A stretch of DNA of 64,000 nt, from assembly GCF_964194155.1 (NCBI RefSeq), contig NC_135899.1, positions 2,914,001-2,978,000 of the forward strand, given 5' to 3'. A model generated the notes under the pieces. That model made no database searches. It was not told where the DNA came from and saw nothing but the letters and a program-made list of their open reading frames with translations. Shown here piece after piece: positions 1 to 64,000 of this stretch. Origin of the DNA: Cetorhinus maximus (Eukaryota). Each line of letters starts with the position of its first letter. Positions within the stretch are counted from its first letter, which is position 1. The translations under genes and the position numbers were made by a program.

Positions 1-559
1 TTTCCCCGAAATTAAAAAGCTTTCATTAAAAATGACAATAAAAAATCAACGTACATTAGAAGTAACACAATTAATTGCTTCAAAGTTGGTTGATTGATCA
101 CATTAATAAATTCTTGTCACACATGCACATAGAAAATTTTGGCATGCTGTTTTAACAGTCACCAATTTAATTGAAGCAGTTTAAAATCTTAAAATGGCAA
201 ATCTGGGAATGTCATCCAAATGAGTTCACGCACAGGTTAAAGGCAGCACATCATTCAATTTCTGCTTTAATGTTGTTACTGAATAAAAAATAAAGCATTT
301 TCTTTACTTCTGTACCTTAACATTGAGGAAAGTACTTGAACTCAATCTGGTTTTGATTAAGTTGGAAACCACTTCTATTTAGCGATAGGCAATAAATGCT
401 GGCCTAGCCAGCGATGTCCACATCCCACGAACAAATACAAAAACAATCTGTGGTGTTCATTCATTGTGTGATTTATCACTTGAAATTTATTAAAATATAT
501 TTTGCATAATGCTGAGTGTTTCTAAAGTTAATTTAATGGAGGAAATTTAATTTAAGAAG

Positions 560-950
560 TTCTCCTTGGTTCATGGAAGGACAAGGGGAGATTTAACAGA
601 GGTGTTCAGAATTCTGGGGGTGCTAAGAGTATTTAGAGAGAAAATATTTCTACTGGCAGAAGGATCGGTAACTAGAGGACATGGAATTCATATAATTGGG
701 AAAAATTTCTGGGTGGTGTGTGAAGAGATTTTTTTTCAAATGCGTGTTGTGACCCGAAATGCACTGTCTGAAAAGGCGGTGGAAACAGTGTCAATAATAA
801 CATTCAAAAGGGAATGAATAAATGCTCAAAATAGAAACATTTGCAGAGCTGTCAGAGAAAAAAAATAATAATTGGTAGCTCTTTCAAAGAGCCAGCACAG
901 GCACGATGGGCCAAATGGCTTCCTTCTGCACTGCATGATGCTGTGATTTT
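560..950 (+). mobile_element. CR1 3' end fragment
   Basis: RGDLTEVFRIL...REKIF; 3' UTR gatgggccaaatggcttccttctgcactg. Confidence 0.75.
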
Positions 951-1869
951 AGGTGCTTTCAATTCACATCCTTTTTCCTTGCCACTCCTTTCCACCACCC
1001 ACCCCACTATCAACAATGAGAAGGATGCTAGACCTGGGGTATGCAAGATGATCAAACACTCCCAGATTCAAGGAATACTCATTTCACACCAGTAAAGATC
1101 ACTTCACTGTAACCCAATCACAGACACACAGCTCTAATTATATCAATTAATAAATGATAGGGAGTTTTCTGCTGTGCACTTGAGCCTGCAAGAGGCTAAA
1201 GTAGGCTAACCGAGATTAATTTTGCTTAGAATGGTAGAGAAGGAAGACCTTCATCCAATATCCAAGGCTGGAGTAAAGGCCCAGGACGTCATGGATAAAA
1301 ATGACAGGTCGGAAAACCACTGCCCCATCCACTTCCGCATGTTTACCCAGAGTTGTCAAAACAATGCTGCTGTCTTCAGATACACATTATGAACATGGCG
1401 TATAGGATTTACTCTCCATGCAATTGAGATGGACTAGCAATTTAGGGATACCCAAGCTTTTCATAGGTGCGCAGAATGGGTTTAAATCCTCACTCCCATG
1501 AGTCCGTATAAATTTCAGAGCTGCTGAAACCGAGAGGTCTTTGGAGGGGGAGGGGGGGAACCGAGTTCATATTCACCCACCAATTCTGTAACCGCACCAG
1601 CACCCTCATTCCAAAAGCTACAGGCTCACTCATTTCAACCAAGATGAATAATCACAAATGGGGCCAATCTGTCTAGGCTTAAGGGACCAGACAGCATGAC
1701 TTAGGCCCCACAGGATGCAATTTGGACAACTGCCTGGTATTCTGATAGAATGTAGACCAAGGACATCCATTAAGCTGCCATCATTTAAGTCATTCACCTT
1801 TAAGTCGGGCAGTCGACCATATTGGCCAAAAAGCATTAAATATTAACCATTTACATCATCAAGGAGGAA

Positions 1870-2270
1870 AGATTGGAGAAGTTGGGACTGTTTTCCTTGG
1901 AGAGGAGACTTGATAGGAGTTTTCAAAATCATGAGGGGTCTGAACAGAGTAGATAGGGAGAAATTGTTCCTGCTCGTAAACAGATCGAGAACAGAGCACA
2001 GTTTTAAAGTGTTTTCCAAAAGAAGCAAATGTGAGGTGAGAAAAAACTTTTTCACACAACAAGTAGTTAGGGGTTGGCGTGCACTGCCTGGAAGTGTTCA
2101 ATTGAGGCTTTCAAGAGGGCAATGGATGATTATTTAAATAGAAACAATGTGCAGGGTTAGGGGGGAAAAGGCTGGAAATTGGCACTAAGTTAAAACGCTC
2201 AGAGAGCCAGTGCAGGCATGATGGGCCGAATGGCCTCCTCCTGCACTGTAATAATTCTGTGATTGTGATC
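1870..2270 (+). mobile_element. CR1 3' end fragment
   Basis: VFKIMRGLNRVDREKLF...RKNFFTQQVV; 3' UTR with a ttctgtga tail. Confidence 0.8.
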
Positions 2271-3532
2271 AATTTTGAAAGCTGCCGGTGAGACCCATCT
2301 TGAGGGCTCCGTTCATTTCGGGTTGCGCTCAGGTCACTAATGCGCAGCTCAATGCAAGGAACAGACACCAAGTAAATAACATTTTGTTAATGTTCAATAA
2401 CCTTGTGTGTACTTAAACCCTTCCACTCCTCTCTAAGTGGGTGGAGGTTACAGTATGTACTGAGCTGTGACTGCAGTTTAAATAAAGCTGTAAGTCAGAG
2501 TGAAGCTGGAAACAACTGGGTAAGTGACACAGGAGCATTCTTGTTATAACGTACTTGGATGGTGTTGCCACATTTATACTGGCGATCTCACAGAGCAAGG
2601 AAGTAGAGTTTCCGCACAAACCTGCTAGAAACACTGGGGGCAGTGCATAAATTTTTTTCTCCATAAGTTCATACAGAGAACAGAATTCTAAAGCTGTACA
2701 ATATCTCCATCAACAAAATACAGACTCAATGGATGCATCCCCACTGTCCACCCCCACGACATTCCCACCACATCACTGAGTCATAAAGACAAGGAGGTCC
2801 CAGAGAGCGGTGAGAATGTGCAACACGCTACCAGTGGTTGATCAGAATGACATAGATACATTTAAGGGGAAAACTAGATAAGTACATCAGGGATAAAGCA
2901 CTGGAAGGTTATACTGATAGAGCAAGACAAGATAGAAGGCAAGACAAGACAGAAGTAGTGTAGGAGGAGGCTCATGCTGAGCATAAACACCAGCATTGGG
3001 CAGAAATTGTGAATGGTCTGTTTCTGTGTTGTAAAATTCAATGTAGTTTGATCTCTGATCTGGGCTGAAATGTCTGGTCTATGCCCCTGGACTGTGGGCT
3101 TGGGGTGTCGGGGGGCATGGTTTAGCAGACATAAAAATGAACTGTGCTTCTCGCTACTCATTGCTCGTCAGTTTTCCTAACTGGAGGAGGCCTTCTCTTG
3201 CCCGCCGTGTTTGTGCTGGTGTTTTGCTACAACCCACCCTGGTCAAACAGCCTTGCCAACACACTCTCTGGAATCACAGATGAAGGATGGAGCTTCTATT
3301 GGGCAAGCTCACTGGCCACTAATGGGACCTCCATTTCCCACCCCCAGCGAGAATCAGCACTTGTCGGCAGAGAATTTCAGTGGGAAGATGAAACCTGACG
3401 TGGGGCCGGGGACGGGGGAGAGGGCAGCAGGAGCTGTAGGAGGCGAAGTGAGGAAAAGCACCGAATACCCATCTAAGAAGCTGCAGGTTGAACTAGTCCC
3501 TGACAAGCAATTCCCAGCTCTGGACAGATTAT

Positions 3533-4071
3533 TCACAAGTACAGGTGCTGTATCCTCAGCATCCCATTATTGCTCTTGGTCACCTTCAAGCCTGGGTAAA
3601 AGAAAGGATAGACCTTCTCAGTGAAGGTAGCATGGAACGTGAAGAGGTGAGAAAAGAGATCCGCATCATAGAAGGAAACCCTTCCTCCTTCGTAGTCCAG
3701 GTAAACTCCAATCCGGGTGGGATTGCCCTTCACCTCAATCGCTTTCGGGTGGAATAGAAAAGCTCCAAAGTTGTCCTTCTCTCTGTATATGGTCCAGTAC
3801 CCATGCTTGGGAGACTGCCGGAGGTCACCCTTGCGGTTGATAGACTCCTTAGCGATGCCCAGGCTCCAATCTTTGCCGTCCCCCACATCCACTTGCCAGT
3901 AATGCTTCCCTGACATGAAGCCATCCGAGCCCAGGATGAAGGCAGCAACGTCGAACCTCTCCGGGGTGTCAGGGACCACCTTGGGCTTCTCGCTGTACCT
4001 CACTCTGGTCGGGCCACAGAGGGAGAGGTGGGAACAGGCAGTGGCAGGGTTGAAGGTCAGATTTGAAAGAC
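3533..4071 (-). CDS. TRIM coding exon 7 (PRY/SPRY, B30.2 domain)
   Basis: LTFNPATA...PERFD...GKHYWQVDV...WSLGI...RIGVYLDYEGGRVSFY...FTEKVYPFF; ttacag| acceptor; stop at 3533-3535. Confidence 0.93.
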
Positions 4072-7000
4072 CTGTAACGATTACTCAACATTAAAACATA
4101 TCAAGACAGGCAAACATGAACAAAAAATTAAAATGAGTTGCTTCTCTGCTGTCTGCTTTAACAATACCAATCTGGACATGTTTATATATAATCTAAAAGA
4201 AAGACATTTTTAGACATTTATTCAGCACCTTTCACAACTTTAGTACAAGGCAAACTGCTTTTCAGCCATTAAATACGTTCCTCATTGCACCGTAACTCGC
4301 TAAGGAAACAAAGGTGATATGAAGAGATTTTTCTTTTTGGCAGAGAATGGTTAGGATCTAGAATGCACTGTCTGAGAGTGTGGTGGAGACAGAGTCAATC
4401 GAGTGGTTAGGGTCTGGAATGCATTGCCTGAGAGTGTGGTGGAGACAGGGTCAATCGAGTGGTTAGGATCTGGAATGCACTGTCTGACAGTGTGGTGGAG
4501 ACAGGGTCAATCGAGTGGTTAGGACCTGGAATGCACTGTCTGAGTGTGTGGTGGAGACAGGGTCAATCGAGTGGTTAGGATCTGGAATGCACTGTCTGAG
4601 AGTGTGGTGGAGACAGGGCCAATCGAGTGGTTAGGGTCTGGAATGCACTGCCTGAGAGTGTGGTGGAGACAGGGTCAATCGAGTGGTTAGGATCTGGAAT
4701 GCACTGTCTGAGAGTGTGGTGGAGACAGGGTCAATCGAGTGGTTAGGGTCTGGAATGCACTGTCTGAGAGTGTGGTGGAGACAGGGTCAATCGAGTGGTT
4801 AGGGTCTGGAATGCACTGTCTGAGAGTGTGGTGGAGACAGGGTCAGTTGAGTGGTTAGGATCTGGAATGCACTGTCTGAGAGTGTGGTGGAGACAGGGTC
4901 AATCGAGTGGTTAGGATCTGGAATGCACTGCCTGAGAGTGTGGTGGAGACAGGGTCAATCGAGTGGTTAGGGTCTGGAATGCACTGTCTGAGAGTGTGGT
5001 GGAGACAGGGTCAATCGAGTGGTTAGGGTCTGGAATGCACTGTCTGAGAGTGTGGTGGAGACAGGGTCAGTTGAGTGGTTAGGATCTGGAATGCACTGTC
5101 TGAGAGTGTGGTGGAGACAGGGTCAGTTGAGTGGTTAGGATCTGGAATGCACTGTCTGAGAGTGTGGTGGAGACAGGGTCAATCGAGTGGTTAGGATCTG
5201 GAATGCACTGCCTGAGAGTGTGGTGGAGACAGGGTCAATCGAGTGGTTAGGGTCTGGAATGCACTGTCTGAGAGTGTGGTGGAGACAGGGTCAATTAGGA
5301 CTCTGAAAAGAAAACTGGATCATCATCCGAAGAGAAAAATTTTGTAGGGCCATGGAGAAAAGGCAGCGGGGTGGATGTAGGTGAACTGCTCTTGCAGAAG
5401 ATTGGCACAGACATGACAGGCCAAATAGCCTCCCTCTGTGCTGTAAATATTCTATGATTCTGTGAAGTGTAGTCACTAACATGCACACTGCTCGCTCCAA
5501 CAACAGCAATGGAATAATCACCAGACTTTATGATGTTGATTGAAAGAGAAATGTTACCAAAAGCATAATTGAGAACTACCCTGTTCTTCCAAATAGTGCC
5601 CTGGATTGTTTTGTATCCCCTCCTTCCCAGCCCAAAAGGCCAGACCGTGTCACGTTCAATGTCTCATCTGAAAGACAACGCATCCAACATTGCAGCGCTC
5701 CCCCAGAACGGCACTGGCACTGCCAGCCTAGCTTGTGCTCACGGCTCTGCAGCAGAACTTGAACCCACAGCTTTGTGACGCACAGGCAGGAGTGCTACCC
5801 ACTGAGCCACAGCTGAAGGGAAACTGCTCTTGTTAGAGTGCAAGCCCCAGCCAGTCTCCATTACTCTTAACTCACCCCCCCCCACCCCCCCCGCAAACAG
5901 CAGATTATCCAAACTGGGGGCAAGACAAACAAATTCAAAGCCCAGCCTCACTAGCCTTGCACTGGGTCAGGAAGCGGCCATTCAGCCCCTCGAGTCTGTT
6001 TTGCCAATCAATTGGATCATGGCTGACCTGTATCTTAACTGTGTCTAATTTTAAGGCCATGCACCCAGCCCTTGTTCTGGAGTGGCCCTGCCAGAGGAAA
6101 CATCGTACCTACCCCATTTAACCCTTTAATTATCTTAAACATGTCAGTCCCTTTACAGCAGAGGCCACAGGGCAGGAACACTCACACAGATTTTCATTCT
6201 GTTAATTTCAAGAGAATTAAAATCAAGAAGGTTTTATAAAGGACAGGTGACCTGCTTCCCCAACACTGCACTCCCCGCCCCAGCCCCAGGGCTAGATGAC
6301 TGCCCCAGACGATAAAGATGAAATCTACCCCATTGAGTCACCTGGGTCTAAGATCTTGAACATATTCTTCCAAGTCCAGTACTGCAGTGGACCCAGATAG
6401 TTCTCTGGCTTCACCTTCACAGATATGTTCTCCAAGGGAGGCACACAAACCTTCACTCTACAGTTTTAAAAAAAAGGTGAAAGAAAAGAAAGTTAGAACC
6501 ATTTCTTTACTGGCAGTATAGTACTGGTGGCCGAAAACTTCACTGGCCCAGTAGAAAGTAAGTAGGCTAAACCAATACACCCATTGGAGATGCAACTGTT
6601 TACTAGGATGTGACTCGGGATGGAAGACGAGTTATAAGAAGAGGTTGGAAAAGCTCCGACTGTCCTCCTTGGGACAGAGGCGGCCAAGGAAGTGACCAAA
6701 TGGAGGATTTCAAGATGTTGAGAGATTTTCATCGACTAGATAAAGAAACACTATTTCCCCCTGACAAGTGGGTCCATAACCAGAGGCTCTAGATTTAATA
6801 TAATTGGCAAAAGGTCTAGAGAGATAGGTGAGGAGAAATGTTTTTGTATTATAAGTCACTGCACCTCAAAAGTAATGCAATGACTGCAAAACACTTTGTG
6901 ACAGCCCTGAAGTTTCGAAAGGCACTTTATAAATGTAAATTTTTTCCTTCTAAATCATTTATTTGTCCTCATCACTTCTATTTGGAAAGAACGAGTGTTG

Positions 7001-10000
7001 TGTCTTTGTGAGGAATGTATAGTAACAGAATTGTGTGGCAGCAAGTTACATTTTAAAACCCTAGGACGTATGTCACCAGCTCCAGGTGATTTGTCAGCTT
7101 TTAGTGTTTAACATGTCTGCCACTTGCTGATTCCCCATTACAATTTCTCCTGTCCCTGCCTCTAAGGTTTACTTTTGCTAATCTCTTCCTTTTAACATAA
7201 TTATAAAATAGTATATTTTAAAATATTTCTTGCTAGTTTACCCTCATATTTGATTTACTCTCTACAATTTCTTGGTCATCCTTGGCTGATTTGCAAAAGA
7301 ACCTTCCCGTTTCTCAAGCTTACTACTCTTTTTGGCAACCTTGTAAACCTCTTCTTTTAACATTTAACTCATGGGATGGGAATAGAAGCACATGGGTGGA
7401 TTTATTACGTTGCTTTTGAATGGGCTGCATGCTTTCAATAGTTTAACTGAGGAATCATTTTACTGAATAACAAGATTGCTAAACAAAGATTATGTAAGGT
7501 GGTATGCAGGTGTACCATTGGAAATATGTCAGCTCCATGCCATGGGCTTCCTTTCTATCCATGGCTCTCCCTCTCTCTAGCGTTCTCTCTCCCTCTCTTA
7601 TTTCTCCCATGGCAGTCACTTCTAATCAAACATGTTCATTACTTTTCTTGTGAGCGGTGTTTCTTAATGAATTTTTGTAAGGGGAACGGTGGTGTAATGG
7701 TTTATGGAATGGGGACTTCAATTCTTGGGATCTTCAAAAAGTTTAAGGAACATCGGTTCAATTTAAGTGATTTTATTGCCTCGTCGATTATTTTAAATGC
7801 ATTGAAATAGTTTTAATTTTAATGGGGATAGAATTCCTGCTTTTCATCAACCCTTTGTGTGATAAAGTGCTTCCGGACATCACCCACTAAACGACCTAGC
7901 TCTAGTTGTTTTTTAATATAAAGTTTTTAATATAAATTTAATCAGTTAGATTTTTGTGATGTTATTTTTCTTTTCATTGTTAGTTATTCCATTTGTGATT
8001 TTTAATGAATAATGAATTTCAAAATTAACAACATTTGAATTGAAATTATCTAGCTAGCAATGATTGTCCACTTTTCCAGTGTTGTTATTATTCCTCCAGG
8101 GATTGCATATTCATCGAGAATTATTATTTCTTTTTAAAGCACCTTTTAGAGCATCTTTCCTGACCCACTGGATATCCAAAAGCACTTTGCAGCCACTGAA
8201 GTATTTTTGAACATGACTATTGTATTGTAGGAAACACGGCAGCCAATTTGCGTACAGCAAGCTCCCACAAAATGCAATGTGATAATGAGCAAACAAAATG
8301 TCTTGGTGATGTTGACTGAGGGATAAATATTGGCAAGAACACAGGGAATGACTGCCCTGTTCAAAATACTGCCACGGGATCTTTTACATCCACCTGAGGG
8401 GGCAGGCGGGACTTTGGTTTAACGTCTCATCTGAAAGATGGCTTCTCCTGCAGTGTAGAATTCCCTCAGTATTACACGGGAGAGTCAGCTTAGGTTGTTG
8501 CACTCAAGTCCTGGAGTGGGATTTTTGAACTCAACTTGGCTACTCAGAGGAAAGCATGCTACCAGCCGAGTCACAACTGACACATTATAAATCATTTCTT
8601 GAAATATTTGTCATAACTTACCTATTGTCGTATCTTTGATCTAACTTCCCAGTCTTGACCCTCATACGGTCTTTTTTAAAATTTAAGACCCTAGTTTAGG
8701 CCTTAACCACATCACTCTCAAACTCAATATGAAATTCTATCAATATTATAATAATTTTTCCCCAGAAAATCCAAAACTATAGGTTACTAATTCACACCTT
8801 TTCAGATATAAGTACATCTAAAAATACCCTGTTTCTTAATTGGCTCCTCAAAACGTTGTCTAGAAAATGGTCTCAGATGCATTTATCCTCAAGGTTACTT
8901 TTGCCAATTTGGTTTGTCCAATTTACAAGATTGAAGTACCAGTTGTACCATTATCCTTGTTGTATGCTCCAACAATTTCCTAATTTAAACTCTGCCATAA
9001 CTACAAAAACTCTTAGGGATCCTCTCTCACTACTGACCTTATCTTCCCCCTATCTGGGCTACCCCAGCCTCCTTTTCCAATTTTTCCTATCTGTTCTAAA
9101 AGTCAGGTACCTTAGAAATTATTGCATAAACGAGAAGCCAGCATATAGAAATAAAAGTTGTTGAAATCCCTGGGTCTTCTGTTCTTTACCCAAATATTGG
9201 CCTGCTTACGAGTGTACCATTGAACATGAGAGAATACCTTGTGTAAAACCCAAGCTATTTTTTCACTGCTTACAGCTGCCCCATTGACTGTGTATTCCCC
9301 ATCATAACATCATCTTGTCCCCCATTGGTAGCTTTATGAAGTATCTGCATGGACAGTTAAAGAGTAAAGCAGTAAAACTATCTAACTGAACACTAATAAA
9401 CCGAGACTCATTGCTTGTGGTGCTTTAACATGCAGTAGCATGGTTAGAATTCATTACCTCTTCTGTGTTTCTTTCAGATTCTGTGAAAACAAAAAAAATA
9501 GAAATTAGAGTATTATTACACAAGACCCAATTTTCCTGCAAAAGGGAAATCAAGTCAATGTGAAGGAATTTTATATCAGACATGCCATAAATTAATTCAA
9601 AAATAGGGTATGTGAATGTCACTGCCAAGGCCTATAAATTGCACCCATCCAGCTGTAACAACTGTGTGGTTTGCTAGGCCATTTCAGAAGGCAGTTGAGA
9701 GTCGACCATATTGCTGTGGATCAGGAGTCAAATATAGGCCAGACATGGTAAGGATGGCCGATTTCCTTCCCTAAAGGTATATATTAAATCAGATAGTTTT
9801 CTTTTTGTTAAAAGCAATCCATTAGTTTTCATGGTCATGTTTACTGATTCTAGCTTTTTAATTCCAGATTTATTTAAATGAGTCGAATTTAAATATCCCC
9901 CATCTAAACTCACGTCTCTGCATCATGCCTTTCGATTACTTGTCCAGTAATGTAACCACTACCCAGATTCTTTGTTCCAACACTTTGCAAGCTTCCATCT

Positions 10001-13000
10001 GCAGGCTAGGTGCACAGCATATATAGCACCAAAATAGGGCATTCAGCAAAAACAGCTCCATGCCAATGTTAATGCTCCACGTGAGACCCCTCCCAATGTT
10101 CTTCATTTAATCCTACCAGCATATCCTTCGATTTTTTTTCTCCCTCACTTCCTTATCTAACATCCCTCTAAATGCATCTGTGCTATTCACCTCGATGACC
10201 CTCTGCAGTGAAAAGTTCCACATTCTAGCACTCTGAATTCCCTACTGGAGTTATTAACATTCATCTTACATTTACGGTTCTGGTATCGCCCGCAAGCAGA
10301 CCCAGCTCCATACTGACCTTATCAAACCCTTTCATAATCTTAGTCATCCCTCAGTCCTCTTTTTTTTTAGGGTAAGAAAGCCCCAGCCTGTTCAATTTTT
10401 TCTGATGGGTACAACATCCCAATTCACACAAAATGGCAAGGTTTCTGCAAGGTGAACTGACTAATGAAGTTCGGTCGTATTTAATGTAGACATAAAAGGC
10501 CCCAGGGGCGCCTCATCAGGTAGGGACATACATTCATGGCAGTAAAGTTAGAGATTTGAGCCCCTTTGTCTACCCAGAGTTAGCCAATATCAGCCAAGCT
10601 GTAACAGTACCTGAGGTAAGCAAAGAAACGTATGGTGTGGGAGGTGCAGGTGGAGGAGGATGCACAGGACTGTGTTACCACACCTACTCGCTGTGCTGAG
10701 GAGCAGACTGGAATCCACTGTGATGCCCATTACAGTTGAATATCTAGCTACAGAATCACAGAATACACAACACAAAAACAGACCTCTTGGCTAATCAGGA
10801 GGTCTTCTTTAGCCAGAATTCCTTGATTGGATTCTTTAGTGACCCCCCCCTACATTGTTAGCCCCTAGTTTCCAATTACCCACAAGGGTAAAGAATGGCC
10901 CCTTGTGAGAGATGGAGAGGAGATGGTTGGCACCAATGGCATTGCACTTCAGTACAACATGGTGCCAGTCTGAGTTTGCAATGACCAATGACAACCAGCT
11001 AGATAGAATCTTCCACAGTGGTGTGATAAAATGGGGACTGATTTACTAGTAGAAAGGTAATGTTGTCCTGCTGGTTTATTTCCTCCTCCATGGCCTTGAT
11101 GCTGGCATCCAGTGAAGACAAATCCCTGGGAATTTGATCGATCTGCCGCTGTAACTGCGAGCTCTGTTGGTTCACCTCCTCCTTCAGGTGCTGAAGCAGA
11201 ACAGACTCTTCCCTGTAAAGGAAACTGTGCAGTTCCTCAAAGCTTTTCTTGATGCTGTCCACTATATTCTGGGTTGAATTCTAGGACCAAGCAAATAAAT
11301 GCAGTTAGAAAGTTTCATCTTAAAGACACACACACGCAGGCAGACAGACACACATACAGGCACAGGATTCCCAGTCAAAAACATCACCTGCTTCTAAAGT
11401 ACTCCTGGCTGTGACTGACTCTCCCAAAGCTGGTGTCATTATCAGTTTCTTTAAAAATAAAAATCTTCCAACTAAATACAGGGAAGATCAAATCTATTGT
11501 CCTCAGTTCCCACCATAAACTCCATTCCCTAGCCACTGACTCCATTCCTAGGAACTGTCTGAGGCCGGACCAGACTGTTTGCAACATTGGCGTCCTATTT
11601 GACCCCCAGCTGAGCTTCCAAGCACATCTCCACTCCATTACCAAGGCTGTAAACTTCCAACTCAATAATAATCAGCCATCTTCCCACCCGCTCAACACAC
11701 CTGCTGCTGAAACCCTCACCCACAATTTTGTTAATGTCAGACTCGATTATTCCAATGCTTTCCTGGCTGAACTCCCAACTTTCAATCTCCATAAACTTGA
11801 AACTCATCTAAAACTCTGATGCCCATATCCTAACTCGCAGCAAGTTCTGTTCACCCATCACCCTTGTACTCACTGACCTACATCGGCTTCTAGTCTCCAA
11901 AAAACAACTCAATTCAAAATTTCTTATCCTCATGTCCAAGTCCTTCCACCACCTCATCCTTCCACCATCACTGTCACCCCTCCAGGCCTACAACCCTGCA
12001 AGTACACCGTGTTCCTCCAACTCTAGCCTCTTGTCCATCCCCGATTTTCATCACTCACCACTAGTGGCCATGCCTTCAGCCGCCTGGACCCCACGGCTCT
12101 GGAATTCCTTCCCTCATCTTCCCGTCCTCTGTCTTATCCTTTAATTCGCTCCTCGAAGCCTACTTCTTTGACCAAATTTTGGCCCACCCATCCCCTCCTT
12201 TTAATGTCAATTTTTGTCTGGTAACACCCCTATGTATGTGTCCGTGACAACCTGGATCGTTTTACTACATTAAGGACACTATACAAATGCAGATTGTTGT
12301 TGTAGCACATGGAAAAGAACAGGATTATACTCGGCTAAAACGTTCCTCCCCTGGTCCAAGAGTCTGGTGACACTCACTGCTTTGGTTCACATTAAGAATG
12401 GCCACTTGGGTGAGACACTGGAGATCTGTTGGCAACATGAGCCTTACACCCCAGTGTATAACAGATGTAAAGCAGGGGAACATAGTGCATTTCTGCCAAC
12501 AATCAATATCTCCTCTCATTATCATCCAGTTCGGTAAATTAGTCACACACAATTTAGATTTAGATAGCAGCTTCAATAAAGGAAAATGCCCTAATGGGCT
12601 TTATAGAGGACAAACAGATGTCAAGTGACAGAAGAGTTGCGAGAGATTGCTGAAAGCACAACCGAAGCATTTGTTTTTTTTTTGAGGAGAATTTAAAGGT
12701 GAAGAGCGAGATGCTGCAAGGTGGGAGGGAATTGCGAGAGGTTAGTGGCAAGTTGGCTGAAAGCTCCTATGGAGGAGTGGAGGAAGTGCGTTGTACATCT
12801 TGGAGACTAAGAGGCTGACAGGCAGAGGCTGGGACAGGACCACAGAAATCTGTAAATCATTTGGCATCTTGCGGAGACAGGAAGCTAATGGAGAGCAGTG
12901 AGTATTTGGCACAATGGACGAGTGGGTCTTACTACAGAACAGGAATAAGGCAGCAAAGATTTTGGATGCATTGGGAGCTTGTGTAGGGTGGAGCGGGTAA

Positions 13001-16000
13001 CATGAACAAGGTAGCAGAAAGTTCAAACAAAAAAAACTCTCTGTATATGGGCATCACTGGCAAGGCACTACCTTTAGTTGCCCCCACTCCTACCGCCCCC
13101 TTCAAAAAGGTGGTGGTGAGCCATCTTCTTGAACCACTGCAGTCTGTGTGATGAAGGTGCTCCCACTATGGTGCTGAGTCGAGATTTCCAGGATCTAAAC
13201 CCAATAAAGTGAAAGAACGGTGGGCAATATATGTTCGAGGCAGGGTGATGTCTGACTTGTAGTTGGGGATCTTACCATTCCCTTGCTGCTCATCTCCTAT
13301 TTGGGCGTGGGGGGAGGTCAGAGATTTGGGAGGTGTTATCAAAAAGGCCTTTGCTGAATTGCTGCAGTGCATCTTGTAGACGTTACGCACTGCTCCTGCT
13401 GTACGCCTCTCTGTAGACCTGCAATCACTAATTTTTGCAATTTGATATTTTTACATTTTTTCTGCTTTGCTGTGGATTTGAACAGAACCTGTATTAAGCC
13501 TGTACTGAATTTTTGAAAGTTACTTTGTAGACATTGATTTAAAAGTAAGAGTAACTGTGCTTTGATAAAGTTAAGCAACTAATCAAACTTTTAATCGATA
13601 CTGAAATTATTAACTGTGGACTTATTTTTCCCTTTCTTTCACTTGTTTTCATACTGGTCAGACCATAGACACTGCTGTTATTTTGTCTCAACTACTTTTT
13701 CTCCCCTCTTTGGCTAGATAAAAGTTGTATTTCTACTTTTTTAACAGGTATCAGTTCTTACTACACTCAATGACTCTTGAGCTACAAGCCAGGACAATGG
13801 ATAACCTTGTACATGGGGTGGTCAACTATGGTATGGAGCCAGGAGATTGATTGACGAAAGGTGGGAGACACCATCAAAGAGGTGTGTAAACCTGAATATT
13901 GCGAAGTCCACAAGCTTCTCCGTGCCTGCGAGAAGAATTAGATAAGGACTCATGGTTGCCAGGCTCTTGTTTGATGGAAGTTTGGATGGAACCTCAGATG
14001 GCTGGAATGGAGCCAGAAATTGGGCTTAAAGGGGCACAGCATCCAGCATTCTGGGCTGCAGCCAGAATGGAATATTCAAACACTGAAGACTATGGAGGAA
14101 GGAACGTCTGACAGAGTGACTGACCAGAGAGTCCACTCTCATGCAAGGTTATTAATGATGTATAATCCAAGGGAAATTTTACCATTTTTGGGAGCTGTCT
14201 TGAACAGACCAATTTGGGGTTATCATTTGTGCCATAATAAAGTTCTATTTCTTCCTTTATACAAAGTGATTTTCTTCCTTTCTTTCTTCACTTTTCTTTT
14301 AATCATTTATAATTGTTTCATAAAAATTATTATATTCACACATTATTTGGTACTGAGTCACTCAAGCCTGTCAGGTCCAGTGTATGGCTTCAAGCCCAAG
14401 CAATACTCTGCAAGGGACTCTCACACCCCAACATGTCATGCATGTTTAAGGGGTCGCAATGAAGGGAACAGCTTTGTCCAGGATGGTTTCGAACTTCAGA
14501 AAAACTATTTCAAAAGGCAGCACGATATGGGGCACTAATGATTTCACTTTTATGTTTGTCTTTCATCAATGTATGCAATGGACCCCCATGTAAAATAGTG
14601 GAGGCAAAAAGCTGCACTGATTTATGAAAAAGATGGGATGCTATCAAGATGACAGTATTGGCTATTTTTGGATGGATGCGGCCAATCTTTCTTCATACAC
14701 ATCTGCCTCAATCATGCAGAAATTATAGACTTTTTTTCTGAATATAATACTTTGGAACAGAGTATAGGAGTAATTTGAGACAGGACATTGGGCAAGGGAT
14801 GCAATCTTGAGAAGGAAAAGGTGACTTTGGACCTGTGGTTTTCAAAGCACACTACTGGGAGTTTTCCTCACCTCCTGTCTAGGTCTGTTGTAGACAAATT
14901 GCCAAAAATTGATTGCTATGATTCGGACAATTAGATTACTACTGCATCATATGACGTGGTTGAACCAGATAGGCCATGATTTTTCCTTTTATTATTATTC
15001 ATTCACAGGATGTGGGCTTCACTGGCTGGGTCAGCATTTATTGCCCATCCCCAGTTGCCCTTGAGAAGGTGGTGGTGAGCTGCCTTCTTGAACCGTTGCA
15101 GTCTCTGTGGTATAGGTACACCCACAGTGCTGTTAGGAAGTTCCAGGATGTTGACCTAATGACAGTGAAGGAATGGTGATATATTTCCAAGCCAGGATGG
15201 TGAGTGGCTTGGAGGGGAACTTCCAGGTGGTGGTGTTCCCATCTATCTGCTGCCCTTGTCCTTCTAGATGGTAGTGGTCATGGGTTTGGGAGATGCTGTC
15301 GAAGGAGCCTTGGTGAATTCCTGCAGTGCATCTTGTAGATGGTTCACACTGCTGCCACTGTGCATCGGTGGTGGAGAGAATGAACGTTTGTGGATGCGGT
15401 GCCAATCAAGCGGGCTGCTTTGTCCTGGACAGCGTCAAGCTTCTAGAGTGTTGTGGGAACTGCACTCATCCAGGCAAGTGGGGAGTGTTCCATCACAATC
15501 CTGACTTGCGCCTTGTAGATGGTGGGTAGGCTTTCGGGAGTCAGGAGGGGAGTTATTCGTCGCACAATTCCTAGCCTCTGACCTGCTCTTGTAGCCACAG
15601 TATTTATATGGCTAGTCCAGTTCAGTTTTTGGCCAACGGTAACTCCCAGGATGTTGATTTCCTCACCTAGCAATTCCCATGTATCTGCCAAGTCTGCATG
15701 TCATTGCCATTACCAGTTAACTGGTTTCACCACAGGAATAAAGGAATCAAGTTTTCAACTCATGCTCAGGTTTGTTGAGAAGATATTTTAGACCAAAAAT
15801 TATGAAGGGCTTAGATCAAGTCAATAAAGAGAAACTGGTTCCAAAGATCAAAGTGTTGATAACCAGAGGGCACACAACAGTCTCCTAGACTGTAAGAGTC
15901 TATGATTCTAAAAACCATTTAGAGAAATACAACTTGTATCACAAGTTCAACATAAAGAAGCAGAATCAAATTGCTGGGTAAGATCTTCTGTACGAGGCAA

Positions 16001-19000
16001 ACTCACTCACCAAGATATCCTCCAGCAGGCCCTCGTATTTGCTTTTTGCAACATTGCGCTTTTCAATCAAGGTCTGCAGTTTGGTCATGGACTTCTGAAG
16101 TTGTGTCTAAGCAAAAGGATTAAATCAGTGCACCGACGGCATGAAGGAACAGGAAATGCAGTGGTATTACAACAAGCATTTTAAAAGTGATGTTAGTGCC
16201 AGGGAAAGGAACTCTTCCAAATTTGGACATAAGTATTAAGTGGTATATGGTCGAGAGGGAGTTGCCCTGGAGTCTTCAACATTGACTCGGGACCCCATGA
16301 ATTCTCATTGCATCAGGTCAATCGTTGACATGGAAATCTCCTGCTGATTACCTACTGCTCTCCTTTGACGGATGAATCAGTACTCCTCCATATAGATCAC
16401 CACTCGGAGAAAGCATTGAAGGTACTCTGGGTGGGGGACCTCAACGTCCATCACCAGGAGTGGCTGGCCGAGTCCTGAAGGACATGTCTGCCAGCCTGGG
16501 TCTGCAACAGGTGGTGATGGAACCAAGAAGAGGGGAAAACCTGCAATACAGTGGTCTCACCAACGTACTTGTTGCAGATGCAACTGTCCATGACAGTATA
16601 GGTAGGGATGACCACCGCAGTCATTGTGAAGATGAAGTCCCTTGCTTACCTTACATTGTGTTGTGTGGCACCACCACCGTGGTAAATGGGATAGATTTCA
16701 AACAGATCTAGCAGCTCAAAACTGGGCATCCATGAGGCACCGTGAGTCATAAGCAGCAGGGATGTCCTCAACCACAATCTGTAACCTCAAGGCCCAGCAT
16801 ATCCCTCACTCTACAATACTGGCATCTACCTGACAATGTGGAAAATCGCCCAGGTAGGTCCTGTCCACAAAGAACATGACAAATCTCAACCAGCCAATTA
16901 CCGCCACAACACCACCCTCTCGATCAAAGTGATGGAAGATGCCATAGACAGTGCTACCAAACAGCACTTACACAGCAATAATCTGTTTGCTGACGCTCAG
17001 TTTGGGTTCCGCCAGTGCCACTGGGCTCCTGACCCCATTACAGAGTGGAGGAGAGAGTGGGAAAGCAGCGGAGGGCAGGCAGCAGGGAGAGGGAAAGGGA
17101 TAGTTACTTTAACCCATTTTACCATCCAGGAGCAGGAACTTAATGCACGACTCAGCAGTGACGTGAATGACCTGTTAATTTGGTTTGGCAATGTTGGTTG
17201 AAGGAAGGCAATGGCCAGGACACCAGAGAATTCCAGGTTTTTCTTCAAACAGTAGTACGATCCTTTACCTCCCCCAAAACAATGACAGTCTCAATTGAAG
17301 AACTGCCCCTCCTGCAAGGCAGCGCTCTTTTGGTAGAGCACTGGTCCATCAGATTAGATTGTTTGGGTCAGTTATTTGTGCAAGACTCAAACTCCTGACT
17401 CAGAGCTGTGCCACCAGCTAAGTCAACTTGAGACTTGGCCAAATGGGCAATGTACCTGATGACTGCTGGTGTGGGCCAAACGAGTGCCAATGCGAGCTAA
17501 GACCTTTGAGTGCCAGGGGCAGGGGAGGGGAGAACTCGATGCAAACTGCTAACTGGGTGAAGGAGAAAGGGGAGTCATACTCGGTACCTTGAACTCTTCA
17601 GCAGCCTCCTGCACGTTGAGGACATCGTGATGTAAGTGCTTCCTCGAGTCCCGGCAGTCCAGGCAGATAACCTCGCAATCGGTGACACAAAAACGTTCCA
17701 TTTTCCTCCGGTGCTCCGGACAGGTGTGATGACTGGGTGCATTCTCCTCCAACCGGGCGTGCTCTTTGCAGACCGTTGCCACCACGTTCGAGAGCTTGCG
17801 GTTACTCTTCAAGGTACTCGATGTACAGACATCTGAGCAAATTGCGCAAATCAACTGACCCTGCTGGTCCCAATGCTTGGTGATGCAGTTCCTGTGAACA
17901 GAGATGACCACCGTATGGATACAGAAACAATAATTCAGCTGTAGTGGTCTTTTTAATACAAAACCCTAAAATAACCATATTTAAACTAGGGCAATAGGGA
18001 CATGAATAGAAAATCTTCCAGGCTTTTACATTAATGGAGGTGAAGCACCTCCCAAGGAGCCTTGTGAAACGACAGACTTGCATTTATATAGTGCCTTTCA
18101 CAACTTCAGGACTTCCAAAGCTCTTTGCAGTCAATTAAGTCATTGTTGAAATGTAGGACACATGGCAGCCAATTTACACACAGCAAGTTCTCTCAAACAA
18201 CAATGCCAATGTTTTACTGATGTTGGTTTAAGGGATAAATATTGGCCCAGGACACCAGGAAGTACTCCCCTACTCCTCTTAAATATTGTGCCATGGGATG
18301 TTTACTCTATCCAAGAGGGCAGACAGAGCCCAAAAGAAGGCACTTTTTTTCCTTTCGTGGGACCTGGGCATCGCTGACTAGGCAAGCATTTATTTCCCAT
18401 CCCTAACTGCCCTTGAGAAAGTGGTGGTGAGCTACCTTCTTGAACTGCTGCAGTCCACATGGTGTAGGTAAATGCACAGTGCTGTTAGGGAGGGAATTCC
18501 AGGATTTTGACCCAGCGACAGTGAAGGAACTGTTTCCAAGTCAGGATGGAAATCAGGGAGGAACTTGTAGGTGGTGGTGTTCCCATGCATCTGCTGCCCT
18601 TGTCCTTCCAGGTAGTGGAGGTCACAGGTTTGGAAGATGCTGTCAAAGGAGCCTTGGTGAGGTACTGCAGTGCATCTTGCAGATGGTACATACCGCTTCC
18701 AATGTGCATTGGTGGCAGGGGGAGTGAATGTTTATGTTGGTGGAAGATGTGCCAATCAAGCAGGTTGCTTTGTGTTGGGTAAGTATCAAGCTTCTTGAGT
18801 GTTGGAGCTGCACTCATCCAGGCAAGTGGACAGTATTCCATCACACTCCTGACCTCTGGCAGGGCAATATTCACTCATTACTGCACTCAAGTATCAGCCT
18901 GGATTGGTGCTCACCCATGACCTTCAGAGGGGAGAGTACTATCATTAAGCCACAGCTGACAATTATGCAACTTAAACGTAACGTCTAAACCCTGGTTTTC

Positions 19001-21221
19001 ACTGATGTGCTTTACCATGAGCTGTGAATGCCAACATGCCTCAGAGAAAGAAGGACTTCCATTTTATAGCACCTTTCACTACCTCAGCAGATGCCAAATT
19101 ACTTCACAGCCAATGAATTACTATTTGGGAACCTCTGCAGCCAATTTGTGTACAGCAAGCTCCCCGAAACTGCAATCAGACAATGAACAGATAATTTTCT
19201 TTTGTGATTTTGATTGAGGAATAAATACTGGCCAAACCTGGGTAACTACTCCAGTCTTCTACAAAATAGGGCCATGAGATTGTTTACTTCCACTTGAGGG
19301 GGCAGGCTGGGCCTCAGTTTAACATCTCATCCAAAAGATGGCACCTCCAAAAGTGCAGCTCTAAGGAGTGCCAGCCGAGATTTTTGTGCTCAAGTCGCGC
19401 GAGTGAGACTTGAACCTAACATCTTTTGACTCAAAGCGAGAACAGTACCAACTGAGCCATGATTGACACTAAATAAGAGAACCATACAAAGAAACGTCCA
19501 TTCCAAATTCCGGGCACACACAATTTCCACAGGATTAGGGAAGAAACACAAGGACAAATAGTTAAGAGCGGCTGAGGCTTCATGAGCCCGCTGCTCGGGG
19601 CGACACATGAACCACATCCCGCAGTTTGGATGCCACAGACTTCTATTAACTATTAGGGTGATGTAGCCTTGCAGTACTTGCCAAAATGCTATCGGGGTTA
19701 TGCATTATCAATGCAGCCTTTCCCACTGTTCAGATTTATGCTCCAAAATACCTTCATTTATATTCAACACTAAAGTAGTTTGTACATCAATCAGCAAATG
19801 AAAACAGCACTTAACTTTTACTAGTAGCTTTCAAATGTCTGACGAGAGACTGTTTTACAATACAAAAACTTCATGATCACTTTTACTGGACCACAGATTT
19901 TCAAAAATTCTTATTTCCAGATTTTCTTAAACGGAGGTTAAATTCTCAAACAGCCATGGAGGCTGTCAACTCTCATTCTCTGGACTATTAGTTCAGTAAT
20001 GTCACCACTACATGTTCCTTTGATACCAAGCAACATTAGTGCACCACCTGTTAGTTTGTAACAAAATAAAATCTGAAGTTCCTAGTATGGGAGTGCTGCA
20101 GATTTGGGGGAAACTTTTTCAAACGAGACTTTAAACTGATGCAAGCCCTGTCAGCTCACCCAGATAGACAAACAATCCCATGGTTTTGAAGAAGACCAGT
20201 CGAGTTCTTCCCACTTCTGGGTCTATATATAGCCCTCAGCAAATATTGCTCTCAGCAGGAGCTTGCTGTGTGCAAATTGGCAGCCACACTTCCCACATTA
20301 CAACAGTGGCTACATTTTAAAAAGCACATAATTCACTGTGGAGCACTATGGGACATCCTGAGATTGTGGAAGCAGTATAAATGCAAGACTTTCTTTATAT
20401 TTTGCAATAACCTGGCAGCTGTTGTGATCATTTTCTGGCACAAGCCCAAATGCGTAAAAGCTTTGTTGATTTCAATTTCACAATTGGCCAAAATGGAATT
20501 TGAACTCACTACCTCTGCACTGCTAATCCAGGACCAAATGCCTGCCTAATTTCAAATCCCTCTTCAGATCCAACATCTAAATCAAGCCCGACCACATTCC
20601 CCCCACCTCCTCCTCCTCCCCCTCCCCTCCCCAGCCCGACGACAGCCCGCCCCTCCCCTCCCCAGCCCGACGACACCCCGCCCCTCCCCTCCCCAGCCCG
20701 ACGACACCCCGCCCCTCCCCTCCCCAGCCCGACGACACCCGGCCCCTCCCCTCCCCAGCCCGACGACAGCCCGCCCCTCCCCTCCCCAGCCCGACGACAC
20801 CCTGCCCCTCCCCTCCCCAGCCCGACGACACCCTCCCTCCAAGCCCGACGACACCCCCCTCCCCTCCAAGCCCAGTGATCATCTCCACACCCCCAACGCC
20901 CCTCCTTCTACACTATCACTTACTCTATGACCCTCCCTCCAAGCCCAATGAACAGCAGCCCCCCCCACCCCCCCAACACTCTCCGGCCCGAGCTCAACGA
21001 CCCGACCCCCACCAGCCCAAAGCTCAAAGCTTCCCCACTGCTTGTCAATTGACCAGATCCACCACCTTCCTCGAGCCGACCCTGTGGCTGCCGGGCTTGA
21101 AAGTACCAGGCAAGTACCGGCAGAAGTAATGCTCGCACTGCAGCTCCACGGGGTCGGTGAAGATCGCCAGGCAAAGTGGACACGTCAAGTCCAGGACCAG
21201 TTGTGACAAACCCTCCGCCAT
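3533..21221 (-). CDS. TRIM-family E3 ligase (RING-B-box2-coiled coil-PRY/SPRY B30.2), 7 coding exons, ~471 aa
   Basis: Exons 21118-21221, 17588-17891, 16011-16106, 11047-11280, 9458-9480, 6342-6457 and 3533-4071 all have GT/AG borders and join in frame (1416 nt). The 96/234/23/116-nt internal exons match the usual TRIM-B30.2 layout. The pre-PRY motif YLGPLQYWTWKNM resembles TRIM35/62/69-type proteins; orthology is not assignable by eye. Confidence 0.9.
4345..5296 (+). repeat. 56-bp minisatellite, ~17 copies, inside a CR1 3' end
   Basis: Unit gagtggttaggatctggaatgcactgtctgagagtgtggtggagacagggtcaatc recurs at 4401, 4457 ... 4681 and onward. CR1 3' UTR and ttctatga-type tail follow to ~5465. 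Confidence 0.95.
6342..6457 (-). CDS. TRIM coding exon 6 (116 nt linker)
   Basis: VKVCVPPLENISVKVKPENYLGPLQYWTWKNMFKILDP; tgtag| acceptor, G|GTGACT donor. Confidence 0.88.
9458..9480 (-). CDS. TRIM coding exon 5 (23-nt micro-exon NLKETQK-R)
   Basis: Strong polypyrimidine tract ending ttttcacag|, donor AG|GTAATG; restores the frame to exon 6. Confidence 0.82.
11047..11280 (-). CDS. TRIM coding exon 4 (234 nt, coiled coil)
   Basis: IKKSFEELHSFLYREE...QQDNITFLL; tcctag| acceptor, |GTAAAT donor. Confidence 0.88.
11400..12302 (+). mobile_element. L2-clade LINE 3' fragment
   Basis: QLNTGK...NIGVLFDPQLSF..H...AETLTHNFV..RLDYSNAFL; 3' tail ending tacaaatgcagattgttgttgt. Confidence 0.8.
14995..15660 (-). 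mobile_element. CR1/L2-group LINE 3' fragment (related pieces at 13045-13400, 18350-18855 (-) and 16240-17045 (+))
   Basis: ILGVTVGQKLNWTSHI...IYKAQVRIVMEHSPLAW; shared 3' tail gggcaataaatgctg...cacatcc. The 16836 ORF has WKIAQV.PVHK...PANYR. Confidence 0.75.
16011..16106 (-). CDS. TRIM coding exon 3 (96 nt, coiled coil TQLQKSMTKLQTLIEKRNVAKSKYEGLLEDIL)
   Basis: ccttttgcttag| acceptor, |GTGAGT donor, phase 0/0. Confidence 0.88.
17588..17891 (-). CDS. TRIM coding exon 2 (C-terminal half of RING + B-box2)
   Basis: Acceptor ctctgttcacag|G; NCITKHW...CAIC, then CPEH...C..D....C..C.....H..H; donor AAG|GTACCG. Confidence 0.9.
19050..19469 (-). mobile_element. tRNA-derived SINE (Deu-domain-like family); related copies at 5465-5816, 8140-8582, 18075-18330 (-) and 20090-20395, 41930-42170 (+)
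   Basis: tRNA-like head (tggctcagttggta...ggttcaagtc), shared core ggtgccatcttttggatgagatgttaaac, tail gtgaaaggtgctataaaat. Confidence 0.7.
20611..20873 (-). repeat. 31-bp GC-skewed minisatellite (~8 copies) in TRIM intron 1
   Basis: Plus-strand unit ccagcccgacgacaccccgcccctcccctcc; G-rich (GGGGAGGGGAGGGGCGGGG) on the TRIM sense strand. Confidence 0.93.
21118..21221 (-). CDS. TRIM coding exon 1 (N-terminal half of RING: MAEGLSQLVLDLTCPLCLAIFTDPVELQCEHYFC-R)
   Basis: ATG at 21221 in context aagATGG; CxxC...CxHxxC; phase-2 donor CG|GTACTT. Confidence 0.85.
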
Positions 21222-21239
21222 CTTAGCACCAGCCTTAGA

Positions 21240-21960
21240 CCGCAGCAGCGTCAGTAGCAGCCAATCAGAGCAGAGGCTGGACGTCTCAGACTGTCGGCTC
21301 CCGCGAGCAACCAATCAGGGCGCCGAGAAAAGGTATCGACCTATCAAGGCGCCGAGGCGGGGCACACGCAAACCAATCAATGCGCCAATCGGGCCGGCCG
21401 GTGTCAGAAGCAGCAGCCAATCACAGCTCCAGGCATTGGCCGGACGTCACAGACGGCAAGGACCCACGTGCAACCAATCAGGGTGCAGGGGAGGGGGGGG
21501 AACGGGAAACTCTCATGCAATCAGGGCGCCAAGGCGGGACACAAGCAAACCAATCGCTGCCACACAACAACCGTCCCAATCATGCCGTCCAACCGACCGC
21601 CGAAAACCCTCAAGTCTCTGATCAAGGCCGCGACAGCCATCCACAGATTCTGGCCGAGCCGCCACTCCAGGACACCAATCGGTTTGTCAACCAACAGCCA
21701 GGGCTTCCACTCTGTCAGCTCGGTCCGTAAGCCCGGTCGCGCCATGCGTAAGTGCTCCAGGCGGGCCAATCAGAACATCGATTGGGACTCCATGTCCAGC
21801 CACGTGGTGGTTCAGCCAATCAACGGCGCGGGGAGAAGCGGAAGTGCCGAAGGGTGGCACCAGGAAGTGGGAAGAGGAGGTCAAAGAACGGCTGGCCGTG
21901 AGCCTGAATAGCCTATCACAGTACTCCGTTTGCAGATTGACAGGCCAAGCTCTTCCGGCT
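21240..21960 (-). promoter_or_regulatory. CpG-island promoter of the TRIM gene with a CCAAT-box array, E-boxes and ETS sites
   Basis: CpG-rich. CCAATC at 21261, 21311, 21373, 21385, 21417, 21474, 21550, 21576, 21675, 21766, 21816; CACGTG at 21465 and 21801; CGGAAGTG at 21839 and CAGGAAGTG at 21861. Confidence 0.75.
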
Positions 21961-22179
21961 CTTTAACTCACCTGTGCAGTCGGTCAAGGAACTTAACTGT
22001 TTCATTCCAAATAAAGTGAATGATTTGAGGAAAAAAACCGCTTTGGGTAAATTCCTCTGAGTTGTGCAAAACTTACACTATTTTCCACCTTCAGGTATTC
22101 ATGAAGGTTTTTTAAAAACTATTACTTTATCATTGCATCCAAAACTGCCTTGTTAAGGATGAATTTGTGTTTCACTGAG

Positions 22180-24716
22180 ATAAAAACAAAAAGCTACTGC
22201 GGATGCCGGAAATCCAAAACAAAAACAGAATTACCTGGAAAAACTCAGCAGGTCTGGCAGCATCGGTGGAGAAGAAAAGAGTCGACGTTTCGAGTCCACA
22301 TGACCCTTCAACAGAACTGAAGTATAGTTAGGAGATAATCAAAAGATGTCACAGACAAAAGGATCAAAGAGGTGTTGAAGGTGGTGATATTATCTAAGAA
22401 AAGTGCTAATTAAGAAGATGGCAGGACACTCAAGGTACAGCTCTACTGTGGGTGGGGTGGAAAGACTGACAAGGTATTAGTTGTAGATTTAAAAATAATG
22501 GAAATAGGTGGGAAAAGAAAAATCTATATAAATTATTGAAAGACCATGACCCCACCACGGAACATCAAGCCATTGTTTCCAGGACTGTCACTGACCTCAT
22601 CTCCTCTGGAGATCTTCCTCCCACAGCTTCCAACCTGATAGTCGCCCAACCTCAGACGGCCCTCTTCTACCTCCTACCCAAAATCCACAAACAGAACTGT
22701 CCTGGCAGACCGATCGTGTCAGCCTGTTCCTGCCCCACGGAACTCATTTCTCGTTATGACTCCCTTCTCTCTCCCCTTGTCCAGTCCTTCCCACCTACAT
22801 CCGTGATTCCTCTGACGCCTTACGTCACATCAACAATTTCCAGTTCCCTGGCCCCAACCGCTTCCTCTTCACCATGGATGTCCAATCCCTCTACACCATC
22901 CCCCACCAGGATGGTCTGAGGGCCCTTAGCTTCTTCCTTGAACAGAGGCCCGAACAATCCCCATCCACCACTACTCTCCTCCGTCTGGCTGAACTTGTTC
23001 TCACACTGAACAATTTCTCCTTTAACTCCTCTCACTTCCTCCAAATAAAAGGTGTTGCTATGGGTACCCGCATGGGCCCCAGCTATGCCTGTCTTTTTAT
23101 GGGGTATGTGGAACATTCCTTGTTCCAGTCCTACTCTGGCCCCCTCCCAAAACTCTTTCTCCGGTACATCGATAATTACTTCGGTGCTGCTTCATGCTCT
23201 CATCGGGACCTGGAAAAATTTATTAATTTTGCTTCCAATCTCCACCCCTCTATCATTTTCATATATTCCATCTCTGACACTTCTCTTCCCTTCATTGACC
23301 TCTCTGTCTCAATTTCTGATGATAGACAGTCCACCAATATCCATTACAAGCCTACCGACTCCCACAGCTACCTCGACTACAGCTCCTCACACCCCGCTTC
23401 CTGTAAGGACTCCATCCCATTCTCTCAGTTCCTTCGCCTCTGTCGCATCTGTTCCGATGACGCTACCTTCAAAACCAGTTCCTCTGACATGTCCTCCTTC
23501 TTCCTTAACCGAGGTTTTCCACCCATGGTCGTTGACAGGGCCCTCAACCGTGTCCGGCCCATATCCCGCGCATCCGCCCTCATGTCTTCTCCTCCCTCCC
23601 AGAAACATGATAGGGTCCCCCTTGTCCTCACTTATCACCCCACCAGCCTCCGCATTCAAAGGATCATCCTCCGCCATTTCCGCCAACTCCAGCATGATGC
23701 CACCACCAAACACATCTTCCCTTCACCCCCCCTGGCGGCATTCCGTAGGGATTGTTCCCTCCGGGACACCCTGGTCCACTCCTCCATCACCCCCTACTCC
23801 TCAACCCCCACCTATGGCACCTCCCCATGCCCACACAGAAAATGCAACACCTGCTCCTTCACTTCCTCTCTCCTCACCGTCCAAGGGCCCAAACACTCCT
23901 TTCAAGTGAAGCAGCATTTCACTTGCATTTCCCCTAACTTAGTCTACTGCATTCGTTGCTCCCAATGCGGTCTCCTCTACATTGGAGAGACCAAACGCAA
24001 ACTGGGCGACCGCTTTGCAGAACACCTGCGGTCTGTCCGCAAGAAAGACCTAAACCTCCCTGTCGCTTGCCATTTTAACACTCCACCCTGCTCTCTTGCC
24101 CACATGTCTGTCCTTGGCTTGCTGCATTGTTCCAGTGAAGCCCGACACAAACTGGAGGAACAGCACCTCATCTTCCGACTAGGCACTTTACAGCCTTCCG
24201 GGCTGAATATTGAATTCAACAACTTTAGATCTTAAACTCCCCCTCCCCCCATCCCCACCCCCTTTCCGTTTCTTCCCCCTCCCCCTTTTTTTTTCTTTCA
24301 ATAATTTATATAGATTTTTCTTTTCCCACCTATTTCCATTATTTTTAAATCTATAACTAATACCTTGTCGGGCTTTCCACCCCACCCCCACTAGAGCTGT
24401 ACCTTGAGTGTCCTGCCATCCATTCTTAATTAGCACTTTTCTTAGATAATATCACCACCTTCAACACCTCTTTGATCCTTTTGTCTGTGACATCTTTTGA
24501 TTAACTGCTCCTATCACTGCTCGCTTGTCCCTACAACCACCCCACCCACAACTTCTCTCCCCCCGTCCCCCCACCTTAAACCAGCTTATATTTCACCCCT
24601 CTCCTAACTATACTTCAGTTCTGTTGAAGGGTCATGTGGACTCGAAACGTCGACTCTTTTCTTCTCCACCGATGCTGCCAGACCTGCTGAGTTTTTCCAG
24701 GTAATTCTGTTTTTAT
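22180..24716 (+). mobile_element. Penelope-like retroelement 1 (Neptune-type RT + GIY-YIG), 5'-truncated, inverted terminal copy, defective
   Basis: ORF 22874-24235 has GVAMGTRMGPSYA, YIDN (catalytic D lost), a Cys-rich linker and NLVYCIRC..CGLLYIGET (GIY-YIG). 16-bp TSD tttgtgtttcactgag at 22164-22179 and 24717-24732. 22180-22542 is an inverted copy of the 3' end. Confidence 0.92.
24616..24656 (+). ncRNA. Hammerhead-like motif in Penelope element 1 pLTR (variant core CUGUUGA); inverted copy at 22279-22319
   Basis: cagtt-CTGTTGA-a-gggtc atgtg gactc-GAAAC-GTC-gact. Confidence 0.65.
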
Positions 24717-25359
24717 TTTGTGTTTCACTGAGTTGAGCTTCTTTGATGAGCGGGTCGGTGAAGGTAATGTGGGCTTCATGGACTTCCAAAGTGGAGATGA
24801 GGGTAATGTGGTATAATGAGCCTTTCTCTGCCCCTCACTCTTAACTCCACTTAACAGGACCTTTTCCAAGTTTCTGTCCCTCCTTTGACTAGAAGGTCTC
24901 ATTGGAACTTTCTCCTGTTCCACTCCCCTGGATTTGGGGACTTTTTTCTTTCGCTTGGGGAGATGGTAATGTCAGTGGACAAGTGATGCAAAGGCCCAGG
25001 CTACTGCTCCAGGCATACGGGTTCAAATCCAGCCATCAATAAAGTCTGCAATATAAAAGCTAGTATTTCATGATTGTTTTTAAAAACCCATCTGGTTCAC
25101 TAATCTCCTTCAGGGAAGGAAACCTGGTTCACTAATTTCCTTCAGGGAAGGAAATCTGCCATCCTTACCTGATCTGGCCTGCATGTGACTCCAGACCCAC
25201 AGCAATGTGGTTGATGCTTACCTGCCCTCTGAAATGACCTAGCACTCAGTTCAAGGTCAATTAGGGATGGGCAACAAATGCTGCCAGTGATGCCCACATC
25301 CCATGAAAGAAAAAAGGGGGGAAAAAGGCATTTGTTAATAAAGTCAAAGCTGGTAAAGT

Positions 25360-25710
25360 GAAATGCTGCAGATGCTGGAAATCTGAAGTAAAAACAAAGT
25401 GCTAGAAATAGCTAGTCCGGCAGCATTTTTTAAAATGCTTTCACGGAGTGTGGGCCTCACTGGCTTGGCAAGCATTTCGTGCTCATACCTAATTCCCTTG
25501 AGAAATTGGTAGTGGGCCACCTTCTTGAACCACTTCTCTGTGGGTGTTTCAAGATGAGTATGATTCCTTTCAAACTGTTCTGAAGAAGAGTCATGTTTGA
25601 CTCGAAAAGTTAACTGATTCTTTCTCCACTGATGTTGCCAGACCAGCTGAGTATTTTCAGCACTTTCTGTCAAAACATAAAACGTTGGAAATACTCAACA
25701 GGTCTAGCAG
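25360..25710. mobile_element. Penelope pLTR-derived terminal fragments with a hammerhead motif (25576-25615, core CUGAAGA), interleaved with a LINE 3'-tail fragment
   Basis: gtt-CTGAAGA-a-gagtc atgtt tgactc-GAAAa-GTT-aac, followed by the gatgttgccagaccagctgagt motif shared with elements 1-3. A related fragment lies at 27165-27365. Confidence 0.65.
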
Positions 25711-25718
25711 GGCACATA

Positions 25719-27055
25719 TGTTATAATCCCCAATTGAGATTACCACTGGGCAAGCCTAATCCCAGGGTGGAACCCAGCTTTTATTTGTTTGTTTAGATAC
25801 GTCGAGAGGGGCTACTGAACAGAGTCACCAGAGTCAGCTAATGAACTTTTAACAAAAGTGTAAAACATTTATTAAACAAGAAAAGATGAACTATATTACA
25901 ATACTCCTTCACCCACAACTATACCTTTGCAGGTATATATAAATTTGTAAGGATAACACAAGTTACAAAAGCTATCTTATACTCTAATGTTCACAGTAAG
26001 TAAACAGTCCATGTAAACCACCTGGCGACCTGTGGTCAGACACACCACACTCTGAAACCAAACGACAGATGCCACCTCAACCAGATGCTATGGATCTATC
26101 ATCAGCTCACCCTGATGCTCGTCACACCGTGTGCCAACCAGTCTCATTGAACTCTGTCTTTCACATGAGGGTTTCCAATCTCCACTCTTCAAGAACTTGC
26201 CTTGGAATCTTCTCCCAAACCAACGCTTTATCTCAGGCACCTTCCGCAAGGGTTCACCTCCAGGGTTTCAGACTCTCCTTCTGATGTTCCTCTCCCCTGG
26301 GTCACCACATGCATTCAAGCTTTCTTCCAAGAACTCACTCTCACTGACTCAGTTATCAACAGTACATCACTGCTTCACATGCCCATAGCAAAGAGTTACA
26401 GACCTTCAGTTGTCTCTTTGGACTTTCTGACTTCTCACAAACCTTTATATCACTTTGACTCTGCTTCCCTCAGCTTGGAGCTTTAACTTGAAGCTTGGAG
26501 CCTTTCTCTGCCCTTCACTCTTCACTCAACTTAACAGGACCTTTTCCAAGTTCCTGTCCTTCTTTTGGCTAGAAGATCTTCTTGGGATTTTCTCCTGTTC
26601 CACTCCCCTGGATTTGGGGACTTTCTTCTTTAGCTTGGGACTTGCTATCTGTCCCTTTTGCTCCAGTCCCTCTCTGGTAGCTACTTTCAACCAACATTAG
26701 CTTGGAATCAGCTATCTGTCCCTTCTAGGCTGCTTCTGCTTGGCAGCTGTCTTCAAACTGGACTCAAAACTGCTGCTTCTAGTTTCTTCTGTGTGTGTCT
26801 GTGGAAGGGACCTGCTTCTCTGGACACCTGTTGCTAGGCAACAGCCCAGTTTTTCTACTCGTGTTTGCTTAACTTCTCTTACAGTCGTAAACTCATTAGA
26901 AATGTAGGCACCTTTTAATGTGAAATTAAAACTAAACTTGACCTTTTCTTAACACAGAGATACAGAAATACAAATCAAATTTAAACTTTAAAGCTAAAAC
27001 CCATTCCCAACACCCACAAATACCTATATAACTTTACTATCTCTATTTCCTAATA
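25719..27055 (-). mobile_element. Probable solo LTR (~1.34 kb)
   Basis: Termini TGTTA...TAATA (TAACA-like) with a 4-bp TSD CATA at 25715-25718 and 27056-27059; no ORF; minus-strand AATAAA motifs near the left end; interrupts Penelope-derived sequence. Confidence 0.55.
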
Positions 27056-27369
27056 CATAGACACAGGCTGCTTGGTGCAGGGGACTGGGGGGGGCGGGGG
27101 GGAGGTGGGGAGGAAACACCCTCCCCCTTCTTCTCCCTCCCCAAAAACTTTTCCACACACTGGGCTGTGGCGAGAGAAACAGAATTAACATTTCAGAACA
27201 TGACCTTTCATTTGGTAATTAAGCCAATCAACAGTGGTGTAGAGAAGAGGTACTGGATGGCGGTGTTCCTCTCTCCACAGATGCTGCCAGACCTGCTGAC
27301 TAATTCCAACATTTTCTGTTCTGATATAAGATTTCCAGTATCCGCAGTATTTTGCTTTTGCATTTGATA

Positions 27370-28620
27370 AAATGCCTCATAATAGGCTTGCCAGCAAAAC
27401 TCAAGCCCGTGGACTAAAAGGGACAGTAATAGCATGGATACAAAATTGGCAGATAGTGGTGAATGGTTGTTTTTTGGACTGGAAGATGATATAGAGTGGG
27501 GTTCTCCAGGAATCAGTACGTGGACCACTGCTTTTCCTGATATATATTTTTGATCTAGGGTTGGGTGTGCATGGCACAATTTCAAAATTTGCGGGTGAGA
27601 CAAAACTTAGAAGTATTGTGAACCGTGAAGAGGATAGTGGTAAACTTCAAGCGGACAGACAGGCTGATGGAATGCACTGACACAAGGCAGATGATAGTTA
27701 ATGCAGAGAAGTGAAAAGTGATACATTTTGGTAAGAAGAAAGCGAAGAGGCAGTATAAGCTAAAGGATGGTACATTAACAGAGATACGAGGAGGTACACC
27801 GTGCACAAATTGTTGAAAGCGGCAGGGCAGTTTGAGAAAGCAGTTAAAAAAAATGTGATCCTGGGTGTAGAAACATGCTCTTAATCAAACAAAACAAACT
27901 TCATTCACACGAGAGCTATATCCAGCCAGCCCCTCATACAGCCATTTTTTCCTGGGAAACCCCTGCCTAGAATTTATTCCCCCACATTAGCCACACATTA
28001 GTTGAACAAATCACATAACCCCTACTCAGTTAAATTGATCTTAAAGTGACCTTCATCACACTGGGGTTTATAAATAGCAACATAAAGTACAAAAGCAAGG
28101 ACATTATGATGAGCCTTTATGAAAGGCTAGTTTGACAACAACTGGAGAATTGTGTCCAATTCTGGGTACTGTACTTCTTAAAGAATGTGAAGGCCTTAGA
28201 GCAGGTGCTGAAGATTTATTGGAATGGTTCCAGGGATAAAGAACTTTTACATAAATAAATTGGAGAAACGGGGGCTGCTCTCCTTAGAGTAAAAAAGGTT
28301 GAAGAGATTTGATAGAGGTTTTCAAAATCCTGAGTGGTCTAGACAGAGTAGATAGGGAGAAATTGTTCCCATTGATGGAAGGGCCAAGTACCAGAGAGCA
28401 CCTATTTAAGCTGAATGGGAAAAGCATCAAAGGCAACATGAGGAAAAACTTTTACACAGTGAGTGATTATAATCTGGAATGCCTAACCTGAAACGGTGGT
28501 GGAGGCATTTCAATTATGGCTTTCTAAAGGGAATAAATACACAAGGGAAAATTTACAGGAGTACGTATCTACAGTCCTGTAGTCCTGTAGGACTACAGGA
28601 AAAGGGCAGGAGAGAGGGAT
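27370..28620 (+). mobile_element. Old CR1 ORF2 3' fragment
   Basis: IEVFKILSGLDRVDREKLFPL and degenerate RT motifs. Confidence 0.7.
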
Positions 28621-30785
28621 TAGCCAAACCATTGAGAGTCTGACTGGAGCAAAATTAACACTTTTGGAAACATTTACATTTTTAATTTAATAAAAACACG
28701 CAAAGATTGGGATTTCTTGTTCATAACATTACTTTTAACAAAATTAACTTATATTCAAATAAATTCATATATAATTTGTAAAAGCAGTTGCTGGAAAACT
28801 GAAATAAAAGGTGTAAGCGTTAGCAAAAATTTGAATTTATAATTCAGGCTGACATTGTCAGAGGTGCCATCTTTAGATGTGAGGTTAAATCAAGACCCCT
28901 TCATTCTCTGGAGTGGATACAAATGTACGAATTAGGCACAGGAGAAAGCCACTTGATCCCTTGAACCTGCTCCATTATTCAATAAGATCATGGCTGCTAT
29001 AAAAGATCCAATGACACTAGATCAAAGAAGAGCAAGGGAATTCTCCTGCTGTTGTGGACAATAAAAGGTTTAACTTAAAGGGATAAGTCATGGAAGGAGA
29101 GCTCACAGCCATAGTGTGCTCCTCATGCTCCATGTGGGAAGCCGAAAACATTTCCAGTGCCCGGGACCAGCATGTGTGTAGGAAGTGTGTCCAGCTGCAG
29201 CTCCTGGAAGCTCGGGTTTCAGAGCTGGAACGGCGGCTGGGGACACTGTGGAGCATCCGCGAGTCTGAGAGAATCATAGATAGCACGTTTAGAGAGGTGG
29301 TCACGCCACAGCTGAAGGGACTTGAGGAAGGAAGAGAATAGGTGACCAGCAGGCAGTCCAAGAGAAACAGGCAGGTAGTTCAGGAGTCCCCTGGGGTCCC
29401 ACTCGCAAATCGGTATTCCATTTTGGAGGCTGATGAGGACCCTAGTTCCTCTAGGGAGTGCAGAAAGAGCGAATCTTCTGGCAGCACAAGCAGCCTGTCT
29501 GTACAGGAGGGGAGGAAAAGCAATAGTAATATTGTTCTATAGTCAGGGGAACAGATAGGTGCTACTGTGGCCATAAACGTGACTCCAGGATGGTGCGTTG
29601 CCTCCCTGGTACTAGGGTGCGGGATGTCACTGAACGGCTGCAGGGCATCCTGAAGGGGGAGGGTGATAAGGCAGAGGTCATGGTACATGTTAGTACCAAT
29701 GACATAGGTAGAAAGAGGAATGAGGTCTTGCATCAAGAATTCAGGGAGTTAGGCAGTAGACTGAAAAGCAGGAACTCACGGGTTGTAATCTCTGGATTAC
29801 TCCCCAGTGCCATGTGCTGGCGAGCACAGAAATAGGAGAATAGCGCAGATGAATACTGGCTTAAGAGTTGGTGCAGGAGGGAGGGTTTTAGTTTCCTGGA
29901 TCACTGGGATCGTTTCTGGCGAAGGTGGGCCTGTACAAGCGGAACAGTCTACATCTGAACCAGAGTGGAACTAACATCCTTGTGGGTAGGTTTGCTAGTG
30001 CTGTTGGAAGGAGTATAAACTAATTCGGCAGGGGGAGGGGACACAGAATGTTAGCAGAATAGGGACACATCATAATACAGTAAAACAATCAAGTCAGAGG
30101 GAGTACAGCTGCATTAAGTTTCAAGGGAGTAAGGCAAGGCTGGATGGCCTCTACTTTAATGCCAGGAGTATTACAGGGAAAACAGATGAGTTAAGGGTGA
30201 GGATTGACACGTGGAATTGTGATATAGTAGCCATCACAGAGATGTGGTTGAGGGAGGGGCAGGATTGGCAGCTCAACATTCCGGGATATAGAATCTTCAG
30301 GTGAGACAGGGGAGGGGGTAAAAGAGGAGGTGGTACTGCATTATTAGTTAAGGGGTCAGTTACTGCAGTAAGGAGAGATGATATCTTGGAGGGGACATCG
30401 AAGGAAACTTTGTGGGTAGATCTTAGGAATAAAAAAGTGGCAGCCACATTGTTAGGTGTTTCATATAGACCCCCCAGATAGTCAGCGGGAAATTGAGCAA
30501 ATATGTGCACAATTTGCGGAGGTGTGTAAAAACAATAACAATAGGGTAATTATATTAGGTGATTTCAACTTTCCCAACATTAATTGGGATAGACATAGTG
30601 TTAAGGGCTTGGATGGAGTAGATTTCTTGAAATGTGTACAGAAGAACTTTTTGGGTCAATATGTAGAGGGTCTAACAAGGACGGCGCATTGCTGGACCTA
30701 ATTCTGGGGAATGAACCTGGACAAGTGGCTGAGGTGGTGGTGGGGAGCATTTTAGTGATAGCGACCACAACATGGTACAATTTAA

Positions 30786-33653
30786 AAACAAAAAGCTAAA
30801 AGCTACTGCGGATGCTGGAAATCCAAAACAAAAACAGAATTACCTGGAAAAACTCAGCAGGTCTGGCAGCATCGGTGGAGAAGAAATCAGTTAACGTTTC
30901 AAGTCTTCATGACGCTTCGGCAGAACTGAGTATAGTTAGGAGAAAGGTGAAATATAAGCTGGTCTAAGGTGGGGGGCGGGGGGAGAGGGAAGTTGAGGGT
31001 GGGATGATTGTGGAGATAAGCAAGCAGTGATAGAAGCAGATAATCATAAGATGTCACAGACAAAAGGATCAAAGAGGTGTTGAAGGTGGTGATATTATCT
31101 AAGAAAAGTGCTAATTAAGAATGGAAGGCAGGATACTCAAGGTACAGCTCTAGTGGGGGTGGGGTGGAAAGACTAACAAAGTTTTAGTTTTAGATTTTAA
31201 AATAATGGAAATAGGTGGGAAAAGAAAAATCTATATAAATTATTGAAAGAAAAAGGGAGGGGGGAGAAAGGGGGTGGGGATGGGGGGAGGGGGAGTTTAA
31301 GATCTAAAGTTGTTGAATTCAATATTCAGCCCGGAAGGCTGTCAAGTGCCTAGTCGGAAGATGAGGTGCTGTTCCTCCAGTTTGCGTTGGGCTTCACTGG
31401 AACAATGCAGCAAGCCAAGGACAGACATGTGGGCAAGAGAACAGGGTGGAGTGTTAAAATGGCAAGCGACAGGGAGGTTTGGGTCTTTCTTGCGGACAGA
31501 CCGCAGGTGTTCTGCAAAACGGTCGCCCAGTTTGCGTTTGGTCTCTCCAATGTAGAGGAGACCGCATTGGGAGCAACGAATGCAGTAGACTAAGTTAGGG
31601 GAAATGCAAGTGAAATGCTGCTTCACTTGAAAGGAGTGTTTGGGCCCTTGGACGGTGAGGAGAGAGGAAGTGAAGGGGCAGGTGTTGCATCTTCTGTGTG
31701 GGCATGGGGAGGTGCCATAGGTGGGGGTTGAGGAGTAGGGGGTGATGGAGGAGTGGACCAGGGTGTCCCCGAGGGAACGATCCCTACGGAATGCCGCCAG
31801 GGGGGGTGAAGGGAAGATGTGTTTGGTGGTGGCATCATGCTGGAGTTGGAGGAAATGGTGGAGGATGATCCTTTGAATGCGGAGGCTGGTGGGGTGATAA
31901 GTGAGGACAAGGGGGACCCTATCATGTTTCTGGGAAGGAGGAGAAGGCGTGAGGGCGGATGGGCGGGTTATGGGCCGGACACGGTTGAGAGCCCTGTCAA
32001 CGACCGTGGGTGGAAAACCTCGGTTAAGGAAGAAGGAGGACATGTCAGAGGAGCTGTTTTTGAAGGTAGCATCATCAGAACAGATGCGACAGAGGCGAAG
32101 GAACTGAGAGAATGGGATGGAGTCCTTACAGGAAGCGGGGTGTGAGGAGCTGTAGTCGAGGTAGCTGTGGGAATTGGTAGGCTTGTAATGGATATTCGTG
32201 GACAGTCTATCATCAGAAATTGAGACAGAGAGGTCAAGGAAGGGAAGAGAAGTGTCAGAGATGGACCATGTGAAAATGATGGAGGGGTGGAGATTGGAAG
32301 CAAAATTAATAAATTTTTCCACGTCCCGACGAGAGCATGAAGCAGCACCGAAGTAATCATCGATGTACCGGAGAAAGAGTTGTGGGAGGGGGCCGGAGTA
32401 GGACTGGAACAAGGAATGTTCCACATACCCCATGAAGAGACAGGCATAGCTGGGGCCCATGCGGGTACCCATAACCACACCTTTTATTTGGAGGAAGTGA
32501 GAGGAGTTAAAGGAGAAATTGTTCAGTGTGAGAACAAGTTCAGCCAGACGGAGGAGAGTAGTGGTGGATGGGGATTGTTCGGGCCTCTGCTCAAGGAAGA
32601 AGCTAAGGGCCCTTAGACCATCCTGGTGGGGGATGGAGGTGTAGAGGGATTGGACATCCATGGTGAAGAGGAAGCGGTTGGGGCCAGGGAACTGGAAATT
32701 GTTGATGTGACGTAAGGTGTCAGAGGAATCACGGATGTAGGTGGGAAGGGACTGGACAAGGGGAGAGAGAAGGGAGTCAAGATAACGAGAAATGAGTTCC
32801 GTGGGGCAGGAACAGGCTGACACGATCGGTCTGCCAGGACAGTTCTGTTTGTGGATTTTGGGTAGGAGGTAGAAGCGGGCCGTCTGAGGTTGGGCAACTA
32901 TCAAGTTGGAAGCTGTGGGAGGAAGATCTCCAGAGGAGATGAGGTCAGTGACAGTCCTGGAAACAATGGCTTGATGTTCTGTGGTGGGGTCATGGTCCAG
33001 GGAGAGGTAGGAGGAAGTGTCTGCGAGTTGACGCTCAGCCTCCGCGAGGTAGAGGTCAATGCGCCAGACAACAACAGTACCACCCTTGTCAGCGGGTTTG
33101 ATGACAATGTTGGGTTGGACCTGAGAGAACGGAGTGCAGTGAGTTCAGAGAGAGACAGATTAGAATGGGTGAGAGGAGCAGAGAAATTGAGATGGCTAAT
33201 GTCACGCCGACAGTTCTCAATGAAAAGATCAAGAGAAGGTAAGAATCCAGAGGGAGGGGTCCAGGTGGAGGGAGAATATTGGAGGTGGGTAAAAGGATCC
33301 GTTGAACGGGGAGAGGTCTCCTGCCCAAAGAAGTGAGCACGGAGACAAAGACGGCGGGAGAAGAGTTCAGCATCATGCCGAGCCCAAAATTCATTGAGAT
33401 GAGGGCGTAGGGTATGAAGCTAAGTCCTTTGCTGAGCACTGAACGTTCAGCATCGGAGAGGGGAAGGTCAGGGGGTATAGTGAATACGCGGCTGGGGCTG
33501 GGATTGGAAGATGGGGTGGGGACGGAGGGACAAGCAGGGGTGGAGGGTCCCGAGTTCTGCCGAAGGGTCATGAAGACTCGAAATGTTAACTGATTTCTTC
33601 TCCACCGATGCTGCCAGACCTGCTGAGTTTTTCCAGGTAATTCTGTTTTTGTT
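30786..33653 (-). mobile_element. Penelope-like retroelement 2 (same family), inserted into CR1 ORF2
   Basis: ORF 31342-32904 has YIDD and GIY-YIG, with a premature TGA ~15 codons before the end seen in element 1. 14-bp TSD atggtacaatttaa at 30772-30785 and 33654-33667. Short inverted 3' copy at 33552-33653. Confidence 0.93.
30888..30928 (-). ncRNA. Hammerhead-like motif in Penelope element 2 (variant core CUGCCGA); second copy at 33552-33592 (+)
   Basis: cagtt-CTGCCGA-a-gcgtc atgaa gactt-GAAAC-GTT-aactg. Confidence 0.6.
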
Positions 33654-36600
33654 ATGGTACAATTTAAGCTTGTTATGGACAAAGAAATAGACAAGTTGCA
33701 AAAAAATGTTTTGGATTGGGGGAGAGCGGATTTTAGTAAAATAAGGCAGGATCTGGCTAAGGTAGACTGGGAACAGCTACTTGTGGGGAAATCTACGGAA
33801 GAGCAGTGGGGGGTGTTCAAAAAGGAAATGGGGAGGGCACAGGCTCAACATGCTCCCTCTAGGGTGATAGGAAGGAGTAACAAGCCCAGAGAACCATGGA
33901 TGACCAGAGATATTCAGGATACGATGAGAAGGAAAAAAAGAGGCTTTTAGCAGGTACAAGGGGAGCAAATCAGCGGAGGCATTAATGGAGTACAGAAAGT
34001 GCAGGGTAGAGCTTAAGAAAACAATTAGGAGAGCAAAGAGGGGATATGAGAAAGCTCTGGCTGGTAAAAGTAGGGAAAATCCCAAGATATTCTATAAGTG
34101 GGAAGAGGATAACCAGGGAAAGAGTAGGGCCGATTAGGGACCAAGGGGGCAATCTATGGGTGGAGCCAGAGGACATCGGTAGAGTGTTGAACGAATACTT
34201 CACATCCGTCTTCACCCAAGAGGATGAAGGTATCAATCTCAGGGAAAGAGACTGCGAGGTTCTTGAGCAAATTGATAGAGGGAATGACAGGTATTGGAGG
34301 TGTTGGCAGGCTTAAAAGTGGACAAATCTTCAGGTCCAGATGATTTGTGTCCCAGACTGCTGAGGAAGGCAAGAGAGGAGATCGCAGGGGCTCTGACCCA
34401 AATTTTTAATTCCTCTCTGGCCACGGGGGAGGTGCCAGAGGACTGGAGAACAGCTAATGTGGTTCTGCTATTTAAGAAGGGTTGTAGAGATAAGCCAGGG
34501 AACTACAGACCAGCGAGTCTCACGTCAGTGGTAGGGAAACTGTTGGAGAAAATTCTGAAGGAGGGAATCTATCTCCACTTGAAGAGGCAAGGTTTGATCA
34601 GGGATAGTCAGCATGGCTTTGTCAGAGGGAGGTTATACCTAACAAATTTGATTGCATTTTTTGAGGTGACCAGGTATGTAGATGAGGGTAGTGCAGTTGA
34701 TGCAGTTTATATGGATTTCAGCAAAGCCTTTGACAAGTTCCCACATGGAAGACTTATGAAGAAGGCAAATGCTCATGGGATACAGGGTAATTTGATAAGG
34801 TGGATTCAAAATTAGCTTAGTTGTAGGAGACAGAGGGTGATGACAGAAGGCTGTTTTAGTGACTGGAAGCCAGTGTCCAGTGGCGTACCAGAGGAATCTG
34901 TGCTGGGTCCCTTATTATTCGTCTTTTATATAAACGACATAGATGACAATGTGGGGGGTGGATTAGTAAGTTTGCGGATGACACAAAGATTGGCCGGGTG
35001 GTTAACAGTGAGCTTGAGTGTCTTGGGCTACAGGAAGATATAGATGAGATGGTCAAATGGGCAGATAAGTGGCAGATGGAATTTAACCCTGAACAGTGTG
35101 AGGTGATATATTTTGGAAGGAATAATTTGACAAAGTATTCAATGAACATCATAACACTAGGAAGTTCTGAGGAACAAAGGGACCTTGGCGTGTCCATAGA
35201 TCTCTGAAGACGGAGGGGCATGTTAGTGGGGTGATGAAAAAGGCATATGGGACACTTGCCTTTATTAATCGAGGCATAGATTACAAAAGTAGGGAGGTCA
35301 TTTTGGAGTTGTATAGAACCTTGGTGAGGCCACAACTGGAGCACTGTGTGCAGTTCTGGTCGCCACATTATAGGAAGGATGTGATTGCATTGGACGGGGT
35401 GCAGAGGAGATTCACCACGATGTTGCCTGGGATGAAACATTTAAGTTATGAAGAGAGGTTGGATAGACTTGGGTTGTTTACGTTGGAGCAGAGAAGCCTG
35501 AGGGGTGACATGATCGAGATGTACAATATTATGAGGGGCATGGACAGGGTGGATAGGGAGCAGCTGTTCCCCTTAGTTGAAGGGTCAGTCAAAAGGGGAC
35601 ACAAGTTCAAGGTGAGGGGCAGGAGGTTTAGTAAAGGAAAAACATTTTTACCCAGAGGGTGGTGATGGTCTGGAATGCGCTGCCTGGGAAGGTGGGGGAG
35701 GTGGGTTGCCTCATATCCTTTAAAAAGTACCTGTATGAGCACTTGACACATCATAACATTCAAGGCTATGGGCCAAGTGCTGGTAAATGGGATTAGATAG
35801 GTAGGTCAGGTGTTTCTCACGTGTCGGTGCAGACTCGATGGGCCGAAGGGCCTCTTCTGAACTCTGTGATCTAATTATTATCTCATTATTCTTTGAGTGC
35901 AAATTTACTGTTGCCTTTCCTATATTACAACAAGAACCACATTCCCAATATATTTCATTGATCGTAAAGTAATTTTGGATATCCTGAGGTTTCAAAAGGT
36001 ACTATAGAAATCGAAGTTCTTCCTTTCTCCAAAGGCATTGAAAAGTTATGCCGACATTTCTGAATTATTTTAAGGTGAGACTGGCCATGGCATGCATGTG
36101 AGACCCTATCCTTTATGATTTCCTGATTTAGATGAGGAGGTATTCCACATTATTGGCCTATAATTGGTTCAATTCTGTTTCAACTGAGTGCAATTAAATA
36201 GGCAGAGATCACAATCATATGGAGTCCATGGAATGGGTGAGGTGGGCTGAGAAAATTCAGCTCTCATCCCATATTTGTACTTCAGTGCTTGGCAACAGCA
36301 GCTGAACAAAAAGGCAAACCGGAGGGTTTAATTGCATCTTGGACATGCTGTTGTTCATATTCGTATTCTTGTTGGAGCACAAATCATTTACATTTGAGCA
36401 AGATGATGAACTCATCAGCAAATTGATACTGGGCCCAATATTACCTGTGCTGGTTGCTGAGTAAACATATTATCTTCCACTGGTGGACTTCCTTACTTGA
36501 TTATTTCATTCCTTAAATTGCCTACAAGTCTGTTGGTATGTAACTGGAAATAGAATCATTTGCACTTGACTAAAATATGTATTTGACTGCAAAGTTCCTC

Positions 36601-36761
36601 ATTTGCATCTTGTATGCATATTTATTTTAAAAATGTATATGTATTGAGAGTGCCACATGTGTATAGTGGAGAAATAAATAATAGGAAAATGTGTCTAATC
36701 GCTGAGAGTTGAATCCAAAAGTACATTTAATCTGTGCTAAAGTATCTAATCCTGCCAGGGG

Positions 36762-37064
36762 AAGCCCCTCAGGCTGTACAGCTCAAAATGAATGTATGCA
36801 TTGAATAATAGTTATATTATAATTGGTTTTAAGCACCTCAGAGTGCAACAGGATGTATGTTGATAACTCCAATACCATTCATTGTCTGATTGTCTATAAT
36901 GACCATATTGAAATGATTGTAATATTCATTGATTGTATTGATGCACCTCGTGATCCATGTGTATAAAAGTTGAATCTGATTGTACTCTTGTGATGGTGAT
37001 TTTGAAATGTTTTGTAATGGTCTTCGAGAAACTTTATGAATAAAGTATATTTTTCAAAAAAAAA
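36762..37064 (+). mobile_element. Polyadenylated retro-insertion (probable L1/Tx1-type 3' UTR)
   Basis: AATAAA at 37039, A9 tail, 16-bp TSD ctaatc(c/t)tgccagggg at 36746-36761 and 37065-37080. Confidence 0.7.
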
Positions 37065-37127
37065 CTAATCTTGCCAGGGGCAGCAACAGGGCAGCATCGA
37101 TCAGCCTCAGCGTCATTAGGGTAGGAA

Positions 37128-37270
37128 ACTCTTTCGAGTTATCAACAGTCACAGATTGCAACTCTTTCGAGTACAATCACAGTTCTTGGTTTCCAGGAGT
37201 GGGACATGAACCCACAACCCTCTGATTCAAAGGCGAGGGTGCTATGAACTGAGCCACAGCTGACACCTCA
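37128..37270 (-). mobile_element. 143-bp tRNA-derived mini-SINE with a twin-hairpin tail
   Basis: A-box tggctcagtt and B-box ggttcatgtccc; 13-bp TSD attagggtaggaa at 37115-37127 and 37271-37283; second copy at 44231-44368. Confidence 0.75.
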
Positions 37271-37649
37271 ATTAGGGTAGGAAGGGGAACTTTCCAGGCC
37301 CCTCAGGTGAGTGAGAACTGTAAAGTCGAGATGTTGCTGGCCGGGAGCTCATGTAGGTCAGTGAGCGCAGGCGGGCGGCGATGGGTGAACAGGACTTGGT
37401 GCGAATCAGGACACGGGCAGCAAGAATGTTGGATGAGCTGCAGTTTACTCGACGATGGGCGGAAAATAATTCCGAAGGCGCTGAGCGGTTGCACGACCAA
37501 TGAAGCTGCAAAATAAAATAAATCATTGGTTGAATTTACATTAAACATTCTCCTTCGTGTTAAAAAAAATCCCATTAGCGAGCAGCCCAATTTCAGAAGC
37601 TGCTGCACTCAGAGGATCCACATCCTTCAATCTCTTTATCTCTAACCAC

Positions 37650-37950
37650 AGCTGATCAGAATCTATTCCTCTTCCCCCTCATCCTTTCCCTAATTCGCCC
37701 CCAAACACTCCCGGGTCCCTGGGGAAATTTCTCCCGCTTTCCAGCGGTTTCTCCCCCGGACTCGATACTTCCAGAAGATTCTCCAAATCACGGTGTCTCG
37801 CGGGCCCGCCGCGCTCTCATTGGCCGCAGCTTCAGAACCTTCTCCAACATTCGGCGATGAGGTCACCGGACCGCGCGCTGATTGGCCCTGGCAGTCATCA
37901 ATCAGCCTCTGTATCGCCCACTCGGCCGCGCTGAGACGAAATAAAGGACA
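37650..37950 (+). promoter_or_regulatory. HSP70 copy 1 promoter: heat-shock elements, CCAAT boxes, degenerate TATA
   Basis: TTCcaGAAgaTTC at 37769-37781; GAAccTTCtccaacaTTC at ~37835-37852; ATTGG at ~37819 and ~37881; GAAATAAAG at ~37938 where the other copies have TATATAAA. Confidence 0.85.
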
Positions 37951-38230
37951 AGAGCTGTAAACCAGGGAGTTACAATTAATCGCCTGAGAGAAGGAATCAG
38001 TTGGAAGCTGGATTACTGCAAACGGAAGACTCGACAGCGGCCGCAGCAGCAGCGAAGAGCGACACTATTGTAATTGACTTTTATCAAGACAGAAGAGCAG
38101 TGAGCCAGGGAGTTATAATTGCCTTTTGGAATACACCAGTTGGCAGCTGGATTACAAAGCGGAAGACTTGGCAACAGTAGTAGCAACAGCAGCAGCGACT
38201 GAACTTCATTGACTTTTATCAAGACAGAAG

Positions 38231-40159
38231 ATGCCTGCAGCTAAGGGAACAGCCATTGGCATTGACCTGGGCACCACCTACTCCTGTGTGGGGGTCTTCC
38301 AACATGGCAAGGTGGAGATCATCGCCAATGACCAGGGCAACCGCACCACCCCCAGCTATGTGGCCTTCAACGACACCGAGAGGCTCATTGGAGATGCAGC
38401 CAAGAACCAGGTGGCCCTGAACCCTCCCAACACCGTCTTTGATGCCAAGAGGCTCATCGGGAGGAAGTTTGATGACCCGGTGGTCCAGTCTGATATGAAG
38501 CACTGGCCCTTCCAGGTGGTGAATGATGCAGGAAAGCCCAAGGTGAGGGTCGAGTACAAGGGTGAGGATAAAAAGTTCTACCCTGAGGAAATCTCTTCCA
38601 TGGTGCTGACCAAGATGAAGGAGACGGCTGAGGCTTACCTGGGACACACCGTCACCAATGCTGTTATCACGGTGCCGGCTTACTTCAATGACTCCCAACG
38701 GCAGGCAACCAAAGATGCCGGTGTGATCGCTGGTCTCAATGTCCTCCGTGTCATCAATGAGCCAACAGCAGCTGCCATTGCCTATGGCCTAGACAAGAAG
38801 GGCAGAGGAGATCATAATGTTCTCATCTTTGACTTGGGAGGGGGCACCTTTGACGTGTCTGTTCTCTCCATTGACGACGGTATCTTTGAAGTGAAATCGA
38901 CAGCGGGTGACACCCACTTGGGAGGAGAGGACTTTGATAATCGCATGGTCAATCACTTCATTGAGGAGTTCAAGCGTAAATACAAGAAGGACATCAGTCA
39001 AAACAAGAGGGCGGTCAGGAGACTGAGGACAGCCTGTGAAAGAGCAAAGAGAACCCTATCTTCCAGCACCCAAGCCAGTATTGAAATTGACTCTCTGTTT
39101 GAAGGCATAGACTTTTACACCTCCATCACCAGGGCTCGGTTTGAGGAGCTAAATTCTGACCTGTTCAGAGGCACTCTTGAACCAGTGGAGAAAGCTCTGA
39201 GAGACGCCAAGCTGGACAAATCGCAGATCCATGATGTTGTCTTGGTCGGGGGCTCCACTCGCATCCCCAAGATCCAGAAACTGCTGCAAGATTTCTTCAA
39301 TGGCAAGGAGCTGAACAAGAGCATCAATCCTGATGAAGCTGTGGCCTATGGAGCGGCTGTTCAAGCGGCTGTTCTGATGGGGGATAAGTCGGAGAATGTT
39401 CAGGATTTACTTCTCCTGGATGTCGCTGCCCTGTCTCTGGGTCTGGAGACAGCAGGAGGGGTGATGACTGCACTCATCAAGCGTAACACCACCATTCCCA
39501 CCAAGCAGACTCAGATCTTCAGCACCTACTCTGATAACCAGCCTGGTGTCCTTATTCAGGTGTATGAAGGAGAGAGAGCCATGACCAAGGACAACAATCT
39601 GCTGGGCAAATTTGAGTTGAGTGGTATCGCTCCTGCCCCTCGTGGGGTGCCACAGATCCAGGTCACCTTCGATATTGATGCCAACGGCATCCTTAATGTT
39701 TCTGCTGTTGACAAGAGCACAGGCAAAACAAACAAGATCACCATCAGCAATGACAAGGGAAGGCTGAGTAAGGAGGAAATTGAGAGGATGGTGCAGGATG
39801 CAGAAAAGTACAAAACTGAGGATGAAGTCCAGCGGCAGAGGATCGCAGCCAAGAACTCCCTGGAGTCCTACGCCTTCAACATGAAGAACGCAGTGGAGGA
39901 TGAGAACGTGAAAAATAAGATCAGTGAGGCAGATAAGAGGAAAATCATTAACCAGTGTAACCAGGCAATATTGTGGTTGGAGAACAATCAGATGGCAGAG
40001 AAGGAGGAGTTTGAGTACCAGCTGAGTGAGCTGGAAAAACTCTGTAAACCCATCATTGCCAACCTGTACCAAGGAGGAGCAACTGCAGGTGGAGGATCTT
40101 GCAGAGCCCAGGCTGGAAATGCCACATCCTCAGGTCCGACTGTGGAGGAGATGGATTAA
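38231..40159 (+). CDS. hsp70: Heat shock protein 70, intronless inducible type, copy 1 (C-terminus GPTVEEMD)
   Basis: 642-aa ORF with the signatures [22 protein letters not shown] and [15 protein letters not shown]; HSE promoter. Confidence 0.98.
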
Positions 40160-40521
40160 AAGACTAGAAAGAATTAGGATGCACATTGGGAATCTGACAC
40201 ATCAAATTGTTGGACTCTTCTTCATTGAGCATGAAGATGTGTTGTTGTATTTCTGACTGACAGTGGAGGACTTTACTGGACTAGATGCTGCCAGATCTAC
40301 ACTGACTGTAATAGAAGGTGTGATGACAGTGCTGCTCTGTAAACTCTCTTCAGCCTGTGGCTGAACTGCTTGTTTTGATAAATTAATTTGCAGAATCCTA
40401 TTGAAGAGGATCAGTGTAGTTGGCATCTAGTTGTACTTGTTTTCTATGGAACTGTCCTCAATGTACAGGAAAAACTTTATTTATACTTGTTCACAGCTGG
40501 ACTGAATTTTAAAAAAAATAT

Positions 40522-40527
40522 AATAAA
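40522..40527 (+). terminator. Polyadenylation signal, HSP70 copy 1
   Basis: AATAAA ~360 nt after the stop, followed by a GT/T-rich tract; positionally conserved in all three copies. Confidence 0.7.
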
Positions 40528-41460
40528 TGTTTTATTAACTGAATTATTTGTTTGTGGTGGTTTCTGACAAGAATATCCTTCTGAATATGTGCTTTGAAAT
40601 ATTCATTTTTCCACTGCCAACTTATTTCCCGTACAATTTTGACACCATCCTCATAGGTTATTTAAACTCCGGTTCAATCAACAACAAGATTTGCATATCA
40701 TGTAGCTCCTTTTGCAAGTTAAACATTTTAAAATGGTTCTCTTCCAATGAAATACTATTCCTGAAGTGAAGTCAATTAATTAAAAATTAAATGTGAAAAC
40801 TTTTTTAAAAACTCTGGTTACGAAACAAATTCTTATTTAACTCATTCATGGGATGAGGGCATCATGGCTCGGCCAGCATTTATTGTCCATTCCTAATTGC
40901 CCTTGATTTGCCTTCATGAACTGCTGTGTTCCATATTGCAATATCTTCCCTGGTGTCAATTAAATGATTACATTCAGGGAGAAGGGAAAAAATTCTATGT
41001 TGCAAATTATAGGGAAGCTACAAGCCCTGCAAGGTTGGGTACTGTCTTCAACTACAAATTCAGCACATGGTAGACTGGATCTCCCTCTCCAGTTCATGCA
41101 AGTGCCTTGGGATGTTTAACTATGTTACAGGTGCTATATAACAGAGGTTGTTGTTGCTCTGGTCAGAAATACAATACACAGGCAGACACACCACTGACAC
41201 ATTATATGCTGTCTGCTGCTCAGAGATCAAACCAAATCAAGCTGGCCAAACAAATCAAAATTCTGGGTGTTAAATGTTTATCCAATTTCTTTCAGTTCTC
41301 TTAATAATTATTAGATATGATTTTGCTCATCAGCCAGGAACATTGCTTGTCTTCAGAATCTGCTCTGCCTCCTATTAAAACATTCCCTGTTCTGTTTCTG
41401 CTAAAAGATAGATTGAATTGTGACTGATAACACCAGTGCAGAAAGTTCAAGAGCAGAGAA

Positions 41461-41497
41461 GCAGCAGTTTCCATGCCAGGACAGTAGGTGGCAATGT
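41461..41497 (+). promoter_or_regulatory. Putative CTCF site downstream of HSP70 copy 1 (homologues at ~56088-56124 and ~63533-63569)
   Basis: gcagcagtttccatgccAGGACAGTAGGTGGCAAtgt: one mismatch to the core CCASYAGRKGGC, plus an upstream GCAGT module; conserved in all three units. Confidence 0.5.
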
Positions 41498-44230
41498 TGC
41501 ACTCTGCAACTGTTAACCAAGTGCACTCAATGGCAGGAACACAGGTAATTGGAGGAGGACATTCGGCCCCTCAGGCTTTCTCCACCATTCAACCCGATCA
41601 TGGCTGATCTACCTGGACGTCACTTTCCCGCGCTCTCCCCATATCTCTTCATGTCTTTAAAATCTAGAAGCCTATCAATCTCTGTCTTGAACATAATCAA
41701 TGACTGAGCCCCCCACTGCCAATAAGACCATTAAAAGGCTCAATATATATGTTGACTTCAACAGCACAAGATATCTTGAGACTTTGGCAGCCAGAATGTA
41801 CCACAGGATTCCCTCCCGACACCTCTTCGCTTTGTTTAAGACCCTGTTCAAACCCTACCTACAACAGGATATCTGGTCATACAACAGGGAGATTGATCTG
41901 AACGCTAAACTTTGATGGCAGCCTCATGACGGTTAGGAGTTCAAAATCCACTCCAGGTGTTTGAACACATAAGGTAGGCTGACGCTCCCAATGCTGCACT
42001 GAAGCAGTGCGGCTAAGGCAGATGTGCCGGCTTTCCGTTGAGATGTTCAACTGAGGCCCTGTCGACAATCAGGTGGACTTAAAAGATCCCTTGGCCCTAG
42101 TTCAATGAAGAGCCGGGGTGTACTCCCAGAGTCCTGGCCAAGATCTAGCCCTCGATCAATCTGGTCATTTGACTCCAAGTCACGTAAATAGATACTAGGT
42201 CAGATCAGCAAAAGCTTGTGCAGGTGTCTTGTAAGAGAGAGAGGAAAGGAGGCAATGAGGTTAAGGGAGGGATTGCCAGATCTGAGGGACAGGACAACCA
42301 AAGGTATGTCTTCCAGTGGTGGACTGAAAATAGTCTGGGTTGCACAAGACGTCAGAATTGGAAGTGCAGTGAAATCTCAGAGGGCTGTAGGGCCAGCAAG
42401 GTTACAGAAATAGGGAGGGGCAAGGCCATAAACATGAGAATGAGAATATTAAACTTAAGACCTGGCATGATCTTCTCAAATGACTGAGTAGGCTTGAGGG
42501 GCCAAACAGCCTACTGCCGCTCCTAATTCCTATGTATTTATGTTTGCTTCTACATATGATCTAGAAGCTCATGTAGCTCAGTGAACACAGGGATTATGAG
42601 TGAATGGGCTTAGATGTGAGTGTTGATCGTTGTCAGTTCTTTTTCCTGCCCGATGAGATCAGGGGCTCTGCATTAAACCGGTCATACAAACAGTCACTGT
42701 TAGCTAAAGTGAGAGAGTGTTTTTCACTCTCCAAGGTGCACACCATTCTGACATGGAAATATCTCACCATCCCTTCACTCTTTCTGGGTCACAATCCTGG
42801 AAATTCTTTCCTAACAACACTGTGGGTGTCCCTACACCATATGGACTGCAGTGGTTCAAGAAGGTTGTTCACCACCACTTTCTCAGGGGTAATTTGGTGT
42901 GGTAATAAATGAGACTTTGCCAGTGATGTTCAGCTATCATGTGCAAACATCAAAAGAGTAAGAGGAAGTACCAAAGGATACGCTCAAGAATCAAGCCTAA
43001 CCATGTCTGGCATTGATTGCTGTGTAATCTTGTGCATTTTACAGAGTTCCAGTGCAATTATGCACCTGACAGGATTGTGCAGCTGTCCCTGCCATCAATG
43101 GCAACAAATTCTATTCATGTTCTGCTCTAATTTAATAAAAGATCTCAAGGAGTTTCGCAGGAGTGCAATGAAGCAAATTTAAACACTGAGCCACATATGA
43201 CGATATAATGGCAGATTGCCAAAAGATTGGCCAAAGATGGAGGTTATAAACGAGACAGAAGGCTGTATATGTGTAGGGAGGGAATTTCAGAGCTTGAGGC
43301 TTAGACAGCTGAAGTGGTGGCCACCAATATTAGAGCAATTAAGATCAGGGAGGCTTAAGATGGCAGAATCAGAATGCAGATATCTCAGAGAGTTATGTGG
43401 CTAGAGGAGATTCCTAAGGTAAGGAAGAGTGAGGTAAAGGAGGCATTTGTAAACAAGGTTGAGATTTTTAAAATCAAGGTGTTGCCTGAACAAGAGTCAC
43501 TGTAGCTCAGTAAGCAGAGAAGTGATAGGGGAACAGAACTTGACGAGAGTTAAGGCCGAATTTTGAGTTATCTCGAATTTACAACATGTAAGATGTGAGA
43601 GACCAGTCAGATTTGCGCTACAATAGTCAGGTCTAGAGGTAGCAAAGTCATGAATGAAGAACGTAGGAACAGGAATACTTGGTGGGCGTTTAGCCCACCA
43701 AGCCTACTCCGCCATTCAATTAGATCATGGCTGATCATCTACTTCAATGCCTTATTCCCACATTATCCCCATATCCCTTTATATTATTGGTATTTAGAAA
43801 TCTGTCAATCTCTGCTTTAGCCATACTCAATGACTGAGATTCCACAGCCCTCTGAGGTAGAGAATTCCAAAGATTCACAACCCTCCATATAAAAATACTT
43901 CTCCTCATCTTGGTCCTAAGTGGTTTACCCTTTATTTTGAGATTGTGTCCCCTGGTTCGAGACTCGCCAACCTGTCTTTCCCTTCAAGTATTCTGTGGGT
44001 TCCAATGAGATCATCTCTCAAACTTTGAAACTCTGGAGAATACAGGTCTAGTTTCCCCAATCTCTCTTCATGTCCTGCCTACCCTGGGACAAGTCTGGTG
44101 AACCTTCCTCGCACTCCCTCTATGGCAATAATATCCTTCTGAGGTAAGGGGGCCAAAACTGCACACGGTACTCCAGGTGCGGTCTAAGCAAGGTTTTACT
44201 ACTCCTGTACTCAAATCCTGTTGCAATGAA

Positions 44231-44368
44231 ACTCTTTCGAGTTATCAACAGTCACAGATTGCAACTCTTTCGAGTACAATCACAGTTCTTGGTTTCCGGG
44301 AGTGGGTCATGAACCCACAACCCTCTGATTCAAAGGCGAGGGTGCTATGAACTGAGCCACAGTTGACA
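44231..44368 (-). mobile_element. Second copy of the mini-SINE, inside a CR1 remnant
   Basis: 3 mismatches to 37128-37265 by eye; no TSD visible. Confidence 0.75.
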
Positions 44369-45512
44369 AACATACCATTAGTCTTCCTAATTGCTTGCTG
44401 CACCTTCATGTTAGCTTTGAGTGACTAATTGAAGAGGGCACCAAAGTCCCTTTCTATCTCTAGACTTTCCGATCTCTTACCATTGAGGAAATACTCTGCA
44501 CATCTATTCCTTCTACCAAAGTGGATAACCTCACATTTTTCCTCATTATATTCCATCTTCCATGTTCTTGCCCACTCACTAAGTCTGTCAAAATCCTCTT
44601 GGAACCACTTTACATCTTCCTCACAACACATTCCCATCTAGCTTCGTGTCATCCCCAAACTCGGAAATATTACATTTCCCCACATCCAAATCATTGATAT
44701 ATATTGTGAACAGCTGGGGTCCAAGCACTAATGCTTGCAGTACCCCACTAGTCACAGCCTGCCAACGCGAGAATGATCCATTTATTCCTACTCTCTGTTT
44801 TCTGCCTGTTAGCCAATCCTTAATTCATGCCAGTATATTACCTCCTAGCCCATGTGCTTTAATTTTGCTAACCAACCACCTATCATGGACTTTATCAAAA
44901 GTCTTATGAAAATCCAAATACACTATGTCCACAGACTCTCCTTTATCAATTCTATTAGTACCACCCTCAAAGAACTCAAACAGGTTCATCAAACATGATT
45001 TCCCATTCACAGATCCATGTTGAAGATACTCAATCAAGTTATTATCATCCAAGCATCCACTGATCACATCCTTAATAATTGATTCTCACATTTGCCCTAC
45101 CACTGATGCAATGCTAACAGGTTTGTAGTGGAGTGACATTTGCTACCTTCCAATCAACAGGAACTGTTCCAGAATCTATAGAATTTTGGAAGATGATCAC
45201 CAATGCATCCACTAATCCCATAGCTGCCACTTTCAACATCTGGGATGTAGAATATCAGGTCCCAGGGACTTATCAACCTTCAGTCCCATTAATTTCTCCA
45301 ATAAAACCTTCTTACTAATACTGATTTCCTTCAATTCCTCATTCTCCCTCATCCCCTGGATCTCAAATTCTGAGAGATTTCTTGCATCTTCAGTGAAAAC
45401 AGACACAGATTAATCATTTACCTTCTCTGCCATTTCTCTATTCCTCATTATAAATTCTCCTGGCTCTGCCTGTGGTGGACCCACATTTGTCTTAGCCAAA
45501 CATTTCCTCATA

Positions 45513-46692
45513 CCTTCCTCTCCCTCCCAGAACCATGATAGGGCCCCCCTTGTCCTCACTTATCACCCCACCGGCCTCCACATTTAAAGGATTATCCTCC
45601 ATCATTTCCGCCAACTCCAGCATGATGCCACCACCAAATACATCTTCCCTTCACCCCCCTGGCGGCATTCGCAGGGATCGTTCCCTCCGGGACACCCTGG
45701 TCCACTCCTCCATCACCCCCTACACCTCAACCCTCTCCCATGGCACCTTCCCATGCAACCGCAGAAGGTGCAACACCTGCCCCTTTACTTCCCCTCTCCT
45801 CACCATCCAAGGGCCCAAACACTTCTTTCAAGCGAAGCAGCATTTCACTTGCACGTCACTCAATTTAGTCTACTGCATTCGCTGCTCCCAATGCAGTTTC
45901 CTCTACATTGGAGAGACCAAACGCAGACTGGGTGACCACTTTGCGGAACACCTTCGGTCTGTTTGCAAGCAAGACCCAGGCCTCCCTGTCGCTTGCCATT
46001 TCAACACACCACCCTGCTCTCATGCACACATGTCCATCCTTGGCCTGCTGCAATGTTCCAGTGAAGCTCAACACAAACTGGAGGAACAGCACCTCATCTT
46101 CCGACTAGGCACTTTACAGCCTTCCGGACTGAATATTGAGTTCAACAACTTTAAATCATGAACTCTCTCCTCCATCCCCACCCACTTTCCGATCCCCCTT
46201 TTTTCCAATAATTTATATAGATTTTTCTTTTCGTACCTATTTCCATTATTTTTAAATGTATTTCCATCCATTGTTTTATCTCTACCTTTTAGCCTATTTC
46301 GATCCCTTCCCCCCGCCCCACCCCCACTAGGACTATCTGTCCCTTGCTCATCCTGCTTTCTACCCTTAATGTCACCTATTAGCACATTTTTTAGCTAATA
46401 TCACCACCATCAACACCTCTTTGTCCTTTTGTCTCCGACATCTTTTGGCTATCTCCACCTATCACTGGCCCTCTATCCAACTCTACCTGTCCCACCCCCC
46501 CACCCCCCCACCTCCCCCTTAAACCAGCTTATATTTCACCTCTCTTCTATTTTTCCTTAGTTCTGTTGAAGAGTCATATAGACTCGAAACGTTAACTGTG
46601 TTCCTCTCCACTGATGCTGTCAGACCTGCTGAGTTTTTCCAGGTATTTTTATTTTTGTTTTGGATTTCCAGCATCTGCACTTTTTTGCTTTT
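45513..46692 (+). mobile_element. Penelope-like retroelement 3, 5'-truncated (GIY-YIG + 3' pLTR)
   Basis: ORF 45535-46161 is homologous to the C-terminus of elements 1 and 2; same 3' UTR and hammerhead motif. Confidence 0.88.
46558..46598 (+). ncRNA. Hammerhead-like motif in Penelope element 3 (core CUGUUGA)
   Basis: agtt-CTGTTGA-a-gagtc atata gactc-GAAAC-GTT-aact; perfect 5-bp stem II. Confidence 0.65.
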
Positions 46693-47404
46693 ATTTCCTT
46701 TGTACATATCTATAGAAGCTTTTACAGTCCATTTTTATGTTTTTTGCTCATTTACATTCTTATTCTATTCTCCCATTCTTCATCAGTTTCTTGGTCCTCC
46801 TTTGCTGTATTCTAAAATGCTCCCAATCCTCAGGTTTACTATTCCTTCTGGCATTTTATAGGCCTTTTCTTTTAATCTTATACAATCCTTAACTTCCTTT
46901 GTTAGCCACGGTTGACTGACTTTTCTTCTTGGCTTATGTGCCTTGAAGGAATGTATAGTTTCTGTAAACAATATAATTCTTTAAAAACTATCCATTGCCT
47001 ATGTACTGTCATAACTTTTAATGTATTTTCGCAATCCATCTCCACCAATTTGCCCCTTGCACCTTCATAATCTCCTTTGTTCAAATTTAACACCTTGGCT
47101 TCAGATTGACCTACTTCACTTTCAAACATAATGTAAAATTCTACCATATTACAGTCACTGAGACCTAAAGGTTCTTTTACAAGATTACTAATTAGCCCTT
47201 TCTCATTACATTATATTAGATCTATAATATCCTGTTCTCTGGTCAGTTCCACAACATACTAATCTAGAGATCATCTCTAACACGCTCCAGAAACTCTTCG
47301 TCCACAACATTGAGTTCTTATTAGGTTTACCCAGCCTATATGCAGATTGAAGTCACCCTTGATTACTGTATTACCCATGCTACATGCATCATTAATCTTG
47401 AGTA

Positions 47405-48925
47405 TTGCTGAAAAAAGACATTTTGTCTAAGCTTTTCATCTTGCACTCATCAGGACAATTGCAAGAATACCAATGTCAGGGGAAGCAACAACTTTATACT
47501 GTATGAGAAGTGAGTGCCGATTGGTTGGTAAGTGGACTCTGACTGGTAGAGGCATTGCCATGGAAAATGCACTAGTACTCAGTGACTGACAGTTAACTGC
47601 CAAATATTGTTTGAAATTTAAACCAGACAGCTTGACTCTGATTGGTCAAGGCATTGCCCTGAGGAAAGAGCCAGCGAATGGCCATCACTTATTTTGTTTA
47701 GCTGAAACAGGCGCAATGTGTGTACATGTTCTTTCTGCTCTGCAAAGTACAGAGCCCTGTGTATTAATATATGTAGCTTCCAGTACATGCAAATGTGCCA
47801 CACTGCGGATCAAATTGACAAACTTAAATTGGTTGTCAGCATAATTTCTAGCACACTGAAGCATATTTAGCAAATGTTGTCCAATCACGGAGTGACAGCT
47901 AATGTTAGACACTGCGTTTTGAGTTTTTCAAGCACGGGCTGGATCAATGCGCTCTGTACCTTGGTGCTATGAACAGCAGAAGGGACATGATGTTTGATAT
48001 GATCCGCCAGCCTTAGGGATGTAGGGCCTACATACCTAACATCACACTGGCACTGGAATTCTTTTACCACGTTACTCATTTGTGTGATAGGCAGAATGCC
48101 TTTTCGGCTTGACAGCAGCATCCTGTTAGTGGTGAATACCACTCCTGTTGCTACTTTGTAGTAGCAGCGTGAAGCAGCTAGCTTCACCTGTTGCTCAAAT
48201 TTTTGAGATACCTTTCCCTTCCAGAGTAATTTGAGGTAGACTAGACACTTTTCAGAGCTGAAAATAATGGCCTTAGTTCATGGGTTTGCACAATATACAG
48301 CACAATATGATTTGATCCGGGTCGCCATTATCCCAGAGGATATTTCAGCATCAAGATTGCATGGCGAACAAATAGCTTGGGCCCTATTTACGAGTTTGCC
48401 GACAAGGCCAATTTTATAGCACATGGAATGTAAGAATGCCATGGAATGTAAGAATACCATGGAATGTAAGAATGCCCAAGTATATATTGACCAGTAAAGG
48501 TAGGCTTGAGGTAGGCCATGGTAGAGAACCCTCTGGCAGATTTCTCAACTAGTACATCAAGGAAAAGGAGTTCATTTGACTGCTCTATTTCAAAGGTGAA
48601 TCTGAGAGCAAGATGGAGCACCTTAAGACATGCAAGAAAATTATTACTTTCTGCTACGGATTCAAATATAGCAAACGTATCATCCACATATTGGAAATAT
48701 GCAAAAGGCAGGAGTTAGCTCTCACTCCATCGAAGAATCGTTTCTCATGGAGCCGAAAAAAGATGTTTGTAAGAGCTGGGCCTAGAGGGGATCCTATGGC
48801 AACACCATCTATTTGGGCATACATGGTGTCGTTAAAGCTGAACTCAACTGCACGAGTTGCTGAGTTCATAAGCTCAATGGATGCTGATTAACACGATGGT
48901 CATGGGTCTAGATCACCATCCCCCA
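47405..48925 (-). mobile_element. Penelope-like retroelement 4, a different (Poseidon/Penelope-like) family, degenerate
   Basis: Fragments FSFNDTMYAQIDGVAIGSPLGPALTNIF, DDTFAIF, FLDVLVEK...KPTFTGQY and a GIY-YIG-like NVVKEFQCQCDVRYVGPTSLRL; hammerhead motif at the 3' end. Confidence 0.8.
47423..47458 (-). ncRNA. Minimal type I hammerhead ribozyme motif (canonical core)
   Basis: ttgtc-CTGATGA-gtgcaagat-GAAA-agct-TA-gacaa: perfect stem I, palindromic AAGCTT stem III. Confidence 0.75.
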
Positions 48926-49444
48926 GACAAGCTATGTTAAACCCCCCCGACAGCACTAGCATCCCTGCAAGGATATTACTTTAAGGCGTAACTCTCTTGT
49001 ATGGGTCTCACCTGTCCCAGAACCAATCCCAATGCTTCAAAAATCTGATGCCCTCCCTCCTACACCAATTCTCTAGTCGTGCTCAATTGATCAATCCTCC
49101 TATTCATATGCTCACCCATACATCGCACTGGGTGTAATCCTAAAATCTGCTTTCAGGACCGCATCCTTCTTCTTACCTGTGTCGTTGGTACCAATGTAGA
49201 CCACGACCTCTGGCTGTTCACTCTCCCCCAGAAGGATGTCCTGCAGACGCTCCTTGACATCCTCAACCCTGGCACCTGGGAAGTAACATACCATCCTGGA
49301 CTCACGTTTACTGCCCAGAAACACAAGTCTGATCCCCTGACTATCAAATCTCCTGTCACTATTGCTCCTCCACGCTTCTTCCTCCCCTCCTATGCTGCTG
49401 AGCCACCCATGATGCCACAGACATTGCTCTGGCTGCACTCCCCT

Positions 49445-50678
49445 GAGGAGGTAACAAGGAGGATTGATAAGGGTCGCACAATGGATGTTGTCTACATGGA
49501 TTTCAGTAAGGAATTTGAAAAGGTCCCACATGCAGACTGGTCAGGAAAGTGAGATCTCATGGGATATACGGGACGGTGGAAGTTTGGATCCAAAATTGGC
49601 TCAGTGACAGGAAACAAAGGATAATGGTCGATGAATGTTTTTGCGAATGGAAAATGGTTTCCAGTGGTATTCCTCAGGGATCAGTGTTGGGGCCTTTGCT
49701 GTTTGTTCTATATATTAATGATTTAGACTTAAATGTGGAAGGTGTGATTGGGAAATTTGCAGATGGCACAAAAATTTGCCATGTAATTGATACTGAAGAA
49801 GATATCTGTCAGCTCCAGAATGATACTGATGGTTTGGCTGAGTGGGCGGAGAAATGCTAAATGGAATTCAATCCGGATAAGTGTGAGGCAATGCATTTGG
49901 GAAGGGCAAAAAAAGCAAGGGAATACTCAATAAACGGGAGGACATTGAGAAGGGTTGAGGAAGTGAGAGAGATTGGAGTGCGTGTCCACAGGTCCTTGAA
50001 GGTGGCACGACAGGTGGACAAGGAGGTCAAGAAAGCTATGGAATGCTTTCCTTCATTGGGCATTGTATTTTGTATTGAATACAAAAGCAGGGATGTAATG
50101 GTGGAACTGTATAAAATACTGGTTAGGCCACAGCTGGAATTTTGTGTACAGTTCTGGTCACCACATTAAAGGAAGGACATAATTGCTCTGGAGAGAGAGC
50201 AGAGGAGATTTATAAGAATGTTGCCAGGGCTTGAAAATTGCAGCTATGAGGAGAGATTGGATGGCTGGGGTCGTTTTTCTTTGAAGAGGGGGCTAAGTGT
50301 TGACCTAATTGAGGTGCACAAAATTATGAGGGACCTAGATAGGGTAGACAGGAAAGATTGTTTCCCCTAGCTGAGGAGTCAATTACCAGCAGACATAGAT
50401 TTAAGGTCATAATTAGAAGAACTAGAGGGGACATGAGGAAAAACCTTTTCACCCAGAGGGTGGTGGGCGTCTGGAATTCACTGCCTAAGTTGGTGGTTGA
50501 GGTTGAAACGCTCAACTCATTTAAAAAGGTACCTGGATCTGCATCTGAAGTACTGTAACCTGTGAGGCTACTGACCAGGTGCTGGAAAGTGGGATTAAAA
50601 TGAGTGGCTAGTTCCTTTTTTCCCTTTTTGGCCAGAGCAGACACGATGGGTTGAATTACCTCTTTCTGCACCATAACC
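49445..50678 (+). mobile_element. 5'-truncated CR1 LINE nested in the minus-strand CR1
   Basis: SGIPQGSVLGPLLFVLYINDL, KFADGTK, RPQLEFCVQFWSPH and a 3' UTR. Confidence 0.85.
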
Positions 50679-51696
50679 ATTGCCCTCACCAGTATCCAGT
50701 ACCGATTAGCAAGCAAGATAGACGCAGGGAACTCCTGCACTGCCTCTTAGACTGTCTAGCGGTCACCCATTCCCTTTCTGCCTGTATGGTCCTAACCTGC
50801 AATGTGACCACTTCCCAAAACGTGCTCTCCACGTAGTTTTCAGCCTCATGGATGCACCGCAGTGACTCCAGCCAGCACTCAAGTTGGAGCTCAAGCTTTT
50901 GCAGCCGGTGACACTTTCTGCAGATGTGTTTGTCTAGGACAACTGGTGCATCCATAACATCTCACGTACCTCAAGATGTACATTCCACTGGGCCGAGCTG
51001 TACTGCCAAATTGTAACTTTAGAACTAGTTGTTACAATTAGAATAAGTAGAATAACTTCCCAGTTACTCACCAAACAGCTTCTTCCCCTGCACCGATGTA
51101 ACAGAGATCTACTGGAGGCTGAATAAAGGTACAAAAGAGCACCTATATTCCATTCTTCACCAAACCACCCCCCATTTTACACTCTAGGCACCCAAAGCAG
51201 CACTCCCTAGTGCAGACAAAGCAGTATTGAGGAAGGTCTCTATTTATGCTCCCTGAAAAATGACTAACTCAAGCTTCTGAAAACCAGCTTAAGCTAGCTA
51301 CCTAATTAACTAGCTGCAGCTGCTTCCAGAAAGATGGTATACTCGTTTCAATAAAACTTAACTTCTCTTACCTTAAGGAGTACTTTCTAGTTCATTGCTA
51401 AATTAAAGAGAAAAAAAGGGCTAGACTTTAGATAAAAATCAACCCTTAAACTCCCTCACTCACCAGACTCCCGCTTTGCACTCTATGCACCCAAACCAGC
51501 ACTACACAAACCTACGGCCTGGACAAATTTATCGACATGAAAATAGTGATGGTGGCCAGAGGTTTATCATGGGGTGGAGTTTGACAACAAGGCTGCTTAC
51601 AGTCGGGTTCATAGACTCATAGTTTTTTTTAATTCGTTCATGGGATGTGGGCTTTGCTGGCTAAGTAGGATTTCTTGCTCATCCCTAAATCCCTAG

Positions 51697-52118
51697 ACTT
51701 GGGCTGTTTTCGTTGGAGCAGAGAAGACTGAGGGGCGACCTGATCGAGGTGTACAAGATTATGAAGGGCATGGACAGGGTGGATAGGAAGCAGCTGTTCC
51801 CCTTAAGTTGAAGGGTCAGTTACAACAGGGCTTAAGTTCAAGGTGAGGGGCAGGAGGCTGAGGGGGGGATGTGAGGAAAAACGTTTTTACCCAAAGGGTG
51901 CTGACGGTCTGGAATGTGCTGCCTGGGAGGGTGATGAGGGTGGGTTGCCTCACATCCTTTAAAAAGTACCAGGATGAGCATTTGGCACATCATACCATTC
52001 AAGGCTATGGGCCAAGTGCTGGTAAATGAGATTAGGTAGGTAGGTCAGGTGTTTCTCACGTGTCGGTGCAGACTCGATGGGCCGAAGGGCCTCTTCTGCA
52101 CTGTGTGATTATGTGATT
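51697..52118 (+). mobile_element. CR1 3' end (same subfamily as 35470-35871)
   Basis: Near-identical to the 3' end of the 29063-35871 element; tgtgatt tail abuts the HSP70 duplication boundary. Confidence 0.85.
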
Positions 52119-52374
52119 CATGACTTGCTTCGAAATACCCTTTAGCCCCAACTGCAATAAATTTAGAACAAACGTGCTCAAAGAAGTCAAAAAGCGTTTG
52201 CAAAACTCCGCGTTTATTTTTCCTCCCACCTATTGCTTACAGCAGTGTCCAGGAGATTTATCCTCAACGGCTGGAGACTCCGGGGCAATCCGGGAGGATT
52301 GGCAACCGCCTCATTGGTGCTGACCAACAATCTCCTCTTGGTTTTGTTCCTCCTTCCCGAATTCAGACAGCCCC

Positions 52375-52675
52375 AACTGATCAGAATCTATTCCTCTTCC
52401 CCCTTTCCGTTCCCTAATTCCCCCCGAAACACTCCCGGGTCCCTTCAGAAATTTCTCCCGCTTTCCAGCGGTTTCTTCGCCGGTCTCGATCCTTCCAGAA
52501 GATTCGCCAACTCTCGGCATCTGGTGGGCCCGTCGCGCTCTCAATGGCCGCCGCTTCAGAACCTTCTACAACATTCGGCGGTGAGGTCACCAGAACGCGC
52601 GCTGAATGGTCAAGGGCGCCGTCAATCAGACGCTGGGTGACGCCCACTCGGCCGCTCTCAGACTATATAAACGAC
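52375..52675 (+). promoter_or_regulatory. HSP70 copy 2 promoter: HSEs and TATA box
   Basis: TTCcaGAAgaTTC at 52493-52505; proximal HSE at ~52555-52576; TATATAAA at 52664-52671. Confidence 0.88.
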
Positions 52676-52801
52676 AAGAACTGGAAACCAGAGTTATCAT
52701 CGCCTGAGCGAAGAAATCATTTGGAAGCTGCATTACTACGAGTGGAAGATTTGACACCAGCATCGAAGAGTGAATTGAATTAACTTTTATCAAGACAGAA
52801 G

Positions 52802-54730
52802 ATGCCTGCAGCTAAGGGAACAGCCATTGGCATTGACCTAGGCACCACATACTCCTGTGTGGGGGTCTTCCAACATGGCAAGGTGGAGATCATCGCCAAT
52901 GACCAGGGCAACCGCACCACCCCCAGCTATGTGGCCTTCAGCGACACCGAGAGGCTTCTTGGAGATGCAGCCAAGAACCAGGTGGCCCTGAACCCACCCA
53001 ACACCGTCTTTGATGCCAAGAGGCTCATCGGGAGGAAGTTTGATGACCCGGTGGTCCAGTCTGATATGAAGCACTGGCCCTTCCAAGTGGTCAGTGATGC
53101 AGGAAAGCCCAAAGTGAAGGTCGAGTACAAGGGTGAGGATAAAACGTTTTACCCTGAGGAAATCTCTTCCATGGTGCTGACCAAGATGAAGGAGACGGCT
53201 GAAGCTTACCTGGGACACACCGTCACCAATGCTGTTATCACGGTGCCGGCTTACTTCAATGACTCCCAGCGGCAGGCAACCAAAGATGCCGGTGTGATCG
53301 CTGGTCTCAATGTCCTCCGTGTCATCAATGAGCCAACAGCAGCTGCCATTGCCTACGGCCTAGACAAGAAGGGTAGAGGAGATCACAATGTTCTCATCTT
53401 TGACTTGGGAGGTGGAACCTTTGACGTGTCTGTTCTCTCCATTGATGACGGTATCTTTGAAGTGAAATCGACAGCGGGTGACACCCACTTGGGAGGAGAG
53501 GACTTTGATAATCGCATGGTCAATCACTTCATTGAGGAGTTCAAGCGTAAATACAAGAAGGACATCAGTCAAAACAAGAGGGCGGTCAGGAGACTGAGGA
53601 CAGCCTGCGAGAGAGCAAAGAGAACCCTATCTTCCAGCACCCAAGCCAGTATTGAGATTGACTCTCTGTTTGAAGGCATAGACTTTTACACCTCCATCAC
53701 CAGGGCTCGGTTTGAGGAGCTAAATTCTGACCTGTTCAGAGGCACTCTGGAACCAGTGGAGAAAGCTCTGAGAGATGCCAAGCTGGACAAATCGCAGATC
53801 CATGATGTTGTCTTGGTTGGGGGCTCCACCCGCATCCCCAAGATCCAGAAACTGCTGCAAGATTTCTTCAATGGCAAGGAGCTGAACAAGAGCATCAATC
53901 CTGATGAAGCTGTGGCCTATGGAGCGGCTGTTCAAGCGGCTGTTCTGATGGGGGATAAGTCGGAGAATGTTCAGGATTTACTTCTCCTGGATGTCGCTGC
54001 CCTGTCTCTGGGTCTGGAGACAGCAGGAGGGGTGATGACTGCACTCATCAAGCGTAACACCACCATTCCCACCAAGCAGACTCAGATCTTCAGCACCTAC
54101 TCTGATAACCAGCCTGGTGTCCTTATTCAGGTGTATGAAGGAGAGAGAGCCATGACCAAGGACAACAATCTGCTGGGCAAATTTGAGTTGAGTGGCATTG
54201 CTCCTGCCCCTCGTGGGGTGCCACAGATCGAGGTCACCTTCGATATTGATGCCAACGGCATCCTCAATGTTTCTGCTGTTGACAAGAGCACAGGCAAAAC
54301 AAACAAAATCACCATCAGCAATGACAAGGGAAGGCTGAGTAAGGAGGAAATTGAAAGGATGGTGCAGGATGCAGAAAAGTACAAAACTGAGGATGAAGTC
54401 CAGCGGCAGAGGATCGCAGCCAAGAACTCCCTGGAGTCCTACGCCTTCAACATGAAGAGCGCAGTGGAGGATGAGAATGTGAAAAATAAGATCAGTGAGG
54501 CAGATAAGAAGAAAATCATTGACCAGTGTAACCAGGCAATATTGTGGTTGGAGAACAATCAGATGGCAGAGAAGGAAGAATTTGAGTACCAGCTGAGTGA
54601 GCTGGAAAAACTCTGTAAACCCATCATTGCCAACCTGTACCAAGGAGGGGCAGCTGCAGCTGGAGGATCTTGCAGAGACCAGGCTGGAAATAGCACAACC
54701 ACAGGACCGACTGTGGAGGAAGTGGATTAA
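52802..54730 (+). CDS. hsp70: Heat shock protein 70, intronless inducible type, copy 2 (canonical C-terminus GPTVEEVD)
   Basis: 642-aa ORF, all three HSP70 signatures, HSE + TATA promoter. Confidence 0.98.
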
Positions 54731-55084
54731 AACACGGGAAAGAATAAGGATACACATTGGGAATCTGACAGAGATTGTTGGACTCTTCCTCATTGAGCAC
54801 GAAGATTTATTTTGTATTTCTGACTGACAGTGGAGGACTTTACTGGACTAGATGCTGCCAGGTCTATACTGACTGTAATAGAAGGTGTGATGACAGTGCT
54901 GCTCTGTAAACTCTCTTCAGCCTGTGGCTTAACTTGCTGAATTAATCTGCTGAATCCTATTGAGGACGATCAGTGTAGTTGGCATCTAGTTATACTTGTT
55001 TTCTATGGAACTGTCCTTAATGTACAGGTTAAACTTTTTATTTATACTTGTTCACAGCTGGACACAGCTGCATTTTTGTAATCA

Positions 55085-55090
55085 AATAAA
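55085..55090 (+). terminator. Polyadenylation signal, HSP70 copy 2
   Basis: AATAAA at the homologous position with a downstream GT-rich element. Confidence 0.7.
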
Positions 55091-58000
55091 TGTCTTATTT
55101 ACTGAATTGTTTATTTGTGGTGATTTTGGACATGAATACACTTTTGAATTTGTGCTTTGAAATATTCATTTATCTGTATTTTTCCACTGTCAACTTATTT
55201 CCCATACAATTTTGACACTATTTCCACGGGTTATTTAAATTCCGATTCAATCACCAACAAGATTTGCATGTCATATAGCTGCTTTTCGCAAGTTAAACAT
55301 TTTGAAATGCTTTACTTCCAGTGAAACACTATTTCTGAAGTGCAGTCAATTAATTTTGTAAAAAATGAGCAGATCTTTAAAAAAAACTCTGGTTACAAAG
55401 CAAATTTTTATTTAATTCATTCATGGGATGAGGGCATCATGGCTTGGCCAGACTTCATTACCCATCCCTAATTACCCTTGAGGAATTGCCTTCTTGAACC
55501 ACTGCAGTCCATATCACAATATACTGTCAATTAAATGATTACATTCAGGGAGGAGGGAAAAAAACAATCTCTGTTGCAAGTTTTAAGAAAGCTACAAGCC
55601 CCGCAAGTCTAAGTGTACTGTCTTCAACTACAAAGTCATCACGTGCTAGACTGGATCTCGCTCTCCAGTCCATGCATTTTCACAGTGCCATTGTGTTTTG
55701 CTGCCTGTATCTTAACCTGACTGTGAAGTGCCTTGGCATGTTTAACTATTTTACAGGTACTTTATGAATAGAAGTTGTTGCTGCTCTAGTCAGAAATATA
55801 ATACACGGGTAGACACGCTTTTGACATTTTCTGTTCTGTCTGCTGCTCAGATATAAACCAAATCAAACCGGCTGAATAAATCAAAGTCTCAAAGTTAAAT
55901 GTTTATCCAATTTCTTCCACCTCTCCGAATAATTATTAGGTATGGTGTTGCTCAACAGCCATAAGCATTACCTGTCTTGTGAAGATGTTCTGCCCCCTAT
56001 TAAAACATTCCCTATTCTGTTCCTGCTAAAAGATGGACTGGACTGTGACTCAGATGACACCAGTGCAGAAAGTTCAAGAGCAAAGAAGCAGCAGTTTTCA
56101 TGTCAGGACAGTAGGTGGCAATGTTGCACACTTCAACTGTTAGCCAAGTGCACTCGACGCCAGGTACATAGGAAATACGAGCAGGAGTGGGCCATTCACC
56201 CCCGTGAACCTTCCACGCCTGTCAATTCGATCAAAGCTGATCTTCTACCTCAACATCACTTTCCCACATTCTCCCCACATCCCTTCATGTCTTTCAAATC
56301 TACAAATCTATCAATCTCTCTCTTGAACACACTCAACAGCCTCCGGAGCCAATAAGAGTTAATAAGACAAACCAAGTACCCAATATATACGGTGATTTCA
56401 ACAACACAACAAGACACCAAGAGACTTCTGGAGCCAGAAGCTATCATGGGATTCCCTCCGGATGCCTCTCCACTTCGTTTAAGACGCTGCTCAATCCTTA
56501 CCTCCGACAACATATCTGTTCGTACAGCCAGGACATTCTTCGATCTGAACGCTAAACCTAAGTGAGAATCTCAAGAAGATCTGGAGTTCAAACTCCACTC
56601 CAGACTTTTGAACCCATAATGTCGGCTAACACACCCAATGCAGCACTGAGTCAGTGCAGCTATGGCAGATGTGCCGGCTTTCCTTTGTGATGGCTCTAAG
56701 TTCAAATGTTTTAATCCTTGGCCAGACCCTGGGTTGTGGGGGTAGATCAGCTTGGAGACCAATAGCGTTTTATTTAAAGTTCAAGATTCTAGACGCTTAC
56801 TAAGTGAATAAAGCCACAGGTTCAACGGGTTTGGAACAAACAAATAAACTTTACAAGTTCAGGAAGATAAAACGATTTAAAATATTCATTTCGTACTCTA
56901 ATATTCAGGGTAAGTATCAGGTAAATGTAAATTAACAGGCGAATTATGGTCAGACATACCACATTATTCAATAAATCACAGAGGCAGCCAAAATTGATTC
57001 CATGCATTTCTCAGCAACCCACCCAGATATTTGTCAAATTGTGAACAACCAATCTCACTGAAACCTTGTCTTTCCCCCAAGTGTTTCCAAATCCACATCT
57101 GAAGATCTGCCTTGGAATTCTCTCCAAGAAGTCACTCCAACTCAGACGGCTTCAATGGCCTACCTTGCAGGGTTTCAACCTCACCTTCTGAGGTTATTTC
57201 CTCATACCTTCCCAAGTACACTCAAACACTAGCTCACGAGCATAATTTCAGCTCTTCGGTCATGCCAAGCACCTTATCGTCCAAAGGAGTACTTCTGGCC
57301 CATAGCAGAGAGTCACCAACCTACGGCAGCCTTCATGGATCTTCCAGGGTACAATTAGACCAACCGTGATTTTACTGAATAGCGGAGCAAGCATGATAGG
57401 CCGAGAGGCCTGCTTCTGCTTCTAGTGCGTATGTTTGTATTTTAAGTGTGAGCCTGGATGAATGCAAATTCTTTCTTTTTCTTGTCCAGTGAGATTAGGG
57501 GTTCTGCATCATCCAAACAGTCATCGTTAGCCAAAGTGAAACAATTATGTCAACCTCCAAGTCACACACCATTCTGACATGGAAATATCACACTGTTCCT
57601 TCTCTCTATCTGGGTCAGAATCCTGGAAATCCCTTCCTAACAGCACAGTGGGTACACCTACTCCATATGGACTGCAGCTGTTTAAGATGGCTTGACACCA
57701 CCACTTTCTCAGGGGCGGTTGGGTATGGTAATAAGTAAGACATTTCTAGTAATGTGCATCTCACATGCACGAACAGTAAAAAAAGTGAAGTACCATAGAA
57801 TACCCTGAATAATCAAGAATAACCATGTCTGGCATTCATTGCTGTGTAATCTTGTGATTTCCAATGCAAATATGCGCCCAACGGGCTTATGCAGCGATCC
57901 CTGCCATCAGCAGCCACAAATTCTAATCATATTTTGTCTGGAATTTAATAATACACCCCAATGAGTTTTGCAGCAGTGTATTGAAGCAAAATTAAACATC

Positions 58001-58544
58001 CAGCCACCTAAGATGATATAATAGAAGATTGCCAAAAGCTTGGCCACAGATGGGGTTATAAAATGATGGTCATAAAGGAGAAACCTGGAGGCGTGTAGGG
58101 AGGTAATTTCAGAGATTGGGACTTAGGCTGCTGAAGTAGCAGCCACCAATATTAGAGCAATTAAGATCACGAAGGCCTAAGAAAGGAGAATCAGAGGAGC
58201 TCAGTTATCTCAGATGGTTATGTGGCTGGAGGAGATTGGTAATATAGGGAGAATCAAAGTAGAGGAGGCATTTGAAAATGAGTTTGAGATTTTTAAAATC
58301 GAGATGTCACCTGAGCAAGAGCCAATGTAGCTCAGTGAGCAGAACAATGGTAGGGGAACAGAACTTGCTGAAAGTTCAGACAGGAGCAGAGTTTCATATC
58401 ATCTCAAGTTTTCAACCTGGAAAATGTGGGATGTCAGCCAGGTTTGCAGTGGAGTAGTTAAGTCTAGAAGCAGCAAAGACATGAATGAAGAAACCTGTCT
58501 CATGGACGAAGTTGGGACATGTTATGAATTAGGAAATAGGCCAT

Positions 58545-59300
58545 ACGAACATATGCCACACAAGCAGGAGGCCATCCAGCCCTTCGAGGCTGCTCCGCCA
58601 TTCAATAAGATCATGGCTCATCTTTAATTCAATGTGGAATGTCGAATTCCACATTCCCACCTCCCCCCGATAACCTTTGATTCCCTTGCCTAATAGAATT
58701 CATTTACCTCTGCCTTAAAAATATTCTGTCACGCCGCTTCTACCGCCTTTAGAGGCACAGAGTTCCAAAGTCACAGTTCCAAAGTCACACAACCCTCTGA
58801 GACAAAATTATTTCTCATCATCTCTGTACTAAAACAGCAACCCCTAATTTTAAAATAATCACCCCTAATTTTGGTCTCACCCACAAGAGGAACATCTTTT
58901 CCTTGTCCACCTTGTCAATACCGTTCAGGATCTTATGTACTTCAATCCAATCACCCCTCACTCTCCAAACTCCAGTGGAAACTAGCCCAGACTGTCTAAC
59001 CTTTCCTCATAAGACAACCTGCTCATTCCAGTTATTAATCTAGTAAGCCACCTCTGAACTGCCTCCAACACATTTACATCCTTCCTTAAATAAGGAGACC
59101 AAAACTGCACACAACATTCAACGTGTTCTCATCAATGCCCTGTATAACTGAAGCATAACATCCTTATTTTTACGTTCAATTCCTTTTCATCATGAAGGAT
59201 AGTATTCTGTTTCCCTTCTTAATTAATTGCTGTACCTGCATACTAACTTTGGGTGACTTGTGCACTAAAACACCCTGATCCCTCTGCACCTCAGAATTCT
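58545..59300 (-). mobile_element. CR1 3' fragment
   Basis: Reverse complement shows VQFWSPYLRKDV-like coding and a CR1-type 3' UTR. Confidence 0.7.
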
Positions 59301-59819
59301 CATCTTAGTGATAGGCAACATGTGGTCAGAGCTACATCTTGGGGTGAAGTTTGACACGAAGGTTGCAAACTGTCTGGTATGGTCTAACACAGTTGCCATG
59401 GAGAGGTCAAGGGGTTTCGGATGAGAGCAGCTAGAGTTCCTAACTGTACAAGATGTCTTGTCTCCAATGACACCCACACTCACCATCAGCCAGGCAACAC
59501 TTCCACCCTCAGAGCCCATCATCTTCCCAGGGCAAAATGGAAAACAATAAGGATTCATGATTCATGACTTGCTTCGAAATACCCTTTAGCCCCAACTACA
59601 ATAAATGTAGAACAAACGTGCTCAAAGAAGATAAAAAGCTTTTCCAAATGTCCGTGTTTATTTTTCCTCCCACCTATTGCTTACAGCAGTGTCCAGGAGA
59701 TTTATCCTCAACGGCTGGAGACTCCCGGGCAATCCGGGAGGATTGGCAACCGCCTCATTGGTGCTGACCAACAATCTCCTCTTGGTTTTGTTCCTCCTTC
59801 CAGAATTCAGACAGCCCCA

Positions 59820-60120
59820 ACTGATCAGAATCTATTCCTCTTCCCCCTTTCCGTTCCCTAATTCCCCCCGAAACACTCCCGGGTCTCTGCGGAAATTTCT
59901 CCCGCTTTCCAGCGGTTTCTTCGCCGGTCTCGATCCTTCCAGAAGATTCGCCAACTCTCGGCGTCTCGCGGACCCGCCGCGCTCTCATTGGCCGCCGCTT
60001 CAGAACCTTCTCCAACATTCGGCGGTGAGGTCACCACACCGCGCGCTGAATCGTCAAGGTCGCCGTCAATCAGACGCTGGGTGACGCCCACTCGGCCGCT
60101 CTCAGACTATATAAAAGGAC
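59820..60120 (+). promoter_or_regulatory. HSP70 copy 3 promoter: HSEs, CCAAT and TATA box
   Basis: TTCcaGAAgaTTC at 59937-59949; proximal HSE at ~59999-60020; TATATAAAA at 60108-60116. Confidence 0.88.
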
Positions 60121-60246
60121 AAGAACTGGAAACCAGAGTTATCATCGCCTGAGAGAAGAAAACATTTGGAAGCTGCATTACTATCAGTGGAAGATTTGAC
60201 ACCAGCATCGAAGAGTGAATTGAATTAACTTTTATCAAGACAGAAG

Positions 60247-62175
60247 ATGCCTGCAGCTAAGGGAACAGCCATTGGCATTGACCTGGGCACCACATACTCC
60301 TGTGTGGGGGTCTTCCAACATGGCAAGGTGGAGATCATCGCCAATGACCAGGGCAACCGCACCACCCCCAGCTATGTGGCCTTCAACGACACCGAGAGGC
60401 TTCTTGGAGATGCAGCCAAGAACCAGGTGGCCCTGAACCCACCCAACACCGTCTTTGATGCCAAGAGGCTCATCGGGAGGAAGTTTGATGACCCGGTGGT
60501 CCAGTCTGATATGAAGCACTGGCCCTTCCAAGTGGTCAGTGATGCAGGAAAGCCCAAAGTGAAGGTTGAGTACAAGGGTGAGGATAAAACGTTCTACCCT
60601 GAGGAAATCTCTTCCATGGTGCTGACCAAGATGAAGGAGACGGCTGAAGCTTACCTGGGACACACCGTCACCAATGCTGTTATCACGGTGCCGGCTTACT
60701 TCAATGACTCCCAGCGGCAGGCAACCAAAGATGCCGGTGTGATCGCTGGTCTCAATGTCCTCCGTGTCATCAATGAGCCAACAGCAGCTGCCATTGCCTA
60801 CGGCCTAGACAAGAAGGGTAGAGGAGATCACAATGTTCTCATCTTTGACTTGGGAGGTGGAACCTTTGACGTGTCTGTTCTCTCCATTGACGACGGTATC
60901 TTTGAAGTGAAATCGACAGCAGGTGACACCCACTTGGGAGGAGAGGACTTTGATAATCGCATGGTCAATCACTTCATTGAGGAGTTCAAGCGTAAATACA
61001 AGAAGGACATCAGTCAAAACAAGAGGGCGGTCAGGAGACTGAGGACAGCCTGCGAGAGAGCAAAGAGAACCCTATCTTCCAGCACCCAAGCCAGTATTGA
61101 GATTGACTCTCTGTTTGAAGGCATAGACTTTTACACCTCCATCACCAGGGCTCGGTTTGAGGAGCTAAATTCTGACCTGTTCAGAGGCACTCTGGAACCA
61201 GTGGAGAAAGCTCTGAGAGACGCCAAGCTGGACAAATCGCAGATCCATGATGTTGTCTTGGTCGGGGGCTCCACCCGCATCCCCAAGATCCAGAAACTGC
61301 TGCAAGATTTCTTCAATGGCAAGGAGCTGAACAAGAGCATCAATCCTGATGAAGCTGTGGCCTATGGAGCGGCTGTTCAAGCGGCTGTTCTGATGGGGGA
61401 TAAGTCGGAGAATGTTCAGGATTTACTTCTCCTGGATGTCGCTGCCCTGTCTCTGGGTCTGGAGACAGCCGGAGGGGTGATGACTGCACTCATCAAGCGT
61501 AACACCACCATTCCCACCAAGCAGACTCAGATCTTCAGCACCTACTCTGATAACCAGCCTGGTGTCCTTATTCAGGTGTATGAAGGAGAGAGGGCCATGA
61601 CCAAGGACAACAATCTGCTGGGGAAATTTGAATTGAGTGGCATTCCTCCTGCCCCTCGTGGGGTGCCACAGATCGAGGTCACCTTCGATATTGATGCCAA
61701 CGGCATCCTCAATGTTTCTGCTGTTGACAAGAGCACAGGCAAAACAAACAAAATCACTATCAGCAATGACAAGGGAAGGCTGAGTAAGGAGGAAATTGAA
61801 AGGATGGTGCAGGATGCAGAAAAGTACAAAACTGAGGATGAAGTCCACCGGCAGAGGATCACATCCAAGAACTCCCTGGAGTCCTACGCCTTCAACATGA
61901 AGAGCACAGTGGAGGATGAGAACATGAGAAATAAGATCAGTGAGGTAGATAAGAAGAAAATCATTGACCGGTGTAACCAGGCAATATTGTGGTTGGAGAA
62001 CAATCAGATGGCAGAGAAGGAAGAATTTGAGTACCAGCTGAGTGAGCTGGAAAAACTCTGTAAACCCATCATTGCCAACCTGTACCAAGGAGGGGCAGCT
62101 GCAGCTGGAGGATCTTGCAGAGACCAGGCTGGAAATGCCACAACCACAGGACCGACTGGGGAGGAAGAGGATTAA
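60247..62175 (+). CDS. hsp70: Heat shock protein 70, intronless inducible type, copy 3 (divergent C-terminus GPTGEEED)
   Basis: 642-aa intact ORF, all three HSP70 signatures, HSE + TATA promoter. Confidence 0.97.
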
Positions 62176-62532
62176 AACACTGGAAAGAATAAGGATGCAC
62201 ATTGGGAATCTAACACAGATTGTTGGACTCTTCCTCATTGAGCACGAAGATTTATTTCGTATTTCTGACTGACAGTGGAGGACTTTACTGGACTAGATGC
62301 TGCCAGGTCTACACTGACTGTAATAGAAGGTGTGATGACAGTGCTGCTCTGTAAACTCTCTTCAGCCTGTGGTTTAACTGATTGTTTTGATAAATTAATT
62401 TGCTGAATCCTATTGAGGACGATCAGTGTAGTTGGCATCTAGTTATACTTGTTTTCTATGGAACTGTCCTTAATGTACAGGTTAAACTTTTTATTTATAC
62501 TTGTTCACAGCTGGACTGAATTTTTGTAATCA

Positions 62533-62538
62533 AATAAA
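62533..62538 (+). terminator. Polyadenylation signal, HSP70 copy 3
   Basis: AATAAA at the homologous position with a downstream GT-rich element. Confidence 0.7.
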
Positions 62539-64000
62539 TGTCCTATTTACTGAATTGTTTATTTGTGGTGATTTTGGATATGAATACACTTTTGAATTTG
62601 TGCTTTGAAATATTCATTTATCTGTATTTTTCCACTGCCAACTTATTTCCCATACAATTTTGACACCATTCCCACGGGTTATTTAAATTCCGATTCAATC
62701 ACCAACAAGATTTGCATATCATGTAGCTCCTTTTCACAAGTTAAACATTTGAAATGCTTAACTTCCAATGAAAAACGATTTCTGAAGTGAAGTCAATTAA
62801 TTAAAAATAAAATGAGCAGAACTTTAAAAAACTCTGGTTACAAAGCAAATTTTCATTTAACTCCTTCATGGGATGAGGGCCTCATGGCTTGGCCAGACTT
62901 CATTACCCATCCCTAATTACCCTTGAGGAATTGCCTTCTTGAACCACTGCAGTCTATATCACAATATACTGTCAATTAAATGATTACATTCAGGGAGGAG
63001 GGAAAAAAACAATCTCTGTTGCAAGTTTTAAGAAAGCTACAAGCCCCGCAAGTCTAAGTGTACTATCTTCAACTACAAAGTCATCACATGCTAGACTGGA
63101 TCTCGCTCTCCAGTCCATGCATTTCCACAGTGCCATTGTGTCTTGCTGCCTGTATCTTAACCTGACTGTGAAGTGCCTTGGCATGTTTAACTATTTTATA
63201 GGTACTTTATGCATAGAAGTTGTTGCTGCTCTAGTCAGAAATATAATACACGGGTAGACATGCCATTGACACTTTCTGTTCTGTCTGCTGCTCAGATATA
63301 AACCAAATCAAACCGGCTGAATAAATCAAAGTCTCAAAGTTAAATATTTATCCAATTTCTTCCACCTCTCCGAATAATTATTAGGTATGGTGTTGCTCAA
63401 CAGCCATAAGCATTACCTGTCTTGTGAAGATGTTCTGCCCCCTATTAAAACATTCCCTATTCTGTTCCTGCTAAAAGATGGACTGGACTGTGACTCAGAT
63501 GACACCAGTGCAGAAAGTTCAAGAGCAAAGAAGCAGCAGTTTTCATGCCAGGACAGTAGGTGGCAATGTTGCACACTTCAACTGTTAGCCAAGTGCACTC
63601 GACGCCAGGTACATAGGAAATACGAGCAGGAGTGGGCCATTCACCCCCGTGAACCTTCCATGCCTGTCAATTCGATCAAAGCTGATCTTCTACCTCAACA
63701 TCACTTTCCCACATTCTCCCCACATCCCTTCATGTCTTTCAAATCTACAAATCTATCAATCTCTCTCTTGAACACACTCAACAGCCTCCGGAGCCAATAA
63801 GAGTTAATAAGACAAACCAAGTACCCAATATATACGGTGATTTCAACAACACAACAAGACACCAAGAGACTTCTGGAGCCAGAAGCTATCATGGGATTCC
63901 CTCCGGATGCCTCTCCACTTCGTTTAAGACGCTGCTCAATCCTTACCTCCGACAACATATCTGTTCGTACAGCCAGGACATTCTTCGATCTGAACGCTAA

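Follow-up and report, generated by a model that had tools for sequence, protein, structure and literature searches.

Do neighbouring and nearly identical HSP70 genes differ in the motif through which co-chaperones dock, and if so, does selection keep them different? The question is raised by a 64,000-nucleotide stretch of the genome of the basking shark, Cetorhinus maximus (hereafter the window), in which three tandem HSP70 genes end in VEEMD, VEEVD, and GEEED. The original prediction was that the array may be heat-inducible and its tails may confer different co-chaperone wiring, with the third copy uncoupled from HSP90 hand-off or CHIP degradation.

The array and its tails

All three genes lie on the + strand, and each is an intact 642-amino acid open reading frame. 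Copy 1 (38231..40159, intronless) ends in VEEMD due to V641M, copy 2 (52802..54730) in VEEVD, the ancestral shark form, and copy 3 (60247..62175) in GEEED. Upon re-reading the frames and codons, we found the three tails to be exactly as originally described. The tail codons are GTG GAG GAG ATG GAT in copy 1 (40142..40156), GTG GAG GAA GTG GAT followed by TAA in copy 2 (54713..54727), and GGG GAG GAA GAG GAT followed by TAA in copy 3 (62158..62172). Compared with copy 2, copy 3 has GTG>GGG at 62159 and GTG>GAG at 62168. The accompanying observation, that both valine codons of the tail are changed in copy 3 while the ATPase domains are almost identical, was also confirmed, as codons 1-386 of copies 2 and 3 differ by a single amino acid and differ from copy 1 by 4-5.

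The description of a three-copy array was right for the window, but it missed half of the locus. A genome search gave 18 matches, and the window together with 40 kb on either side contains a cluster of six intronless, single-frame HSP70 genes in 91 kb, of which the window holds three. Copy 4 (G000:C22:2981680-2983608; recorded as XP_078422592.1, Cetorhinus maximus) is located 3.7 kb past the window end and ends GPTVEEED, with the same Val-to-Glu change as copy 3. Two minus-strand genes, 15-22 kb before the window, both end TIEEVD; these are older, and copies 1-4 are the four youngest and near-identical members. There are five tail types across the array. V638G is private to copy 3 and V641E is common to copies 3 and 4. 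The canonical C-terminal (I/V)EEVD is absent from copies 1, 3, and 4 and present in copy 2 and both upstream genes.

Apart from their tails, copies 1, 2, and 3 match PF00012 over its full length (positions 1-599 of 599) with 869-871 bits, and nine HSP70 signature motifs are present in copies 1-4. Judged by sequence, the array genes are ordinary members of inducible cytosolic HSP70 clusters. A further HSP70 locus outside the array ends IEEVD. L008 (G000:C19:2916773-2917195), which is located on another contig, has an HSP70 frame of at least 579 amino acids that ends TIEEVD, and its lid is 51% identical.

Several other features were noted in the window. Open reading frames of 271 amino acids on the minus strand lie antisense to copies 2 and 3 (53978-54793 and 61423-62238), with the same opposite copy 4; as two database matches carry antisense-read HSP70 extensions, these frames are probably a by-product of HSP70 codon usage. 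Two inverted 2.2-kb copies of a repeat (22542-24726 and 30818-32997), ~6 kb apart and 95% identical, each contain a frame of 439-453 amino acids with a weak terminal GIY-YIG match (22.4 bits; cut-off 22.6) and presumably represent a Penelope-type retroelement. An older copy of this repeat is found at ~45500-46700, between HSP70 copies 1 and 2. Tandem repeats with a period of ~56 bases, and units that are 94-97% identical, occupy 4345-5296.

The ancestral tail and sequence exchange between copies

Relatives came from the 120 best of 517 matches, as cluster representatives together with their members, and the counts that follow describe these proteins rather than whole gene sets. Among these best 120 of 517 matches, (I/V)EEVD terminates 30 of 33 proteins from other sharks, all 27 proteins from rays, and 84 of 88 proteins from other animals. 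The shark exceptions, found in one species each, are VEEVN (Rhincodon), VEVVD (Stegostoma), and VEEMD (Chiloscyllium plagiosum). The remaining four have ragged or extended ends (TIEET, PQRKA, KHLRM, and ILCIY) and were excluded from one Fisher test. VEEVD terminates all four of the white shark (Carcharodon) proteins retrieved, and the two organism B contigs likewise have Val in both tail positions (VEEVD). In the alignment, Val occupies P2 in 23/23 non-lamniform sharks and in 85/86 more distant proteins. Glu or Gly tail variants were absent from the 33 other-shark proteins and from the organism B contigs, and a search for short or partial relatives, which yielded two proteins from 23 candidates, produced no further lamniform tails. 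UniRef lists P0023, a ray-type HSP70 with an IEEVD terminus, under DnaK of Kangiella spongicola, a bacterial label that likely reflects contamination.

In a tree of 44 proteins, which leaves out two shark proteins under 600 amino acids, the copies cluster species by species. All four from the basking shark fall together (support 91/79, unstarred) and adjoin the four Carcharodon copies, and copies 3 and 4 are sisters (89/78, unstarred). Taken with the tree, the tail survey of relatives indicates that VEEVD is ancestral in this shark clade and that the three tail changes are recent and lineage-specific. The orthologue comparison spoke against a division of labour between the tails, since the variants are not retained in Carcharodon (VEEVD in 4/4) or in either organism B contig, and those of other sharks are different ones. 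Altered tails account for 3/6 proteins here and 3/33 in other sharks (Fisher P = 0.036), and for 3/4 versus 3/32 within the VEEVD clade (P = 0.010), both being post hoc comparisons of copies that are not independent. Point changes in the motif number 6/36 in the multi-copy shark clade versus 0/111 elsewhere (P = 0.0002; also post hoc). Each of them is private, as expected if redundant copies tolerate change, and not if a single alternative were conserved.

The copies have not evolved independently. A tract of 1,894 bases (59967..61860, + strand) that covers the promoter, the ATPase domain, and the substrate-binding beta domain up to codon 538 is letter-identical in copies 3 and 4, and is best explained by recent conversion or unequal crossover. 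There are no differences between these two copies in codons 1-533, but 2.8-4.8% in the lid, tail, 3′ UTR, and following kilobase. Near-identity over kilobases is also seen between the spacers that follow copies 2 and 3. In its final 17 codons, copy 3 shares the state of copy 2 at positions 626 and 633 and that of copy 4 at 641. The identical tract, the mosaic of informative sites, and the grouping of copies by species are those of concerted evolution, with copy 3 apparently a mosaic produced by conversion or unequal crossover. By the same routes, V641E would have arisen once and spread between copies 3 and 4. This bears on the contrast between a conserved ATPase domain and a changed tail, which had been offered as a sign of selection. 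As silent sites and the promoter are just as identical to copy 4, the conservation of the ATPase domain is no evidence for selection on copy 3; it stems from the recent exchange of sequence.

Docking, selection, and decay

HOP docks via the EEVD tail of HSP70, which is the basis of the HOP part of the original prediction. For the other readers of the tail, passages from human peptide and protein scans report that CHIP needs P1, P2, and P5, with Ile, Leu, and Val the only residues tolerated at P5, and is bound more weakly when P2 or P5 is Ala, while DnaJB4 needs P5, P3, and P4, but not P2 (PMC8913300). According to the same passages, the I637A variant of Hsp72 retains its ATPase activity, yet luciferase refolding nearly fails with DnaJB4 and is normal with DnaJA2 (PMC8913300). 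CHIP degrades HSP70 itself, as stated in part of PMC3734832. The basking shark genome has at least one CHIP/STUB1 locus, the number being a lower bound, with ordinary-looking TPR exons.

If the human data apply, a VEEVD tail would bind both CHIP and class B J-proteins, and VEEMD would be mildly affected at most, an uncertain call given that Pro at P2 is tolerated elsewhere. VEEED would be expected to bind class B J-proteins but no longer CHIP, although the passages on P2 deal with residues other than Glu and Met. GEEED would lose the docking of both, so that copy 3 would keep ATP-driven folding with class A J-proteins and would escape CHIP-driven turnover after stress. Because CHIP degrades HSP70 itself, copies 3 and 4 would be longer-lived. 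The predicted uncoupling of copy 3 is supported with regard to CHIP, whose docking is likely lost by GEEED according to published human scans (PMC8913300).

Whether such wiring is maintained is a separate matter, and here the lid of copy 3 is instructive. The segment at 61861..61970 (+ strand) contains seven private differences, all of which change an amino acid (A539T, A540S, A554T, V560M, K561R, A567V, and Q575R); with the tail included, codons 539-638 carry eight private differences, eight changing and none silent. A region in which copy 3 has only amino acid-changing differences counts against different co-chaperone wiring as a maintained division. At two lid positions copy 3 has the residue seen in Carcharodon (T539 and R561), and these may be retentions rather than new changes. 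Copies 1 and 2 differ by 16 changing and 34 silent codons, and the contrast with copy 3 gave a Fisher P of 0.0004 (0.07 for the lid only and 0.06 for lid and tail only); like all of our selection tests, it is post hoc and based on small counts. Measured against neutrality, the excess of changing differences in copy 3 (8 to 0) has a P of 0.08-0.16.

Two other explanations were considered and rejected. Gene-wide relaxation was ruled out, as the 4-7 changes that each copy has at conserved columns are no more than other sharks show (2-11). A divergent donor for the lid was likewise rejected, as the upstream genes and other HSP70 loci are only 69-76% identical to the copy 3 lid (6 of 14 loci matched).

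The eight private amino acid changes, with none silent, fit a copy that has lost purifying selection, and we infer that such selection is relaxed on the lid and tail of copy 3. The three motif changes are unexceptional at the local 3′-end rate of 0.083 events per base (P = 0.09), although not at a uniform gene-wide rate (P = 0.001). Redundancy is available in that three of the six array genes keep (I/V)EEVD. Three of the four young copies would keep altered tails since the canonical copies cover docking, and the altered tails likely persist because that function is supplied. The best reading, and one that we hold to be reasonably probable, is therefore decay permitted by redundancy in a concertedly evolving array rather than designed wiring. 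Certain observations count against drift. V641E is retained in two copies, all three changes fall on two Val codons, and the motif has changed more than the conserved lid columns (2/5 codons versus 3/46; P = 0.07), which could reflect selection on the motif. The seven lid differences in 111 bases are also dense compared with a flank rate of 1.0% (P = 0.0002) or 2.4% (P = 0.02), and drift alone explains this cluster only if the tract is older.

The hits on Val codons, the two copies with V641E, and the 8-to-0 private differences of copy 3 also support adaptive sub-functionalisation, according to which selection keeps a graded set of tails, such that some inducible HSP70s are blind to CHIP, long-lived, and biased towards folding, while others stay coupled. 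The series VEEVD, VEEMD, VEEED, and GEEED matches the positions that separate CHIP binding from DnaJB4 binding, the promoters are intact, copy 3 is present even in the small sequencing run X2, and VEEMD recurs in Chiloscyllium. In mammalian cells, moreover, HSP70 is stabilised and survival of heat improves when CHIP is blocked, as described in part of PMC3734832. However, the Glu and Gly variants are those unseen in the 33 other-shark proteins and organism B, and neither the excess of changing over silent differences nor the number of motif changes at the local rate is significant. Copies 3 and 4, whose promoters differ by 0.7% over 700 bases, are unlikely to be regulated apart, and any stable division of labour would be worn down as the copies keep exchanging sequence. 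We therefore regard sub-functionalisation as improbable, though better placed than the other alternatives. Only slightly less favoured is a stricter version, in which the tails form a separation-of-function series, with VEEED folding with class B J-proteins while invisible to CHIP, GEEED cut off from all EEVD readers, and a long-lived, non-degrading pool of stress chaperone selected in the face of gene conversion.

It is also conceivable, but rather unlikely, that the tails differ in sequence and hardly in function, with the terminal Asp and carboxylate, the extra acidic charge in a basic clamp, and lid contacts maintaining binding. The Asp at P1 and both Glu residues are indeed unchanged in all copies. 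Other ligands of CHIP can have Pro at P2, at least in the passages of a preprint concerned with them (bioRxiv 10.1101/2023.07.17.549407), so the Met of copy 1 may be harmless; and, from a portion of PMC3877065 in which the Val groove of the Toc64 clamp is modelled, the CHIP-type P5 pocket is absent in Hop. Against this stand the weakening of CHIP binding by Ala at P2 or P5, the restriction of P5 to Ile, Leu, or Val, and the near-abolition of DnaJB4-dependent refolding by a P5 change, all from the scans cited above, as well as the near-invariance of Val at P2 among non-lamniform sharks and more distant proteins.

Expression signals, read support, and known systems

A perfect three-unit heat-shock element precedes each of copies 1-4. 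The three cores in the window, on the + strand upstream of copy 1 (37769..37781), copy 2 (52493..52505), and copy 3 (59937..59949), are the only perfect ones in the 64 kb, and shuffling the copy 3 promoter produced a perfect element in 11 of 1000 trials. A TATA box is found in copies 2-4 (in copy 3 at 60108..60116, + strand) and is altered in copy 1, whose 5′ leader (~37930-38230) has ~150 extra bases that repeat the leader's own end. All copies have an AATAAA polyadenylation signal ~355-362 bases past the stop codon, that of copy 3 being at 62533..62538 (+ strand). The heat-shock promoter on each copy agrees with the predicted heat-inducibility; the maintained division of labour attached to that prediction did not find support.

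Run X2 contains an exact 140-base contig of copy 3 (62107-62246) that spans the tail and 3′ UTR. Its contig set is 9.7 Mb at a depth of 10-30, and since a 4-Gb genome cannot give such depth in ~10 Mb of contigs, X2 is probably an RNA run; this assignment is our own deduction, and contigs give no expression level. Among its 6 records, the run also has a contig of copy 2 and a UTR fragment of copy 4 type but nothing from copy 1, which would imply that copies 2, 3, and 4 are transcribed. If copy 3 were a silent or untranslated young pseudogene, its tail would be without consequence. Its last 104 codons do carry only amino acid-changing private differences, and three of these are G>A changes next to C, the pattern of CpG decay. 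Nevertheless, the frame is open, the heat-shock element, TATA box, and poly(A) signal are intact, and a contig from a probable RNA run matches it exactly; that copy 3 is already dead is hence doubtful, more so than preserved docking.

To check the tail bases themselves, contigs from four of the 24 listed sequencing runs (X1, X2, X5, and X8) were compared in the region 62085-62420 of the window. Run X1 has four separate tail contigs at depths of 17.5 (copy 1), 12.8 (copy 2), 17 (copy 3), and 15 (copy 4), while a stretch common to three copies has a depth of 43.4, or ~3x that of a single tail. The copy 3 contig shows 0 differences over 62107-62189. The X1 and X2 contigs thus confirmed the variant letters, and no error in which the tail should read EEVD was seen. 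Runs X1 and X2 are from one sample, possibly the assembly's own, and the support for the tails derives from one individual; X5, from another sample of the same species, contains only a copy 1-type 3′ UTR piece, with the tail outside its coverage. In X8, which is from organism B and was compared over 62095-62416, a copy 2-4-type contig has a depth of 370 and a copy 1-type contig a depth of 32, a hint of ~ten copies of the unit in that organism, bearing in mind that contig depth is not copy number.

The weakest explanation is that the tails are artefactual, through wrong bases or through two haplotypes placed in tandem and read as copies 3 and 4; it is suggested by the long near-identical tracts between neighbouring units and the possibility that X1 is the assembly's own sample, but is very improbable given the exact match to the copy 3 tail in two runs, the four tail contigs with a shared stretch at threefold depth, and the pairwise differences of 3-5% that copies 2, 3, and 4 show in their 3′ portions. 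The similar depths of the four tails make it unlikely that copies 3 and 4 are alleles, and contig matches together with depth largely refute assembly error and allelic duplication.

In its organization, the basking shark array resembles mammalian HSPA1A/HSPA1B and the shark and ray arrays of the same clade, which are likewise tandem, intronless, driven by heat-shock elements, and homogenised within species by gene conversion, according to parts of PMC5865164; the likeness drawn here is one of cluster type. In the mammalian pair, conversion and purifying selection keep the proteins near-identical (PMC5865164, in the same parts). In the basking shark, unlike mammals, three of the four young copies are altered in EEVD, and the lid of copy 3 has only amino acid-changing private differences.

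Yeast Ssb and HSP110 lack EEVD. A non-canonical tail is also found on a cytosolic-type HSP70 in Leishmania, where HSPA2 ends EDVD and, in the portion of PMC4943205 that deals with it, is proposed to have altered co-chaperone contacts, as here. These three are old, conserved subfamilies, whereas the shark copies are young, >96% identical to a canonical neighbour, and bear variants unseen in the closest relative examined. The nearest counterparts are the engineered tail mutants of Hsp72 (I637A, the alanine scan, and the P5 scan; Johnson et al. 2022, PMC8913300), which, as far as the relevant sections go, address the same positions, P5 and P2, and predict that P2 changes separate CHIP from DnaJB4 binding. 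In contrast to the engineered mutants, the shark tails are natural vertebrate variants (Gly at P5, and Glu or Met at P2), known here from sequence. A literature search, with subscription journals largely outside its coverage, found no prior description of them.

The likely setting is the usual birth and death of gene copies, here within a single species. Few motifs of cytosolic HSP70 are as fixed as EEVD, and the effects of losing it have been studied with engineered mutants. A vertebrate with intact, probably transcribed, variant-tail copies under heat-shock elements, beside a near-identical canonical copy, offers a built-in control. Even if the tails are the product of drift, they would indicate that inducible copies can do without the motif when they are redundant, and would provide a natural allelic series for the question of whether a client is folded or degraded. 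If selection maintains them, they would represent tuning of chaperone triage at the level of paralogues in a vertebrate.
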